Below, one piece after another: positions 1 through 64,000 of a DNA stretch of 64,000 nt. This stretch comes from Candidatus Nezhaarchaeales archaeon (GTDB lineage Archaea > Thermoproteota > Methanomethylicia > Nezhaarchaeales > WYZ-LMO8), in NCBI GenBank assembly GCA_038887515.1, contig JAWAKK010000001.1:416001-480000 (forward strand), written 5' to 3'. Below the pieces are notes generated by a model. The model worked only from the letters and a program-made list of their open reading frames with translations, ran no database searches and was not told the DNA's origin. The translations under genes and the position numbers were made by a program. How positions within the stretch are numbered: position 1 is the stretch's first letter; each line of letters opens with the position of its first letter.

Positions 1-2
1 AG

Positions 3-293
3 CTTGGAATAACTGTAGTATCGATAGACGCCCCCATAGGTACCTGGATAGCTAGAAGCAGCGATGCCATATGTCTTAGAATGCATGGACGAGACATCTG
101 GTACGCATACGATTACGAGGAGAATGAGCTTAGAGAGTTGGCCGTAAGAGTTCTAATGCTCAAGCCGAAAAGGGTGTACGTCTTCTTCAACAACGATCAC
201 TGGATGCTTGACGACGCAAGAGCTATGCTTCACATCCTAAAAGCTACACCAAACCATCATCTCCAAGACTTGACGTATAATGCACACTTCTAG
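3..293 (+). CDS. DUF72 (YecE-like) protein, C-terminal part; 5' end lies outside the window
   Basis: Frame is open from base 3 (LGITVVSIDAP...LRMHGR..WY.YDY...EL...VYVFFNND), typical of the DUF72 C-terminus. Confidence 0.8.
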   Translation, partial: LGITVVSIDAPIGTWIARSSDAICLRMHGRDIWYAYDYEENELRELAVRVLMLKPKRVYVFFNNDHWMLDDARAMLHILKATPNHHLQDLTYNAHF

Positions 294-360
294 GCGGAAG
301 CCTCAGGAAGTTTTTTCTACGATTTTCGCTTAACAGTGAATTGTGCATGGTGGTCTCTTC

Positions 361-1146
361 ATGGGGCTCGACGTGATAATATTGGCGGGCGGCTTTGCAA
401 AGAGGTTGAGACCCATATCGGACGTCATGCCCAAGCCGCTACTCCACATAGATGGAGTACCGTTGTTAAATCACGTTTTAGAGAAAGTATTAGAGATAGA
501 CTACGATAGGATAATAGTTTCAACGAACAAGAAGTTCGAGAGCTCATTTAGGTACTGGATGAAAACTCTTGAAGCAACTTACGAAAACGTCAAGATCTTC
601 TTGTCCGTCGAACCTTCACAAACAGAAGAAGAGAAATTTGGCGCTATAGGAGGTCTCTCTTATACTATAAAATTATTTAACGTGGACAAGGCTGGAAACG
701 ACCTTTTAGTTATTTTGGGAGATAATCTATTCGACTTTGATTTGAAGGGATTTGTAAGTTATGGAGCGAGGTTAAATCGGATAGTTATAGGAGCTTACAA
801 CGTAAAAAACGTCGATTTAGCAAAGAGATATGGTGTTATAGTGGCCGATGAGAAAAATAAGGTCCTATCCTTCATAGAGAAGCCAGAGAAGCCTCCTTCA
901 ACGCTGATATCTGTAGGAATATATTACATACCGAGCGGCTTTATTCAGAAAATTGAGGAATTCTTAGGAATGCAGAAGTACAAGGATGCAGTAGGCAAGT
1001 TCTTTGAATGGCTCTCTAAGAATGCAGATGTGTATGTGTACGGGTTTACAGGTTATTGGACTGACATAGGGACCCCGGAGTCCTATTTAGAGGCGAATAA
1101 ATGGGCTAGCGAGAGGAACTTAGGGAGAAGATGGCAGTGGCCTTAA
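361..1146 (+). CDS. Sugar-phosphate nucleotidyltransferase (NDP-sugar synthase, RmlA/GCD1 family)
   Basis: ILAGGFAKRLRP, PKPLL, GDN, EKP and WTDIGT motifs; ATG361 preferred over GTG343. Confidence 0.9.
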   Translation: MGLDVIILAGGFAKRLRPISDVMPKPLLHIDGVPLLNHVLEKVLEIDYDRIIVSTNKKFESSFRYWMKTLEATYENVKIFLSVEPSQTEEEKFGAIGGLSYTIKLFNVDKAGNDLLVILGDNLFDFDLKGFVSYGARLNRIVIGAYNVKNVDLAKRYGVIVADEKNKVLSFIEKPEKPPSTLISVGIYYIPSGFIQKIEEFLGMQKYKDAVGKFFEWLSKNADVYVYGFTGYWTDIGTPESYLEANKWASERNLGRRWQWP

Positions 1147-1161
1147 CTTAAGCTCCAATAA

Positions 1162-1947
1162 TTATGGGAAAATGCACTTAAGCTTACCAAGCTCTGGAAA
1201 CTCGTAGACTCCGGCTTCGGGCTCAACGACTATTGGCTTAAACGAGTCTATGTCGACTTGACTCTCCAAGATAGGAGAGAGTAAAAGGTTCTTAGGGGTT
1301 TCATTCATCGTAGAACCGCTTGCTAACGGCGAGAGCGCTGGAAGTACTATTACCATAACATTTTTCCAGAATCCCTTCAGGAAGCACTTGAACTTTCTCT
1401 TAACTCCAAAGCTATCTCTGACAGCTAGGGCTGGATGCTCGTGGCCCATAAGTAAGACTTCAACCTCTCTAGGTAGCTCTTCTAACAATTTATGCCCGTG
1501 AACCATTAAGTATCGACCTCTAATCATCATTGGATCATGGAGTTCTGCTCCATACTTCTTTAGTATGGTTATTATGTAGTTGTCGTGGTTCCCTCTGACG
1601 ACGTGGACTTTTAGGTTGCTATCTGTAAGGTGCTTGAGCATGTCTTTGACTTCTACCCATTCTTGACTTGTTGGAATCCCAAATTCGTGCTTAACGTCGC
1701 CGAGCATGACTATGCTTTCAGGCTTAATCTTTTCTACCATGTCGCTTATGGCTTGCTTCATTTTAGGGTAGGTAGATCTAGGCACATATATGCCCTGCTT
1801 TTGAAGGGCTTGCTCGTAACCTATGTGTAAATCTGTGACCACGAGTATCCCTACATCTTTCAAGTAGAGCCCCGGCAGCATACGATCAATCTCTATGTTC
1901 TTTGAGACTTCAAAGTTCACAGTAAAGGCACCCATGCCACTATACAA
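1162..1947 (-). CDS. Metallophosphoesterase, Lhr-associated MPE / COG1407 type
   Basis: DLHIG, GDVKH, GNHD, HGH and GHEHP calcineurin-like motifs; directly downstream of lhr. Confidence 0.85.
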   Translation of the reverse strand: MYSGMGAFTVNFEVSKNIEIDRMLPGLYLKDVGILVVTDLHIGYEQALQKQGIYVPRSTYPKMKQAISDMVEKIKPESIVMLGDVKHEFGIPTSQEWVEVKDMLKHLTDSNLKVHVVRGNHDNYIITILKKYGAELHDPMMIRGRYLMVHGHKLLEELPREVEVLLMGHEHPALAVRDSFGVKRKFKCFLKGFWKNVMVIVLPALSPLASGSTMNETPKNLLLSPILESQVDIDSFKPIVVEPEAGVYEFPELGKLKCIFP

Positions 1948-2003
1948 ACTAACCTCCTTAACCTTATTATATGTTAGCGAAAATTAGCCCAGTAAAAAAA
2001 TGT

Positions 2004-4637
2004 CTAGCTGTTAATCGATAGGCTCCTCTGAACCCTTTCAATAACTTGGTCGTAGAGATGCTGGAGCAAGGCTCTCCTATCGTCCATTAACACTACGTCG
2101 CTTAACCCTTGTAGTACTAAGCCGTGGGCAAACGGCGAAGGTAAGTCGTAGATGGGCATAACATAGAAATTCCTAAGACCCATTTCTATCTCTTTAAGGA
2201 CGTTCTCTGCCGTCTTAACGTCCATGAGGTCTTCGAGTACTTCTCTATAGGTTTCTTCGAGTACCGGAAATCCCTCTATGTCCTCGACAACGTCCATTAA
2301 TATTTGTGCGTTAATAATCTGCCTGCTGACCTTTACCTCTCTACCCTTATAGTTCCTTAGAATCATAAATGATCGTGTAGCACAGTGTCTAAACCTTCTT
2401 TTAACCATCTCCGTATGTTTAACTGCATCTCGAAGTAGTCTTCTTAAATTATCGTGGCTCACAGCGTTAAGTAACACGTTTACGTCGCGAAGCAACCTTC
2501 TAGGTAGAGTTAAGATGAAGCCTGTATCCCCCACCGTTACCGCGACGTTTACTCCAAGCATCTTCATTAAAGCATAGGCGTAAGCCCTTGAAAGCGCATC
2601 GTTAACTCTTCTACCGAAGACACAGTGGAATATTATGTTTTGCCTTCCTTCCGGGTCTAAGTAGTTCTCGACTAGGATTACCTTATTATTCGGTCTAGCT
2701 TTAATCCCAAGCATCTTCAAGAAGGATAGCATCGAAGCAAAATACATGTATATAGAGTTCGCGGCTTTTCTATCGCACCTGTACTCTACCATTAAGTACT
2801 TTACTACCTTGGTTTTCGACTCCTCCTCAACGAGCTTAAACATTTCTTCCCTGAACTTACCTATAGCTTCACCTAAATCGAAGCTTAACGGCAACATCTC
2901 TGAAAACCACGAGGGAACTGTAGGTTTAACGCCTTCCTTAGGGGTAACGTAGGCTCTCAGTCCAACTGCATACCTAAATTCATAGGGCTTACCGCCTAGT
3001 ATGAAGATGTCGCCTGGGCTAAGCCTTTCGAGAAACTCTTCCTCTATCGAACCAACCCATCTACCATCGAGTGTGAAGACTTTAACTGCAACTTCATCAG
3101 GTATGGTCCCTACATTCGTTGAATATATGAGCCTAAGTAGAGGTCCCCTTCTACCGAAAACTCCCTCCTTATCATCACACCATATCTTTCCATATACCTT
3201 GTATACTTCAAGCGTCGAGTACCAACCGCTTAAGTACTTTAAGATCGACTCGAAACTTTCATAAGACAAATTCTTATAGCAGAAACTTCTCTTGACGAGT
3301 TTGTATGCCTCCTTAACCGACCACTTCCTCTCAAGAGCCATTCCCACTACGTGTTGAGCTAGTACATCAAGGCAGTTTTCAGGTATATATACTCTATCGA
3401 GCTTGCCCTTGTACGCCTCGGAAACCATTACTGCGTCTTCAACCAAGTCGTCCATTTCTAGGCCTATAAGTATGCCTTTAGAAACTTTATCTAAAGCATG
3501 ACCTGACCTGCCTATTCTCTGCAAGCAGCGCGAAATGGACTTTGGAGAACCTATCTGTACGACTAGGTCTATGTAGCCTATGTCTATGCCGAGCTCAAGC
3601 GATGTGCTACAAACAACGGCTTTCATCTTTCCTTCCTTAAGCCTATCTTCAACGTTTCTCCTAATCTCTCTTGAGAGGCTACTGTGGTGGGCTGCAAGTT
3701 CATCACCGTCGACTACCTTAAGTTTAGATAGGTGGTACACTACCCTCTCGGTTCCACTCCGAGTATTAGTGAAGACAAGCGTCGTCGTGTGGGACCTTAT
3801 CAGCTTCTTGAGGGCTCTATACATCTTCTCGCTCGTAATCGACGCTGGAGTGTGCACTAAATCGTCTACGGGGCACGTGACCCTTAGATCTATTGATTTT
3901 ACAAACCTTGTATCAACTACAACGCAATCCCTCGGGGTCCCGTCATCGTTGCAACCCACAAGAAACTCTGCTACAGTCTCAAGTGGATGTATTGTCGCCG
4001 AGAGACCGATCCTTACGAACGGTCTACCGACAAGTTCTTGAAGCCTTTCAAGGCTCAACGTCAAGTGGACGCCTCTCTTCGAACTACAGAGTTCGTGTAT
4101 CTCGTCTACTATTACCCACTTGACAGTTTTGAGTTTCTGCCTAAACTTGGGAGCGCAGAGTATTATCGCTAAGCTTTCAGGGGTTGTAATTAGTATGTGA
4201 GGTGGCTTTCTAAGCATCGAAGCTCTTTCCGACTGAGTCGTATCGCCGGTTCTAACTGCAACTCTTATCTCGCCTACATTAATTCCCTCGGACTTAGCAA
4301 GCTCTTGAATTTCCTCTAAGGGTTTCTTAAGATTCTTGTATATGTCGTAGTTAAGAGATCTAAGAGGGGAGACGTATACACAATATACGCTATCTTGAAG
4401 CTCTCCGTTCCTTGACATTTTAAATAACTCGCTTATGATACTTATGAAGGCTGCTAAGGTCTTACCGCTACCAGTCGGTGACGCTATGAGAACGTTCTTG
4501 CCTTCGTATATGTGAGCTATGGCATAGCGCTGAGGCGGCGTTATATCTGGAAAACGCGAAAACCACTTAGCAACGATAGGGTCGAGTAGCTTAAGGACCT
4601 CTTCTTTACTAAAACTTTTATCGGCTCTTATAATCAA
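2004..4637 (-). CDS. lhr: Lhr-like ATP-dependent SF2 helicase (Lhr-core)
   Basis: SPTGSGKT, ITTPESL, DEIH, GLSAT, HHSSLS, SLELGIDIG and QRIGRSGH motifs; 877 aa. Confidence 0.93.
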   Translation of the reverse strand: MIIRADKSFSKEEVLKLLDPIVAKWFSRFPDITPPQRYAIAHIYEGKNVLIASPTGSGKTLAAFISIISELFKMSRNGELQDSVYCVYVSPLRSLNYDIYKNLKKPLEEIQELAKSEGINVGEIRVAVRTGDTTQSERASMLRKPPHILITTPESLAIILCAPKFRQKLKTVKWVIVDEIHELCSSKRGVHLTLSLERLQELVGRPFVRIGLSATIHPLETVAEFLVGCNDDGTPRDCVVVDTRFVKSIDLRVTCPVDDLVHTPASITSEKMYRALKKLIRSHTTTLVFTNTRSGTERVVYHLSKLKVVDGDELAAHHSSLSREIRRNVEDRLKEGKMKAVVCSTSLELGIDIGYIDLVVQIGSPKSISRCLQRIGRSGHALDKVSKGILIGLEMDDLVEDAVMVSEAYKGKLDRVYIPENCLDVLAQHVVGMALERKWSVKEAYKLVKRSFCYKNLSYESFESILKYLSGWYSTLEVYKVYGKIWCDDKEGVFGRRGPLLRLIYSTNVGTIPDEVAVKVFTLDGRWVGSIEEEFLERLSPGDIFILGGKPYEFRYAVGLRAYVTPKEGVKPTVPSWFSEMLPLSFDLGEAIGKFREEMFKLVEEESKTKVVKYLMVEYRCDRKAANSIYMYFASMLSFLKMLGIKARPNNKVILVENYLDPEGRQNIIFHCVFGRRVNDALSRAYAYALMKMLGVNVAVTVGDTGFILTLPRRLLRDVNVLLNAVSHDNLRRLLRDAVKHTEMVKRRFRHCATRSFMILRNYKGREVKVSRQIINAQILMDVVEDIEGFPVLEETYREVLEDLMDVKTAENVLKEIEMGLRNFYVMPIYDLPSPFAHGLVLQGLSDVVLMDDRRALLQHLYDQVIERVQRSLSINS

Positions 4638-4941
4638 CTTTCGCTCCCAAACCCAACCCTAGGTTAGGGGTAGGACTCTCTTAATCTTGCCGTACATGCC
4701 CTACGATAGTTGCCAAGAGTTAAGCATTGAAACCTTCATTTCCATTGGAGAGCTCTGTGATATAAGAATCAAAAAATTTACCGAACGAAAGACTTTTACT
4801 TTAAACGCTGAAATTATATTGATAGACGTGGAAAGTTAAGCGCCCCATTCATTGCCTAAGTGGTCTTTAAGTATTTTGAGGAAAAGGTTTTTAAGTTCGC
4901 CCCTGCCCTTTCTAGGGCATTCCTCGAAACGGGGTCACCGT

Positions 4942-5187
4942 GTGAGCTACAACGATAATATATTGAAGGTTGTTAAGGAGGCCGTAAGCTGCTTAAGCGC
5001 AACCGTAAACAACGGTATGAACGGTAGATGTAATCAGTGTTGCAGGAAGGAACTATGCGATTTACTTTACGAACTCGTCTCCTGCGGATATCGCATGTGT
5101 AGTGACTTGATGCATGGAGCGGTAATGCACACCATACTAGAAGTGGAGAGAACTGAGAGAGATATGGAAAGGGACGCTACGACGTAG
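4942..5187 (+). CDS. Small Cys-rich hypothetical protein
   Basis: ORF with in-frame GTG4942 after a GGGG purine run; BRE/TATA-like gaaaaggtttttaag at ~4881-4895; CxxCCxxxxC cluster. Confidence 0.45.
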   Translation: MSYNDNILKVVKEAVSCLSATVNNGMNGRCNQCCRKELCDLLYELVSCGYRMCSDLMHGAVMHTILEVERTERDMERDATT

Positions 5188-5192
5188 GAAAG

Positions 5193-6290
5193 CTAAGTTC
5201 GGAGAGCCCTCTCAATTCCATGAGCTATAACTTTGGCCGCTGACTCTATATCCCTCACGTCCACAAGCTCAACAGTTGTATGCATATACTTTAGCGGTAT
5301 CGAAATTAACATAGATTTTAGACCAGTCCTCGCTAACTGTACGACATCCATATCTGTCCTAGTTTTTCCAGCTTCAGAACCTATCTGGTAGGGGATGCCT
5401 GTCTTTTTAGCTTCATCTTCGAAGATCGCAGGCAGAGTTGATGGCACTGGCGGACCCCTCGCTATTACCGGACCTAGCCCGAGCTTTATCGGGCAGTCTT
5501 TCTCTTCAAAGCCAGGATATCCTCCTGCATGCGTAACGTCGACTGCTATTGCAAGTCTAACGCCTTCTTGATGCAATTTGTATCCAGCAACTGTAGCACC
5601 TCGAGCACCAACCTCTTCTTGAACCGTGAAGACTGCGTAGTGTTCAATGTCCAACTCATTCAGAAGCTTTGATGCCAAGATTGTTGCTGCACAGCCAGCC
5701 CTATCATCAAAGCCCCTTGATGCTATTATCGTTGAATTGCTTCTAGGTATTGGCGTGAAGTTCTTGTAGAGGTGGGCCAAATCCCCTATTCTAATGAGGT
5801 TCTCCACCTCGTCTCTGCTCTTCAAGCCTACGTCTACAAACATTTCTTGGATCTTAGGTGCTTTATCCCTCTCTTCGGGTCTTAAGTGGTGTATAGGCTT
5901 TGAGCCGATAACACCTAGAACTACTCTATCTCTCAAGTCCAGTCCGTCAAGGTCTCTTCCGCTACCATAGATGACTACTACCTCGCCGAGTAACACCCTA
6001 TCATCCCATCCGCCGATGGGCTCTATGTACACCAAGCCGTTCTCCACAATGCTCTTGACTGTAAAGCCCAGCTCATCCATGTGTGCTATAAGTGCTACCT
6101 TAGGCCTATCGCCAACCTTAACGTATAGATTTCCAAGCTCATCGACACTAAATGATGCTTGAGGTAGCGTAGTTCTAAGAAGCCCTTCTATTTCATCCTT
6201 GACAGGGTCCTCCCAACCAGATACTCCGGGAGTTAAGGTTAAGGTGCGCAATATGCTCATGAGTTCCAAGTCTATCACCGAGATGCTCAA
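5193..6290 (-). CDS. M42 family (TET-like) aminopeptidase
   Basis: GVSGWE, AHMDELG, DDRAG, QEEVG, DVTH and YMHT motifs. Confidence 0.92.
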   Translation of the reverse strand: MSISVIDLELMSILRTLTLTPGVSGWEDPVKDEIEGLLRTTLPQASFSVDELGNLYVKVGDRPKVALIAHMDELGFTVKSIVENGLVYIEPIGGWDDRVLLGEVVVIYGSGRDLDGLDLRDRVVLGVIGSKPIHHLRPEERDKAPKIQEMFVDVGLKSRDEVENLIRIGDLAHLYKNFTPIPRSNSTIIASRGFDDRAGCAATILASKLLNELDIEHYAVFTVQEEVGARGATVAGYKLHQEGVRLAIAVDVTHAGGYPGFEEKDCPIKLGLGPVIARGPPVPSTLPAIFEDEAKKTGIPYQIGSEAGKTRTDMDVVQLARTGLKSMLISIPLKYMHTTVELVDVRDIESAAKVIAHGIERALRT

Positions 6291-6363
6291 TTTGGTGTCA
6301 GAAATCCCTCTTCAATAACTTAAATGTTTTTATAAAGACAGTTATTAGAAGCCTAGCTAGAGA

Positions 6364-7647
6364 TTAAATGAAGCCCGGCTCTAGCTTCTCGACTTCTCGA
6401 CACTCCTCCAACTTAACGTATCCCAGTTTTACAGCTCTGACCCGTTCAACGCTCCTTAAAGGAGTCGATATCAACGCTTTCGCAGATTTAAAGTCTATGT
6501 TCTTCAGTATTCCTAAATCTAGGAAGACGCCTCTCTCGCCCATTAACCCTACAACGAGCCCACGTTCAAACCCCTTTATCAAGGTCCTGATAGCTCTATC
6601 GGCGAATGCGTTTCTAATGTCTCTGTAAAACTCTTTGTTTTCCGGAGGCTTCTCTAAAACTATTACTACCGAGTCGCAGGAGAGCTCACAATATTCAACT
6701 TTACAGCCAGCCATTGACTCTATTGCTTGGACAACTTCTGGAGGAGCTTTATATCCGCTGCCCATGAACGAACCTACTATAGCCACCCTATCCAAGCTTA
6801 AGGTATGGTCTACCAACCCCCTCTTAGTAAAGTAGTTATAGAAGGCTCTTTCGCGCAATGCCTTACGATCATTGCGATTACGTTGTCTAACCCAAGGAGA
6901 AGCTGGTAGCTCAACTACGCTGTATCCTAGAGCTTTAAACTGCTTTGTTAGATGCTTGAGCTCATTGTTTCTCTGGAGAGCAACTATGACGCTGGGATTT
7001 AAAGTCTCGACGGTGTAGAGCTGGTAAGCTCTTGCGGGTCCTCCGTAAACCATGCCTGGCGTATCTATCAAGACCGCTCCTCCAGCCTTTACTGCCTCGT
7101 TCACTAGTTTTAAGGTCCCCGTAACCATTGGCAGTAGGTGGCCAGCAGGAGAGGTCGAGCCTACAAAGTAGGCAGAAGTTAGGGGGGCTTCTTCGAGAAA
7201 TGCTATTTGCCTATCTAAAACGCTTAATCCTATTGTCGTGGGAGGGCCTATATCTGATTGACCTACATCACAGTCAACTACTGAAACCCTAAAACCCTTG
7301 GCGAGAAGCTTGTTCGCAGTGTAAGTGACGAAGAAGGTCTTGCCAGAGTCTATGTAGCCCAGCGTAAATATTATGGAGTCTTTAGACAGCGAGTCTATTA
7401 GGTTAACCCACTCTTTAGGTACCGTTGAGGTTTCGAGCTTGGTTATAGAGCCGCTTCCTCTAAGCTCTATTTTAGCTTCAGCAGGCGCCTCTATGAGTGT
7501 GGCTTTGGACATTGGTATGATGACTTCTTCACTTGCATTAAGGCTTTTGCCCGTAACCTCCATAAAACCTTCAATTAACTTGATCTTTAAAGGTCCTTCC
7601 GCGATATAGTAGCCTGCAATTCTCTCAATTTTCCCCGGAAGCACCAT
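6364..7647 (-). CDS. Clp1/Grc3-family polynucleotide 5'-hydroxyl kinase
   Basis: GYIDSGKT P-loop, DCDVGQSDIGPP, DTPG and RxxxR lid. Confidence 0.88.
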   Translation of the reverse strand: MVLPGKIERIAGYYIAEGPLKIKLIEGFMEVTGKSLNASEEVIIPMSKATLIEAPAEAKIELRGSGSITKLETSTVPKEWVNLIDSLSKDSIIFTLGYIDSGKTFFVTYTANKLLAKGFRVSVVDCDVGQSDIGPPTTIGLSVLDRQIAFLEEAPLTSAYFVGSTSPAGHLLPMVTGTLKLVNEAVKAGGAVLIDTPGMVYGGPARAYQLYTVETLNPSVIVALQRNNELKHLTKQFKALGYSVVELPASPWVRQRNRNDRKALRERAFYNYFTKRGLVDHTLSLDRVAIVGSFMGSGYKAPPEVVQAIESMAGCKVEYCELSCDSVVIVLEKPPENKEFYRDIRNAFADRAIRTLIKGFERGLVVGLMGERGVFLDLGILKNIDFKSAKALISTPLRSVERVRAVKLGYVKLEECREVEKLEPGFI

Positions 7648-8027
7648 CGCTTCGACCTCCGACTGTAGCTCTCGAAGTTTATATTGAAAAGTAACAAAAC
7701 GACTTTGAAAAGTTAACCAATATCAAAATCGAAAGAATGTTATAAAGTAAGCCAGCGACCTATCCTGGACTCCTTTTATTTTAAATGTTCGTTTAGCATT
7801 TAACATTCTCTTAGTTATATCTGAAGACGAGGGGTCTAAAGCAACTTTTACATCTTAAGGCCTCGGCTGCGTTGGCTTGATTTACGATATTCCATGTAAT
7901 ATAAACAGAGCGAGTTTAACGTAGTATTTTGGTATCCAAAGGAAAAGGGAGATTAAAGCTTAAGGTGAACGATACGTCCGATCCTGCTTAGAGAGTTTTT
8001 CTATTTCTTTCTTATTAGCCGTTCATC

Positions 8028-9215
8028 ATGTGGTGGTTAAGTTTCGTCTTCCACGAAGCTGGGTTTAACTTACTATTGATATTCTTACCGCTCTACGTAG
8101 TTGCTATTGGTGGATCACTTATCGATGTCGGCATTATGTGTATGATCGGTCAACTCTTAGTTATTCCAACCTCGATGTTTTGGGGTTACGCTTGCGATAA
8201 GACTAGAAGTTACAAGTTCTTTATCCTCCTGTCATTTCTATCCCTCTCGGTAATAATTTACTCCTTTATGATAGCCACGAAGGTAAGCCACCTAATAATC
8301 CTATATGCTGCATTATTTATTTTCCATTCAGCTCACGGTCCTCCGAGAAACGTGTTGATAGCAGAGCTATATACCTACGAAGAGTGGAAAAGGAACTTTG
8401 CAGTATTTGGAGGGTTCGCGGAGATCGGGCGGCTTATAGGATTGCTCATGGGCGCCTACATTTCATTTAGCGGGGCAAATACTGCCTCCCTAATAACCCT
8501 ATGTGGTAGCCTACACATAGTTGCTTTCATTTCATCTATCGTCCTTATTAAAGATCCCATAGTAATATTGGAGCGTCGTTTAGTAACTATAAGAAAGGTC
8601 GTAGACTTCATAAATAGTGGAGTATCTACCCTTTGTAAAGCCCTCGACGGTCTCTCTAGAACCCCTACTTATAGAGGGGAAAACATAAAGGCTTTTTGTA
8701 GCGGCTTAACTTTTTTTCAAATGGCATCGTCCATGCTTTTTACCCCTATGCCCATATTTCTTTCACGTAAACTAGCTCTTCAACAAGGCATGATCTTTGC
8801 AGTGTACGCCCTAAATTCTCTGGCTGTGATTTTAGGTTACCTATACTTAATTCATAGACCGAGCGAAACTGTTGATAAGACTTCTCTGCTTAAAATAGTA
8901 TTATTAAGAGGCGTGTTAGCCTTCTCAATGATCGCCGCATTATCATCAACATTCAGCATAGAAGCAATTACAGCCTTATTAGCTCTACTAGGCTACCTCT
9001 ACGCGCTGTTTGACGTCTACGTATTGACTATCTCTATGGAGTTTCTACCGCCTAAAAAAGTGGGGCTTATTGATGCTACAATAAACTTAGGCTCAGTCTG
9101 CGGAGCATTTATTGGGCCTCTCATCGCTGATATTATGGGCTTCAATTACGTTTTCCTGTTAAGTGGCATAACGTTCTTTGCTTCATTCGTAGCTTTTAAA
9201 GCCTTCAACAAGTAG
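8028..9215 (+). CDS. MFS transporter
   Basis: About 12 hydrophobic segments; WGYACDK motif-A-like; GPLIADIMGF. Confidence 0.85.
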   Translation: MWWLSFVFHEAGFNLLLIFLPLYVVAIGGSLIDVGIMCMIGQLLVIPTSMFWGYACDKTRSYKFFILLSFLSLSVIIYSFMIATKVSHLIILYAALFIFHSAHGPPRNVLIAELYTYEEWKRNFAVFGGFAEIGRLIGLLMGAYISFSGANTASLITLCGSLHIVAFISSIVLIKDPIVILERRLVTIRKVVDFINSGVSTLCKALDGLSRTPTYRGENIKAFCSGLTFFQMASSMLFTPMPIFLSRKLALQQGMIFAVYALNSLAVILGYLYLIHRPSETVDKTSLLKIVLLRGVLAFSMIAALSSTFSIEAITALLALLGYLYALFDVYVLTISMEFLPPKKVGLIDATINLGSVCGAFIGPLIADIMGFNYVFLLSGITFFASFVAFKAFNK

Positions 9216-9382
9216 TTTCTCGATTGATGCGATTCGTGCCGCATAGCTTCGTATAGACTGACGAGCCAGAGATTCATGGAGAAATACTACAGAATAACGT
9301 AAAGTTCGACACAAAGTCTCAACCAATTTTCGTAGAAGATTAGTGACAGTGCTAGTTTTATAATAGCAAGGGTTGAAGCTAT

Positions 9383-10276
9383 ATGATACCTAATAGGATG
9401 AAGAATGTAGTATTCTCGGCTATATTTATCATCCTCATCTTTACGTCGAGCATCCTAGCTTATGAAAATTACATACTACAAGGGGCTACAACTTCCCTTC
9501 GACAAGAATTAAATGATGTGACTCTAAACTTTAAAGCCATCGAAGATAGATATGAACAGTTATTAAAAGAATACGAAAAACTCTCCTCAACGCATCAACA
9601 TTTCTTCGAGAGGTACCTTTCCCTCAACGAATCATATAACGCACTAAAGATGGAGCACTTTATAATCCTCAAAAACTACGAGAAGCTTATGGCGGACTAC
9701 CTAGAATTAACTACAGCTTATTTGCTACTCAACAATTCTTATACAGCTCTCCTTCAAAGATACGAAGAACAGGTTAAAAGTTACTTGGAACTTCAAGGTA
9801 CTTACGAGCTCATTTCTAACAAGTTCGAAGCACTACAAGCTAACTTTTCGCTCTTAAAGAAGGCTTATGATGATGTCTGCTTTGCGATGTATCGCCCGCT
9901 TCTATCGAGTGATATTATTACTCCAACAATCAGCGAACTCGATGACTGGCTTAGACAAGACACTACAGATCTTATACCTTACTCAAAGTGGGACTTCATT
10001 TGTGGGGACTATGCAGTAATGTTGTCGATGCATGCCAAGCTAAATCGCTGGGACATGGGTATAGTGCTGGTCATTGGCAGAGATTCTCAAGGAAACACTT
10101 TCAATCACGTATTCAACGCTATAAAGTGTAGAGAAGGTTTAGTATACATTGAACCCCAAAACGACCAAATTTTCTACGGACCAATAACGGTAAGCGGTTG
10201 GTATTACCATCCGGGATTTGGAATGATACATGTCGAAAACTTCATAATTGTAGTGCCCTACCAAATACCATTATAA
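9383..10276 (+). CDS. Membrane-anchored coiled-coil protein with C-terminal transglutaminase/cysteine-protease-like domain
   Basis: N-terminal TM, heptad repeats (L..Y..L..Y), then FICGDYA, HVFNA and YIEPQND (putative Cys-His-Glu triad). Confidence 0.65.
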   Translation: MIPNRMKNVVFSAIFIILIFTSSILAYENYILQGATTSLRQELNDVTLNFKAIEDRYEQLLKEYEKLSSTHQHFFERYLSLNESYNALKMEHFIILKNYEKLMADYLELTTAYLLLNNSYTALLQRYEEQVKSYLELQGTYELISNKFEALQANFSLLKKAYDDVCFAMYRPLLSSDIITPTISELDDWLRQDTTDLIPYSKWDFICGDYAVMLSMHAKLNRWDMGIVLVIGRDSQGNTFNHVFNAIKCREGLVYIEPQNDQIFYGPITVSGWYYHPGFGMIHVENFIIVVPYQIPL

Positions 10277-10384
10277 GAGGCTAAAAATAAAGAAGAGAAC
10301 AATGTTGTATGCTTCTATAGGATGAGGCTAATCAAATTAAGACGTAGATTCAAGTTTTAAAGCTAGATTTACATCAACCATCGC

Positions 10385-10711
10385 TTACCTTACTTTAGAC
10401 CCGGGAGGAGCATCGCCGTCAACAGTTAACCAGATCGGCTTACCGTTAACGTCCGCTGCTAGTAGCATGCCTTTCGACTCAACCCCTGCAATTCTCTTCG
10501 GCTTCAAGTTCACTAAAACTACAAGGCGCTTACCTACGAAATAACTTGGATCGTAGTATTCAGCTCCTCCTGCAACTATCTCTCTCACTTCGTCTCCTAC
10601 ATCAACCTTTAACTTTAAAAGCTTCTTTGACGTTGATATTCTTTCAGCTTCAAGTACGACTCCAATCCTAAGATCCAACAAGTTGAATTGATCTATAGTT
10701 ACCTCGCCCAT
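10385..10711 (-). CDS. tRNA-binding OB-fold protein (Trbp111/CsaA/MetRS C-terminal-like)
   Basis: LDLRIG, KLLKLKVDVG and NLKP...GVESKGMLLA motifs. Confidence 0.9.
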   Translation of the reverse strand: MGEVTIDQFNLLDLRIGVVLEAERISTSKKLLKLKVDVGDEVREIVAGGAEYYDPSYFVGKRLVVLVNLKPKRIAGVESKGMLLAADVNGKPIWLTVDGDAPPGSKVR

Positions 10712-10826
10712 AAATATCGCCGAAGAGATTATTAAGCTAGAATTTTAGGTTTTCGAGCGAATTTTTAACTGTCAGCTCAGCCGTCTTGAAGTCGTTGTAC
10801 GAATAAGACCTCGATGTAACCGCTAT

Positions 10827-11870
10827 TTACATGGTCTTGATGTGCTTTATCGGTATCTTAACGTAAATTTCATCCCCAACGTTGACTGGCGAAGATAGAT
10901 ATTCTTCTTCGGTTTGAACGGATACTAGCCTTAATCTATCTATAGAGACGGCTATTTTATATAGCGAACCGTTTCTAATTACTTGTTCGACAACCCCTCT
11001 AAAAGTGTTAAACCTTGTTTTGGGGTTTAACGTTTTCATTAATGCTATTCTCTCTGGCGGTATCGCTATTTTAGTTATTACACCGTCGTCGTGTGGCGCT
11101 AAAAGTTTAATGCCTCCACATTTGACTTCAGCCAACCCTTCGTGGATCAGCTTAAAGCTTTCACAACTTAAAATGTTATAGCTTCCAAGAACCTCTCTAA
11201 CTATGGGATCTGTAGTGTTAAAGAAAACTTCATTGAAAGAGCCTACACAACGTATTTCGCCTTTGACTAAGACTGCCACCCTATCGGCCAGCTGTTCTGC
11301 TTCAATTATATCGTGAGTTACGAACATAGTCGTAAGTTTAAGCTTTTTCTGCAAAGCTTTTAGTTCCATTCTTAGGCTCCTCCTCAACGAAACATCGAGG
11401 TTATTGAAAGGTTCGTCCATGAGTAAGACCTTGGGTTCAAGCACTATAGCCCTAGCTATTGCAACCCTCTGCTGTTCGCCGCCGCTAAGCGTTAACGGAT
11501 ATCGGTTTGCTAAGTATTTTATGTTGAGTGCATCCATGACCCTTTCGACTCTCTCATCTATGGTCTTCTCGCTCACCTCTCTCATCCTTAAGCCGAATGC
11601 TATGTTGTCCTTTACTGTTAGATGATTAAAGAGAGCTAAGTCTTGAGGTACATAGCCTATACCTCTTTCATAAGGCTTTAAGTGGTCGATAGGCTCTCCA
11701 TCGAATAAAACCGAGCCGTTGTAATCCACTAGGCCGGCTACAACGTTTAGGAGGGTCGTCTTACCAGAACCCGACGGCCCAAGTATTACCATAAGCTCTC
11801 CATCTTCAACTTCTAGATCGACTTTTCTTAACACGAAGTTTGAGACATTTCTAATACTTATTCTGGGCAT
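10827..11870 (-). CDS. ABC transporter ATP-binding subunit with C-terminal TOBE-like domain
   Basis: GPSGSGKT, LSGGEQQR, LMDEP and VTHD motifs. Confidence 0.92.
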   Translation of the reverse strand: MPRISIRNVSNFVLRKVDLEVEDGELMVILGPSGSGKTTLLNVVAGLVDYNGSVLFDGEPIDHLKPYERGIGYVPQDLALFNHLTVKDNIAFGLRMREVSEKTIDERVERVMDALNIKYLANRYPLTLSGGEQQRVAIARAIVLEPKVLLMDEPFNNLDVSLRRSLRMELKALQKKLKLTTMFVTHDIIEAEQLADRVAVLVKGEIRCVGSFNEVFFNTTDPIVREVLGSYNILSCESFKLIHEGLAEVKCGGIKLLAPHDDGVITKIAIPPERIALMKTLNPKTRFNTFRGVVEQVIRNGSLYKIAVSIDRLRLVSVQTEEEYLSSPVNVGDEIYVKIPIKHIKTM

Positions 11871-12635
11871 TTACTTAACATACCCCCATTTCTTAAGCAT
11901 TTTAATTTCAATTTTTTCGATAATCAACTGAAATACGTAGTTCGTAATGGTTAGTATCAATATTATTGCCAGTATTATGTCCACCCTAAGCACTGACTGG
12001 GCCTCCATTGCTAGCGACCCTAAGCCTGGCGAGATGGCAGTCATCTCGACGACGAAGCAGGATCTCCACGCCATACCAGATTCAACTTTAAGTCCAGAAA
12101 AAATCGATGGAAGTACTTGAGGAAGTAGGACGTGAAGTATAGCCTTAAATCCCCTCGCACCCAAGGTCTGCGCTACTCTTATGACGTTCGGGCTTAAGCT
12201 TCTAACTCCAGTAAGGGTTACGTAGACCATTGGAGCGAAACTACACATGAAGATCACAGCTATAGGTAAACCCTCGTTTAACCCTATCCATATTATGAAT
12301 AGTGGGATCCAAGCGACAGCTGGTACAGTGTAGAGCAGAGTTACTATCGGGTATATAGCTCGATAGCTAAGCGTATGGTAAGCTACTACAAGACCTAAAA
12401 GTATTCCAAGGCTTGAGCCCAGACCTAAACCTATGAGGACTCTAGTAAGAGTCGCTACGTAGCTTAAGCCGAGCTTACCCGTAACGGCTAAGTTGAAGAG
12501 CGATTCCATAGTTTTACTAAAAGGTGGAAAAAGGTATGTTGGAAAAACTCCGGATCTAGCAACAATTTCCCAAATAACAAAGAGCAATATTAGCGATACC
12601 AGCTCAATTTTCAAGTATTTTTCGAGCGACTTCAT
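11871..12635 (-). CDS. ABC permease, SsuC/TauC/NitT type
   Basis: P.VAWIPL.I.W.G motif; EAA-like AQTLGA loop. Confidence 0.9.
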   Translation of the reverse strand: MKSLEKYLKIELVSLILLFVIWEIVARSGVFPTYLFPPFSKTMESLFNLAVTGKLGLSYVATLTRVLIGLGLGSSLGILLGLVVAYHTLSYRAIYPIVTLLYTVPAVAWIPLFIIWIGLNEGLPIAVIFMCSFAPMVYVTLTGVRSLSPNVIRVAQTLGARGFKAILHVLLPQVLPSIFSGLKVESGMAWRSCFVVEMTAISPGLGSLAMEAQSVLRVDIILAIILILTITNYVFQLIIEKIEIKMLKKWGYVK

Positions 12636-12645
12636 GGACCTAAGT

Positions 12646-13605
12646 CTACCTCCCCAATACGCTTGATAATATTGTAGTATTGATAAAGTCGCTAACGTTC
12701 ACGGGCTTTTCTATTACCCCGTATTTAACCATTAAGTCGATGTACCTCGTTACTTGATTAACATCTATTTCGTTACGGTAGTCGAGCCACCTCATGGAAT
12801 CAAGAGCCTCCTTGAAACTTATGTCAAGCTTATCGGCTACGATCCTCGCAGACTCCTCAAAGTGGTTGCGAATAAACTCCGTAGCCTTGACAGTAGCCTT
12901 CACTAGTCTCGCAGCCTTCTCAGGATCCTTCTCTAAAAAATCCTTCTTAACTACTAGGAAGCTTCCGGGCATTTCCGGCCATACGTCTTGGCTTCTTAAG
13001 AGGATCTTACACTCTCCGCGTCTAACAGCTAATGTAGCGTAGTGCTCTGGCAAGGCTGCGGCATCTATTTGTCCTGTTACCAAGGCATTTACGATTGCTG
13101 GAGGCTTCATCGGCTTAAGCGTAACGTTGAGCTTGTACTCATCCATGAGCATTCTTATCAAAAGGTAGTTGGGGCTACCGACGCCTGGATGCGCGATGAC
13201 CTTGCCGTTCAATTGATGTACGTCTTCTATATCTGACTTTACGACTAAAGCATAACCATGGAGGTGCGCTTGAGCTACTACTACTATGGGTACTCCAATA
13301 CTGTACGCTGACACTAGGGGTCCTAGGCAAGCCCATGCCACTTCTACGTCACCTTTAGTTAAGGCAGCAGCAAGCTCTACGCCCGTAACAAACGTTTGAA
13401 GGGACGTCACGTTCAAGCCTTCTTCCATAAAGATTCCCTTATCAAGAGCGACCCACGCGGCGGCTGAATGTGTGTTAAACTCGACGGCCATGGATATAGA
13501 CTCGACCTTCGTTTTAAAGGTCGGCAAAGTTATGAAAAGAACCAATGCCAACAGCGATATTAGCATGACGCCCGTTATAACGCTTACAACTCTGCTCGGT
13601 TTCAT
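12646..13605 (-). CDS. ABC substrate-binding protein, SsuA/TauA/NMT1 family
   Basis: N-terminal TM; VALDKGIF.EEGLNV, G.IDAA..PE and FLEKDPE motifs. Confidence 0.88.
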   Translation of the reverse strand: MKPSRVVSVITGVMLISLLALVLFITLPTFKTKVESISMAVEFNTHSAAAWVALDKGIFMEEGLNVTSLQTFVTGVELAAALTKGDVEVAWACLGPLVSAYSIGVPIVVVAQAHLHGYALVVKSDIEDVHQLNGKVIAHPGVGSPNYLLIRMLMDEYKLNVTLKPMKPPAIVNALVTGQIDAAALPEHYATLAVRRGECKILLRSQDVWPEMPGSFLVVKKDFLEKDPEKAARLVKATVKATEFIRNHFEESARIVADKLDISFKEALDSMRWLDYRNEIDVNQVTRYIDLMVKYGVIEKPVNVSDFINTTILSSVLGR

Positions 13606-13666
13606 TAATTACCACTAAGAAGAAAGAAGAAGTTAAATTACTTATAAGACGTGCTAGAAAAAAATT

Positions 13667-13684
13667 TTAACTTTTTAAAGTTAA
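13667..13684. promoter_or_regulatory. Palindrome TTAACTTT-tt-AAAGTTAA, possible operator in a divergent promoter region
   Basis: 8-bp inverted repeat with 2-nt spacer between the ABC operon and the DUF364 gene; AT-rich context lowers its significance. Confidence 0.3.
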
Positions 13685-13779
13685 CAAATGAATACATAAA
13701 CAAAACACTAAATTTACAAGAAGAATTTAATTATACTAGCCTGTTTTTGAACATTTAAATGCTTAAAACATGCACGTAA

Positions 13780-14529
13780 TTGGAGGATCTTCAGGTGATT
13801 ATTGAAGAACTTAAGCGAAGATGGTGGTCGAGGGTCTTAGCAAACAATCTCGAGAGAATTGAGGTAAAAGTTGAGGCAAGAGGGCTAAGTCCTGAAGAGG
13901 CAATTGGCAAGCCGCTTCGGATGGATTACCCGCTTTTTAAGGGGCGTGAAGTAATGATTCAGGCAGAGCTTTGTGGAGTGCCTGGACAGGCCTTTACGGA
14001 CGAGCCTTGCTACTATAGAGGAAGCATAAAGGATGTTCAGCAGATGGAGCTACGTTCCAACAAGGATAGAGCGCTTTTTGTAGCTACTGCGAATGCCACC
14101 TACAAGTACTTGGGGTTAATTTCGAATACCGTACACTGCAAAAACAATGGACCCGAGCTATGTGGCAAGAAAATTGCGGAGTTTCTCGCTTCTTTCTTAC
14201 CTGTGCGAACAAGAGTACTAATGATAGGCTTCCAACCTGCAATAGCACGCCATCTTTCAAGAATCTTCAAGGAGTTTCGAGTTACAGATATGGACCCTTC
14301 AAACATTGGACAGAAGAAGGAAGACGTATGTATTGAATCTTACGAAAATAATGCGGAGGCAATCGAATGGAGCGATGTGGTTTTAGCTACAGGTTCAACC
14401 ATAGTTAACGGCTCCATAGACGAGATAGTGAAGTTGTGTGAAGGCAAGAAATTAATGTTCTATGGAGTAACTATAGCGTCGGCTGCTTACGAATTCGGCT
14501 TCGAAAGGTTGTGCTTCATGTCAACCTAA
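13780..14529 (+). CDS. DUF364 (Rossmann-like, putative metal-chelation) family protein
   Basis: DYPL.KGRE, GQAFTD, T.HC....PE.C and TGSTIVNGSID motifs. Confidence 0.75.
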   Translation: MEDLQVIIEELKRRWWSRVLANNLERIEVKVEARGLSPEEAIGKPLRMDYPLFKGREVMIQAELCGVPGQAFTDEPCYYRGSIKDVQQMELRSNKDRALFVATANATYKYLGLISNTVHCKNNGPELCGKKIAEFLASFLPVRTRVLMIGFQPAIARHLSRIFKEFRVTDMDPSNIGQKKEDVCIESYENNAEAIEWSDVVLATGSTIVNGSIDEIVKLCEGKKLMFYGVTIASAAYEFGFERLCFMST

Positions 14530-14577
14530 GTCCCAGTACTAAGAGGTTTAATAAAACACACTATTGACGTTCCCTTT

Positions 14578-15066
14578 TCAACTAGATTCTCGGACTATAA
14601 TAGTTATGCTAGTAGGAGGTACTGTCCCAGTGCTATACATTAAAGTAACCTTTTCGCTTTGACTAGTATCGCCGGTCTCGTCTTGTATCTCTATATTCTC
14701 AATTCTACTTCCGTCAACTACCAAAGTTACTAAAGCCTTCTTTGAGCTACCATAGTTTTTGTTTGCATATTCTCCGATCACGATTTTAACGATAAAGTCA
14801 TTGACACTTACATCGTTGAGGCGGTATACAGAGCCATCATTAAGAATATAGGGAGCCATCTGCCCTGAACCTGCCTCATTGCCGGTGGCTGAAGTAACGT
14901 TAATCCAGTAAATCTTAGTATCAGTGGCATCTATTATCTTTACATAGGCAGTCTTCATGTACATGTTAATGTCTTGGTGCCAAGGAATGTTTGCACCTGC
15001 GATGAATGTACTGAAGGCAACTAAAATAAAGATTAACATTAGATATAAAATCCTTTTTCTCATCAA
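14578..15066 (-). CDS. Hypothetical secreted or membrane-anchored beta-rich protein
   Basis: Basic N-terminus followed by a hydrophobic signal-like stretch. Confidence 0.6.
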   Translation of the reverse strand: MMRKRILYLMLIFILVAFSTFIAGANIPWHQDINMYMKTAYVKIIDATDTKIYWINVTSATGNEAGSGQMAPYILNDGSVYRLNDVSVNDFIVKIVIGEYANKNYGSSKKALVTLVVDGSRIENIEIQDETGDTSQSEKVTLMYSTGTVPPTSITIIVRESS

Positions 15067-15468
15067 TATTTTACACCGAATGGTTCTAACATAGAATAAG
15101 CCGATAAGGGTTACGAAGATGGGCGACTATGAGCCTTCTTCGTACGAAGGTTAAATATAAGAGGTATAAACTTATTAAGAGTTGCCTCTTCAGCAATGTT
15201 TCATCGAAACCTTCGTAATTCGATTTAAAATCATAATTCTAAGCGAACGAACCTCTTTGTTCCAAGATTTATGCTAGGTCCTAACGCACTGTTTCAGGGC
15301 TTACCGTCGTTACATATCAATCCCACCTTTAATTGCATCATTTAGCACAACGCCAGGTAAGCGTAAAAAGGACGTACTTACGATCAATTTATGAGAAAAA
15401 CATAAATTCTCCTCTGTTTCAGCTAGAACGAACTTTGGCGCCATAAACAAAGGTGTAGGCGATGATCA

Positions 15469-16465
15469 ATGCTCGATTACAAATACTTCATTGGTCTAGG
15501 GACTCTAACGTTCTTAATAGTTTCTCTCTGTCTTCGAGGAAAGAGACCTAAAACTCCTATTTGGGGTATAATGGCTTTTGCATCTTTCATTACCGTGGTA
15601 TCAGGCCTTGAACCCATCGAAGCCGTCGGCTACAGCATAGACCTTAACGTAATATTATTCCTCATAGGCTTCTTTAGTATTGCTAGTTTAGCTGAGAGTT
15701 CCGGCCTTTTGACGGCAATTGCCTATTGGGTTCTATCGAAAGCTAAGAGCGTTTATGCTCTCATGTATATTTCAGCATTCTTATTCGGCATTCATGGTTA
15801 ACGATACCGTTGCCCTAGTAGGTCCTCCAATAGCTTATGTTATATCTAGAGTTGCCGGTGTGGATCCAAGGGTAGCGTTCCTATTATTGATGTTCTCCAT
15901 TACCGTAGGGTCAGTGATGACGCCCATAGGTAATCCTCAGAATATAGCTCATAGGGGCTTCATACCCTTAATAATAGCAACCGCCATGTATATAGTTACA
16001 TCAGAACCTAGAAAAGTACTTGCAGGTGTCGACTGGGGAACCATAATATTCTTTATAACTATGTTCGTCACTATGGACGGAATATGGAAGAGTGGTGTAT
16101 TGCAACCTCTGCTAAGCGCTATACACCCGTATAAGTTCGGTTGTTTATTGGACATAGCATCAATAACAGTCCTTTCAGTGATAGTCAGCCAAGCATTAAG
16201 CAATGTCCCCTTTACGAACATATACGTCGAATACATGAAAAGTCTCGGTTATACGGGGCTCGAAGTGAATTCTTGGCTTACACTAGCTTTTGTCTCTACA
16301 ATAGCAGGGAATTTAACTCTCTTAGGGGCTGCGTCAAACATAATAGTAGTCGAGATGATGGAATCCAAGTACGGCTCAACTGTAACATTCAAGGAGTTCT
16401 TTAAAGTCGGTGTTGTAGTGACTAGCGCCAATATAGCTATCTACCTGGCCTTCCTATTAATTTAA
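15469..16465 (+). pseudogene. ArsB/NhaD/SLC13-type ion transporter pseudogene
   Basis: Two overlapping ORFs joined by a frameshift at ~15790 (FGI/..MVNDT); apparent internal deletion after TPIGNPQN (~15945); DWGTI, LSNVP and AGNLTLLGAASN motifs. Confidence 0.75.
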
Positions 16466-16524
16466 GAGCGGTGGGCTTTGCTGGCATGAACATTAATTAT
16501 TAAGATGGGCTACATCTTCAAAAC

Positions 16525-17110
16525 CTAGCGTTTAAGGCTAGCCAACTCTTTATGAATCGAGAGGGGTATTATGGAACTTACCACTATTAGAATGCCGGCT
16601 ACCGTAAACACGGTCTCAAACCCATACTTTTCAGTCAGAGTTCCACCGACGGCGGCGGTCAATGCTTGACCTAAACTCGTTGACACAGCGACCATCCCCC
16701 ATTCGAGGGATTCCCGGCCCTTATCTATGTAACGAGTAAAGAAGGCTCATGAATGGAGAGTAGCGTAGACCTATTCCTATACCATTTAACGTTTGGAGGA
16801 GGTAAACGTGCCATGGTAGCTTAGCTACGACGTATAAGAGGTATGAAAAGCCCGCTAGTACTGTGCCAAAGACTGAGAGGAGTATCTTCCCTCTCTCACT
16901 TAACTTTTTGTCGACTACGTAAGCCGAAGATAGCCTTGCCACTGAAAATGAGGCCATATAAGCTGTCGACGCAAGACCTGCAACGAACGGTGTTCCCCCT
17001 ACAATTCTGTTGGTAATAAAGATCGCGAATATTGGAGTTACCAGGCCCATACCAGTTAGAACTACGAAGTCGAATGATATTAAACTCCTTATAACTTTAT
17101 TAACTTTCAT
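16525..17110 (-). pseudogene. Half-size (6-TM) MFS protein with a frameshift
   Basis: After FMSL (~16740) another frame continues FTRYIDKGRESLEWG...GGTLTEKYGFETVF...LKR* to the stop at 16525. Confidence 0.7.
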
Positions 17111-17354
17111 CGACCTTACACCCCAATTATCTTTATATTAAAATATCATCGATACATCTACTGACTTCTTCGTGCAGTCCTAAAATTGATTAACAGACTT
17201 ATAAGCTTCTAATTTGAAGAGACCACAGTTTAACCCTTCGCCGTAAACTGTCATTGAAAAGATAGAGCATCACGTGTTTCCTAATCGTAAATTCATGGAT
17301 TTACAATAACGTTAAGCTAAACAAATATCCACAGTTATGCCTTTTCATAACCCT

Positions 17355-17963
17355 TTAAGCATCTAATATTGTTAGGACGTCTTTCATCGGTTTTCGGATC
17401 GGCATTTCAGGTTTTTCAGCCGGATATCCTACTTCTACTATTGCTTGAGGTTCATAGTCCTCTGGTAAATTAAGTATCCTCTTCACCTCCTCTTGTGCGA
17501 AGAGGGGGGCGCACCTCCAACACCCAGCTAATCCTAAGGCATGTAGTGCTAACAAGAAGTTCTGTATCGCTGCTGCTACACTCTGAATTCCCATTATCCA
17601 CTCAGCTCTCGACCTCTCTTCATCGGAGTAGTTTTCGAGGTCCCTCTTAGCTAAGCAGAACATCACTAGCAATGGAGCGTTCATGAACCTTTCACTTGAA
17701 CTTGAAATTATGAGCTCGGCCTCACTTCGAGGAACCCTGTCTCTCAGCAAGTCAGCCATAAACTTCTTGGACATAGCTTCAACAAGCATTTTTCTCACAC
17801 TCCCTCTACCAATAACTACGAACCTCCAAGGCTGAGAGTTGTGGGCAGATGGAGCCCAAGTAGCAGCTTCGAGCGCCTTAAGTACAAGGTTTAGTGGGAC
17901 CTTACGATCTTCAAATTCTCTCACAGTCCTCCTAGCTCTCAACAATTCAAGCAAGTCAACCAA
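17355..17963 (-). CDS. Nitroreductase-fold FMN protein, FbiB C-terminal-domain-like
   Basis: RRTVR, APSAHNSQPWRF, AAIQNFLLALHA.GL.GCW..APLF and GYP motifs. Confidence 0.8.
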   Translation of the reverse strand: MVDLLELLRARRTVREFEDRKVPLNLVLKALEAATWAPSAHNSQPWRFVVIGRGSVRKMLVEAMSKKFMADLLRDRVPRSEAELIISSSSERFMNAPLLVMFCLAKRDLENYSDEERSRAEWIMGIQSVAAAIQNFLLALHALGLAGCWRCAPLFAQEEVKRILNLPEDYEPQAIVEVGYPAEKPEMPIRKPMKDVLTILDA

Positions 17964-18067
17964 AGCTCGTCACCAAGAAACGGTTATTTCTCGTCAAACT
18001 GCCCTTTCCCTTAAATCACAATTTTAGAAACTACCATTTTAAATGCTTACAAAAAGTTCTTAGGTTT

Positions 18068-19462
18068 TCAACTCTCAACCCTCTTAACCCTTATTACTTG
18101 TTCGCTCTCCCTAAGCCCGTACGTCAATACTACAAGATCTCCCAACTTAATTTCATTCAATCGTCTAAGAAGCTGAAAAGTTTCTTCAAGCCCTTCATCA
18201 TAACTCGACGCCTTGACCAAGTAACCCTTTATGCCCCAAAGTACGTTTAATTGCTTTAAGACCTTAGAGTCTGGCGTTCCAACATAGAAGTCTACAGCTG
18301 GTCTTAGCAACGAAGTAAGCCTTGCAGTATTGCCATGAACACTATATATTATCAGCTTAGCATTAAGGTGCTCAGCAAGAGAAATTACTCCTTTAGTGAA
18401 ACTTGCCCATAGGCTCTTAGCTACTCGTTGTCTAGATACCACAAAGCTTTCTTCAGCGGCCTTAATTATCTTTTTGAGCCACTTTACTGCCTCAACTGGG
18501 TATTTGCCCACAGCAGTCTCTCCAGTTAACATTAGGGCATCAACTCCTTCAGCCACAGCTGTGTTTACGTCTACGACTTCAGCTCTAGTTGGTACTGGGT
18601 TCTCCATCATGGATTCTAAGAGTTGGGTCGCTATTATCATAGGCTTTTCTTTTTCCATTACCTTGTTAATTATGGCGTTCTGAAGGTGAGGAATTTTCTC
18701 CAATCCCATAACCATTCCCAAGTCTCCTCGAGCAACTAATACTGCATCAGAGACCTCAATTACTTCGTCGAGATTGTCTACAGCCGCTTTGGTCTCTATT
18801 TTAGCTATTATCTTAATTTCTTCGTGGCCCCACTTTTTCAATAAACTCCGCAGGGACTCTATGTCGGCTGCAGTTCTCACACAACTTAAACCGATATAGT
18901 CTACGTTATGTTCTAAAGCGAACTTCAAGTCCTCCAAATCTTTATTTGTCAATGGAGGTAGGTCGAAGTCCTTGTTAGGAATTGTTAAAGCCTTCCTTGA
19001 CTTAATAGTAGCATCGGTAAGGGCCATCAGTTCTATGTAGTTAGGGGTTACATCAATTACTTCCAATTTAGCCCTGCCGTCATCCATGACCATTACGTCC
19101 CCGACTTCCAAGTTTTCGTAAACCTCCTTGATTGGTAATGGTAGTTCGAGATTATCAGGCAAGCACTTATCGCTAAGGATCAACCTAGCTCTATCACCCC
19201 TCCTAAGCTTGACGACCCCATTAATGTCTCCAAGCCTAACTGATGGACCTTGTAGGTCTCCTATGAAAGTCAAAGGCCTTTTTAAGAGCTCCTCCACTTT
19301 TGCTAGGTCATCTAGTATTGGCGACCAAAAATCATGGTCACCATGAGCAAAATTAACTCTGAAACCAGAGGCTCCTGCCTCAGCAAGTTCAAGTATCGTT
19401 TTGAACTCGCTCGATGATGGTCCTAAAGAGACTATAATCTTAGTCTTGTTTTCTCTCGACAC
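18068..19462 (-). CDS. pyk: Pyruvate kinase
   Basis: TKIIVSLGP, DLQGP, IAKIET, VARGDLG, ATQLLESM, PTRAE and ETAVGKYP motifs. Confidence 0.96.
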   Translation of the reverse strand: MSRENKTKIIVSLGPSSSEFKTILELAEAGASGFRVNFAHGDHDFWSPILDDLAKVEELLKRPLTFIGDLQGPSVRLGDINGVVKLRRGDRARLILSDKCLPDNLELPLPIKEVYENLEVGDVMVMDDGRAKLEVIDVTPNYIELMALTDATIKSRKALTIPNKDFDLPPLTNKDLEDLKFALEHNVDYIGLSCVRTAADIESLRSLLKKWGHEEIKIIAKIETKAAVDNLDEVIEVSDAVLVARGDLGMVMGLEKIPHLQNAIINKVMEKEKPMIIATQLLESMMENPVPTRAEVVDVNTAVAEGVDALMLTGETAVGKYPVEAVKWLKKIIKAAEESFVVSRQRVAKSLWASFTKGVISLAEHLNAKLIIYSVHGNTARLTSLLRPAVDFYVGTPDSKVLKQLNVLWGIKGYLVKASSYDEGLEETFQLLRRLNEIKLGDLVVLTYGLRESEQVIRVKRVES

Positions 19463-19592
19463 GTTTCATCCTTGTTTTCTGGGGTTGCTCTACTATAAAT
19501 TAGTTATAGGTTGTTGGTTTTTTCTTTATGTGATCCATAGAAGCTTAAGGCTCCACAGCCTCCTACAACAAGAAAGGCTTGTAGTGATGCTT

Positions 19593-19606
19593 AGAAAGGT
19601 TTATTT
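19593..19606 (+). promoter_or_regulatory. BRE/TATA promoter for the structured leader-yhhQ-queC transcript
   Basis: AGAAAGG-TTTATTT about 25 nt upstream of the GGGG at 19629 that begins the hairpin array. Confidence 0.55.
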
Positions 19607-19628
19607 TCAGGCCTTAAAGGACCTTCAA

Positions 19629-19741
19629 GGGGTATAGACCCCCGGCGGGTTGAGCTCCGCCGTTACTCTAAATGCGGCGAAGCCCCAATGAGGGCTAGCT
19701 AAGGGAGAAATCAACCTCTCCCACTGAGAGGTGGGAGGTTG
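19629..19741 (+). ncRNA. Structured 5' leader, candidate preQ0/7-deazaguanine riboswitch
   Basis: Four consecutive hairpins, loop-loop complementarity GGUUGA/UCAACC and an alternative SD+start sequestering stem (see findings). Confidence 0.6.
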
Positions 19742-20395
19742 CCTGGTGAGGGTACTCGAATAATATTAACGTCAACATTTACCGCGGCTCTAGTAGTAGC
19801 CAACATAGCGGCCTCGAAGATTGTACAGTTTTGGTGGCTGACGTTTCCAGCCGGTACTTTAGCCTATTGTATCACTTTCCTCTGTACAGATTTGTACACA
19901 GAATTTTTTGGCAAACGCGAAACTCAGTTTGTTGTTCTTGCAGGCTTTGTAGCGAACATCCTCATGACGGTCTTGATCCAAGCATCTATAATCGCTCCAA
20001 TCGCTCAGTTCCAAGAAAGTTACCAAGAAATATACGGAAGAGTTCTAGGCTCTACATGGCGCATCGTGCTTGCAAGCATGGTAGCCTACATAATCTCGCA
20101 GAGCCACGACGTCTGGGCGTTCCACTTTTGGGGTAAGCTAACTAAAGGAAAGCATCTGTGGATACGTAACAATGCTTCAACAATGGTTAGCCAAGCTATG
20201 GATACTTTGATATTCACGTTCATAGCGTTCTGGGGGGTCATTGATATAGCTAGCCTGTTTAGCATGGCATTCACGCTCTACATTGTCAAATGGGTTGTAG
20301 CAGTTCTGGATACACCCTTCTGTTATCTAGGCGTTTACTTGATCCGTAGGTTGACGGGTATGAAGCCCATATGGTTTAGAGGGGAGACGGTTTGA
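19739..20395 (+). CDS. yhhQ: Queuosine/archaeosine precursor (preQ0/preQ1) transporter, YhhQ/DUF165/VUT family
   Basis: ANI.A.K, FL.TD..TE.FG, R...AS..AY..SQ..DV..F and LW.RNN.ST..SQ..DT..F..IAF motifs. Confidence 0.9.
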   Translation: MPGEGTRIILTSTFTAALVVANIAASKIVQFWWLTFPAGTLAYCITFLCTDLYTEFFGKRETQFVVLAGFVANILMTVLIQASIIAPIAQFQESYQEIYGRVLGSTWRIVLASMVAYIISQSHDVWAFHFWGKLTKGKHLWIRNNASTMVSQAMDTLIFTFIAFWGVIDIASLFSMAFTLYIVKWVVAVLDTPFCYLGVYLIRRLTGMKPIWFRGETV

Positions 20396-21132
20396 AGAAA
20401 GTGGTATCCTTAGTCAGCGGAGGACTTGACAGTACGAGTTATGCAGCACTGTGGAAGCATAGAGGCTACGATGTTTACCCAGTAATATTTGATTACGGTC
20501 AAAAAGGACGTAGAGAGGTTGAGGTGGCAAAGAGGTTGAGCATGATTATAGGGTTTGAAGAACCCCTCGTTCTAAACGTTTCATCTCTCAAGAGTGTGTG
20601 GTTGAAAACGCAGCTCCTAGATGAGTTAGTAAAAGTCGAGGAGAACTATAGCCCCACGGTAGTGGTGCCCATTAGAAACGTGGTCTTCATAACGATAGCT
20701 TGCGCGTACGCTTTGTCCATTGGAGCTGATATCGTGGCCTATGGGGCACATCTTAACGATATCGCTACTCGGGCAGATACTGGTGAACCGCTTTATCCGG
20801 ACTGTCATCCGAACGTTGCGTTGGCCTTAGAAGAAATAATAAGAATAGCTCATTTCCCCGTTGGAGCAAAGAAGTTAGAGGTGTGGAGTCCGGCGAGAGA
20901 AGGCTTTACTAAAACTCAGGTTCTGAAGAAGGGTTACGAGTTGCTAGGAGATTTAATATACGAAACTTGGAGTTGCTATCTCAGTGATTCGATCCACTGC
21001 GGTACATGCGAGTCCTGTATTAATAGACATAAAGCATTCATAGAAGCTATGGTTCCAGACAAAACTCGTTATAAAGAACATTCAAAGATTCATGAAAAGT
21101 GTTTTAGTGGAGATTGTGGTGTTAATCCTTAG
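20392..21132 (+). CDS. queC: 7-cyano-7-deazaguanine (preQ0) synthase
   Basis: SGGLDS PP-loop, FDYGQ, VPIRN, YPDC and TWSCY..HCGTCESC zinc site; 4-nt overlap with the transporter gene. Confidence 0.93.
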   Translation: MKKVVSLVSGGLDSTSYAALWKHRGYDVYPVIFDYGQKGRREVEVAKRLSMIIGFEEPLVLNVSSLKSVWLKTQLLDELVKVEENYSPTVVVPIRNVVFITIACAYALSIGADIVAYGAHLNDIATRADTGEPLYPDCHPNVALALEEIIRIAHFPVGAKKLEVWSPAREGFTKTQVLKKGYELLGDLIYETWSCYLSDSIHCGTCESCINRHKAFIEAMVPDKTRYKEHSKIHEKCFSGDCGVNP

Positions 21133-22289
21133 CTTGCTCTTTTCTTGATCTTCTCCTTTGCCCTCTCTTTTGCGTCCTCATCTTCACTTGCTACGATGCC
21201 TACACCCATGAGCCTATTAAAAGCCGAGTTTAAGAATTTTATGTAAGAGCCTCTTTGACCTACAAATGCTCCGAACTCTCCCTTCACTTTTACCATTAAA
21301 TTCGGCCCAGCAAAGTCCACATCGGTTATGTGCTTGTGAATCCATGAAACTGGATGTATAGCCCTTACGATGTCTGCAAAGTTCAGCGTAAGTTCTACTG
21401 CTCTGAGTTTAAGCTGAACCTCTCGCTCAATCTTACTTATCCTATCACCGCTTTTACCTATCAACCTGGCTAGGTACCCTTCTTTAACTACAACAAGGGC
21501 GTCGGGCACGTGCTCAGCAGCTATATCAAAAATCCTCTTGCACTCAATTAAGTCTAAGACAGTTACGATGTCAGCATCCGGTGCATGCATCTTGGCCACG
21601 TCTATTATGTTTTTCTCTACATCGTTTAACGGTCTCTTCCTCATCTTCATTTCAAGAAGTAGCTTAATACCCCTTTTCGCCCCCGGCCTAATTATATCCT
21701 TTAAACCTAAGTCTATTACCTTAGCATAATCTTCGCCCAAAAGTACCTCCCTCAATGTAACCACTCCACTGGGGCTCGTTTCTAAAACGCTTTGCAAAAT
21801 AGGGTCTCCAGCAATTACCAGCTTGCTCTTATGACCAATCCTCATAAATGTCTCTACGACGCATTCAGGCATTATTGCTTGAGCATCGTCAACAAATATT
21901 AGGGTTTTATCAAACGTTCTACCCCTCAAGTAATGTGCATCAGCAAATAGCAACCTACCTTCTTTGGCTACCTTCTCCACGACTTGCCACTCGATGAGGC
22001 TAGTTAAAATGTCTTTAAGATAAGATGAAGCTATGTCGTAGTACAGTTCCCCGGCATCAATTGTTGTGACTTCTCTCCCTGTTACGATGTCTACAACTGG
22101 TTTCACTATGACAAACCTCTGATACTTACCCTCCATAACGCTGTCAATGCCGTAGGTTATGCTCAACAAGCTTTTACCAGTACCTGTAGGACCGAAGACC
22201 CCTATAACTTCGTAAGAGTCGCTTTTCAGAGCTTGAAGTAGTTCTTCTTGCCCTGAACTCTTGGGCTTTACTTTATCGAGCAGGCTCAT
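21129..22289 (-). CDS. PhoH-family ATPase fused to two KH RNA-binding domains
   Basis: GPTGTGKS, YLRGRTF, DDAQ and GDP motifs; IGKSG and VGQRG GxxG loops. Confidence 0.85.
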   Translation of the reverse strand: MSLLDKVKPKSSGQEELLQALKSDSYEVIGVFGPTGTGKSLLSITYGIDSVMEGKYQRFVIVKPVVDIVTGREVTTIDAGELYYDIASSYLKDILTSLIEWQVVEKVAKEGRLLFADAHYLRGRTFDKTLIFVDDAQAIMPECVVETFMRIGHKSKLVIAGDPILQSVLETSPSGVVTLREVLLGEDYAKVIDLGLKDIIRPGAKRGIKLLLEMKMRKRPLNDVEKNIIDVAKMHAPDADIVTVLDLIECKRIFDIAAEHVPDALVVVKEGYLARLIGKSGDRISKIEREVQLKLRAVELTLNFADIVRAIHPVSWIHKHITDVDFAGPNLMVKVKGEFGAFVGQRGSYIKFLNSAFNRLMGVGIVASEDEDAKERAKEKIKKRAS

Positions 22290-22370
22290 AATTGCTCCCT
22301 CCAGTCACTGGTGGTATTATTGTTGTTGGATTAGTGCTTAAATCTATGCAGATGCCAATGGAGGATTAGG

Positions 22371-22394
22371 TCTATGAAGGCAAAGCTTCATAGA
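22371..22394. promoter_or_regulatory. Perfect 9-bp inverted repeat TCTATGAAG-N6-CTTCATAGA between divergent phoH-KH and nreA
   Basis: Read directly from the sequence; function unknown. Confidence 0.35.
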
Positions 22395-22614
22395 TGGAAT
22401 ATCATTACTTAAAAAGTGATGCCTAAATCACGATGGAGATCTTCAACGAAACTTATAGAAGCTTAAGGAAGGAGCCTTAATCTAGGGTTGGCATGTGTGA
22501 AAAACCTTTTTGAAGTTCATGCACGATAATGGCTTAGTAAATTTTGACATTAATGACCATTGGGAGTTGCGTTAACTTTCACAAGCTTTAATATCGTCCT
22601 TGCTAGAAATTTAG

Positions 22615-24003
22615 TTGGAGATGGTTAAGAAATTTAAAAAGTTCGTCAAAGTAGTTAAGACGAGAACTCCTTGGCTAGAGCATGTAATCGAAGACTTCAA
22701 TGACGCTTGCGACTTAAATCAGATAGATTTAGTTATTAGGACACCCTCTGGAAGCATGTGTGTCTACTGTAAGGGCTCTAAATTGCTATGCGGCAAAACT
22801 AGGTGCCCCATATTAGTAAAGGTATATAGCATAACGAAGCTTAGTTCATTTTTAAATTCGCTGGATGTTGTAGGATCATCACCTCCTGCGGCGTTCGTTG
22901 GTCGCCTCGGGTACCCCTACGTCTATGCTGGCCCTCTCGTACCACCCTTCACGGGGGATACCTATATCCTCGATACGCCTGAGCTTTGGCTTAAAGCAAG
23001 CCTACAAGACGTAGTGGATTTCAGGGTGAAGCTTATACGTGGAAAAGCTAGGTTTCACGTGAATGATGCTAACGAATCTCCAAGACTTTTGAGCGACGTT
23101 CAACTAATGGCCATGGGAGTGAGACCCGTTGATTCTGAAATGAAGCTCTTAAAGAAGCCGAGCGCAAGCATACTGCTTGACGACGAAGTACAACCTATGG
23201 GTCCCTCAGCACCTATAAAGGAGCTTAGGATAAGCAACATTAGTACTAACAAGTTAATTGAAAAAGTCGTTAACGACACAGACTTGAAGGCTAAAGATGC
23301 AATCCTTGAATTATATAGAAAGGGGGCACCAGTATCACAAATTCAAAGAGTATTAAGCGTCGGCCTTCTTGGAACTAAAGGAAGGAGGCGGCTTGTACCT
23401 ACGAGGTGGAGCATAACCGCCGTAGATAGCACGATATCCAGAGTCTTGAGAGATGAGAAGGTTAAGGGGATGCCTGAGCTTAATGAATATAGGGTCTATA
23501 GCCTAGACTACATGGACAACAAGTTCGTCGTAATAATGTTCCCTGGGAAGTGGAGCTACGAATCTATAGAGGCTTGGTTTCCTGGAACGACTTGGAATCC
23601 TGAAGGAGGCTCCATAGCTTTCTGCGGTGATTGGGAAGGTTATTGGGGGAGGACTACCTACGCCAGTATGGGAGGATGTTATTATGCTGCGAGGCTAGCC
23701 GTCACTGAGTATCTTGCTAAAATAGGTAGGCAAGCTTCAGTCTTAATTCTTCGAGAGTCTCATCCAGGCTACATAATGCCAGTAGGGGTCTGGATTGTAA
23801 GAGAATGCGTTAGAAGCGCGCTTAGCCGAGGGTATGAGAAATTCGATAATTTAAAGGAAGCGCTTGAAAGAGCCTTCAACAAGCTTTACATAAATCCAAG
23901 GATTTGGATGCAAGTTGGTAAGTTGTTAAGCGATCAAATTAAACAGGAGAGGTTGACGAAGTTCATTAATGAGGGGCCTGAAAGTTCGCGTCGATATCTT
24001 TAA
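22615..24003 (+). CDS. nreA: Nre-family PCNA-interacting DNA repair protein
   Basis: C..CKG.K.LCG..CP, GSSPP..FVG..GYP, LVPTRWSITAVD and GGCYYAARL motifs; C-terminal PIP-like QERLTKF. Confidence 0.9.
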   Translation: MEMVKKFKKFVKVVKTRTPWLEHVIEDFNDACDLNQIDLVIRTPSGSMCVYCKGSKLLCGKTRCPILVKVYSITKLSSFLNSLDVVGSSPPAAFVGRLGYPYVYAGPLVPPFTGDTYILDTPELWLKASLQDVVDFRVKLIRGKARFHVNDANESPRLLSDVQLMAMGVRPVDSEMKLLKKPSASILLDDEVQPMGPSAPIKELRISNISTNKLIEKVVNDTDLKAKDAILELYRKGAPVSQIQRVLSVGLLGTKGRRRLVPTRWSITAVDSTISRVLRDEKVKGMPELNEYRVYSLDYMDNKFVVIMFPGKWSYESIEAWFPGTTWNPEGGSIAFCGDWEGYWGRTTYASMGGCYYAARLAVTEYLAKIGRQASVLILRESHPGYIMPVGVWIVRECVRSALSRGYEKFDNLKEALERAFNKLYINPRIWMQVGKLLSDQIKQERLTKFINEGPESSRRYL

Positions 24004-24038
24004 GCTCTTAAAAATATATTTATTGATGGGCTACAACC

Positions 24039-24461
24039 ATGCCTTATCGAGTCTCTGCAATCAATATTGAGAGGTGTATTGGCTGTTATAGTTGCATGTT
24101 CGCTTGCTCAAGGTTAAGGTTCGGCGAAGTTAGCTTAGCGAAGAGTGCAATTCAAGTTAGATCAGCGGGCGGTATTGAGAGGGGCTTTGTAGTTGTAGTC
24201 TGTAGGGCATGCATTGACCCTCCTTGTGCTAAGAATTGCCCTACAGGTGCTATAGCTCCTCGACCTGGTGGAGGGATAACTTACGATGACTCCAAGTGCA
24301 TTTCGTGTAAGAATTGTTATGAGGCGTGCATAGTAAAGGCGATAGTATGGGATGATGAAAAAAATAAACCAATAATTTGTAGGTATTGCGGTTTTTGTAT
24401 AAAATTCTGCCCACACAACGTCATAGCTCTCGAACACATGGGGAGGGAAGTTTTGACATGA
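24039..24461 (+). CDS. 4Fe-4S dicluster electron-transfer subunit of AOR
   Basis: Four Cys clusters (CIGCYSC, CRAC..PPC...CP, CISCKNC, CRYCGFC...CP); ATGA overlap with the AOR gene. Confidence 0.88.
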   Translation: MPYRVSAINIERCIGCYSCMFACSRLRFGEVSLAKSAIQVRSAGGIERGFVVVVCRACIDPPCAKNCPTGAIAPRPGGGITYDDSKCISCKNCYEACIVKAIVWDDEKNKPIICRYCGFCIKFCPHNVIALEHMGREVLT

Positions 24462-26230
24462 TTGACTCGGGGCTATACAACGTCCTCCACATAGATTTAA
24501 GCGAAGGAAAGTATGAAGTTCATGAAAGAAGAGACCTCTTTGAGAAATACCTAGGTGGGGCGGGCGTTGCGATAAAACTTCTCGAAGAAGAGTGCCCTAG
24601 AAATACCGATCCTTTATCGCCCGATAACCCTATAGTATTTGCTGTAGGACCTTTGACATGTTTCTATCCACTAGCATCAAAAACCGTAGCTATGTTCAAG
24701 TCGCCGTTAACAGGAAATCTAGGTGAAAGCCATGCTGGCGGTAGATCGGCTGTAGCCATTAGATTTGCCGGTTACGGGGCGATAGTAATCAAAGGCGCCT
24801 CGAAAAGTCCAGTTTACATATCAATATTTAATGACAAGGTCAATATAAAGGACGCTACAACTCTTTGGGGGATGAAGTCTAGTTACGCTGTCGGTAGAGT
24901 TTTGAGGGAAGTTGAACCTGCAGCGGGCAAGAGGACAATAATGAGGATAGGGATTGCTGGAGAGAACTTAGTTAAGTACGCTAATGTTATCGTTGAGAGC
25001 TATAGGCACTTCGGAAGGCTTGGGCTTGGTGCGGTATTCGGAAGTAAGAAGCTTAAGGCAATAGTCATTGCTGGCACAAGGAGCATTAAGGTCAACAACG
25101 TCAAGGAGTACACGAAAGTCTACGAAGAAATATACAAGGAAATAACTAAGACCGACGTCATGAGTAAGTACCACATCCTTGGAACCGCTGAGAACGTCTT
25201 ACCCCTAAACGCTATGGGGGCACTTCCAACGAGGAACCTTATGCAAACTAGATTCGAACAGGCTGAGAACATATCGGGCGAAGCGTTGGCGGAAAAGTAC
25301 TTGGTTAGGAAGATAGCGTGTACCCACTGCCCAATAGGATGTATCCACTTGGCATCGCTTAGGATAGCTTTTGCTCCAGGATATGAGTACGAAACCCTCA
25401 TAATACCGTACGACTACGAGCCCATATATTCCTTGGGTTCAATGTTGGGAGTGGGCTCTCCGGAAGGATTGCTTAGACTTATCGAGAAAGTTGATAGCTT
25501 AGGGCTTGATGCCATAAGCGTAGGGGTCGCGATGGCTTGGACAACGGAATCCTATCACCGAGGTATCATAACCGATAAGGAGACCATGGGGTTGAGACCG
25601 AATTGGGGCGAGGATGTTGAGGTCTACATAAGAATGGCCGAGAAGATAGCTAAGAGAGCAAACGAGTTCTACAGCGCCTTAGCTGATGGAGTCGAAGCCG
25701 TAGCGTTAAAGTATGGAGGTCTAGACTTTGCACTTACATGTGGAGGCAACGAAATGCCTGGATATCATACTGGACCAAGTGCCATAGTAGGTTTCTTGAC
25801 GGGAGCGAGGCACTCCCACTTAGATAGTGCTGGATATAGCATCGATCAAAAAGCCTTGAGGACCTCAATGAATGACGAAGAAATGGTAAGACAGCTAGTT
25901 ATAGAGGAGAGATTACGAAACGTCTTGACGAGCCTAGTCATATGTCTCTTCGCCAGAGGGTCGTACAGGCTTGAAAGAATCGTCGAGGCGCTTAGACCTT
26001 TAGGAATCGAAACCACGCCAGAAGAGCTTATGAAGATTGGAGCAGAGATTCAGAGAATGAAGGCTTCGTTTAAGGCTAGAGAGGGCTACAGCCCATATAA
26101 GCTTAGAATAGCGAAGAGGTTCCTTGAAACCCCCACACCTCACGGTAAGCTAACCAGAGAGAGGCTCGAGAGGATGATAGACGTGTACGTCGAGACGTCA
26201 GGGTTAAGAGATCTCTATGGAACTCGGTAG
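24458..26230 (+). CDS. aor: Tungsten aldehyde:ferredoxin oxidoreductase family protein
   Basis: KSPLTG, ESHAGG, GRLGLGAVFGSKKLKA, CTHCPIGC, DYEP and GLDAIS motifs; ATG24458 follows a GGGAGG SD. Confidence 0.9.
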   Translation: MIDSGLYNVLHIDLSEGKYEVHERRDLFEKYLGGAGVAIKLLEEECPRNTDPLSPDNPIVFAVGPLTCFYPLASKTVAMFKSPLTGNLGESHAGGRSAVAIRFAGYGAIVIKGASKSPVYISIFNDKVNIKDATTLWGMKSSYAVGRVLREVEPAAGKRTIMRIGIAGENLVKYANVIVESYRHFGRLGLGAVFGSKKLKAIVIAGTRSIKVNNVKEYTKVYEEIYKEITKTDVMSKYHILGTAENVLPLNAMGALPTRNLMQTRFEQAENISGEALAEKYLVRKIACTHCPIGCIHLASLRIAFAPGYEYETLIIPYDYEPIYSLGSMLGVGSPEGLLRLIEKVDSLGLDAISVGVAMAWTTESYHRGIITDKETMGLRPNWGEDVEVYIRMAEKIAKRANEFYSALADGVEAVALKYGGLDFALTCGGNEMPGYHTGPSAIVGFLTGARHSHLDSAGYSIDQKALRTSMNDEEMVRQLVIEERLRNVLTSLVICLFARGSYRLERIVEALRPLGIETTPEELMKIGAEIQRMKASFKAREGYSPYKLRIAKRFLETPTPHGKLTRERLERMIDVYVETSGLRDLYGTR

Positions 26231-26239
26231 AACAATTAT

Positions 26240-27274
26240 TTAGAAGCCAAGCTTCTCTACGACTGTCCTAAGCTCGCTAGCTGCCCTTTCAGGCGGAACG
26301 GTATTTATGTACATTCCAGAAGTAAGCTCAAATCCGCCGGGTACCATAACTCTTGGGTGGACTTCTATATGCCAATGATAGCTTTCCCCCTTCCATCGTA
26401 GAGGGGCTACGTGAAAACCGTAATTGTAAGGGGGATCGTTTAAGACCTTCTTTAATGCAAGTAGCGTTGCCTTAAGGGCCCTTGAAAGGGCTCTTCTCTC
26501 TTTAGGATAAGTATTTAAGAAGGAAGGTTCGTGTCGCCTTGGTATTATCCAAAACTCATAGGGTAGCACGCTTGCCCAAGGTGCCACGACGACGTAGTGT
26601 TCATCGGCATAAATAAGTCTTGGAGAACATATTTCAAGCTCTATTAAATCACAGTAGATACATCCGCCTCGCTCCCGATTATATCTTCTAGCGACGTCAA
26701 CCTCTCTCTTTACAGTTGAAGGTACGACTGGTAGGGCTATCACTTGGCTGTGAGGATGAGATATTGAGGCACCGGCCTCTGGTTTATAGTTTCTGAAGAG
26801 GCATACATATTTTATACCTCTCTCATAGGACAACTTGGTCATAACTTCAAAGTACGCTTCTACAACTAGCTCAAGACCCCTTATACTATTGTTGTGTGGG
26901 TGAGCTCTATGATCTGGGGACTCGACTATAACTTCATGGTAACCGAACCCGCTATACGACGTAGTTGCAAAGAATAGAGCCTCACCAAGCTTTTCTTCAA
27001 ATGGTAAGTCGCTCTTAAGCGCAGGGAACATGTTCTTAAAGCACCTGATAATCCACTTCTCAACCCTTCCATCTTCCTTATCGAATGTCTTAACTAATTC
27101 GCCGTTTTCGCTACGAGAGTAAACAAGCCATGCTGGAGGAGTTAAATTCTCATTTCCTGGACAAAAAGGACATGAACTTAAGTTCTTCCTATCCTTCGGT
27201 CTCTTCGCCCTATCCGGAGCAATAATTACCCAACGATCTGTAGTAGCATCATGCCTATATTCAGGTTCGCTCAA
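26240..27274 (-). CDS. galT: Galactose-1-phosphate uridylyltransferase (GalT/HIT family)
   Basis: R.KRP, CPFCPGNE, GYHEVIVESP.H, GASISHPHSQ and HWHIE motifs. Confidence 0.9.
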   Translation of the reverse strand: MSEPEYRHDATTDRWVIIAPDRAKRPKDRKNLSSCPFCPGNENLTPPAWLVYSRSENGELVKTFDKEDGRVEKWIIRCFKNMFPALKSDLPFEEKLGEALFFATTSYSGFGYHEVIVESPDHRAHPHNNSIRGLELVVEAYFEVMTKLSYERGIKYVCLFRNYKPEAGASISHPHSQVIALPVVPSTVKREVDVARRYNRERGGCIYCDLIELEICSPRLIYADEHYVVVAPWASVLPYEFWIIPRRHEPSFLNTYPKERRALSRALKATLLALKKVLNDPPYNYGFHVAPLRWKGESYHWHIEVHPRVMVPGGFELTSGMYINTVPPERAASELRTVVEKLGF

Positions 27275-27281
27275 GGTTTCC

Positions 27282-27434
27282 TCAATCCTCCCTCTTGTTA
27301 TGCAATTCCGTGCTCTTAGTGCGAAAAAGCTCCTCTGCCTTAGCTTCTATATCGAAGAGTAGCATTTCTCTTTCCTCATAGCCTTCGAAGCTCCTTAATT
27401 TGACTTTTAGCTTTACGGCCCTCAAATCTATCAA
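27282..27434 (-). CDS. Possible 50-aa charged microprotein upstream of galT (not in the ORF track)
   Basis: TTG...TGA ORF MIDLRAVKLKVKLRSFEGYEEREMLLFDIEAKAEELFRTKSTELHNKRED ending 7 nt before the galT start. Confidence 0.35.
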   Translation of the reverse strand: MIDLRAVKLKVKLRSFEGYEEREMLLFDIEAKAEELFRTKSTELHNKRED

Positions 27435-27537
27435 AATAAATCATATGCACCTGCTATTAAATGCTTGTAGAAGAGGCAATAACTATGTATTCGGTAAGTT
27501 AAAGGTTCAGCCCCCTACTACTTAAGGGGGGAAAGCA

Positions 27538-28032
27538 GTGCTAATAGGTTTAATATCTGATACTCACGACAACTTACCAGCAATAACTGAAGCAGTAAAG
27601 CACTTTAACTCCATGAGGGTTGGATTAGTTCTCCACGCCGGAGACTACGTTGCCCCCTTCACATTTAATGCCTATCGAGAGCTTAAATGCAGACTTGTAG
27701 GGGTCTTCGGTAATGTCGACGGTGATCGAAGGCTTCTACGTGAGAGATTTTCGAGCCTTAACTTCAAGGTTGAAAATGAATTTGAAGAAGTTGAAGTTGA
27801 AGGTACCAAAATAGCGCTACTCCACGGCGTCCACCAACAGATAGTGGAAGCATTGGCTTTAAGCGGTAAATACGACGTCGTAGTTCATGGACATACTCAT
27901 GTTAAGAGGCTTGAACGTATAGGAAAAACGCTCGTAGTAAATCCCGGCGAGACCTGCGGTTACCTATATGGAGTTAAGTCGATAGCTATTCTTGATACAG
28001 CAACACTTAAGGTTGAGTTTAAGGAACTATGA
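27538..28032 (+). CDS. MJ0936/YfcE-family metallophosphoesterase
   Basis: SDTHDN, HAGD, GNVD, HG, HGHTH and NPGE motifs. Confidence 0.92.
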   Translation: MLIGLISDTHDNLPAITEAVKHFNSMRVGLVLHAGDYVAPFTFNAYRELKCRLVGVFGNVDGDRRLLRERFSSLNFKVENEFEEVEVEGTKIALLHGVHQQIVEALALSGKYDVVVHGHTHVKRLERIGKTLVVNPGETCGYLYGVKSIAILDTATLKVEFKEL

Positions 28033-28051
28033 AAATGGGAGGATGAATTAG

Positions 28052-28426
28052 ATGAGCAGTGAAGATTTATGGTTAAAAATGAAGAAGCTAGAACTTCAGC
28101 GAAAACTTCTAGCGTTGACGGCCAAGAAGGATGAGCCTAAGCCTAAAGACCCTTACGAAGTTATAAGACCTCTATTGGAAGAGAGAGCCGATGAAGTCCT
28201 TGAGGCGGCAAAAGCTCAGTTTCCGAGAGTTACAAATGTTGTTGTCGCAGAACTAGCAAAGTTGGTTGAAGCTGGTTTAATAAAGAAGATCACGGGTCCC
28301 TGGTTGATGGGTTTATTCGCAAAGCTAGGTTACAAACCTAGGCTTGAAACTAAGATATCGGTAATTTCTGATGGCAAGATTATGGATTTAAAGGAGAAGA
28401 TATCTAGAACCCTTAAAGAATGGTGA
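28052..28426 (+). CDS. PDCD5/TFAR19-like DNA-binding protein
   Basis: Helical profile with RA.EVL..A..Q.P and R.ETKI motifs. Confidence 0.55.
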   Translation: MSSEDLWLKMKKLELQRKLLALTAKKDEPKPKDPYEVIRPLLEERADEVLEAAKAQFPRVTNVVVAELAKLVEAGLIKKITGPWLMGLFAKLGYKPRLETKISVISDGKIMDLKEKISRTLKEW

Positions 28427-28450
28427 GAAACTTCATAGGCTTAAACAATT

Positions 28451-29854
28451 TCAACAAGCTTTTGCCACTTCTCTAACCTTCTTCAGTCCCCACTCAAGAA
28501 GCATCTTGGCTTCTTCAAGACTTTCTGACTCGACGTAAACCCTCACTACGGGTTCGGTGCCTGAGGGCCTTATGAGAAGCCAGCCCTTCTTGGTTATGAA
28601 CTTCACTCCATCAACCTTCACTGTTCTCTCAACAGGTAGCCCGCCGACGTTATCGAGTTCTAGGTTCAGCAAGGTCTCTCTAACTTCATGAGATCTACCT
28701 ATCTCCACCTTACCTCTTAAGCTGTATAGAAGTTTATACTCTTTACCCAATTCACGGATTAATTCTTCAAGCTTCTTCTTCCCAGATAAAGCCAAGCTCT
28801 CAATTATGTATAGACAAGTTAAAACTCCATCCTTTTCTGGGATGTGCCACTTGTATCCGAAGCCTCCGCTCTCCTCGCCACCCATAATTGCCTCACCCAT
28901 TAGTAGGTGAGGGGCTATGTTCTTGAAGCCTACCGGCACTTCATAAATTCTTATCCCGTTCTTAGATGCTATCTCGTCAACCATGTGAGTTGTAGCGACA
29001 GTCCTAACGACCCCACCTTTAATCCCTTTGTCAAGCATGTGTTTAAGAATTAGTGGAAATAACATGTTAGGCGAGATGTACGTATCGGAATAAGCTGATG
29101 CTCTATCTCCATCGCCATCGGTTGCAAGACCTACATCCATATCATGCATGAAGAGCGGAATATCACTGACTGCTTCAGGCAACGTTGGGTCAGGTATGAG
29201 TCCTCCAAAACTGGGATCTTTATCGTACCGCATGCGTTTGACCTCACACCCAACCCTCATTAAGACCTCGTCTAAGAAGCCTATTGTGGAGCCGTGCATG
29301 TGATTTACGAGTACCTTAAGCCTGGCTTTCCTAATAGCGTCCTTTTCTACTAGTGATAGCATCCAATCGATGTATTCTTCTTTAAAATCTACGTGCGCTA
29401 TTAAACCCTTCTTTTCAGCGTCCTTAATGCTCATAGTTCTAGTGCTCGACTTAAAAATCAACTTTTCGACTTCCTGCGTTATTTCAGATGAAGCAGGACC
29501 TCCATAGTGAGGTATAAACTTTATCCCGTTGTATTCAGGAGGATTATGAGATGCAGTGATCATAACGGCTCCTCCAGCCCTAAGTTTGACGGTTGCAAAA
29601 GCGACTAGAGGCGTTGGGACATCGCCTTCAACCATGTAAATCGGAATGCCATTCCCGGCGAAAACTTCAAGGCAAGCCTTAGCGTATGCCTTCGAATTCC
29701 TCCTAGAGTCATACCCTATAACTACGCCGTACTTAGCTAACCCTCTACTACTAATATAATCGGCTATCGCCTGAGCAACGACCTTGACCTTGTCAACAGT
29801 GAAATCCCTATCCATAACCCCCCTCCAACCGTCGGTACCAAACTTTATGGTCAA
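28451..29854 (-). CDS. Phosphoglucomutase/phosphomannomutase
   Basis: FGTDGWRG, TASHNP, DGDGDR, GGEESG and RPSGTEP motifs. Confidence 0.95.
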   Translation of the reverse strand: MTIKFGTDGWRGVMDRDFTVDKVKVVAQAIADYISSRGLAKYGVVIGYDSRRNSKAYAKACLEVFAGNGIPIYMVEGDVPTPLVAFATVKLRAGGAVMITASHNPPEYNGIKFIPHYGGPASSEITQEVEKLIFKSSTRTMSIKDAEKKGLIAHVDFKEEYIDWMLSLVEKDAIRKARLKVLVNHMHGSTIGFLDEVLMRVGCEVKRMRYDKDPSFGGLIPDPTLPEAVSDIPLFMHDMDVGLATDGDGDRASAYSDTYISPNMLFPLILKHMLDKGIKGGVVRTVATTHMVDEIASKNGIRIYEVPVGFKNIAPHLLMGEAIMGGEESGGFGYKWHIPEKDGVLTCLYIIESLALSGKKKLEELIRELGKEYKLLYSLRGKVEIGRSHEVRETLLNLELDNVGGLPVERTVKVDGVKFITKKGWLLIRPSGTEPVVRVYVESESLEEAKMLLEWGLKKVREVAKAC

Positions 29855-30162
29855 AATCTCTCACCATTAAGATTGAGAATACTAAGGTCTCATAATAACT
29901 TAAGCTTGCAAAGAGATAAAATGTCTTGTGTTACCATTCAAATCATTAACGAATCCCGCTATTTCCCAAAGATGCTATTTTAAGCTCCACATAGCTAGCT
30001 ATAATGTCTTAGGCAACTAAATTATAGTCCATGCGATCAGCGACGTTACACGATAATAATTTAAAGCGTTCATAATTACAGATTTTTTGCGGTAAACTGC
30101 AAAAATGTTATAAGTTTATCACCTTATTACTCCTTTAAAATACACAAAGCCTGTGTGTAAAT

Positions 30163-30978
30163 TTGGTCTATAGTGATATGGTTATGTATAAGGAGAAAAG
30201 TATTAAAGAGTTGCCCGTAATCATCTTTTCAAAAAATCGTGTTCTCGGAGAGTTTTGGGTTAAAGGATTTGCCAAGCCTTCGGTTTTGAGCGAAGTCGTA
30301 AAAATCTTAAATGAGCATAACGTTCAGATAAAGAACCTTATTGCATATTCCATAAAGGGTGAAGAAGTGGCTTTCATCATAGTCGATCTAACGGACATTA
30401 AAGGCGATGTTAATGAGGTAATAAGTAAAATGAAGGCTTTGCCCAACGTTTCCGAAGTCGATTTTTTCAGCCCGAAACATTATGGCTGTGTGTATGAGGC
30501 TTTCGGTTTTCCAATTACTTCTTCCGGTTTCGACGAGAATATAATAATGAGGCTTAGGAGCTTTATCGATATGCTTGAGGGCATTAAAGCTTGCTTCGGC
30601 TCTGCTGGTGAAGCCTTCTTATGGTATCTGGCTAGGGATGGTGGATCTAGCACGGCTAAATGGTTTAATAGTAACCTTGAAAGTTTGGACGTAGAAGATA
30701 AAATTAAGATTCACTTGGCTGCACTCTTTTCCGCTGGCTGGGGTAAGTTTGAGCTTAAAAGATTCGATTGGGTCGAAAAAGTCATAGAGATAGAAGCGAT
30801 AGATAACCTTGAAGTTAAACATAAGAAAGGTATAGCTAAAAATCCTCGATGCACCTTTATAAGAGGCTATTTGACCGGCTTATTAAGCGTTTATTTAGGC
30901 AAAAACGTTAGAGTTGAGGAAGTAGAGTGTGAAGCCAAGAAGGATGGTCGTTGTCTATTTGTTTGTTATTTCGGTTAG
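30163..30978 (+). CDS. ACT-domain plus V4R-domain small-molecule sensor protein
   Basis: N-terminal ACT-like fold; GWG, C.F.RG..G and E..C....C.F V4R motifs. Confidence 0.78.
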   Translation: MVYSDMVMYKEKSIKELPVIIFSKNRVLGEFWVKGFAKPSVLSEVVKILNEHNVQIKNLIAYSIKGEEVAFIIVDLTDIKGDVNEVISKMKALPNVSEVDFFSPKHYGCVYEAFGFPITSSGFDENIIMRLRSFIDMLEGIKACFGSAGEAFLWYLARDGGSSTAKWFNSNLESLDVEDKIKIHLAALFSAGWGKFELKRFDWVEKVIEIEAIDNLEVKHKKGIAKNPRCTFIRGYLTGLLSVYLGKNVRVEEVECEAKKDGRCLFVCYFG

Positions 30979-30997
30979 TCTCGTTATTTAACAAAGT

Positions 30998-32380
30998 TCA
31001 ACCAAATCTTTTCAATGTTACGTAGATTAATGGCGCTAGACAAGCTAACGACCATAACGATAGTACTACATAAGACTTCAGCATCGCAACGACTAAGGCT
31101 GACAGTGGTAAAATTGATAAGCCTAGTTCGAGCTTGGGTACAGCCTTTGAAGTCTTCTTTAAAGGACCTTTAGGCGTTACCCTCCACGTGCACGGTACTT
31201 TAAAGAGAGGTTTCAATGAGGATAGGAAAAGGTCGAAACTCATAGCTAAAGCTAGAGCAGCCGACCTTCCAAGCAACTTAATTCTCCGACTCAGGTTGCA
31301 TTCTTCGATGGTATGTCTCATGAAGTTAAAGCTGTATATCATCGTTATAACAGCTCCAATAGTCATAAGAGGTAGCATCGGCAATAACGACGGCTCTCCG
31401 TTAAAGAACGTTAGTAACGGCAAGGCTATAATTGATAGACCCGCCAAAGCGAGGCCCCAATATTGGGTAAGGTAGATCAGGAGACTTACTTTTTCAAGCA
31501 TCCTCAAGTTAGATTTAATAATTGCCTTACCGTGCTTCAATAAAACTTGGCTTATACCATATGCCCACCGCTTCTGTTGCCTTTTGAAGTCACTATAAGT
31601 CGATGGATGCTCAACCCAAACGGGTACATCACTGTTATATACTATCCTGTAACCCTTAAGTCTAAGCCTAACGCCTAGCTCTACGTCTTCTAAGAGACAC
31701 TTCTCATCCCACATACCAACTCTTAAGAGTGCATTCCTCCTTATCGCACACGCATTACCTAATAGTATTGAGCTTCCGAAGATGACTTGGAGTCCCTTGA
31801 ATAGACCATTAGTAAAGAATTTTTGTCCAAAGCCTATGGCTTCAGATACCGCACTCTCTCTTAAGTTAAGTGGTTCCCATCTGGCGACAACGGCTGCGAC
31901 GTCGTTTGATTCATATAACGTTGTTAGAACCTTCATTAGAAAATCTGATGGTAATACGCTGTCTACATCCAGAACTACTATTACATCGCTTTGAACCTTT
32001 AAAGCCTCGTTTAGAGCTCCAGCTTTAAATCCCGTAGCGGTCCTCCTATGTATAAAGATGACCTCTAGATCCCTTCGAGCACGATTACATACCTCCTCCA
32101 TCGGCTTAGGATCTTGGTCATCGCACACGATTACGACCTTGATCTTATCTCTAGGATATCTTTGCTGTCGGATCGAAGCAAGGACCCTTTCAAGAAGGGC
32201 CGGCGATTCTCCTCGAATAGGTATGTGAAAAGCGACAACAGGTGCACTCGAAATATATCCCTTGGGACTCAAATACCTAGAAGATGCGCTTGCTATACAT
32301 ACGTGGTAGCCTAGATAAACGAGTTCTGTTATCGCTATGACTAACAATAGTGTTAGAGATAGTATCGATGCTATCTCCAT
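30998..32380 (-). CDS. Processive GT2 glycosyltransferase (cellulose-synthase-like)
   Basis: DD, GFKAGALN, DVD, LED and QQKRW (QxxRW) motifs plus several TMs. Confidence 0.87.
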   Translation of the reverse strand: MEIASILSLTLLLVIAITELVYLGYHVCIASASSRYLSPKGYISSAPVVAFHIPIRGESPALLERVLASIRQQRYPRDKIKVVIVCDDQDPKPMEEVCNRARRDLEVIFIHRRTATGFKAGALNEALKVQSDVIVVLDVDSVLPSDFLMKVLTTLYESNDVAAVVARWEPLNLRESAVSEAIGFGQKFFTNGLFKGLQVIFGSSILLGNACAIRRNALLRVGMWDEKCLLEDVELGVRLRLKGYRIVYNSDVPVWVEHPSTYSDFKRQQKRWAYGISQVLLKHGKAIIKSNLRMLEKVSLLIYLTQYWGLALAGLSIIALPLLTFFNGEPSLLPMLPLMTIGAVITMIYSFNFMRHTIEECNLSRRIKLLGRSAALALAMSFDLFLSSLKPLFKVPCTWRVTPKGPLKKTSKAVPKLELGLSILPLSALVVAMLKSYVVLSLWSLACLAPLIYVTLKRFG

Positions 32381-32427
32381 GGCTTTATGCCTAATAGTAG
32401 TAGATAAGCTTAGACTTAGCTATTTCT

Positions 32428-32706
32428 CTAGTCTTCCATAAACTTGCTCTTCCACGCACCCTTAAACTTACCTACCTTATCTACAAACCAGACGCTTCTA
32501 CCATCAACTACTTTATGGTAGAACTCGCTTTTGAAGCGCATTATCTCGTTTCTATATTCATCAAGCTTCTTAAAGACCCTAACCTCTGTTTCCCTCCTCC
32601 TCACCCTATTCTTGCATACTGGGCATTGATATACCCTTGTTAAAGCAAAGAACTTTGAACCACAATTGCCACAGTTATATTCGTGAATTTTGATAACGTA
32701 ATTCAC
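32428..32706 (-). CDS. Small zinc-ribbon protein
   Basis: CGNC...CPVC; GAGGTG SD upstream of the GTG start. Confidence 0.65.
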   Translation of the reverse strand: MNYVIKIHEYNCGNCGSKFFALTRVYQCPVCKNRVRRRETEVRVFKKLDEYRNEIMRFKSEFYHKVVDGRSVWFVDKVGKFKGAWKSKFMED

Positions 32707-33074
32707 AATACCACCTCGACAGAGGCACTAGAGTTAATTGAAACTATCTAATGAAAAGGTTTTTGGATTTACGTGAAAACTTTGTTTAAAAAGTTAAAGT
32801 TAAGAATGCACACCTCTAAATAAGATTCTGCAATAGTCGAAAAATAGTTATCGAGAGAAACTCACTGAGAAAGTATCTGAGATTCACGGACCCGAGCAGA
32901 AACCCCTTTTTAAGCTTCCGAGATACTTAGAAAGACAAAATTAATTATACCATAACTATGTGAAGAAAATCCAGAAATGTTTAAGATAGATGTACAACTT
33001 CTTCTGTTTGGACTTTAGTTGCATGCTTGTCTTAATCGACGTATTAAAACTTCAAAATTCTTTTTAGAGACCTG

Positions 33075-33281
33075 CTAGTAGTTGAAACTTCGACGCTTCG
33101 ACGTAAAGTACAATGCTTTGTGAAAACTTTTGTCTTCAAGAGGTTTATGAAACTCTTTCGTTAAGAGATCTCTGAGGGCTGTCCTTATTGCTTCACTCCT
33201 CGAAGGGTAAATCCCTGACCTAACAAGCTCATCCAGCTCTCTTAAGTAGGCTTCAGGAATTTTGACCGTTATTATCCTCAT
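33075..33281 (-). CDS. Ribbon-helix-helix (CopG/CdrS-like) regulator
   Basis: MRIITVKIP...LDELV..G.YPSRSEAIR.A.RDLL. Confidence 0.85.
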   Translation of the reverse strand: MRIITVKIPEAYLRELDELVRSGIYPSRSEAIRTALRDLLTKEFHKPLEDKSFHKALYFTSKRRSFNY

Positions 33282-33580
33282 CCTATCACCTATAACGTAG
33301 GGATAACACGTTCAATAAAAGGATAGGTTATATTCTTGAATTATACATCAAAATATGCTCTCTTATTAGAATTTAAACGACCATGGCAATGGTTTTTATC
33401 AAAAGTCATCAGTTAAAGGTCAAATCACGATAAGTGAATTATTGCGAGCTTAAACCCGTTACTTAAGAAAGTCCGGGCGACTTGAAAGTACAAATTAATT
33501 TACAGCTGACTTCTCACATAAAGCTTATATTAAATACAGTTTCAGGCTAACTTCGTGTCGAATTGTCTCGGTGATGAGTA

Positions 33581-35041
33581 TTGAAATTGATAAAGAGTAC
33601 AAGGAGCCTATGCCCCGAATGCCTACAAGTTATCGATGCAAGCGTTTACGAAGAAAATGGGCGCGTATATATTTCTAAATCATGCCCTCAGCACGGAGAG
33701 TTCACAGACGTCTATTGGAGCGACTACGAACTTTACTGCGAAGCCGAGAAGTGGAGTGTCGTAGGCACGGGTATATGGAACCCTCAAAAGAAGAAAGAGA
33801 AGGGTTGCCCTTACGATTGCGGATTATGCGAGAACCATAAGACCTGTACAGTGCTAGGAATCATAGATGTCACAAATAGATGCAACCTTAATTGCCCGAT
33901 ATGTTTTGCCCACGCAGGAGCTATCGGTTACCTCTATGAACCAAATAAGGATCAGATAAGACAAATGCTAAAGAACCTTAGAGGGCTTAAACCCATACCT
34001 CCTACAGCTCTTCAATACTCAGGCGGGGAACCTACCATTAGAAAGGATTTACCAGAGCTAGTTGCCATGGCTAAGGAGGAGGGCTTTAGGCACGTAGAGG
34101 TCAACAGCAACGGTATTGTTCTGGCAAAGAACATAGATTTCTATAAGGAGTTGCTTGATGCAGGCATGTCAACTATATACCTTCAGTTCGATGGCTTAAC
34201 GGATGACGTCTACATTAAGACAAGAGGGCTCCCGCTTCTTGACGTCAAGTTTAGAGTTATAGAAAACGCCAGAAAATTGAATCACGACTCCATAGTTCTA
34301 GTGGTGACCCTCGTCAAGGGGATTAACGATCATCAATTGGGCGATATAATAAGGTTTGCAGCCAAGAACTGCGATGTTGTTAGAGGGATAAACGTCCAGC
34401 CGGTCTCGATAACCGGAAGGATAAATAAAGCAGAGAGAGAAAAGATGAGGATAACTATACCAGACTTTATGAAGCTATGCGAAGAACAGACTGGAGGATC
34501 AATTAGGGTCTCTGATTTTAGGCCAGTACCTTGGCCTGTGGCTTTAGCTAGAGCTGTTGGAGCTCTTAAAGGCAAGAGCTATCCAGAGTTCACGGCTCAC
34601 CCACATTGTGGTGTTGCCACGTTCTTCTTGGTAGAAGGCGATGATATCATTCCCGTGACAAGATACGTAAATGTAGATAAGGTAGCAGAGGACTTCTGGG
34701 AGGTCTATAAGCTTGCATCTGAAGGTAAAAGGTTTAGAGCATACATAAAACTTATGAAGACTAGTAGCCGAATTAAGGGAAGGCTTAGGAAGTACATGTT
34801 GAGCGTACTAGTTAAAGGATCTTATGATGCTCTCGGACAACTCATGAGAAAGATGGTGTTGCTGGGCTGCATGCACTTCATGGATCCTTACAACTTTGAT
34901 ACCCAAAGAGTTGAGAGGTGCTGCATTCACTACGCTCTACCTGATGGAACCATAAGGCCCTTCTGCACCTACAATAGCATCCATCGATCGTCAGTGGAAA
35001 AAGCCTTGAGTACCCCAATTTCGCTTAAAACTGAGAGTTGA
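33581..35041 (+). CDS. tes: Tetraether lipid synthase (GDGT-MAS, MJ0619-type radical SAM)
   Basis: N-terminal CPEC...CPQHG, CPYDCGLC..H, CNLNCPIC SAM motif, HPHCG, and C-terminal CMHFMD.YNFD..R..RCCIHY..PDG...PFC.YN. Confidence 0.9.
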   Translation: MKLIKSTRSLCPECLQVIDASVYEENGRVYISKSCPQHGEFTDVYWSDYELYCEAEKWSVVGTGIWNPQKKKEKGCPYDCGLCENHKTCTVLGIIDVTNRCNLNCPICFAHAGAIGYLYEPNKDQIRQMLKNLRGLKPIPPTALQYSGGEPTIRKDLPELVAMAKEEGFRHVEVNSNGIVLAKNIDFYKELLDAGMSTIYLQFDGLTDDVYIKTRGLPLLDVKFRVIENARKLNHDSIVLVVTLVKGINDHQLGDIIRFAAKNCDVVRGINVQPVSITGRINKAEREKMRITIPDFMKLCEEQTGGSIRVSDFRPVPWPVALARAVGALKGKSYPEFTAHPHCGVATFFLVEGDDIIPVTRYVNVDKVAEDFWEVYKLASEGKRFRAYIKLMKTSSRIKGRLRKYMLSVLVKGSYDALGQLMRKMVLLGCMHFMDPYNFDTQRVERCCIHYALPDGTIRPFCTYNSIHRSSVEKALSTPISLKTES

Positions 35042-35051
35042 CCTAGTAAAT

Positions 35052-35918
35052 ATGACTAGGAAAGGCCTACTAAGAGAGTTAACCAAAAAGATTGCACCGC
35101 CAAATTTATTGGAGAAGGTACCTAAAGGATTTGAGATCATAGGGGACATAGCAATTCTAAACATACCAAGAGAGCTTGAAGAATATAGATTTAATGTGGC
35201 CGAAACCCTCCTAAATTACTTAAAACCTAGAATTAGGCTCGTAGTCAGAAGGACATCACCTGCCAAGGATCCTGAAAGGGTTCATAATTATGAAATCTTG
35301 GCAGGGTCTGGAAGCTTTGAGACTTTACATAGAGAGAGCGGATGTGTTTTTAAGTTAGATATATCCAAGGTATTCTTTACGTCTAGACTTCAATACGAGA
35401 GGTATAGGATAGCAAGTATCGTTAAGCCTGGCGAGCTTATAATAAACATGTTTGCGGGTGTAGGACCTTATTCGATAATCATAGCGAAGAGGGTTCCGGG
35501 CGTTAAAGTTTACTCCATAGATGTAAACCCTGAAGCTTACAGGTTCATGGTGGAGAATATAAAGTTGAATAATGTTGAAGACAAAGTCGTACCGCTTTTA
35601 GGCGACGCATCAGAAGTCATAGATACTCACGATCTTAAAGGCATAGCGGACAGGGTTCTAATGCCATCGCCTGAACATGCAATTAACCACTTAGTTAAGG
35701 CTGTTAAGGCTTTGAAGAGAGAAGGATTCATCCATTACTATGATGTGGCTTGTCGAGTAGATGACTTGCAAGGTTACGTAGAAGATAAAGTATCGCCAAT
35801 TCTAGACGACTTAAACTTGGAGTGGAAGATAAGCTTTGTTAGACCTATAAGATCTGTGGCCCCCTACAAGCGCTACGTTTGTGCCGATATTTACTTGAAT
35901 AAGAAACGGGCTTGCTAA
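35052..35918 (+). CDS. Trm5/TYW2 (Met-10+) tRNA methyltransferase family
   Basis: IIGDIA, HRESG, ERYRI, MFAGVGPY, DVNP and ADRVLM motifs. Confidence 0.88.
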   Translation: MTRKGLLRELTKKIAPPNLLEKVPKGFEIIGDIAILNIPRELEEYRFNVAETLLNYLKPRIRLVVRRTSPAKDPERVHNYEILAGSGSFETLHRESGCVFKLDISKVFFTSRLQYERYRIASIVKPGELIINMFAGVGPYSIIIAKRVPGVKVYSIDVNPEAYRFMVENIKLNNVEDKVVPLLGDASEVIDTHDLKGIADRVLMPSPEHAINHLVKAVKALKREGFIHYYDVACRVDDLQGYVEDKVSPILDDLNLEWKISFVRPIRSVAPYKRYVCADIYLNKKRAC

Positions 35919-36196
35919 GTCACTCTCCTAACTTTACACACTATGACTTGATCAATGCTTCTTATGGCTGCACTGTTTTCAACTATTATTTTCGTTACCT
36001 CATCGAAATCTATGTTTGAACCAGTGATTGTTATTTTAACGGTTTCAGTTTTTGCGTCAACTTCCGTCACGATTACATCGACTTCTCTGACACCTTTAGC
36101 TGAGCATATTGCCCTAGATAGTTCTGTTATAGGTATCTCTCTCGGCTTTAACGCATCTATGAGGAGCTTCCTTATAACTATTGACATATGAAACAC
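35915..36196 (-). CDS. DUF211 family protein
   Basis: IRKLLIDALKP...EVD..T..VKITI.G..I...IRSIDQV. Confidence 0.85.
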   Translation of the reverse strand: MFHMSIVIRKLLIDALKPREIPITELSRAICSAKGVREVDVIVTEVDAKTETVKITITGSNIDFDEVTKIIVENSAAIRSIDQVIVCKVRRVT

Positions 36197-36205
36197 CTAA
36201 TACAC

Positions 36206-36859
36206 TTATACATAGATTCCGAGCAAGACTATAACCATTGCTGATGCAATTCCAGCCATTACCATATACAAGATGTACCCTACAGGCTTATTTCTAGCTA
36301 TCCTACCTAAGAAGAAGCCCAATAAGCCTAGCATCACAATGCTAATCACCATTGAAGTTATGACGCTCACGGTGAAGTCCAACATAAATACTTGAGAGGC
36401 TACGAAGGGCATCGATAGAATCGTGCACACTATGAGAGGCGAAATTCCATCAATTACTGAAACTATGAAGACCGCCAATCTCGATGACTTTTCAAATATA
36501 GATCCCTTCATTTCTTGAAACATAGTTTCTTCGAGTTCACGTACCTTTCTTTCTCTCTCAGCTTTCTCGGTCAAATAAGCCCCTAAAGATCCTGAAAAGA
36601 ACATCGCTAAACCGGCTGAAAGTATAGTCCTAACTATTATGCTCGGATTTTCAATGCCTGAAATCCACATGCCCATTATTATCCCTAACGCGGCTAAAGC
36701 ACCGTCGAACATATTCATGACAAAGTATCTTCTACATATTTCGGTTACTCCACTTATTACTATCATTCTTTTAATGCTAGCACTAGGTTTACGCTTAAGT
36801 ATAGTAGGCGTATGAACCTTATAACGCCGTTTCGACCCGTTACTACCATGTTCCTCCAT
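36206..36859 (-). CDS. VIT1/CCC1-like membrane protein
   Basis: RRYFV...FDG.L..LG and GAYLTEKAER motifs; usual neighbour of DUF211. Confidence 0.82.
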   Translation of the reverse strand: MEEHGSNGSKRRYKVHTPTILKRKPSASIKRMIVISGVTEICRRYFVMNMFDGALAALGIIMGMWISGIENPSIIVRTILSAGLAMFFSGSLGAYLTEKAERERKVRELEETMFQEMKGSIFEKSSRLAVFIVSVIDGISPLIVCTILSMPFVASQVFMLDFTVSVITSMVISIVMLGLLGFFLGRIARNKPVGYILYMVMAGIASAMVIVLLGIYV

Positions 36860-36992
36860 ATGCTCTAGCGCAAAGTGACACCCCTCTATTCGGGGGTTTA
36901 AGTTTTATGCTTTTATTACGTAAGACGTTGAGAAGTAAAACTTATTAGCCTTCTATAAAAAGTTGTAGGCTTGCGGAGGCTTCAGATCATGG

Positions 36993-38570
36993 GTGATCGT
37001 CAAATCGAGGTTCATTGAGATATACGATACCACTCTAAGGGATGGAGCTCAAGGCGTTGGGATTAGCTTCTCGCTTCAAGACAAAATAAGTTTAACGTTA
37101 AAACTCGACGAGTTCGGAATACCCTTCATTGAAGGGGGTTGGCCCTTCTCAAACCCCAAGGATGAAGAGTTCTTTAAAGCAATAAAGAATTATCACCTTA
37201 AGTATGCTAAAATAACAGCTTTTGGAAGCACTAAGAGGAAAGACGTTAAACCTGAAAATGACGAAAACCTTAATGCTATAATCGACTGCGGCGTAGATTA
37301 CGCAACGATATTTGGTAAAGCGTGGACCCTTCATGTCAGGGAGGTTTTAAAAGTTAAGCTCCATGACAACCTAGATATGATATACGATTCGATAAGCTAT
37401 CTAAGGGACCATGGAATAAAAGTGATATTTGATGTCGAACACTTCTACGATGGTTACAAGGAGGATCCCGAGTACGCTATAAAGGTACTCGAAGTTGCTT
37501 GGGAAGCCGGTGCCGAGAGACTTGTTCTATGCGATACCAATGGAGGTACCCTGACTCACGAGTTCTACGAAATAACGAAGAAAATATGCGAAAAGTTTGG
37601 CAGCAGTATAGGAGTCCACTGTCACAACGACTCTGGATTAGCCGTGGCCAATAGCTTAATGGCTGTAATAGCCGGGGCAGTTCATGTTCAAGGGACCATT
37701 AACGGTATTGGAGAAAGATGTGGTAATGCAGATCTCTGTCAAGTAATTCCTGCTTTGGAACTTAAAATGGGCCTTAAAGCTTTAAGGAAAGCTAATGGAC
37801 TTCAAGAGCTTAAAACGCTTTCGACATTTGTATATGACCTCGTCGGGATGGATCCCAATCCGTATCAACCCTACACGGGACAATACGCGTTTGCTCATAA
37901 AGCTGGTGCGCATAGCGACGGAGTAATAAAAGTGTCGAGGGCATATGAGCATATAGACCCATCGCTTGTAGGTAATGAAAGGCTTATAACCGTCTCTGAG
38001 CTTTCGGGTAGATCCGCTATAGTCTACAAGGCTAGAAAGTTCGGGCTGAACCTTGATAGAAACGATTCTGTGGTCCTAAAGGTTTTGAGAACGGTCAAAG
38101 AACTCGAATCTTCCGGCAAGAGATACGAAGATGCTGATGGCTCGCTTTACCTTCTAATACTGAAGTCCATGGGTAAATATAGGCCTCACTTTGAAGTATT
38201 GTCGTGGACCGTCACGAGTAGAGCAAGTAAAACAGGTGTAAAGTCTTTATGTAATATAAAGCTCAAAGTTAAGGGGAGGATAATTGCGAGCACTGCGGAA
38301 GGAATAGGCCCCGTACACGCACAGGACTTAGCCCTAGTCGAGGCTTTAAAGTCTGAGTATCCATGCATTGAAGCCGTTAGACTGATGAACTACAAGGTGT
38401 CAATAGTTGGCAGAAGCGCAGGAACGGCATCGGTTGTAAGGGTTCTCATAGAGTTTGAGGGGAACGGAGAGTATTGGTCGACAGCAGGGTCTTCAGCTAA
38501 CATACTTGAAGCAAGTATGGAGGCGCTAGTTGATGGATACGAGTTTTACCTCCATAGACGCGAACCGTGA
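36993..38570 (+). CDS. cimA: Citramalate synthase (LeuA/CimA family, bacterial-like CimA type)
   Basis: DTTLRDG.Q, EGGWP.SNPKD, EHFYDG, LCDTNGG, HCHND, GERCGNA and FAHKAG.H motifs. Confidence 0.87.
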   Translation: MIVKSRFIEIYDTTLRDGAQGVGISFSLQDKISLTLKLDEFGIPFIEGGWPFSNPKDEEFFKAIKNYHLKYAKITAFGSTKRKDVKPENDENLNAIIDCGVDYATIFGKAWTLHVREVLKVKLHDNLDMIYDSISYLRDHGIKVIFDVEHFYDGYKEDPEYAIKVLEVAWEAGAERLVLCDTNGGTLTHEFYEITKKICEKFGSSIGVHCHNDSGLAVANSLMAVIAGAVHVQGTINGIGERCGNADLCQVIPALELKMGLKALRKANGLQELKTLSTFVYDLVGMDPNPYQPYTGQYAFAHKAGAHSDGVIKVSRAYEHIDPSLVGNERLITVSELSGRSAIVYKARKFGLNLDRNDSVVLKVLRTVKELESSGKRYEDADGSLYLLILKSMGKYRPHFEVLSWTVTSRASKTGVKSLCNIKLKVKGRIIASTAEGIGPVHAQDLALVEALKSEYPCIEAVRLMNYKVSIVGRSAGTASVVRVLIEFEGNGEYWSTAGSSANILEASMEALVDGYEFYLHRREP

Positions 38571-38656
38571 TGGCTGTATCGAGTCGGCCTTCAAGCTCCA
38601 TAGCTTTTAAAACTTATTAGCTTTAGTAAACCATTAACTAATTCGGTGGATGCGTC

Positions 38657-39070
38657 TTGTTCGATGGCTTTAGGGCTCTCAGGATGAAGATCCTAGCAGA
38701 GAAGATATCTGTAGACGACGCTATGCGTTGTCTCTTGGGCTTAAGTCGAGACGAAGTTAAAGCGTACTTCATGCTACTAAATAACCCTATGACCATTGAG
38801 GATATAGCAAAAGCCTTAGGCAAAAGCAAGCCTTCCGCTTACAGGATAGCTGTTAAGCTTACAAACATGGGTCTCCTAGTAAGGAAAGCTTACCTAATAG
38901 ATAAGGGAGGGTACTACTACAAGTATGAAGCCGTCGAACCAGAAAAAGTTAAGAGAGAATTACAGGAAGCAGTTAACGTCGTGTGCAAGAAGGTAATGGA
39001 GGCTTTGCACCAAGATTTCGAGGAGATCAAGAGAAGGCTGCAAAGTACCGAACCCAGAAGGGCCGCTTAA
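38657..39070 (+). CDS. TrmB-like winged-HTH transcriptional regulator
   Basis: C.LGL...E...Y..L, HTH and GGYYYKYEA wing; directly upstream of the fwd/hdr cluster. Confidence 0.82.
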   Translation: MFDGFRALRMKILAEKISVDDAMRCLLGLSRDEVKAYFMLLNNPMTIEDIAKALGKSKPSAYRIAVKLTNMGLLVRKAYLIDKGGYYYKYEAVEPEKVKRELQEAVNVVCKKVMEALHQDFEEIKRRLQSTEPRRAA

Positions 39071-39155
39071 AGCTCACTTTTTAAAATCACATTAAATAAT
39101 TCATAAAACTTAAAGTTCCCTTGCCCGTCTTCCTAAAAGTTGGTGTAACTAGACC

Positions 39156-39623
39156 TTGTCAGTGAGAATATCCCCACTTCAAGTCTATAAGCTTCTACCC
39201 GGGTTGAATTGTAAAAAATGCGGTACGACCTGTATGGGTTTTGCAGTTAAGCTCGTAAGTAAACAAGCTAAAATAGAAGAGTGTATGCCGCTTATTGTCG
39301 AACCTAAGTACTCTGATAAGCTGGCGAAATTGAGAGAACTTTTGGCTCCAGTAATTTCTGCGAGCGAGACTTTAATTCAAATAGATTATGAGAAGTGCAT
39401 TGGATGCGGCAATTGTGTCGTTGCATGTCCGGAAAACATAATTTTAGATCCGATGACTTCGAAAGGTTACAATCCGAAGAAAGCCGACGCTCTATGGACC
39501 ATTGAGGACGGCAAGATAAAGATCCTACACTTAGAGAAGTGTAGACGTTATCCTCCATCGAGGCTGAACTGCAACGTCTGCGAGCTTGTCTGTTATAGCG
39601 GGGCTATTAGAGTGGTGGCGTAG
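39156..39623 (+). CDS. Fe-S domain (CdhE/RnfB N-terminal type) fused to FwdG-like ferredoxin
   Basis: LLPGLNCKKCG.TCMGFA...C, then CIGCGNCVVACP.N....G......IEDG...C....C..C...C. Confidence 0.75.
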   Translation: MSVRISPLQVYKLLPGLNCKKCGTTCMGFAVKLVSKQAKIEECMPLIVEPKYSDKLAKLRELLAPVISASETLIQIDYEKCIGCGNCVVACPENIILDPMTSKGYNPKKADALWTIEDGKIKILHLEKCRRYPPSRLNCNVCELVCYSGAIRVVA

Positions 39624-39625
39624 AA

Positions 39626-40861
39626 GTGATCGTAGAGAATGCGGTGTGCACCGGTTGCTCACTATTTTGTAACGATATAGATGTAGAAGTAGAGAACCTT
39701 TCAGTTATTAAGACGAGAGGTGCTTGTAGTCATGGAACTGCTAGGCTTAAGGGCTTTCATCAGAACAGGCTTAAGGAGCCGCTTCTAGAAGGCAAAAAAG
39801 TTGGTGTTGACGAGGCTGTAGAGGCTATAGCTGAGAAGATCAAGCAGTCTAGAGCTCCGTTAATTTATGGCGGAGAGTCATCTAGCAATAGGGTCGTCGA
39901 ACTAGCATTAAGATTGGCGGAGAAAATCTACGCATACTATGATTCTCCACCTTCCATATGCAGAATAACGGTACCTATCCAAGAAGAAGTTCGAGTTAAA
40001 AACTTAACACTCGATGAGATATTAGACGAAGCCGACTTTGTGCTCTACTGGGGCGTAAGCATAGCCGACACACACTTGCGGCACGCCAGTAAGTACGCGG
40101 TTATGCCTCGAGGTAGAACGATAAAGATGGGGAGGGAAAACAGAGTCGTTTCGGTGATAGACGTAAGGGAATCTATGAGTATGAAGATAGCTCAACATAG
40201 GATAGTAATTAATCCTTGTACTGATATTTACATGGTTAAGGCAATAATGGACTCTATGGAGGGGTCAGCCCAAATACTTGGCGCATCAACAGCAAGACAA
40301 GTAATGTTAATGTCATCTGACCTTAAAGGCGCCTCATCTATAGCAATTTTCTTAGGTCGAGGCATAATGAGATGCGGAAAGGGTGAAGAAAACGTAAGGG
40401 CACTCTTAAGTTTAGCGAAAACGCTAATTGAAGAACGTAAGTGCTCAGTCCATCCATTAGCCGAAAATATTAACTCTTACGGCCAAGCGAAAGTTATGTG
40501 GAAAACCTTAGGGACATGCCTACCGTACAACTTTAAAGAAAGAAAGGTGGTGGAACCAGTTGACTCTTTACTTGCACGTACGAACATAGATTTCGTCCTA
40601 GCCATTGGTAGCGACTTCCTCACCCAGATACCTCTTCAAATTTCAAAGAAACTTAAAGGAAAGATAGCGTGTACTACCGAGCTAAAAAGCGTGACGCAGG
40701 CCTATTCTAATATCGCTGTGCCAGTCAAAATTTTAGGGGTCGAGACTGGAGGAGTCGTTACTAGGACGGATGGGGTGGACGTTGAACTCAAACATTTTAT
40801 ATGTAACGAAGAATTGCCAAGCGAAGAAGAGGTCTTAAATCGCCTGCTATCTTTAATCTAA
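39626..40861 (+). CDS. fwdB: Formylmethanofuran dehydrogenase subunit B-like protein (divergent)
   Basis: CTGCSLFCNDI...C cluster, PLIYG, AD.V.YWG....H.RH.SKY...PRG, DVR and GVE.GG...RTDGV motifs. Confidence 0.8.
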   Translation: MIVENAVCTGCSLFCNDIDVEVENLSVIKTRGACSHGTARLKGFHQNRLKEPLLEGKKVGVDEAVEAIAEKIKQSRAPLIYGGESSSNRVVELALRLAEKIYAYYDSPPSICRITVPIQEEVRVKNLTLDEILDEADFVLYWGVSIADTHLRHASKYAVMPRGRTIKMGRENRVVSVIDVRESMSMKIAQHRIVINPCTDIYMVKAIMDSMEGSAQILGASTARQVMLMSSDLKGASSIAIFLGRGIMRCGKGEENVRALLSLAKTLIEERKCSVHPLAENINSYGQAKVMWKTLGTCLPYNFKERKVVEPVDSLLARTNIDFVLAIGSDFLTQIPLQISKKLKGKIACTTELKSVTQAYSNIAVPVKILGVETGGVVTRTDGVDVELKHFICNEELPSEEEVLNRLLSLI

Positions 40862-40871
40862 GGTGTTATAG

Positions 40872-43256
40872 ATGCTTCAAATCAGTAGCGATCTGTCGGC
40901 TCAAGAAAGCGTAGAAAGAGTATTGATATTCGTGTGTAAATGCGGTACAAACATTGCAGGCGTAATAGACGTAGGGCAAGTAATTAGGCACTTTTCAGGT
41001 AAAAGCGGAGTGATTGTTAGGGATCACGAGCACTGTTGTAGCAATGATGGTCTCAAGAAAATAAGGGAAGCAATAAAAGAAGAAAAGGTTTCGAGATTAA
41101 TAATAGCATGTTGCACTCCATCGCTTCATGGAGAGCTGTTCAAAAAAAATGCCGAAGAGGCTGGCTTAAATCGAGGATTCGTGGAGATAGTAAATATACG
41201 AGAACAATGCTCATGGGTTCACTATCATGACCCTGAAAGAGCTACTAACAAGGCGATAGACCTCATAGAGATGGCGCTAGCGGCAGCTCGACATACTGTG
41301 CCAACTAAAGTCCTTAAAGTGCCTGTTGAAAAGGCCGTCCTAGTAATTGGAGGAGGAGTTGCCGGAGTTACTGCAGCACTATTGCTAGCAGAAATGGGCT
41401 TTAAAGTCTATTTAGTAGAGAGGGAGGGCTTCATAGGGGGGCATATGGCTAAGTGGGATAAAGTGTTTCCAACACTGGATTGTAGTATATGCGTCTTAGG
41501 CCCCCAATTATCTAAACTTTACAATCATCAGAACGTAGAGGTACTGACTCTAAGCGAAGTCAAGTCTATAAAGGGTTTTCCAGGAAATTATGAAGTAGAG
41601 ATATTAAAAAAGGCTCGGTACGTTAATGAGAAGCTCTGTAATGGTTGTAATAAATGTCTCGAAGTTTGTCCAATACAATTGCCTAACGAGTATGATTATG
41701 GCATCGGGTTTAGAAGCGCAATAGTGAAGCCGTCGCCGGAAGCCGTCCCACAGGCCCCCTACATAGACTTAAAGCACTGTATTGGATGTTATTGTTGTTT
41801 CGGAGTTTGCGATCCTAAAGCTATAGATTTTAAGGATGAAGATAAAATAATAAAGCTTAAAGTTGGAGCCATAGTCGTCGCCACGGGCTTTAAGCCTTCC
41901 CAATTCAAAGAGCTAGCTGACTACGGCTACGGAAAGATACCGGACGTTGTAACCGGTGCAGAATATGAGAGATTATTGAACAGCTCCGGTCCGACGAATG
42001 GAACTATTGTAAGGATATCTGATGGAAGGAAACCTAAAAAGATAGCCTTTATTCAATGTGTTGGCAGTAGGAGCGATAGGATAGGTCGTAGGTATTGTAG
42101 TAGGGTATGCTGTAACTACGCAATAAAGCAAGCGGTCCAGACTAAACTTGCGAGACCGGAAGTCGATATAGCGATTTTTTACGTAGACATTAGAGCTACG
42201 GGTAAATTGGCCGAAGAGGCCTATAGACGAGCGATGGAGATGGGGATAAGGTTCATAAAAGCTAGGGTGGGCGAAGTCAAGAGGGCGAAAAATGGTAACG
42301 TAAAAGTATTTTACGAAGACATTTTAAGTGGAGAAATTACAGAAGAAGAATTCGATTTAGTGGTCCTGAGTGTAGGGATGGAGCCCCCCGAAGGGCTTAG
42401 AGACATCGCTATAATGACCGGCATCCCTATAGGTGAAGATGGCTTCCTTACTGAGTATCATCTTAAACTCAATCCCGCCGACACTTTCAATAAGGGGATT
42501 TATTTAGCTGGTGCTTGTTCAGGTCCAAAGGACATAACCGAGTCGGTGTCTCAAGCAGGGTTAGCGGCTTCGAGGATCTCAGAGCTCTTATTAAGAGGGG
42601 AAGTCGAAGTCGAGGTGTATGCTCCAATAGTGGATAGGACTAAGTGTAGGCTTTGCTTTAACTGTGTGAGAGTCTGTCCATTTAATTCCTTAAAACCCAG
42701 CAAGGGTGCTGTTGAAGTTGACGAAATAAGTTGTAGGGGTTGCGGGGCATGTATAGCGGCCTGCCCGACGGGTGCTCTAATTCCTCAAGGAAGTCTAAAT
42801 AATGAACAGATCTCAGCCATGCTGAAAGCTCTACTATCGAGGAAGAGCGAGTTTCCACTTATAGTGGCTTTTATGTGTATGTGGTGTAGTTATGCTGCAG
42901 CTGACAATGCTGGTTTGAGTAAAATCGTCTATCCTACGAACATTAGGATTATAAGAGTACCCTGCACCGTAAGAGTTTCTCCAAGTAATATATTAGAGGC
43001 TTTTAAGCTAGGAGCAGATGGGGTCATGGTACTTGGCTGTTACGAGCAAGACTGTCACTATAGAGTTGGAAGGAAGAGAGCTAACGAAAGGGTTAGAACG
43101 CTGAAAGAGCTATTAAGAAACGTCGGAATAAACCCTGAAAGACTCGTAATTGATGGCGTCGCAGCTTCAGAAGGTAAAAAGTTAGCGGAACTAGTGAGGT
43201 CCTTTGTTGAGGAAATTACTAAACTTGGCCCAATAGGCTCAGAGTTCGGGGTGTAG
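40872..43256 (+). CDS. hdrA: Heterodisulfide reductase subunit A fused to MvhD
   Basis: CKCGTNI, IREQCSWVH, GGGVAG, FPTLDCSIC, QCVGSR, CSRVCC and GPKDI motifs; C-terminal MvhD (FMCMWCSY, RVPC, GC...DCHY). Confidence 0.93.
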   Translation: MLQISSDLSAQESVERVLIFVCKCGTNIAGVIDVGQVIRHFSGKSGVIVRDHEHCCSNDGLKKIREAIKEEKVSRLIIACCTPSLHGELFKKNAEEAGLNRGFVEIVNIREQCSWVHYHDPERATNKAIDLIEMALAAARHTVPTKVLKVPVEKAVLVIGGGVAGVTAALLLAEMGFKVYLVEREGFIGGHMAKWDKVFPTLDCSICVLGPQLSKLYNHQNVEVLTLSEVKSIKGFPGNYEVEILKKARYVNEKLCNGCNKCLEVCPIQLPNEYDYGIGFRSAIVKPSPEAVPQAPYIDLKHCIGCYCCFGVCDPKAIDFKDEDKIIKLKVGAIVVATGFKPSQFKELADYGYGKIPDVVTGAEYERLLNSSGPTNGTIVRISDGRKPKKIAFIQCVGSRSDRIGRRYCSRVCCNYAIKQAVQTKLARPEVDIAIFYVDIRATGKLAEEAYRRAMEMGIRFIKARVGEVKRAKNGNVKVFYEDILSGEITEEEFDLVVLSVGMEPPEGLRDIAIMTGIPIGEDGFLTEYHLKLNPADTFNKGIYLAGACSGPKDITESVSQAGLAASRISELLLRGEVEVEVYAPIVDRTKCRLCFNCVRVCPFNSLKPSKGAVEVDEISCRGCGACIAACPTGALIPQGSLNNEQISAMLKALLSRKSEFPLIVAFMCMWCSYAAADNAGLSKIVYPTNIRIIRVPCTVRVSPSNILEAFKLGADGVMVLGCYEQDCHYRVGRKRANERVRTLKELLRNVGINPERLVIDGVAASEGKKLAELVRSFVEEITKLGPIGSEFGV

Positions 43257-44564
43257 ATGTTGAAAGCCTCTAAACCGATGGTCGAGGTCGAAGTGGGAGA
43301 GAAGATTCTAGGGTATAAGTGGAAGGCTCCCATCCTGGAGAAGAAGCTCTTCTATCGCCTCGACAAGTGCTTTGGTTGTGGACTCTGCGAAGTCGTTTGC
43401 CCAGTAGGAGCAATATTCATGGGACCTGTGAAGGAAATAGCATCGGGTAGAGTTGAAGCACCATATGTAATGATTGATGAAACAAAGTGCGTGGTCTGCA
43501 CGCTCTGTTCGTCCATATGTCCTTCAGGAGCACTAGAATTCAAGTATCGATCAGAACTCGAATACCCAAAGGTAAGAGGTCGTATAGAGGTAGATACAAA
43601 AAAGTGCATTCCATGTCTGCTTTGTGAGAAAATATGCCCGAGAAAAGCCATCAAAGTCGAGGTCTCACTCAAAAAGAAGAACGAGCTAGTAAAATATGTC
43701 AAAGAAGGCGAGTCGTGGGGTAAGGGTAATATAAGTATTGATGTTAAAAAGTGTTGCTATTGCGGTCTATGCGAGCTTTTGTGCGACGCCATAAAAATAG
43801 AGTGGGCTAAACCTAGACCACCCGATTTTAGACCTGGATTATCAGTAACGATAGATAAGACTGAGTGTGATTACTGCGGTCTATGCGAAAGAGTTTGCCC
43901 AGTAGGAGCAATAAAAGTTGAGTGCATAGAGTCTGCTCCTAGAGAGATAAAGGAGCCGGCCATCGAGGGCACAATAAAGATAAGCGAAGACTGCATTTGG
44001 TGTGGGCTATGTAGCAGTTTTTGCCCAGTAAACGCAATTAAGGTTGAAAAGCCCTTTGATGGTGAAGTCTTTATGGTTGAACCTAATGAATGCGATCCTT
44101 CAGGATGTAAGAATTGCATAAACGTATGCCCGATAAACATCGTTTACGTGTCCAAGCCGCCCTCGAAGAGCAAAATGCTTTTCGCTAAGAATTATTGCAT
44201 ATTCTGCGGAGCATGCGAAAAAGCTTGCCCGGTAAATGCTATACGAGTTATAAGAAAGAACATGAGACTTGAGGGCTTAAGTTCTCTTTGGTTTAACATG
44301 AACATTGAATACTTAAATAGAGTATTAGTTGGTTATAAACCTCCTAAACCCAGCATTTACCATAGAGCTGTCAGAGTGGAAGAGACATTAACGGTACCTC
44401 AGCCATCAGCTTCAATGCCTCAGACACCAAAAGGCTTTAGTACACTCGTTGAGAAAGTTGAAAGGCTTATGAAGTTACTATCAGGCACGGCCGAGAGACT
44501 GATGTTCGAGAATTCTAAGATTGATGAGTTACTACTTAAATTAAGAGGTGAAAAGCTTGATTAA
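43257..44564 (+). CDS. fwdF: FwdF-like polyferredoxin
   Basis: Eight CxxCxxCxxxC-type motifs counted; fwd context. Confidence 0.82.
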   Translation: MLKASKPMVEVEVGEKILGYKWKAPILEKKLFYRLDKCFGCGLCEVVCPVGAIFMGPVKEIASGRVEAPYVMIDETKCVVCTLCSSICPSGALEFKYRSELEYPKVRGRIEVDTKKCIPCLLCEKICPRKAIKVEVSLKKKNELVKYVKEGESWGKGNISIDVKKCCYCGLCELLCDAIKIEWAKPRPPDFRPGLSVTIDKTECDYCGLCERVCPVGAIKVECIESAPREIKEPAIEGTIKISEDCIWCGLCSSFCPVNAIKVEKPFDGEVFMVEPNECDPSGCKNCINVCPINIVYVSKPPSKSKMLFAKNYCIFCGACEKACPVNAIRVIRKNMRLEGLSSLWFNMNIEYLNRVLVGYKPPKPSIYHRAVRVEETLTVPQPSASMPQTPKGFSTLVEKVERLMKLLSGTAERLMFENSKIDELLLKLRGEKLD

Positions 44565-44900
44565 GCTTGTAGGTTCTCCTGCAGACTTCGAAACCCTGAC
44601 TTTGATTGGCAATAATTGCTCGCCCGGCCCAACTAGAGCCATGGCGTGCGGAGAAGGCGGCATAAACGTTAAGCCCTTCTTGACTTCGCTTCTAACTCTT
44701 GCCCGAACTTTTACCGAGCCATGCTTTGAACGTACCTCTACTACATCGCCTTCATTTACTCCAATGGATGAGGCGTCTTCCGGGCTCATGTATATCGTTG
44801 CCGATTCCCTCGCATATTCATCACTTAAAGAGCCAAAACGCTTTGCTTTTTCAAAGTCGTGGAAGCTCTCAATTAATAAGTCCACTTCTAGCTCGATCAC
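44541..44900 (-). CDS. fwdD: FwdD-like molybdopterin-dinucleotide-binding subunit, opposite in orientation to the operon
   Basis: SDEY......MSPED...IGV.EGD.V.V.S..GSV.V.A......G..FMP.SP.A..LV pattern; likely start GTG44900. Confidence 0.8.
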   Translation of the reverse strand: MIELEVDLLIESFHDFEKAKRFGSLSDEYARESATIYMSPEDASSIGVNEGDVVEVRSKHGSVKVRARVRSEVKKGLTFMPPSPHAMALVGPGEQLLPIKVRVSKSAGEPTSLIKLFTS

Positions 44901-44915
44901 AAGAGACGCAAGGGG

Positions 44916-45401
44916 GTGGGCTTCATAAATAATTTTCTTGAAGCCAGAAGGTGCATTCAATGCGGTGCCTGCACCTCGGTCTGCCCCGTATCCAAGGCAA
45001 CGAGAAAGTTTAACCCTAGACTACTGATGTATGCAGCTAAAAGAGGGGTAATAGTTAAAAGTGATGACGTATGGTTCTGCCTAAGATGTCATGCCTGTGA
45101 AGCTAAATGCCCGAATTCTATCAAGATACCGGACATCATAACTTATATGAGAAGCAAAATTTTGGAGGAAGGTTATGAGAAAAGAGTTATCGAGTTCTAT
45201 TTAGATACTGTAAAGACGCTGCTTGATAGCGGTTTAACGATTGTAGCATCTAATAATAAAATAGAGGAATTTAAGGTTGAGAATGGGTTAAATATCCCTT
45301 CATTTACGGAGGAAGTAAAGTCAGAACTTTGGGGCTTCTTGAGGAAAATTAACTTAGAAAGCAGATTAAGAGACGTGATGAAAATTGATAAAAGACTTTA
45401 G
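44916..45401 (+). CDS. hdrC: Heterodisulfide reductase subunit C
   Basis: CIQCGACTSVCP, FNPR and WFCLRCHACEAKCP motifs. Confidence 0.87.
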   Translation: MGFINNFLEARRCIQCGACTSVCPVSKATRKFNPRLLMYAAKRGVIVKSDDVWFCLRCHACEAKCPNSIKIPDIITYMRSKILEEGYEKRVIEFYLDTVKTLLDSGLTIVASNNKIEEFKVENGLNIPSFTEEVKSELWGFLRKINLESRLRDVMKIDKRL

Positions 45402-46242
45402 CGCGGAGGCCATCCTTTTCCCTGGATGTAGGGCCCTCAACAAATATCCTGGAATCTCTAGTTCATCACTCGAAGTCTTAAAGTTGCTAGGCCTAAAGGT
45501 AAAGCTTCCTACGAACATTTTATGTTGTGGGCGTCCCGTCGAGAGCACAGGGATATTAAAAGATGAGCAAACGAATGCACTGGCCTACTTTAACTTGACT
45601 AAGCTGATGGATAAACCAAGATACTTAATCGTAGTGTGTAATGGCTGCTATTCTGTCTTTAGTAGGGCGTTGAGTTTAAGAGAACTTAAATCCGAATACG
45701 GAATTGACCCTGAATGTTTTCACGTAGCAGAGGTCGTATGGCTCAAGAGGCATGATCTTGCTAAAAAAGCCAAGCTAAACTTCAATAAACTGAAGGTCGC
45801 AGTTCAAGTTGGTTGCCACTACCTTTACTCTCCATATCGAGAAACCATTAAGGGGGAGGAAGGAGAAGATATACTAGAAGATATAGCGCTGGCTTTCAAC
45901 GCTAAAGTGGTGGACTACGAAGAAAAACGTACTTGCTGCGGAGGTCCGGTTATTAAGTGGCTTGGACACGTTACCTCTACAATATCGCACGAAAAAGCGA
46001 AAAGCTTCATAGAAAGCGATGCAGACTTGCTTTTAACTATGTGTCCAACTTGTTTGGCTACGCTCGATAAAGCTCAACAAGAGCTTATGAATTTAGGGAA
46101 AGTTGAAAGGACCATACCTATACTACATGTATCTCAATTCGTTGCTCTAGCACTTGGCTTTGACTCCGTAAAGACCTTAGGGTTTCATCTACAGCTTTCA
46201 CATCAAGAACTTCAAGCCCTCCACTCTATATTGAACGTTTAG
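45385..46242 (+). CDS. hdrB: Heterodisulfide reductase subunit B
   Basis: Two CCG domains: FPGC, CCG, CNGC, GCH, CCGG and CPTC. Confidence 0.87.
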   Translation: MIKDFSAEAILFPGCRALNKYPGISSSSLEVLKLLGLKVKLPTNILCCGRPVESTGILKDEQTNALAYFNLTKLMDKPRYLIVVCNGCYSVFSRALSLRELKSEYGIDPECFHVAEVVWLKRHDLAKKAKLNFNKLKVAVQVGCHYLYSPYRETIKGEEGEDILEDIALAFNAKVVDYEEKRTCCGGPVIKWLGHVTSTISHEKAKSFIESDADLLLTMCPTCLATLDKAQQELMNLGKVERTIPILHVSQFVALALGFDSVKTLGFHLQLSHQELQALHSILNV

Positions 46243-47306
46243 GTTGACCCTCCTTCTCTAATCTCCCCTTCGACTTCGGGTTGAAGAAGGGACGCTAAAG
46301 CTATTATTGCGCTTGAAGCGGCGAAGTCGGTTGCTATAGTCACACCCGGGCATAGATCAACGACTGCAGAGGCGTACCTAAAGACGCCTTTAGGTATGCC
46401 TTCCCTCGAGCCCACTAAGACGTTCACCCTCTTGCCGCTTAACAGAAGCGTTCTAAGCTTATCGGCAATTGAGCCAACATATTCTCCCTCGGGCTCGAAG
46501 ACTATAATAACCTCACCGGACCTCTCTCTTACGAGCTGAAATAGATCTTGAACTAGTATCGGAACTCTGTAGACTTCCCTCCCATAAACTCTACGTTGAA
46601 CCTCGTACCTCGTCTTCATGCCATCATAGAGCCCGTCTATGAAGTCTCTTAGTTGCTTGGCATTTACTGCACCTATTATCGCTACGACGAGTTCACCTAC
46701 TTCAAACGTTTGTACTGCCCGACCTATCCTTATACCCATGTTCTTAGAAGCTTTTTCGTCTCCTAGGTATGGTAATTGGACGACAGAGATCTTCCTTAGA
46801 ACCCTTATAATGGGCTTCTTTTGGGGTGTTATCTTCTTGAACTCTTCGCTGCCCGGATAAACAGTTATGTATGCTTCATCCCCTACTATCTCTATAGCCA
46901 CAACCTTGTCCGGTTTATCTAAGTTCACGGTAGCACCCGTAGCTTCCTTAATAGCAGCCCCGACCGCTACATTAACGTCGATGCTAGTGAATTTGTGTCT
47001 TCCCCGCCTAGTAGTTCTAACGGCAAATGTTTCGTCGGGTCCTATAAGGCCATTAATCGCTTCAACTGCGACACTTGTTATCTCTTTGAGTTCTGCTTTG
47101 CATTTGACTATGGATTTTATAGCCCTTTCTATTTCAACAACTTCTTCATTAATCTTCTTCAGGAGTTCGTCTTCATTTGTCGATTCTATGAGTATTACCC
47201 CCGCAAAACCTTGAGGTGAAATCTGAACCTTAGCTTGAGGACAGAGTTCCCTTATCCTTGCTGCTGCCACCTTCTCCATTCCTAGTAAGGTTTTAGCTAT
47301 TATCAA
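46239..47306 (-). CDS. THUMP domain plus SPOUT-type RNA methyltransferase
   Basis: KT..GME, TFAVRTTRRG.H.F.S, V.L..PD and GSREGIP.G motifs. Confidence 0.82.
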   Translation of the reverse strand: MIIAKTLLGMEKVAAARIRELCPQAKVQISPQGFAGVILIESTNEDELLKKINEEVVEIERAIKSIVKCKAELKEITSVAVEAINGLIGPDETFAVRTTRRGRHKFTSIDVNVAVGAAIKEATGATVNLDKPDKVVAIEIVGDEAYITVYPGSEEFKKITPQKKPIIRVLRKISVVQLPYLGDEKASKNMGIRIGRAVQTFEVGELVVAIIGAVNAKQLRDFIDGLYDGMKTRYEVQRRVYGREVYRVPILVQDLFQLVRERSGEVIIVFEPEGEYVGSIADKLRTLLLSGKRVNVLVGSREGIPKGVFRYASAVVDLCPGVTIATDFAASSAIIALASLLQPEVEGEIREGGST

Positions 47307-47354
47307 GGCTTACCCCTAAATCTTTATACCGGAGATTTTGAAAATGTTCATATT

Positions 47355-47412
47355 GGGCTATGAGCTAGCATGTCGCGCCTGACTTGTGATGATGCCCTCA
47401 ATACGCGAGCCC
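47355..47412 (+). ncRNA. Candidate box C/D sRNA
   Basis: GGGC stem, C-like UAUGA, 15 nt, D' CUGA (47379), C' UGAUGA (47387), 12 nt, D-like GCGA, GCCC stem; TTTATA ~27 nt upstream; intergenic. Confidence 0.55.
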
Positions 47413-47470
47413 GGCCTACCGATGTCTTTACAAGCTAAGCTGAGATGCCACAGTAGCTTTAGAGGGATAA

Positions 47471-48517
47471 TCATATAAGTGAAAGCCATTTGCTACCACC
47501 TTGCTGGAGTGATCCAACTATATTTATTTTCTCCCCGCACTTTGGACACGAATTGTCGATGGTAAGTCTCCACTTCAATATATCAAATGAAAACCTTTCC
47601 ACTAACACTTCTCTACAATTGGGGCAGTACGTGTGTTCAAGTCTATGTCCTGGAACGTTGCCTATATAGACGTACTTCAGTCCGACGTCCATAGCTACTT
47701 CAGCGGCCTTCTCTAAAATTTGTATTGGAGTTGAGGGGACGTCGAGCAACTGATAGTCAGGGTGGAACTTTAATATGTGGAAAGGGGTATCCTTACCTAG
47801 GACTTCTACTATCCTTAATGCCAGCCCTCTAAGGCTTTCTAAGTCATCTCCATACTTAGTGACTACGAGATTAGTCACTTCGACAAAGATGCCGCACTTC
47901 TTCATCTCCTTTAAAGTCTCAAATATTGGTTCAGGATCTGGGACAGACATAAACTGCCTATAAAAATTAGGGTCTCCTGAACCCTTGAAGTCAACAGTTG
48001 CAGCGTTGAGGTATTGACTTATAGTTTTGACGGCTTCGGGGGTCATATAACCGTTGGTAACAAACGTGTTGAAGAGGCCCTTTCCTTGAGATAACTTCGC
48101 TGTATCATAGGCGTACTCGAAGAATATCGTTGGCTCGGTGTAGGTGTAACTTATCCCTTGGCAACCATGCTTTATGGATGCAGAGACAACCTTTTCGGGC
48201 GGAAAGTCGAAGCCCTCTATTTCCCTGCTTTGGCTTATGACCCAATTGTCGCAGAACTTACATCTAAAGTTGCAACCTATGGTCGCTATACTCATCACGG
48301 CCGACCCGGGGTAATAATGGAAGAGAGGCTTCTTTTCTATGGGGTCTATGTTAGCGGTTATCGCTTTTCCATAAACTAAGGTGTACAGTATACCGTTAAT
48401 GTTCTTTCTAACACCACAAAAGCCTACACTACCTTTTGATATTCGGCACCTCCTGTGACATAGATTACATTCAACACTGCCATCGGATAGCTGAGAATAC
48501 AACATCGCTTCTTTCAA
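47471..48517 (-). CDS. AmmeMemoRadiSam system radical SAM enzyme (PflA-like)
   Basis: C.LC.R.C, G.CGVR.N, DPIEKKPL.H, GCNFRCKFCDNW.ISQ, YTYTEP and YVYIGNV motifs. Confidence 0.9.
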   Translation of the reverse strand: MKEAMLYSQLSDGSVECNLCHRRCRISKGSVGFCGVRKNINGILYTLVYGKAITANIDPIEKKPLFHYYPGSAVMSIATIGCNFRCKFCDNWVISQSREIEGFDFPPEKVVSASIKHGCQGISYTYTEPTIFFEYAYDTAKLSQGKGLFNTFVTNGYMTPEAVKTISQYLNAATVDFKGSGDPNFYRQFMSVPDPEPIFETLKEMKKCGIFVEVTNLVVTKYGDDLESLRGLALRIVEVLGKDTPFHILKFHPDYQLLDVPSTPIQILEKAAEVAMDVGLKYVYIGNVPGHRLEHTYCPNCREVLVERFSFDILKWRLTIDNSCPKCGEKINIVGSLQQGGSKWLSLI

Positions 48518-48666
48518 TTACGGTCTCCCCAACAACCCTTGTGTAGAAGCCTCATTTCAAGCTTATTGTTACTATAAAGCGAGCTTACAGAGATTATGAA
48601 AAAGTTATAAGCTAGATCCTTCTAAGTTCTAGATCCTAAACTTCGAAAACGACCTTCACAACCTTG

Positions 48667-50226
48667 TTATTGTCTTTGGGGGAACCCTCCAAACTTCTCT
48701 CTCAGTTCCCTATACAGGATCTTCCAGCCACCCATTCTCGGCAGGCTGTCGAGGAATATTACGTAGCGCGGTACCTTATAGCTAGCTATCCTCTCCTTGC
48801 AGAACTCTATTATCTCTTCACTAGTTGCCTCGACGCCCGGCTTTAAAACTATGGCTGCAGCCGGAACCTCCCCCCTTCTTTCATCGTATTTAGCAAAGAC
48901 CGCTGCCTCGGCAACTTTAGGGTGCTTAAGTAGTACGCTTTCGACTTCGGCTGGATATATTTTCCAACCAGACATTATTATCACGTCCTTCTTCCTCGCA
49001 GTTACGTATAGGATCCCCTCGTCTAGATAGCCTAAATCGCCCGTCAAGAACCAACCATCTTGTAGAAATGCCTTTGCCGTCTCCTCTGGGTTTCTCCAGT
49101 AGCCCTTGGCTACTCCGGGACCCCTCAAAGCTATCTCTCCCACCTCTCCCGGTTTTAGTTCTATCGACGGGTTTTCTGGATCGACTATCTTGACCTCACA
49201 ATAGCTTACCGGTGCTCCAACACTCTTGAACCCTTTAGATAAATGTTGGAAGGAGAAAGACACCGCGGTAGCCGTCCCTACGACGATAGTTTCAGAAAGT
49301 CCATATGCATTGACCACCTCTATGTGAGGGTACCTCTCCGTGAACCTTCTCCAAAGTTCTTCAGGTGTTGGCGCTCCACCAGTTATTATACACCTGGCGC
49401 TTCTGAGCTTATCCTCGGAGCCTGGAGGCGCGTGAAGCAGTGAATAAAGTACTGGAGGCATCCCGGATAGGATCGTAGCCCTGTTTTCATCCGCCAACTT
49501 CAAGTACTCGTCCAGGTTGAAGCGCTCCATGATCACGAAGGTTGCCCCGTACCTTAATGCTGTTATCCCCCAACTGACACCAACGTGAAAATGCGGATAG
49601 ATTCCGAGGTATACGTCGCTCTCCGTTAACTTTAAAACCCATCTTTCAGCTTCGACGGCTGCCATCCAGTTCCCGTGAGTCAACATCGCACCTTTAGGTC
49701 TACCGGTAGTCCCCGACGTATACTGTATTTGACATAAGTCGTCGAACGAGCAATTCTCAGGGACGCATTTAGTAGCTGAAGTCTCTATTACCTCACTTAT
49801 GCTGATGGTACTGCCAACACCTTCAAGCGATAGGACCTTTACTTCACTTAAGTCGACATTAACCTTTGGCAGTACGTTAATGCAAACGTCGTCTAACGCT
49901 ATTATAACCTTCGGTTCGGAGTCGTTTATTATGTTCGTTAGTTCCTCCGACTTGAAGTCCGGATTGACCGGAACCGCTATCGCCCCTATCCTCCAGATGG
50001 CAAAGTAACTTATTATGGTCTCAGGCCTATTGCCAGTACACACTATTGCTCTGTCCCCCTTTCGAAGTCCAAGATTCTTCAGTCCATTGGCTAGCCTACT
50101 AACTTTTTCAAGAAGTTCCCTATAGGTAATGGTCTCTTGCCCTTTCGGGTACACGATTGCCTGTTTGGCACCATAATATATGGAGTTGGAGTCTAAGAAA
50201 GATGTGAAGTTAACCATTAGCATCAC
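48667..50226 (-). CDS. AMP-forming acyl-CoA ligase (class I adenylate-forming)
   Basis: YTSGTTGRPKG, YGLSE, GYW, TGDLG, R.KD, P.EVE and YKVP motifs. Confidence 0.92.
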   Translation of the reverse strand: MMLMVNFTSFLDSNSIYYGAKQAIVYPKGQETITYRELLEKVSRLANGLKNLGLRKGDRAIVCTGNRPETIISYFAIWRIGAIAVPVNPDFKSEELTNIINDSEPKVIIALDDVCINVLPKVNVDLSEVKVLSLEGVGSTISISEVIETSATKCVPENCSFDDLCQIQYTSGTTGRPKGAMLTHGNWMAAVEAERWVLKLTESDVYLGIYPHFHVGVSWGITALRYGATFVIMERFNLDEYLKLADENRATILSGMPPVLYSLLHAPPGSEDKLRSARCIITGGAPTPEELWRRFTERYPHIEVVNAYGLSETIVVGTATAVSFSFQHLSKGFKSVGAPVSYCEVKIVDPENPSIELKPGEVGEIALRGPGVAKGYWRNPEETAKAFLQDGWFLTGDLGYLDEGILYVTARKKDVIIMSGWKIYPAEVESVLLKHPKVAEAAVFAKYDERRGEVPAAAIVLKPGVEATSEEIIEFCKERIASYKVPRYVIFLDSLPRMGGWKILYRELREKFGGFPQRQ

Positions 50227-51740
50227 TTCAGAGGCTCTAAAGCTTCAGAGGAAGGCTTCTTAGTAAGTAAACTAACAATGAAGAACAGCGGCAACGAAAC
50301 TGCTAAAGCTGGTAAGACGGCGTGTACGCTGGTGGTTTTATATAGGAATAAGTGCCAAGATAAACCGATCACTAGACCTGAAATCATTGACGATATTGCG
50401 CCGATTTTTGTAGCCCCCTTCCAGTAGAGACCTATAGTTACAGGACCTAAGAAGCAGACGAAAAGTGTTCCGAAAGCTGCTGCAACTATGTCGACTATTA
50501 TTTCTTCTTGGACTAACGTCAGCATAAGCGATATCGCGGCGAATACTATTGGAACGACCCTTGCCAAGGCCACCAACTTGTCCTCATGTACCTCAGGCTT
50601 AAACGATTGTATTACATCTCTCGTAAGAGTTGCTGACAACACGATGAGAGTTACTGCTAGGGTTGACATTGACGCCGCTACCGGTGCTGCTAATATTAGG
50701 CCTCGCACGCCTGAGGGTGCGAGGATGTTTATGGTCCTGGGAATAACCCAATCAGAGTCCTTCATCAAGCTTGCGACCTCGCTGACTGACAATTGCTTAT
50801 CGAGGATTAAGTGGCAGAACGCACCTAGCGAGAAAACGGTAATCGCATAAGCTGCCACTAGCACTGGCCCTAAAAGCCTTCCCTTACTTATTACTTTTAC
50901 ATTTTTAGCAGCATAAAATTGCATCAGCAAGCTTGGTAGAGCCACTTGAGCCATGCTTATTGAAAACGTTATTCCCATTATCATTTGCGGGACCATGCCA
51001 GTCTCCATTGCCCGGGGCGGTCCGGCACCATCAAGCTTAAGCCATAAGGATCCGGGCAATTTGTCCATTATCATCATTTGTTGAAGCTTCTTAATGCCTT
51101 CAAATGGACCACCAACGGCTGCCATTATGTAGCCGAAAGCTAAGAAAGCGGCCAAGAGCATCAGAGAACCCAGTAGAAGGTTGTTGAGTATGGCGGCTCG
51201 AAGCCCACCGAGACCGACATATATTAAGACAGGAATTGTTAATAGCATCAAGCCCACTTCAAAGCTCGTGCCCAGGAGCGTAGCAATTATTATCGCGCCC
51301 CCCTTGTAAACGCTGGTCAAGTACAGTGTGAAGAGGAATATCATAACCATTGCCGAGACGGCTTTCGCAGCCCTACTTTCGTACCTGCGTTCTATGAAGT
51401 CTGGTATGCTAATTATGTTAGTTTTCGAGGCATACTTGAACAACCTTTCGGCAACTAGAATCCACATAAGCACTACTCCTATTACGTGCCATGCCGTAAG
51501 CCATGCTCCAAAGCCTAAATTAAAGAGATACGTAGCACCTCCTCCTCCAAGGAAGGAGGCGGCGCTGAAATATGTGGCCATTATGGAGAAGGCTAGAGCA
51601 ACTGCTCCAAGCCCCCTTCCCGCCAGGAAGTAGCCGGTCATCGACTTGCTGACGCTGTAACCCTTGACCCCTATGAGGATTACCACAACCACCATGACTA
51701 TTATCACGGAGATATCAAGGAAGTCTAGTCCCATGCTCAC
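50223..51740 (-). CDS. Sodium:solute symporter (PanF/PutP/ActP family)
   Basis: YFLAGR, SAASFLG, GGLRA, AASMST and GLYWK motifs; about 13 TMs. Confidence 0.92.
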   Translation of the reverse strand: MSMGLDFLDISVIIVMVVVVILIGVKGYSVSKSMTGYFLAGRGLGAVALAFSIMATYFSAASFLGGGGATYLFNLGFGAWLTAWHVIGVVLMWILVAERLFKYASKTNIISIPDFIERRYESRAAKAVSAMVMIFLFTLYLTSVYKGGAIIIATLLGTSFEVGLMLLTIPVLIYVGLGGLRAAILNNLLLGSLMLLAAFLAFGYIMAAVGGPFEGIKKLQQMMIMDKLPGSLWLKLDGAGPPRAMETGMVPQMIMGITFSISMAQVALPSLLMQFYAAKNVKVISKGRLLGPVLVAAYAITVFSLGAFCHLILDKQLSVSEVASLMKDSDWVIPRTINILAPSGVRGLILAAPVAASMSTLAVTLIVLSATLTRDVIQSFKPEVHEDKLVALARVVPIVFAAISLMLTLVQEEIIVDIVAAAFGTLFVCFLGPVTIGLYWKGATKIGAISSMISGLVIGLSWHLFLYKTTSVHAVLPALAVSLPLFFIVSLLTKKPSSEALEPLK

Positions 51741-51832
51741 TCGCCCCTAGAGGCTTTGTAGGCTCCATAGATCAATCCAATCAACAGCACGACTATCGCA
51801 GCTATGTAACCGCTTAGTATTAATGGATCCAT
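51737..51832 (-). CDS. 31-aa single-TM microprotein, probable SSS accessory subunit (not in the ORF track)
   Basis: MDPLILSGYIAAIVVLLIGLIYGAYKASRGE*; stop overlaps the symporter start (GTGA); alternative ATG at 51841. Confidence 0.75.
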   Translation of the reverse strand: MDPLILSGYIAAIVVLLIGLIYGAYKASRGE

Positions 51833-51891
51833 ATCAACCATATGATTCGCCTGCCTACTTATGGACATAAATGAATTTTTTAAGCCTTTTG

Positions 51892-51907
51892 TGTACATAT
51901 ATGTACA
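51892..51907. promoter_or_regulatory. Perfect 16-bp palindrome TGTACATATATGTACA, putative operator
   Basis: Lies between the divergent SSS operon and CBS gene. Confidence 0.45.
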
Positions 51908-51953
51908 TTGAAGAAAATCATATTAGGTAGGGTAAGAAAATTATTGATGTGCG

Positions 51954-52778
51954 ATGAGGCTTTGCGAATTACCTTGTAAACATCATCAATTTAAAGTTAA
52001 GGCTGAAGACACTCTAGCTACGGCCATTAATGCTATGTCTAAAGGATCTAGCGTCTTTTTAGTGGTTGACAATGATGATAGACTACGCGGTTTAATTACA
52101 ACTTCAAGGGTACTAAGTTTGCTTTCAGCCCTTAAACTAAGCTCTAGGCTTAGCACTTACCCTATAAGCTTATTCGTAAACGAGAGAGCTATAGCAATGC
52201 ACTACGAATATCCAATAGAGGCAGCTCTTCAGTTGATGGTTGAAGAGAGGAAGCATTATATAGCCCTTGTGAAAGGGATTAAGGCCATCGGGCTACTTAG
52301 CTACAGGTGCTTTCTAAGTATGCTTTTTAATTTAAAGTTAGAAATTGACCTAGAAAAACTGGCATCAAAGCACATAGTAACACTCCTAGCCCACAACAGC
52401 CTTGCTGAAGCCTTTAGAGCAATGGCGTCTATTGATTATTATGAAGTCCCAATAGTAGAAGACGAAATAGTAGGAATCTTGAGATTACGCGACATAATAA
52501 GCGAGGTCCTCGACAAGGGGTTGGAGAAACTCAAGGTAATTAACGTCTATGGTAAGTGTAAGCTCTTGGATAGTAAAGCGAGGAGGTTCGATGAGGTATT
52601 AAAGCTTGCACTTAAGGAAGACATAAATCTCGTACCTTTGTTAAGAAGTGATGGAAGCTATGGCTTCATTAAGCTCGAAGACCTATTTACGCATGTTGTA
52701 GCGGAGCTTGGAGCATTTAAGGTGGCTGAACTAATTAGATCGAATAGATGTGCTCCACAAAGTGTTTGTGGGGCGTAA
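51954..52778 (+). CDS. CBS-domain protein (divergent, probably 4 CBS)
   Basis: VVD...L.GLIT and VPIVE...VGIL..RDI patterns. Confidence 0.65.
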   Translation: MRLCELPCKHHQFKVKAEDTLATAINAMSKGSSVFLVVDNDDRLRGLITTSRVLSLLSALKLSSRLSTYPISLFVNERAIAMHYEYPIEAALQLMVEERKHYIALVKGIKAIGLLSYRCFLSMLFNLKLEIDLEKLASKHIVTLLAHNSLAEAFRAMASIDYYEVPIVEDEIVGILRLRDIISEVLDKGLEKLKVINVYGKCKLLDSKARRFDEVLKLALKEDINLVPLLRSDGSYGFIKLEDLFTHVVAELGAFKVAELIRSNRCAPQSVCGA

Positions 52779-52781
52779 AGA

Positions 52782-53354
52782 TTGACTTCGCCCTTTGGAA
52801 ATAGTATAAAGGTTTTACTTCAACCAATAGGCTCAATCGGCGAAACGATGTACGAAGTCTCTTCGAAGCTTAACGAGACTTTTAAGTTGTTCACTTTTGT
52901 GGTCTCTTGTAAGCGTATGGAAGTACCTTTTCATGCCTTCAACGAAGATAGGGGGCAATACAACTCTTCAGTTATCTTAGATGAGCTATCAAGACTATAC
53001 AATAGGGGTTTCTTCGAGGGTTACCAACGGATCATAGGGTTAGTAGATGTAGATGCCTATGTTCTAGGTCTAAACTTCGTCTTCGGCGAAGCATTACTTG
53101 GAGGGCCCGTAGCAGTCGTATACCTGGCTAGGCTTAAGCCCGAGTTTTATGGTAAATCATCAAATCAAGAACTCCTCATAGAGAGGACTTGTAAGGAAGT
53201 AGTTCATGAGCTAGGACATACGTTCGGGCTAAGACACTGCTCTAACCCTAGGTGCGTCATGTATTTCAGCAATACAATTTTCGACACCGATCACAAAGAT
53301 CTATCGTTTTGCCTAAGATGCCAATCGCTTTTGATCGGCAATCTTATGATTTAA
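52782..53354 (+). CDS. amzA: Archaemetzincin Zn metalloprotease
   Basis: LNFVFG and KE.VHELGHTFGL.HC....CVM.FSN....D.K...FC..C motifs. Confidence 0.92.
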   Translation: MTSPFGNSIKVLLQPIGSIGETMYEVSSKLNETFKLFTFVVSCKRMEVPFHAFNEDRGQYNSSVILDELSRLYNRGFFEGYQRIIGLVDVDAYVLGLNFVFGEALLGGPVAVVYLARLKPEFYGKSSNQELLIERTCKEVVHELGHTFGLRHCSNPRCVMYFSNTIFDTDHKDLSFCLRCQSLLIGNLMI

Positions 53355-53396
53355 AGTAGGCTTAATACCTTCAATTCTAGCTTTAGTATAATTGAA

Positions 53397-54077
53397 GTGA
53401 TGACCTTGTACATACCGTCTAAAGCTCGCTTGGAAGTTATTGCAGATTCGAGAGAAGCCTCTACAGCTAAGCACATAATCGACGAGATAAAAAAGCTTGG
53501 AGCGCTGGTTCGTGTAGAGTTTCTCGATGCCGGCGATTATATAGTTTCGAGCGATATCGCTATCGAACGTAAGACAATAAGCGACTTTATATCGACTTTA
53601 ACTAAAAGGGACATATTTGAGCAATTAAACAAGGTTAAAAGTTACTTTAGTAAGCCGATTTTAGTACTTGAAGGCGATATAGGGTCTGTGCCCATGATAA
53701 GTTCGATAAACATGAATGCCGTACTCGGGGCTCTGGCATCGATAGCTAGAATGGGAATTTCAATTATACCTTCGCCATCACCTTCAACTACTGCCAAGCT
53801 AATAGTTTACTTAGCCAAACAAGAGAGAAAAGGCGTTCGACAGGCCAAAGTTAGAACTAAACAGGTAAGTAAGGACGATATATATGAGGAACAAATATTC
53901 TTCTTGTGTGGGCTCCCGATGATAGGGAGGGAAAGAGCCAAAGCCATATTAAGGGTATACAGAACGCCCATCGAAGCGCTTAAGAGGGTCGACGGTTGGG
54001 CAAAAATGGTTGAAGGCATCGGAGAAGCCACGGTAAAGAGGGTTAAAGAGATCTTGGAGACCCCCTTTAGAACTTAG
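53397..54077 (+). CDS. xpf: XPF/ERCC4 structure-specific nuclease (short crenarchaeal type)
   Basis: DSRE, GDY, IERKT..D and EG motifs; C-terminal HhH2 (LP.IG, VEGIG). Confidence 0.88.
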   Translation: MMTLYIPSKARLEVIADSREASTAKHIIDEIKKLGALVRVEFLDAGDYIVSSDIAIERKTISDFISTLTKRDIFEQLNKVKSYFSKPILVLEGDIGSVPMISSINMNAVLGALASIARMGISIIPSPSPSTTAKLIVYLAKQERKGVRQAKVRTKQVSKDDIYEEQIFFLCGLPMIGRERAKAILRVYRTPIEALKRVDGWAKMVEGIGEATVKRVKEILETPFRT

Positions 54078-54240
54078 ACGTCCCAAAGCTCACGAGACCA
54101 TCTTTATTGAATAATTTAAGAGTAGCCTGAGTCGTCCATCATCATATAGCGGCTTTAGTGGCCTGCGATCTACGAATTCATCAGAAAGGAAGTTTATGTC
54201 AATTCACTTAAATAACTAAAATGTTGGAGTTTTAAACCAA

Positions 54241-54777
54241 TTAGGTCCTCGACTTCTTAGTAGTCAGTAGAGCGCCGACTATTACATCGCACTTGAAGTA
54301 GCCGAGCCTTTTGGCCGCTACGCCTACCTTAAGTGACGCTTTAGCCTTTATACCCAGAGATATGCAAAGCTTCGTAATGTAGTCTACTGTAGCTCCTAAA
54401 TCCAAGGCTCTGATAATGCATGTTGGTCCTGGAAACAATAGCCCTTCCCTTCTATTCTTAAGCATATCTTCGCATGTTGGGAAGCCACATGCACCGCAAT
54501 TCATCTTTGCAATTTCCCCTCCATCTTTCAGCCCCACTAGCATAACTACGTCTGCAAGCCTTACATCTTCAATCTCTGCTTTATATGAAGGATCTCTAAG
54601 CTCTTCCGCTAACTGGTTCATGTACTTTGCAAGCTCCTCCTTCTGCTCTCCATCTACAAGCTTAGTTTCGATGGATTTTGCACTCAAAGCACTTTTAGCG
54701 ACGATTGTTATGAGGTTTATGATTGTTACTAGCTCACTATGCTTGTACGTTGGAGTTTCAACATCCATAAGAATCAC
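54241..54777 (-). CDS. DUF2148 ferredoxin-like protein
   Basis: NCGACGFPTC and GPTC..R..DLG motifs. Confidence 0.78.
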   Translation of the reverse strand: MILMDVETPTYKHSELVTIINLITIVAKSALSAKSIETKLVDGEQKEELAKYMNQLAEELRDPSYKAEIEDVRLADVVMLVGLKDGGEIAKMNCGACGFPTCEDMLKNRREGLLFPGPTCIIRALDLGATVDYITKLCISLGIKAKASLKVGVAAKRLGYFKCDVIVGALLTTKKSRT

Positions 54778-54873
54778 TTATGGACTTCTTAAGAGATAAG
54801 ATATCTCTAGAGGGTGACCTTAAAGTTCTTAGAAAAATAAGATGCTGCAAGCTACTCTTCTCACTTCAAGAGA

Positions 54874-55914
54874 TTAAGGAATTAAGATCTGTCTCCCTAC
54901 AACCTTTGATTGCTCTATATTGTCGAGAGCTTCGTTTGCTTCCTCCAATTTCATGACCTTCGAAATTACGGGCTTCAATTTACCCTTTTCGGCAAGTGCA
55001 ACCGTCCCGATAAAGTCCGCTTGTGAGCCTACGTGTACACCAGTGAACTCTGTCTCCTTAAAGACTAGCAATGCACTAGGATGCTTAAGTTCAGCTCCAT
55101 AGAAACCTACTATAATGTACTTACCCCTTTTTGAAAGGGCAAACGGATATACTGATAAGGTCTTTTCAGAGCCTACGAAGTCTATGATGGCATCGGCCCC
55201 CCTACCTTCAGTTAGGAAGTTTATCTCTTCGACTACATCGCTAGCCCTACCGTCAATTACGTAGTCTGCCCCAACCTTTTTAGCTACGTCTAAGGCCTCT
55301 TCTCTTACGTCGACACCTACAACAGTAGCCCCCGAAGTCGACTTGGCTATCTGAATAGCCATTACCCCTAGGCCGCCAACCCCGACGACGAGGAGCGTCT
55401 TTGAGGGATCTGTTAGCTCGGCCTTCTTTACTGCCCTATACGCTGTTACACCGGAACAAGCAAGGGGTGCTGCTTCTATTGGCGATAGCTTCTTTATCTT
55501 CGTTAGAAACCTGTAGTGAGGTACCTTGACGAATTCGGCGAAACCTCCATCCATATGTATTCCGAGAAACTTCAGGTTATCACATAGGTTCTCTTCACCG
55601 GTCTTACAGTAGTAGCAAGCACCACAACCCTGCCATGGGTTTACCACTACCATGTCCCCCTTGCTTATCCCTCGAACTTCTTCTCCAATTTCCTCGACCA
55701 CGCCAGCAACTTCATGACCTAAAGTTAAGGGGGGCTTTATCCCAAGCTTACCCACATTAATTCCACCTACATAGCCACTTCTAATGTGAACATCGCTGTG
55801 ACATACTCCTGCAGCGCGTACTCTCACTAGAACTTCATAGCCCTTAACTTTAGGTATCTCTAACTCTGAAAGAACAAGATTTTTCCCCGTCTCCACTAAC
55901 CTCATGGCCTTCAT
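54874..55914 (-). CDS. adh: Zn-dependent NAD(P) alcohol dehydrogenase (MDR; Sulfolobus Adh-like)
   Basis: GVCHSD, GHE, CGACYYC...EENLC, LACSGVT and GVGGLG motifs. Confidence 0.92.
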
Positions 55915-56154
55915 GAAATCCCCACCTTCAAAAAGGAAGGTTAACTCCTTGATCTACTTATAAAACTTGCTTACCTTAAGAATGCCACTACAACTTCAAA
56001 GCTTAAACCCTTCTAAATCAATAGAAAGGTGTCGTTCGCGGATCGGGGCATGATATGGTTTGATATCGCTGTAGCGCGAGTTCTAACTTCTTCAGCTTTT
56101 AATAGAGTATAGTTTTATGAGTATCTAATAGCCCTACTAAGGGGTTTTGAGGTT

Positions 56155-56970
56155 ATGGCTTCTAATACGCAAGAGTTATTTCTCGTACTTAGGCCTTCGA
56201 AATTCGGATACTCGAATTCGATGGCAGCCTTGATCTTGTACTCCACCGTGATAAGCTACGATATTAAATATGTGTTAGCAGACCTTCCTCAAGGGTTTGA
56301 GGCCATCCTAAAGCGTTATGAAGAGGCGAGGGAAGCATTAAGTGCAGCTGTTAGGTACGGCCTGTTATTCTATTCGGAGAGCATAATGAGAGCCTGCGAA
56401 CCCATGATATCATGCCTTTCTAAACTTATTAAAAGAGGTGTGAAAGTTGTATGTTACTTGAACTTGGCAGACCTTGAAAGAGAAAGAGAACTAGCCGTAG
56501 AAGTTTCGAGGTTGGTTCTCAGGGCTTCAGTTAAGAAGCTCGATGACTATGAAATTAGAGAGTGGCTTCGAATATTAAGCGAATACAGCACTGAATGTAA
56601 GAAGACAGCTGACAGCCTGTTAGAAATATTGAGCGTAACTGATGCTTCTAGAATGGCCGTCCTAACAGGCTTAGAGGGCTTTCAGTTAGTCGAGATTCTC
56701 AAGAAACGAGGGCTTGAGGTCAAGGTAAGGGCCGCTGGCCTCCCGTACGTTCGAAGTCCTCTAGAAGTTATGGTATTGAAATATGAGAGGGGAGAACTGA
56801 GCGTCGACGAACTTAAATGTCTAGTTAATGATTACGTCGATTACATTAAGAACTATGTAGTCAGGTATGAGACACTTGAAGAAGCTCATATAGCTTGGAG
56901 CTGTAAGAAGGCTCCTTGGCTTAAAAGTCTTTTTCAGCATGAAATTGTTGGCAATAATATTTGTAGCTAG
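56155..56970 (+). CDS. Hypothetical protein
   Basis: 271-aa ORF with GAGGT SD; no motif recognised. Confidence 0.65.
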   Translation: MASNTQELFLVLRPSKFGYSNSMAALILYSTVISYDIKYVLADLPQGFEAILKRYEEAREALSAAVRYGLLFYSESIMRACEPMISCLSKLIKRGVKVVCYLNLADLERERELAVEVSRLVLRASVKKLDDYEIREWLRILSEYSTECKKTADSLLEILSVTDASRMAVLTGLEGFQLVEILKKRGLEVKVRAAGLPYVRSPLEVMVLKYERGELSVDELKCLVNDYVDYIKNYVVRYETLEEAHIAWSCKKAPWLKSLFQHEIVGNNICS

Positions 56971-57310
56971 GATGCAGGCTCTACGTAGGAGTAAAAATCG
57001 TAGTCCAGCTTCGATAGGACCTCGGCTGAGTCAATCCTCCTAGGTAACAAGGCTACTCCTACTATCTCTACGATTCTTTTTAAATGAAGCTTTTTGGTTA
57101 TTGCGTATGCTACAAGCTTGAAGTATGAGCTCTATGTATCATTACCACGATTATCTGGAAAGCAGAAGACGTAGCTCTAAAGTCTCTCAACAGCTCTTCT
57201 GATGAATGGATTAGCTGAGACATGCTTGTCATTCATTTTTTCCTAAGAGTGGAGTTAACGTATCTAATTAGAGGCTCATGAAACAGTTTTGGAACAACTA
57301 GAAGACTGAG

Positions 57311-57748
57311 TTATGTTTGCGAATTCGACTTCACTCCTATAACCTCATCCACAGCCTTATTAGCCAGCTCATCGGCTCTCCTATTAAGCTCTCGGTCTAT
57401 GTGATGGTAGTATACCTTCGAGAATAGCTTCTCTTTCTGCTTAATTTCTCTAAAAAGCTTCTTCAAGTTTTGGCTTCTAACCTTATAGAGCCCGGTTATC
57501 TGCTTAATTAAGAGCTCCGAATCACTAAATATGTGGAGGATCCCCTTTAGGGATAGGGAGTGACATATTTCCAGAGCCCTCATCAGGGCCATGTACTCTG
57601 CTTGGTTGTTCGTAAAGTTCAATCCTAGGAACTCGTAGTGCTCTAAGAGGACCTTGCCGGCCTGATCTGTTACCACTATGCCTATCCCAGCTGGTCCTGG
57701 ATTTCCTCGCGACGATCCATCCACGTAGACCTTGCATACTAAAGACAT
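57311..57748 (-). CDS. rnhA: Ribonuclease HI
   Basis: DGSSRGNPGPAG, TNNQAEY, DSEL and N..AD.LAN motifs. Confidence 0.92.
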   Translation of the reverse strand: MSLVCKVYVDGSSRGNPGPAGIGIVVTDQAGKVLLEHYEFLGLNFTNNQAEYMALMRALEICHSLSLKGILHIFSDSELLIKQITGLYKVRSQNLKKLFREIKQKEKLFSKVYYHHIDRELNRRADELANKAVDEVIGVKSNSQT

Positions 57749-57751
57749 TTA

Positions 57752-58204
57752 CTAGCTCCTCAACTTAAACTTCCTGATCCTTATATTTGCATCTCTTAAA
57801 ATCTTAGCTGACTCCTCATCCTCATAGTCAGAGTCGTATACTATCTCCTCTATCTCAGCATTAACTAACATCTTAGCACATATTATGCATGGGAAGGTTG
57901 TAGTATAGAGAGTGGCCCCCTTCGTACTAACCCCAAAAACAGCTGCTTGAATTATCGCATTCTGCTCGGCATGCACCCCTCTACAGAGCTCATGCCTTTG
58001 ACCTGATGGAACCCTCAACTCCTCCCTCAAGCAATTCTTACAGTGTGGTAGTCCCTTAGGAGCTCCATTGTATCCCGTAGCTAGAATCCTCTTGTCCTTG
58101 ACTAGTAGAGCTCCAACCTTCCGCCTAAGACACGTGGATCTTGAGGACATGACGTGGGCTAGTCTCATGAAGTACTCGTCCCAACTAGGTCTCTCCTCAA
58201 CCAC
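57752..58204 (-). CDS. dCMP deaminase (ComEB family)
   Basis: [28 protein letters not shown] and PC..C motifs. Confidence 0.92.
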
Positions 58205-58281
58205 TTCAACCTCAACCTAGATTAAGGACTAGGAAACCAACTTTAAGCCTTGCTCAGCGAATCTTGAATTTAAAGGGGTCT

Positions 58282-59661
58282 CTACCACCTCTGCTTGAAG
58301 TGGGGTATCTCTCCTCCTCGAGCAATGAAGTCTTTGGGGGTAAATCTCCCGACATCTAGAACGACAGTCTTCCCAAGTAGGCCCCCAAAGTCCACCTCGT
58401 CTCCAGGCTTTGCACCTGGTACTGGAATGAGCCTTACTCCCAAGCACTTTCCATTGATGACGCCTATCGAAAGCACGTCTGATATCAGTCCAGCGATGAC
58501 CTCAACTGGAGTATCCCCCGGTATGCAGACCATATCTAAGCCTGTTGAACATATTGAGCATGAAGCTATCAGGGTCCATATGGATGCTGAGCCTCTCTTG
58601 AAGGCTTCGGTTAAGCCTAAATCCTCGCTTCCAGGAAGCATGACTCCACTGAAGCCTCCAACATTTGTAGCTGCCATTGAGCCAGCTCTCTTTAGAGCTT
58701 CTGTGAGGAGAGCTAGTGATGTTAACGTTCCTGGAGCTCCAAAGCTCTCAATGCCCATAGCCTCAACTATGTCGGCAACCGAGTCTCCGATCTTCGGGCT
58801 GGGTGCTAATGATAGGTCTACTGTGCACAGCCTTATCCCCATTCTCCTCGCTATCTCCCTTCCGATGAATTCGCCAGCTCTCGTTATCTTGAAGACGGCT
58901 CTCTTAATCTCCTCAAGCAGCTCGGTTAAGCTCTTACCTTGACACCTAGATTTGATAGCGTGCTCAAGGACTCCTGGTCCGCTTATCGCTATGTGTAATG
59001 CGACTTCGGGCATGTTATGACCATGGTGGGCTGCTGGTAAGAAGGGGGCGTCCTCAGGCATGTTAGCAAAGACACCTAGCCTAGTACAACCGATGCCTTT
59101 AGGTGTTCTACTACTAAGCTCCTTGATTTGCTTTGAGACGTCGAGGATTGAATTAATGTTAATTCCTATCCCTGATTGAGCTGCGTTTACTGATGAGAAT
59201 AGTCTCTCAGTTGAACTTATGACTTCAGCTATGGATGAGATTACAACCATGTCGCCCGGCGTTGCCCCCCTAGCTACGTAAGCTGAAAGCCCGCCGACGT
59301 AATTAATCCCGCACTCACGAGCTATGTCATCTATCAGTGAGGAGATCTCAAGGAGCACCTTCATACCGTACTCTAAGCTAATGGAGGAGTAAGGTTCGAT
59401 GAGGATGCTTAGAGGAGTTATTGATAGTCTCTTGTTAACTATTGGGACTTGATAGCGCTCAGCAACCTCATCAACTATGCTCGCGAAGCTCGGTAATATC
59501 CTCTTAAGCTTCTTCTCTATCTTACTCATCATATTTGAGGGGTTTGAGTCTACGCAGTCCATTAAGCTTAAGCTTAGAGTAGTAGCTCTGATGTCGAACT
59601 TCAAGTACCTTATCATCTCTATGGTTTCAAGTATCTCCGATGGATGGACTACGATCGGCAT
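58282..59661 (-). CDS. DUF711/UPF0210 (PFL-like fold) protein
   Basis: ETI.MI....DIR..T, NKR.SITP, F.N...D.PF...A.HG, FKITR.G, DLSLAP and C..GLDM motifs. Confidence 0.88.
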   Translation of the reverse strand: MPIVVHPSEILETIEMIRYLKFDIRATTLSLSLMDCVDSNPSNMMSKIEKKLKRILPSFASIVDEVAERYQVPIVNKRLSITPLSILIEPYSSISLEYGMKVLLEISSLIDDIARECGINYVGGLSAYVARGATPGDMVVISSIAEVISSTERLFSSVNAAQSGIGININSILDVSKQIKELSSRTPKGIGCTRLGVFANMPEDAPFLPAAHHGHNMPEVALHIAISGPGVLEHAIKSRCQGKSLTELLEEIKRAVFKITRAGEFIGREIARRMGIRLCTVDLSLAPSPKIGDSVADIVEAMGIESFGAPGTLTSLALLTEALKRAGSMAATNVGGFSGVMLPGSEDLGLTEAFKRGSASIWTLIASCSICSTGLDMVCIPGDTPVEVIAGLISDVLSIGVINGKCLGVRLIPVPGAKPGDEVDFGGLLGKTVVLDVGRFTPKDFIARGGEIPHFKQRW

Positions 59662-59968
59662 GCATCCGTCACCACTCGATACACCAAGCCTTTGAATTTA
59701 AGCTTAAATAAAAAGGTCTTGCTCGGAGTGTGCAAGCGCTCCCTCTCGTGGAGACAATTTCGTTAGCACTTCAGAGATCTAGGAAAGAGATGACCAAAAT
59801 CCATCATACTCATGGTAATGGAACTACAGCTACTTCGGTTTAAGAAAGGAGATCGCTAAACCTTATGCTGCGATGCACCTCAAACCAGTATTGAGCAGAG
59901 AGCGATAGCGTGTTAGAACCTCTTGGCCTTGACGTTGACTTCGTAAAATTGCTTGTGCCACTCATTAT

Positions 59969-60673
59969 TTATGAAGATTGCTTTACTTGTCTTTTAAAGG
60001 TGGCTCCGTTGCTTTGAAGAAGCACAAACTCTACTATCTCCAAGACTCCATCTCCGTTGTCTCGATAAGCTATGTAGTCAGCCTTTTCCTTCAAGGATTG
60101 CTCAGCATTAGCTACAGCAGCTTTGAAGTCAGCTATCGCGAAAAGCTCTAAATCTATTTCCGAGTCTCCAATGACTATGGTGTAGCCATCAACGTTTAAA
60201 AGCTTAAACGCTTCCTTTACCCCAAGCGCCTTACTTACTCCTTCGGGGAGGACAATTACGTATCCCTTGTTGTTTCTTAAGACCGTTTTCACCTCTAGCT
60301 TCGAGATTTCGGGTTTAACTAAATCCATGTACTCAAGCTTGAAAGCTATGGTGTTTTCCTTCTCTTCGATGAATGGAAGGTGCGCTAACTTCTTCACACT
60401 TGCTACCCATCGTTCATCAGCGAAGCAGTAGTACACTCCGCTGCTTGGTATATAAACCGAGAGGCCTGCTTCAGTAACCCATGCATCGAAGATTCCTTTG
60501 AGGTCGGTTCTCTTCGATAAGTACCTTCTATCCCTACCAGTGGCGAGCACCAACGTCCAACCTTGGTTTCTTAAGCGCAACAACGACTCTTTGATGTACG
60601 GCTTTAGGGGGTCGTCGCCACCCCTTGTAAGGGTTTCGTCTAGATCCACGACTAAGATCTTACTCGACCTCAA
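59969..60673 (-). CDS. HAD-superfamily (Cof/SPP-type) phosphatase, possible glucosyl-3-phosphoglycerate phosphatase
   Basis: DLDETL, ATGR, K and GDSEID motifs; last gene of the gpgS operon. Confidence 0.8.
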   Translation of the reverse strand: MRSSKILVVDLDETLTRGGDDPLKPYIKESLLRLRNQGWTLVLATGRDRRYLSKRTDLKGIFDAWVTEAGLSVYIPSSGVYYCFADERWVASVKKLAHLPFIEEKENTIAFKLEYMDLVKPEISKLEVKTVLRNNKGYVIVLPEGVSKALGVKEAFKLLNVDGYTIVIGDSEIDLELFAIADFKAAVANAEQSLKEKADYIAYRDNGDGVLEIVEFVLLQSNGATFKRQVKQSS

Positions 60674-61406
60674 CCTCCAGCCCTCTTGAAGAGAAGCTCC
60701 TCGCCATCTTAGCTACCAGCCACCTCAGCTTCCTCACGTTAACTATTGGAATGCTTACGAGCGCTTCGACTTTGTTCTCCTTCTCGCTAATAGTTAAGAC
60801 CTCAGGTTCTCCAAACAGTTCAGGCTTTATCTCCATTAAGACCTCTTGAACAGCGTTTCTGACCTCTCCTACGCCCTTCCCATGAAAAGTTAATCTAAGC
60901 TCAACGTGCTTCACAATCGATTGCGACTTATTAATGATAGGGTTCTTCAGGAAGTATGAATTAGGTACTATTACTAGGTCACCTTCATAAGTTATGATCT
61001 CGGTATCTAATGCCTTAACAGTTCGAACAGTGCCTTCCACGTCACCGACCTTTATTTGATCTCCAACTTTAAATGGTCTCCTCAGAACTAGGTATAACTC
61101 TGAGGTCAAGTTAAGGATTACATCTCTCAAGCCAATGATCAGCAACACTACGATTATCACAGCAATTGCTGTGAGGATCGTCGTCTCTAAACTTAGAATG
61201 CTTATGGCAGCAACTACGCCTATGAATATGATGAAGTACCGAAAGATCTCAGCTACCCTCTTAGCAAATTCTGCTCCGAAGTTCGATAACACTCGTTCTA
61301 AGCTTGAGCGTGCATAGTTACTAATGAAGCATGCCAAGGCTACAGCTATAATAGCCATTACGATCCTTAAAAGGAGGTTTATCATTGGTTCTGAAAGCTC
61401 AAACAA
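60660..61406 (-). CDS. mscS: Small-conductance mechanosensitive channel (MscS family)
   Basis: Three TMs; RPFKVGD.I, G.V and VPN motifs. Confidence 0.87.
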   Translation of the reverse strand: MFELSEPMINLLLRIVMAIIAVALACFISNYARSSLERVLSNFGAEFAKRVAEIFRYFIIFIGVVAAISILSLETTILTAIAVIIVVLLIIGLRDVILNLTSELYLVLRRPFKVGDQIKVGDVEGTVRTVKALDTEIITYEGDLVIVPNSYFLKNPIINKSQSIVKHVELRLTFHGKGVGEVRNAVQEVLMEIKPELFGEPEVLTISEKENKVEALVSIPIVNVRKLRWLVAKMARSFSSRGLEVEVE

Positions 61407-61409
61407 CTC

Positions 61410-62060
61410 TTATCCCTCCACAACTCTTAATAATCTCTTAACTTTCTCCTCATATCCAACTACGTAAGCTCTCCATCCAACGTCGACCTCATCAATAGAG
61501 TTCGTTATCTCGCCTACTGGAGATACGAAGAGAGCAGCTAGGTCACGGTTCTTAGCCATCTCCTTCTTAAGTCGAGAAAGAAGTCGTCTATCACCCACCT
61601 TTATCGATACTACTTGAACTCCGGTTCTATGAAAGCTGTACAAAATGTTTACCTTGGCATCCAAGATCTCTGAAAACTCTATTGGTATCATTTTGTAGGG
61701 ATTAACTATGAAGGCTATCCCCTCTTTCAAGAAGATTTCAGCATTAAGTGGGTTGTTGATTATCGTTATTACTAGTGGAATGTTGCTCTCCTTAGCTACT
61801 TTGCAGTATCGAAGATTTAGTGAATCGCTTTCTGTAGCGGCTACGACCGCGTCTAGGATTCTCCCATTAGCTTTGATGTATCCCTCCACTTCATCGATAT
61901 CTAGCTGAATTATCTCTGCAAAGGGGAATAGCTTTGAGAGAACGTAGACCTTTTCGCTCGTAAACTCAACTATCATGAGCTTCCCGCTAAGATCTATCCT
62001 CTTAATGGTTTCCGCTGCAAAGTAGGCTGAGTGGCCCCCTCCAATTAGTAAGACCCTCAA
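61410..62060 (-). CDS. Stand-alone TrkA-N/RCK domain protein
   Basis: LIGGG Rossmann start; AAT.SD..N and G....VNP motifs. Confidence 0.78.
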   Translation of the reverse strand: MRVLLIGGGHSAYFAAETIKRIDLSGKLMIVEFTSEKVYVLSKLFPFAEIIQLDIDEVEGYIKANGRILDAVVAATESDSLNLRYCKVAKESNIPLVITIINNPLNAEIFLKEGIAFIVNPYKMIPIEFSEILDAKVNILYSFHRTGVQVVSIKVGDRRLLSRLKKEMAKNRDLAALFVSPVGEITNSIDEVDVGWRAYVVGYEEKVKRLLRVVEG

Positions 62061-62800
62061 ATGAATTCCCCATCAACTTCGGGCTTCAAGTTGAGACTCT
62101 TAACGCTCTTTAAGTACTTCTCGGCCCAGTAAGCATCTATTTTACGGTCCCTAATAGCTCTTTTCAGTATAGCTTCTGCAACCTCATAGGCCATATCCGT
62201 TAACGCGTGCAGAGGCTTCATCTCATGGTCCTTGTATCCAAGGTCCTTCTCAACGATCTTTGCTCCAAGCTTGTGAAAATCAATTAGCAAACCTACGTCC
62301 ACACCCCACCCTCTTTCAAACTCTACCTTATAGAACAATTTCCTTAATCCAGCAATCTCACCGCTTAAAGGCTGCTTGAACTTCGCCAGCTCAGGATAAA
62401 ACATCCTTAAAAGAGGTTTAGCAACTAACTCCGTAACTCTCCCAGCAGCCCTATCAAAACACCCCTTCACAAAGGCTGCCCACTCACTAATTAATGGTTC
62501 AGCTAAACTTTCAATGAAATCTGGAGTCAGGTTCTTGATGTCTACATCTAGAAAGACTAAAATATCTCCTTCCGCAAGATAAGCTCCATCCCGCATGGCT
62601 ATGCCCTTACCTGGATAAACCAAGTTGCTTTGAACTATGACCTTAGCACCCTCTTTTCTGGAAACTTCAACTGTCCCATCACTGCTACCGCCATCAACAA
62701 CTATCACTTCCATTACATGCTTTGCCTTAAAAGCTGTCTTTACAGCCCTCTTAACGTATTCCTCCCTATTCTTCACTGGAAAAATTACGGAGATCTCCAT
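62057..62800 (-). CDS. gpgS: Glucosyl-3-phosphoglycerate synthase-like glycosyltransferase
   Basis: GKG.AM, DVDI, FVKG, GRVTELVAKPLL, QPLSGE and G.GVD.GLLID motifs typical of GpgS/MpgS. Confidence 0.78.
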   Translation of the reverse strand: MEISVIFPVKNREEYVKRAVKTAFKAKHVMEVIVVDGGSSDGTVEVSRKEGAKVIVQSNLVYPGKGIAMRDGAYLAEGDILVFLDVDIKNLTPDFIESLAEPLISEWAAFVKGCFDRAAGRVTELVAKPLLRMFYPELAKFKQPLSGEIAGLRKLFYKVEFERGWGVDVGLLIDFHKLGAKIVEKDLGYKDHEMKPLHALTDMAYEVAEAILKRAIRDRKIDAYWAEKYLKSVKSLNLKPEVDGEFI

Positions 62801-62997
62801 GATAACATCCTAAATAATATTATAAGTTAGGGATACATAAATTATTACTTCAGGAAGCTCAAGTGCATGTACTAGAGTTTAGACGCACTTAACAGCATCA
62901 TCTATGTTGCCCGTAGCTTTAACTAAAAAGTCTACTGATACAAGGTTTAAATATTCATAGTCATAATTCGTGAATTTGAGGTATTGACCAGGGTGAA

Positions 62998-63375
62998 TTG
63001 ATGAAGTATCAAGAGCTGGCTTGCATCGTCTGTCCGCGTAGCTGTCTTTTGAGAGTTGTGATGAGTAATGAAAAGATCGTGGTTGAAGGCGCTAACTGTC
63101 AACGTGGTGTGGAGTATGCAGAGGAGGAAGTTTCTAATCCTAAACGAATTGTCTTCACCGTCATACCAGTTGAAGGCGGTGATCCACCCATAGTATCTGT
63201 GAAAACCACTAAGCCAATACCAAAGTTAGCTATACGTGAGCTCGTAACTAGGTTGCTTAACGTGAAGCTTAAAGCTCCGGTACTTGAAGGACAAATCGTC
63301 TTAAAGAACTTTCATGGAGCAGATGTCGTAGTAACGAGGAGATCTTTACCTACACGTTCTAGACATAACTCTTAA
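62998..63375 (+). CDS. DUF1667 CxxC protein (commonly in glycerol-3-phosphate oxidation clusters)
   Basis: CIVCP..C, G..C.RG..YA.EE..NPKR and SVKT.KPIPK motifs. Confidence 0.85.
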   Translation: MMKYQELACIVCPRSCLLRVVMSNEKIVVEGANCQRGVEYAEEEVSNPKRIVFTVIPVEGGDPPIVSVKTTKPIPKLAIRELVTRLLNVKLKAPVLEGQIVLKNFHGADVVVTRRSLPTRSRHNS

Positions 63376-63517
63376 CTTGGTAAGGCTAATTTAGCCTTTA
63401 CGTGCCTTACCTCTATGCCGGGTGTGTCAGGTGCCTATCCTATCTTTGGCATTGAAGAACTTGATGATTGCTTGGGAGAACTTACATAAGGCATAGTAAT
63501 TGATGGGTGAAGCTGTC

Positions 63518-64000
63518 ATGTACATTATGGCAATAGATAGCGGAACCACAGGTAGTCGTGTGGGGCTTTTTAATGAAGAGGGCAAGCCAGTAGCATGGTG
63601 CTATAGAGAGCATACACAAATATATCCACATCCTGGCTGGGTTGAACATAACCCCATCGAGATATGGGAGAACGTTAAGTACTGCATTAAAGAAGTTGTG
63701 GCTCAAAGCAACGTTAAGCCGAAGGAGATAGCTGGGATAGGCGTGACAAACCAAAGAGAGACTATTGTGGCTTGGAATCCAAAGACTGGTATAGTCTACG
63801 GTAATGCTTTGGTTTGGCAAGATAGGCGTACGGTGAACTACGTTGAGTACCTCAGAGAAAACTACTTAGAAATGATAAAGGAGAGAACTGGGCTCATACC
63901 GGATCCCTACTTCTCAAGCACCAAGATATGGTGGATGCTGGAAAATATTGAAAGTCTCCGTGAAAAGGCAAAAAGAGGTGAAGCGGTTTTCGGGACAATA
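63518..64000 (+). CDS. glpK: Glycerol kinase, N-terminal part; runs off the window (not in the ORF track)
   Basis: MYIMAIDSGTTGSR, YPHPGWVEHNP, GIGVTNQRET, NALVWQDRRT and DPYFSSTK motifs; GGGTGA SD. Confidence 0.93.
   Translation, partial: MYIMAIDSGTTGSRVGLFNEEGKPVAWCYREHTQIYPHPGWVEHNPIEIWENVKYCIKEVVAQSNVKPKEIAGIGVTNQRETIVAWNPKTGIVYGNALVWQDRRTVNYVEYLRENYLEMIKERTGLIPDPYFSSTKIWWMLENIESLREKAKRGEAVFGTI

What the first reader, a model, noticed from the sequence alone, without database searches (positions are those of the whole stretch)
19629..19741. Candidate archaeal riboswitch in the 5' leader of a preQ0 transporter-queC operon
Seen: about 25 nt after a BRE/TATA (19593-19606), a ~110-nt GC-rich leader forms P1 GGGGU/ACCCC (19629-42), P2 CGGCGG/CCGCCG (19643-62, loop GUUGAGCU), P3 AGCCC/GGGCU (19681-96) and P4 GGGAGA/UCUCCC (19703-22, loop AAUCAACC). 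GGUUGA (19648-53, mostly the P2 loop) is the exact complement of UCAACC in the P4 loop (19711-16), so a kissing loop or pseudoknot is possible. Mutually exclusive with P4, CAACCU-cu-CCCAC (19712-24) pairs with GUGGG-AGGUUG (19731-41). This 11-bp stem encloses the SD GAGGUG (19728-33) and pairs the UUG start. An alternative helix CGCCGU/GCGGCG (19658-79) would break P2. Together this is a translational ON/OFF expression platform. Established: bacterial yhhQ/queT and queC genes are controlled by preQ1-I/II/III riboswitches; archaea use preQ0 to make archaeosine; few archaeal riboswitch classes are described. By eye it does not match preQ1-I and only loosely echoes preQ1-II/III. Inference: a possibly new riboswitch class sensing preQ0, the archaeosine base or a related guanine derivative.
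Basis: partly seen in the sequence, partly recalled or inferred. Interest (0 to 1): 0.88.

Follow-up and report, generated by a model that had tools for sequence, protein, structure and literature searches.

The report
Candidate archaeal 7-deazaguanine (preQ0) riboswitch
A conserved, folded stretch of RNA sits in front of genes that import and process the building block of an archaeal tRNA modification, and it looks like a previously undescribed, archaea-only metabolite sensor that hides the ribosome-binding site.

Summary
The element at 19629-19741 is real. It is nearly invariant in five genomes whose downstream protein is only 70-80% identical. Covariance-model and pattern searches gave 52 matches (40 distinct sequences), all from Thermoproteota (record titles: Nezhaarchaeales, Methanomethylicia, Bathyarchaeia). 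Rfam 15 has no match. All 35 downstream proteins tested belong to one of two unrelated 7-deazaguanine transporter families: QueT (26) or YhhQ/Vut_1 (9). QueC often follows.

Its P1, P2, P3 and the core of its SD-sequestering hairpin hold and covary. Its P4, kissing loop and alternative helix are not supported as conserved structure. Instead GGAG (19704-07) pairs with CUCU (19666-69), paired in all 160 cells with two covarying pairs. This closes a long arm (P2-P3-P4) with invariant bulges.

Best reading: a new riboswitch class, most likely sensing preQ0, that represses translation through the SD hairpin. Ligand binding, the transcription start and the switching step are inferred, not shown. Most motif-bearing genomes checked lack QueD, so they look salvage-dependent. 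Six literature searches found no description. Interest is high.

The parts
19593..19607 (+). BRE/TATA-like promoter element (AGAAAGG TTTATTTT)
   Evidence: Sequence. A similar AAAR-N-(T/C)TTAT box is visible upstream in the 5-genome alignment and in most upstream flanks printed. Its start lies 36-48 nt before P1, which puts the predicted TSS at about the first base of P0. No TSS data exist.
19629..19642 (+).
   Evidence: A hairpin abutting P1 is predicted in 25 of 40 distinct homologues, with unrelated sequences. It is absent in G005/G006 and in AU-rich Bathyarchaeia versions.
19643..19662 (+).
   Evidence: 99.6% paired. The closing pair covaries (C-G 33, A-U 3, G-C 3); the other five pairs are invariant. 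Recovered de novo by MAFFT + RNAalifold.
19663..19665 (+). J1/2: U-N-A linker (U19663 and A19665 conserved in at least 39 of 40)
19666..19669 (+). P2 5' strand CUCU, pairs with GGAG 19704-19707
   Evidence: 160 of 160 cells paired. Pair 2 is U-A 30 / C-G 10; pair 4 is C-G 34 / U-G 4 / U-A 2. Predicted de novo.
19670..19674 (+). Conserved 5-nt bulge RRAUG (AAAUG here); A19672, U19673 and G19674 conserved in at least 39 of 40
19675..19703 (+). Single pair C19675:G19703, enclosing P3-P4
   Evidence: C-G 27, U-A 11, other 2 of 40.
19676..19700 (+). P3: GGC (19676-78) : GCU (19698-700)
   Evidence: 99.2% paired; all 3 pairs show double changes (GGA:UCC, AGC:GCU and others).
19681..19696 (+).
   Evidence: 97% paired; 4 of 5 pairs have double changes (CCUU:AAGG, CUCC:GGAG, CCCC:GGGG). 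Loop bases A19688, U19689 and G19690 are conserved in at least 39 of 40.
19704..19707 (+). P2 3' strand GGAG.
19708..19716 (+). Conserved single-stranded tail AAAUCAACC
   Evidence: A19708-A19710 and C19712 are conserved in at least 39 of 40. No pairing partner was supported.
19717..19738 (+). P5: SD-sequestering hairpin UCUCCCACU-GAGA-GGUGGGAGG
   Evidence: 90.8% paired; 8 of 9 pairs show double changes. An MFE hairpin is printed for every tail folded (26 + 14 outputs, one sequence folded in both; L042 is cut off). Its 3' arm and loop carry GAGGUG (19728-33) and GGAGGU (19734-39). Both are complementary to the genome's own 16S 3' end ...GGAUCACCUCCU.
19739..20395 (+). yhhQ-type transporter gene (Vut_1/COG1738), UUG start directly after P5
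   Evidence: Pfam PF02592, 3.7e-52. The start position is kept as UUG or GUG in four orthologues, and codon-wise divergence begins there.
20392..21132 (+). queC (7-cyano-7-deazaguanine synthase), overlapping the yhhQ stop by 4 nt
   Evidence: Pfam PF06508, 9.4e-42. SGGLDS, YPDC and a C-terminal Cys cluster are visible in the translation.

Best explanation
This is the 5' leader of a yhhQ-queC mRNA. It folds into a conserved aptamer-like structure of about 110 nt, made of:
- P0, an optional 5' hairpin;
- P1, an invariant GC hairpin;
- a long arm P2-P3-P4 with invariant bulges (RRAUG, AA) and an NRAUGA end loop;
- an invariant AAAUCAACC tail;
- P5, a hairpin that buries the Shine-Dalgarno-like purine run and abuts the start codon.

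I read it as a new riboswitch class confined to archaea. It most likely binds the free base preQ0 (7-cyano-7-deazaguanine) or a close 7-deazaguanine such as CDG, and it turns down translation of precursor importers (YhhQ or QueT) and of QueC when the base is plentiful.

Proposed switch (inferred). Ligand binding locks P2 (CUCU:GGAG). The pyrimidine strand UCUCCCAC is then left free to pair with GUGGGAGG (P5), so the ribosome-binding site is hidden.

Shown: conservation, covariation, gene association, SD complementarity, no match to a known family. Inferred: transcription from the upstream TATA, ligand identity, ligand binding, direction (OFF) and the switching step.
For: (1) Conservation beyond coding constraint. 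Alignment A2 has 84 invariant columns and 85% mean column identity across five genomes, while the YhhQ proteins are 70-80% identical and the promoter flank diverges.

(2) Homologues. Model R1 hit 10 of 62 genomes of the class and 3 of 151 in a phylum sample. A strict pattern over GTDB species genomes hit 12 stretches: 11 archaeal MAGs, all confirmed by the model, and one Kitasatospora stretch that was not. In metagenomes, 38 of 51 pattern hits were model-confirmed. Pooled: 52 matches, 40 distinct.

(3) Structure. My 28-pair model is 96.3% paired against 85.5% in shuffles and 45-58% when partners are slid. Nineteen pairs show double changes, and 0 of 500 shuffles reach any of the five measures. 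P1-P4 are recovered de novo on a MAFFT alignment that was not fitted to the model.

(4) Gene association. All 35 distinct downstream proteins scanned are QueT (26) or Vut_1/YhhQ (9), two unrelated families. Later hits are again Vut_1, QueT and QueC. QueC lies directly downstream in 13 of 39 loci and an ECF-type ATPase in 11 of 39.

(5) Expression platform. P5 is predicted in every tail folded. In QueT versions GGGAGGU lies 6-7 nt before AUG. The genome's 16S 3' end is ...CACCUCCU.

(6) Four-way co-variation of columns 86/134/149/179 (U-A-U-A 25, C-G-C-G 5 of 40) fits one strand alternating between two partners.

(7) Known analogy. Bacterial yhhQ, queT and queC are controlled by preQ1 riboswitches, and E. 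coli YhhQ is involved in preQ0 transport (PMC5372724: title and abstract from the listing; passages read).

(8) Need for regulation. QueD was not found in 5 of the 6 motif-bearing genomes searched (94-100% complete), and QueF was not found in G000.
Against: No binding, probing, TSS or expression data exist.

Nearest-neighbour energies give P2 no net stability: -45.4 kcal/mol with P2 against -45.8 without it.

The alternative helix is only marginally better than its controls.

In the YhhQ versions the strongest SD-like run abuts the UUG start, so classical SD spacing holds only for GAGGUG in the loop and 3' arm.

All sequences come from one phylum and many are close kin, so the shuffle statistics overstate independence.

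Most QueT genes of the phylum lack the motif: 26 of the 30 best QueT loci fetched.
Confidence: 0.72

Rival explanations
1. A protein-binding leader. A protein of the pathway (for example ArcTGT or another RNA-binding regulator) recognises the conserved hairpins and bulges and controls translation of the transporter-queC mRNA. No small molecule binds the RNA directly.
For: The conserved GC hairpin and invariant loops could equally be a protein site. G000 encodes one TGT-family protein with a 549-aa ORF. Energies show no intrinsic bistability.
Against: About 30 invariant positions are spread over several junctions, bulges and a tail of a roughly 100-nt multi-helix fold. That is typical of aptamers and more than most protein operators need. 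The same gene set is riboswitch-controlled in bacteria (PMC5372724). No candidate regulator gene is linked to the motif in the loci inspected.
Confidence: 0.13
2. A constitutive structured leader with no ligand: an mRNA-stability element, a translation damper, or an RNA thermometer in which P5 melts at growth temperature.
For: P5 is the dominant local structure and weakens strongly with temperature. The modelled total energy goes from -45.4 kcal/mol at 37 C to -4.7 at 85 C. The metatranscriptome runs offered for the same study are labelled hot springs metagenome.
Against: A thermometer or stabiliser does not need an invariant multi-junction domain upstream of the SD hairpin. It would also not be expected only in front of two unrelated transporter families of one pathway (35 of 35).
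Confidence: 0.07
3. A strongly diverged member of a known preQ1 riboswitch class (I, II or III) rather than a new class.
For: Same gene context. A purine-rich helix followed by an A-rich tail (GGAG-AAAU...) loosely recalls pseudoknot-type preQ1 aptamers (recalled, not tested).
Against: No Rfam 15 family reached E <= 10 on the 401-nt region except two chance-level hits (sR1 9.4 bits, Rev39 8.9 bits). None reached gathering score over the 64-kb window. No family recurred over 11 further loci. The element is far larger than preQ1-I, and no loop-tail pseudoknot is supported.
Confidence: 0.04
4. A separately transcribed small RNA (for example a C/D-box sRNA) that merely lies upstream of the transporter gene.
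For: The P4 loop NRAUGA resembles a C box. In G000 a CUGA lies in the P5 loop. There is a weak cmscan hit to sR1 (9.4 bits, E = 6).
Against: The CUGA is not conserved: other sequences have ACGGAG, CCCGAG or ACCGAAG there. The score is far below the gathering score of 45. P5 overlaps the SD and abuts the start codon, with no T-run between. The association with one pathway is strict.
Confidence: 0.02

Closest known systems
preQ1 riboswitches, classes I, II and III (Rfam RF00522, RF01054, RF02680; accession numbers recalled)
   Same: They lie in 5' leaders of yhhQ/COG1738, queT and queC-type genes. They are expected to respond to a free 7-deazaguanine base. Control acts at the ribosome-binding site. 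The gene association is documented in PMC5372724 (passages).
   Different: No sequence or structure match. The new element is about 110 nt with five helices, not a small pseudoknot. No loop-tail pseudoknot is supported. It was found only in archaea (Thermoproteota). The native ligand is more likely preQ0 than preQ1, because QueF was not found in G000 and archaeal TGT uses preQ0 (abstract of PMC4770233 in the listing).
Riboswitch classes already recorded in archaea (TPP, fluoride)
   Same: Cis-acting metabolite or ion sensors in archaeal mRNA leaders.
   Different: Those classes are shared with bacteria. PMC5473149 (passages) states that archaea sparingly use very few known classes, with TPP and fluoride the most common. 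The present motif was found in archaeal records only. The one bacterial pattern hit is not a model hit. There were no hits in viral contigs.
SD-sequestering translational riboswitch expression platforms in general
   Same: A covarying hairpin (P5) pairs a pyrimidine anti-SD strand with the SD-like purine run next to the start codon. An SD-like strand inside the aptamer (GGAG of P2) could act as competitor.
   Different: P5 is present in every representative and at a fixed distance from the aptamer tail, so it may be part of the folded domain rather than a separable platform. Computed energies do not show two balanced states.

Membership tests
preQ1-I / preQ1-II / preQ1-III riboswitches | Match to the family covariance model (sequence plus secondary structure) | tested here: not met
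   cmscan against all 4227 Rfam 15 families gave 0 matches at gathering score on the 64-kb window. No preQ1 family appeared at E <= 10 on 19450-19850. None appeared at E <= 5 on 11 further loci.
preQ1-I / preQ1-II / preQ1-III riboswitches | Pseudoknot between a hairpin loop and the 3' tail or SD | tested here: inconclusive
   P1-loop:tail pairing equals the shuffles (79.4% against 79.2%). RNAduplex of the P1 loop against tail plus anti-SD gave a mean z of 0.05, with 1 of 38 below -1.5. Invariant positions can neither support nor exclude short tertiary pairs.
preQ1-I / preQ1-II / preQ1-III riboswitches | Location upstream of queuosine / 7-deazaguanine genes (yhhQ, queT, queC...) | tested here: met
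   35 of 35 downstream proteins are QueT or Vut_1. QueC is next in 13 of 39 loci.
preQ1-I / preQ1-II / preQ1-III riboswitches | Selective binding of preQ1 or preQ0 | not testable with these tools
   Needs in-line probing, ITC or a structure.
Riboswitch (generic criteria for a candidate) | Conserved secondary structure with covariation in a 5' leader | tested here: met
   The promoter-like box is upstream and the start codon directly downstream. The TSS itself is not mapped.
Riboswitch (generic criteria for a candidate) | Highly conserved unpaired nucleotides in junctions and bulges | tested here: met
   30 positions are conserved in at least 39 of 40 sequences. They include U-N-A (J1/2), AUG of the bulge, AUG of the P4 loop, A19702 and AAA-C of the tail.
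Riboswitch (generic criteria for a candidate) | Association with functionally related but non-homologous genes | tested here: met
   QueT (PF06177) and Vut_1 (PF02592) are unrelated transporter families; also QueC.
Archaeal C/D-box sRNA | Conserved C box (RUGAUGA) and D box (CUGA) forming a K-turn; independent small transcript | tested here: not met
   sR1 model scores 9.4 bits against a gathering score of 45. The D-box-like CUGA is not conserved. The element overlaps the SD and start of the mRNA.

The most novel reading that the evidence does not exclude
This is the first riboswitch class that exists only in Archaea, and a fourth, structurally unrelated natural solution for sensing a 7-deazaguanine. 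It binds preQ0 (or CDG) and gates salvage of the archaeosine precursor in thermophilic, QueD-less Thermoproteota. A second architectural subtype, with an extended distal arm and an SD-like P1 loop, occurs in other lineages.
Probability: 0.55. Interest if true: 0.9.

Novelty: new variant of a known kind. Interest (0 to 1): 0.84.

Why it matters
[quoted passage not shown] Both are shared with bacteria. An RNA family found only in archaea would show that archaea evolved riboswitches of their own. It has strong covariation and a strict link to two unrelated 7-deazaguanine transporter families.

It would also add a new fold to the preQ1/preQ0-sensing set used as a model for RNA-ligand recognition, and give a thermostable aptamer for a small purine analogue.

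It makes several open points directly testable:
- how archaeosine precursor supply is regulated;
- whether many uncultured Thermoproteota live by salvaging preQ0 or CDG (QueD was not found in 5 of 6 motif-bearing genomes checked);
- whether SD sequestration is used for regulation in archaea.

Tried and rejected
1. Kissing loop or pseudoknot. GGUUGA:UCAACC is not supported. RNAduplex of the P1 loop against tail plus anti-SD shows no general signal (mean z 0.05). By eye I also considered GAU:AUC pairings of the bulge or P4 loop with the tail, and AGCU:AGCU between the P1 loop and P3. I dropped them because single-side changes in L077 and G017 are not compensated.

2. Alternative helix CGCCGU/GCGGCG: indistinguishable from shuffles.

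3. Single-sequence MFE of G000 breaks P1 and uses the G000-specific UUGA. It disagrees with the comparative structure, so I did not use it.

4. K-turn or L7Ae site in the P3/P4 internal loop or the RRAUG bulge. Considered by eye against a recalled consensus; the required tandem G-A pairs are absent. No tool test was run.

5. tRNA-mimic or ArcTGT-substrate idea. No D-arm-like arrangement was seen. Not pursued.

6. RNA evidence. The look-up of sequencing runs listed no RNA holder. Three metatranscriptome runs of the same study were laid on 19450-20650 and gave 0 reads, with about 3-5 in 100 of each run read. This is no test.

7. Viral contigs: 0 pattern hits.

8. Thirteen metagenome pattern hits were not model hits (E > 0.01; at most 13.7 bits with R2) and were treated as chance.

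9. A loose P1 + J1/2 pattern over 401 genomes matched in 47 genomes, but the reversed control pattern also matched often. Of the 30 loci fetched, only 13 carry the rest of the motif.

10. Literature. Searches found no description of an archaeal 7-deazaguanine riboswitch. I read passages of PMC5372724, PMC5473149, bioRxiv 10.64898/2026.10.21.760802, PMC9723716 and bioRxiv 10.64898/2026.04.08.717055. All other papers were seen only as search listings. Motif lists in supplements, for example of PMC5737381 (listing only), could hold this RNA.

Full report
WHAT IS IN THE WINDOW. The intergenic region 19463-19738 separates a pyruvate kinase gene on the minus strand (18068-19462) from a two-gene operon on the plus strand. 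The operon is a Vut_1/YhhQ-type transporter (19739-20395, PF02592, 3.7e-52) and QueC (20392-21132, PF06508, 9.4e-42), which overlap by 4 nt. The 141-nt leader folds better than its shuffles (z = -2.92; 1 of 200 as good). No Rfam 15 family matches. There were 0 hits at gathering score on the whole 64-kb window. At E <= 10 on 19450-19850 only two chance-level hits appeared: sR1 at 9.4 bits and Rev39_5p_UTR at 8.9 bits.

THE ELEMENT IS CONSERVED FAR BEYOND ITS SURROUNDINGS. A YhhQ protein search in 41 related genomes found four close orthologues at 70-80% identity. In the alignment of their upstream regions, the stretch from CGGCGGG to GGAGGU is almost invariant. The promoter flank and the first codons diverge (A2: 85% mean column identity, 84 invariant columns). 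The start position is kept as UUG (GUG in G014), and codon-like variation begins there. The conservation is therefore at the RNA or DNA level, not in a protein extension.

HOMOLOGUES.
- A covariance model of the five sequences (R1) matched 10 of 62 genomes of the class and 3 of 151 genomes sampled across the phylum.
- A strict three-block IUPAC pattern matched 12 stretches among the GTDB species genomes. Eleven are archaeal MAGs titled Nezhaarchaeales, Methanomethylicia, Bathyarchaeia/Bathyarchaeota, 'Nitrososphaerota' or Thermoproteales. One is Kitasatospora, and the model does not recognise it.
- A slightly looser pattern matched 51 metagenome stretches, of which 38 are model hits, and no viral contig.
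- Pooled, there are 52 matches and 40 distinct sequences (A4).
- A second model (R2) found the motif in 4 of 151 genomes sampled from the class of G101. Two of those genomes have two copies each.
- G001, of the same genus as the window's genome, appears under a record titled Nezhaarchaeales. The window therefore most likely comes from that group.

THE FOLD, CORRECTED. RNAalifold predicts the following, both on the five sequences and de novo on an independent MAFFT alignment of 39 sequences:
- a new helix P2, CUCU (19666-69) with GGAG (19704-07);
- P3, GGC (19676-78) with GCU (19698-700);

I counted a 28-pair model on A4: P1, P2, C19675:G19703, P3, P4 and P5. It is 96.3% paired, against 85.5% in shuffles and 45-58% when partners are slid by 1-3 columns. 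Nineteen pairs show changes on both sides, and 0 of 500 shuffles reach any of the five measures.
- P2 is paired in all 160 cells (U-A 30 / C-G 10 at one pair; C-G 34 / U-G 4 / U-A 2 at another).
- The P1 closing pair runs C-G, A-U, G-C.
- P3 and P4 change sequence wholesale (GGA:UCC, AGC:GCU, CCUU:AAGG, CUCC:GGAG).

A4 was aligned to a model that already held most of these helices, which leans the counts towards them. However, columns 51-144 are almost gap-free, and the independent alignment gives the same helices. The sequences are related and come from one phylum, so the shuffle figures are not probabilities.

Thirty positions are conserved in at least 39 of 40 sequences. Many are unpaired: U-N-A after P1, AUG of the five-base bulge, AUG of the P4 loop, A19702, and AAA-C of the tail.

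WHAT DID NOT HOLD.
A purine run and a pyrimidine run pair in any register.
- The kissing loop equals its shuffles. Its two middle pairs fail in 23 of 38 and 18 of 38 sequences while UCAACC stays fixed.
- The alternative helix CGCCGU/GCGGCG equals its shuffles.
The outer CAACCU/AGGUUG part is weaker at 80%.

EXPRESSION PLATFORM. An MFE hairpin (P5) is printed for every tail folded. L042 is cut by its contig end. Its 3' arm is always a purine run: GGGAGG, GGUGAGG, GGGGGUG, GGAGGUG and similar.
- In the QueT versions this run sits 6-7 nt before AUG.
- In the YhhQ versions it abuts the UUG/GUG start, and a second SD-like GAGGUG lies in the loop and 3' arm, 5 nt upstream.
- The genome's own 16S rRNA ends ...GGAUCACCUCCU, which is complementary to both.
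- No T-run follows P5, so translational rather than termination control is the natural reading.

A BRE/TATA-like box (AAAR-N-YTTAT...) is visible in the 5-genome alignment and in most upstream flanks. Its start lies 36-48 nt before P1, which puts the predicted start of the transcript at the first bases of P0 or just before P1. This is a prediction; no TSS data exist.

GENE ASSOCIATION.
- From the 52 hits I took the long ORF that starts at the element. I submitted 35 distinct products of 135 aa or more to Pfam.
- Left out were duplicates and ORFs cut by contig ends or mis-framed: L083, L074, L078, L076, L056, L042 and identical copies.
- All 35 matched: 26 QueT (PF06177) and 9 Vut_1 (PF02592). 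The first five QueT calls had been made singly.
- Later hits are again Vut_1, QueT and QueC.
- Directly downstream of the transporter, a QueC match lies in 13 of 39 loci. One of these is only a 43-aa stretch and one is 27% identical. An ECF-type ABC ATPase lies there in 11 of 39. Eight loci had under 400 nt of sequence left.
- Conversely, QueT is common in the phylum (199 of 401 sampled genomes). Only 4 of the 30 best QueT loci fetched carry the motif. The element is therefore a lineage-restricted addition, not a universal feature of these genes.

PATHWAY CONTEXT. G000 is 94% complete. It has:
- one TGT-family gene (549-aa ORF);
- one full QueC, the one in this operon;
- no PTPS/QueD match;
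- only two weak partial radical-SAM matches to a QueE model (29 and 26 bits against a cut-off of 206);
- no QueT and no QueF.

QueD was also not found in G005, G013, G014 and G101 (94-100% complete) but is present in G017. Full-length QueC is present in four of those five, while G101 has only weak PP-loop matches. Absence in MAGs is not proof. Still, the picture is of organisms that salvage a 7-deazaguanine. That base is either preQ0 itself or CDG, which QueC would turn into preQ0. Passages of bioRxiv 10.64898/2026.04.08.717055 describe the QueC reaction and its SGGxDS motif. SGGLDS, YPDC and the Cys cluster are visible in the translation. Since QueF was not found, preQ1 is an unlikely native ligand.

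MECHANISM AND ITS LIMITS. The GGAG strand of P2 looks like an SD. The strand after the tail (UCUCCCAC) is an anti-SD.
- Columns 86, 134, 149 and 179 change together (U-A-U-A in 25, C-G-C-G in 5 of 40). This is what one expects if position 134 can pair with 86 or 149, and 149 with 134 or 179.
Ligand-stabilised P2 would release the anti-SD for P5 (OFF state).
- P2 thus needs tertiary or ligand stabilisation, which is typical of a ligand-gated helix. Any SD-free state must be kinetic or temperature-assisted.
- The direction (OFF) is inferred from the logic of feedback on an importer and from the bacterial preQ1 precedents (PMC5372724, passages).

VARIANTS. Two weak R2 hits (23.7 and 23.3 bits) lie directly upstream of QueT in G426 and in G007, which is in the same family as the window's genome. 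They keep P1, GUUACUCC, GGAGAAAU and an SD hairpin. They replace the RRAUGC bulge and the short P3-P4 with a 60-65-nt arm, and they carry a 14-nt P1 loop with an SD-like GAGG(G/U)AGG. Expanded, SD-like P1 loops also occur in L032 and in L021/L039. Strong loop:anti-SD duplexes are possible there (-12.6 to -14.1 kcal/mol), but shuffled loops score nearly as well. I leave this unexplained.

KNOWN OR NEW. The element fails the only testable membership criterion for the preQ1 classes, a model match, while sharing their gene context. Six literature searches found no description of an archaeal 7-deazaguanine riboswitch. In the listing the 2024 preQ1 review PMC11625349 shows 0 occurrences of 'archaea'. 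The 2017 survey states that archaea use very few known classes, chiefly TPP and fluoride (PMC5473149, passages). The library is open-access only and supplements were closed, so prior listing as an unnamed candidate cannot be excluded. I file it as a new variant of a known kind: a new RNA family and fold doing the job that preQ1 riboswitches do in bacteria.

VERDICT. The interpretation as a new archaeal riboswitch candidate for preQ0 or a close relative is the best-supported reading (confidence about 0.7). The fold needs the corrections above. Ligand, TSS and switching remain to be shown.

Noticed in passing
G000 genome-wide; G005, G013, G014, G017, G101: QueD (PF01242) was not found in 5 of the 6 motif-bearing genomes searched (94-100% complete). 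G000 also lacks QueF and has no convincing QueE, yet keeps one TGT and one canonical QueC. This suggests salvage of CDG or preQ0 rather than de novo synthesis. The role of QueC in QueD-less genomes is open.
   Followed up: partly
L101 1937-2111 (-) and L118 1981-2150 (-): A second architectural subtype lies upstream of QueT in G426 and G007. P1, GUUACUCC, GGAGAAAU and the SD hairpin are kept. The distal arm is 60-65 nt long with a shared loop GAGGCGAYURUGA, and the P1 loop is 14 nt and SD-like.
   Followed up: partly
L032 6521-6658 (-); L021 1501-1641; L039 400-542 (-): Expanded P1 loops (GGAGGGAGGG; GUGGGAGCAGCU) nearly copy the SD region and are complementary to the anti-SD arm of P5. Duplex energies are -12.6 to -14.1 kcal/mol, but shuffled loops score similarly. 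This could be a loop-borne anti-anti-SD. Unexplained.
   Followed up: partly
L093, L094, L096, L097 (G233 and G213): Two Bathyarchaeia genomes each carry two copies of the motif, both in front of Vut_1/YhhQ paralogues. In L096 QueC follows, and the YhhQ ORF found there begins about 200 nt after the motif, so its N-terminal part appears to lie in another frame.
   Followed up: partly
L012 (G013), just downstream of yhhQ: Only a 43-aa, 49%-identical tblastn match to QueC follows yhhQ here, while a full QueC lies on another contig of G013 (96 bits). This may be a decayed queC remnant.
   Followed up: no
window 1-64000: No Rfam family reaches its gathering score anywhere in the 64-kb window, not even a tRNA or other known RNA.
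   Followed up: no
window 21129-22289 (-) and 22615-24003 (+): Neighbouring genes: a PhoH-like ATPase with weak C-terminal KH-domain matches, convergent with queC, and an archaeal Nre (Nre_N + Nre_C) protein.
   Followed up: no
window 19734-19741: In the YhhQ versions the strongest SD-like run (GGAGGU) abuts or overlaps the UUG/GUG start. In the QueT versions the same run sits 6-7 nt before AUG. The YhhQ start may depend on the upstream GAGGUG or on a non-standard initiation geometry.
   Followed up: no
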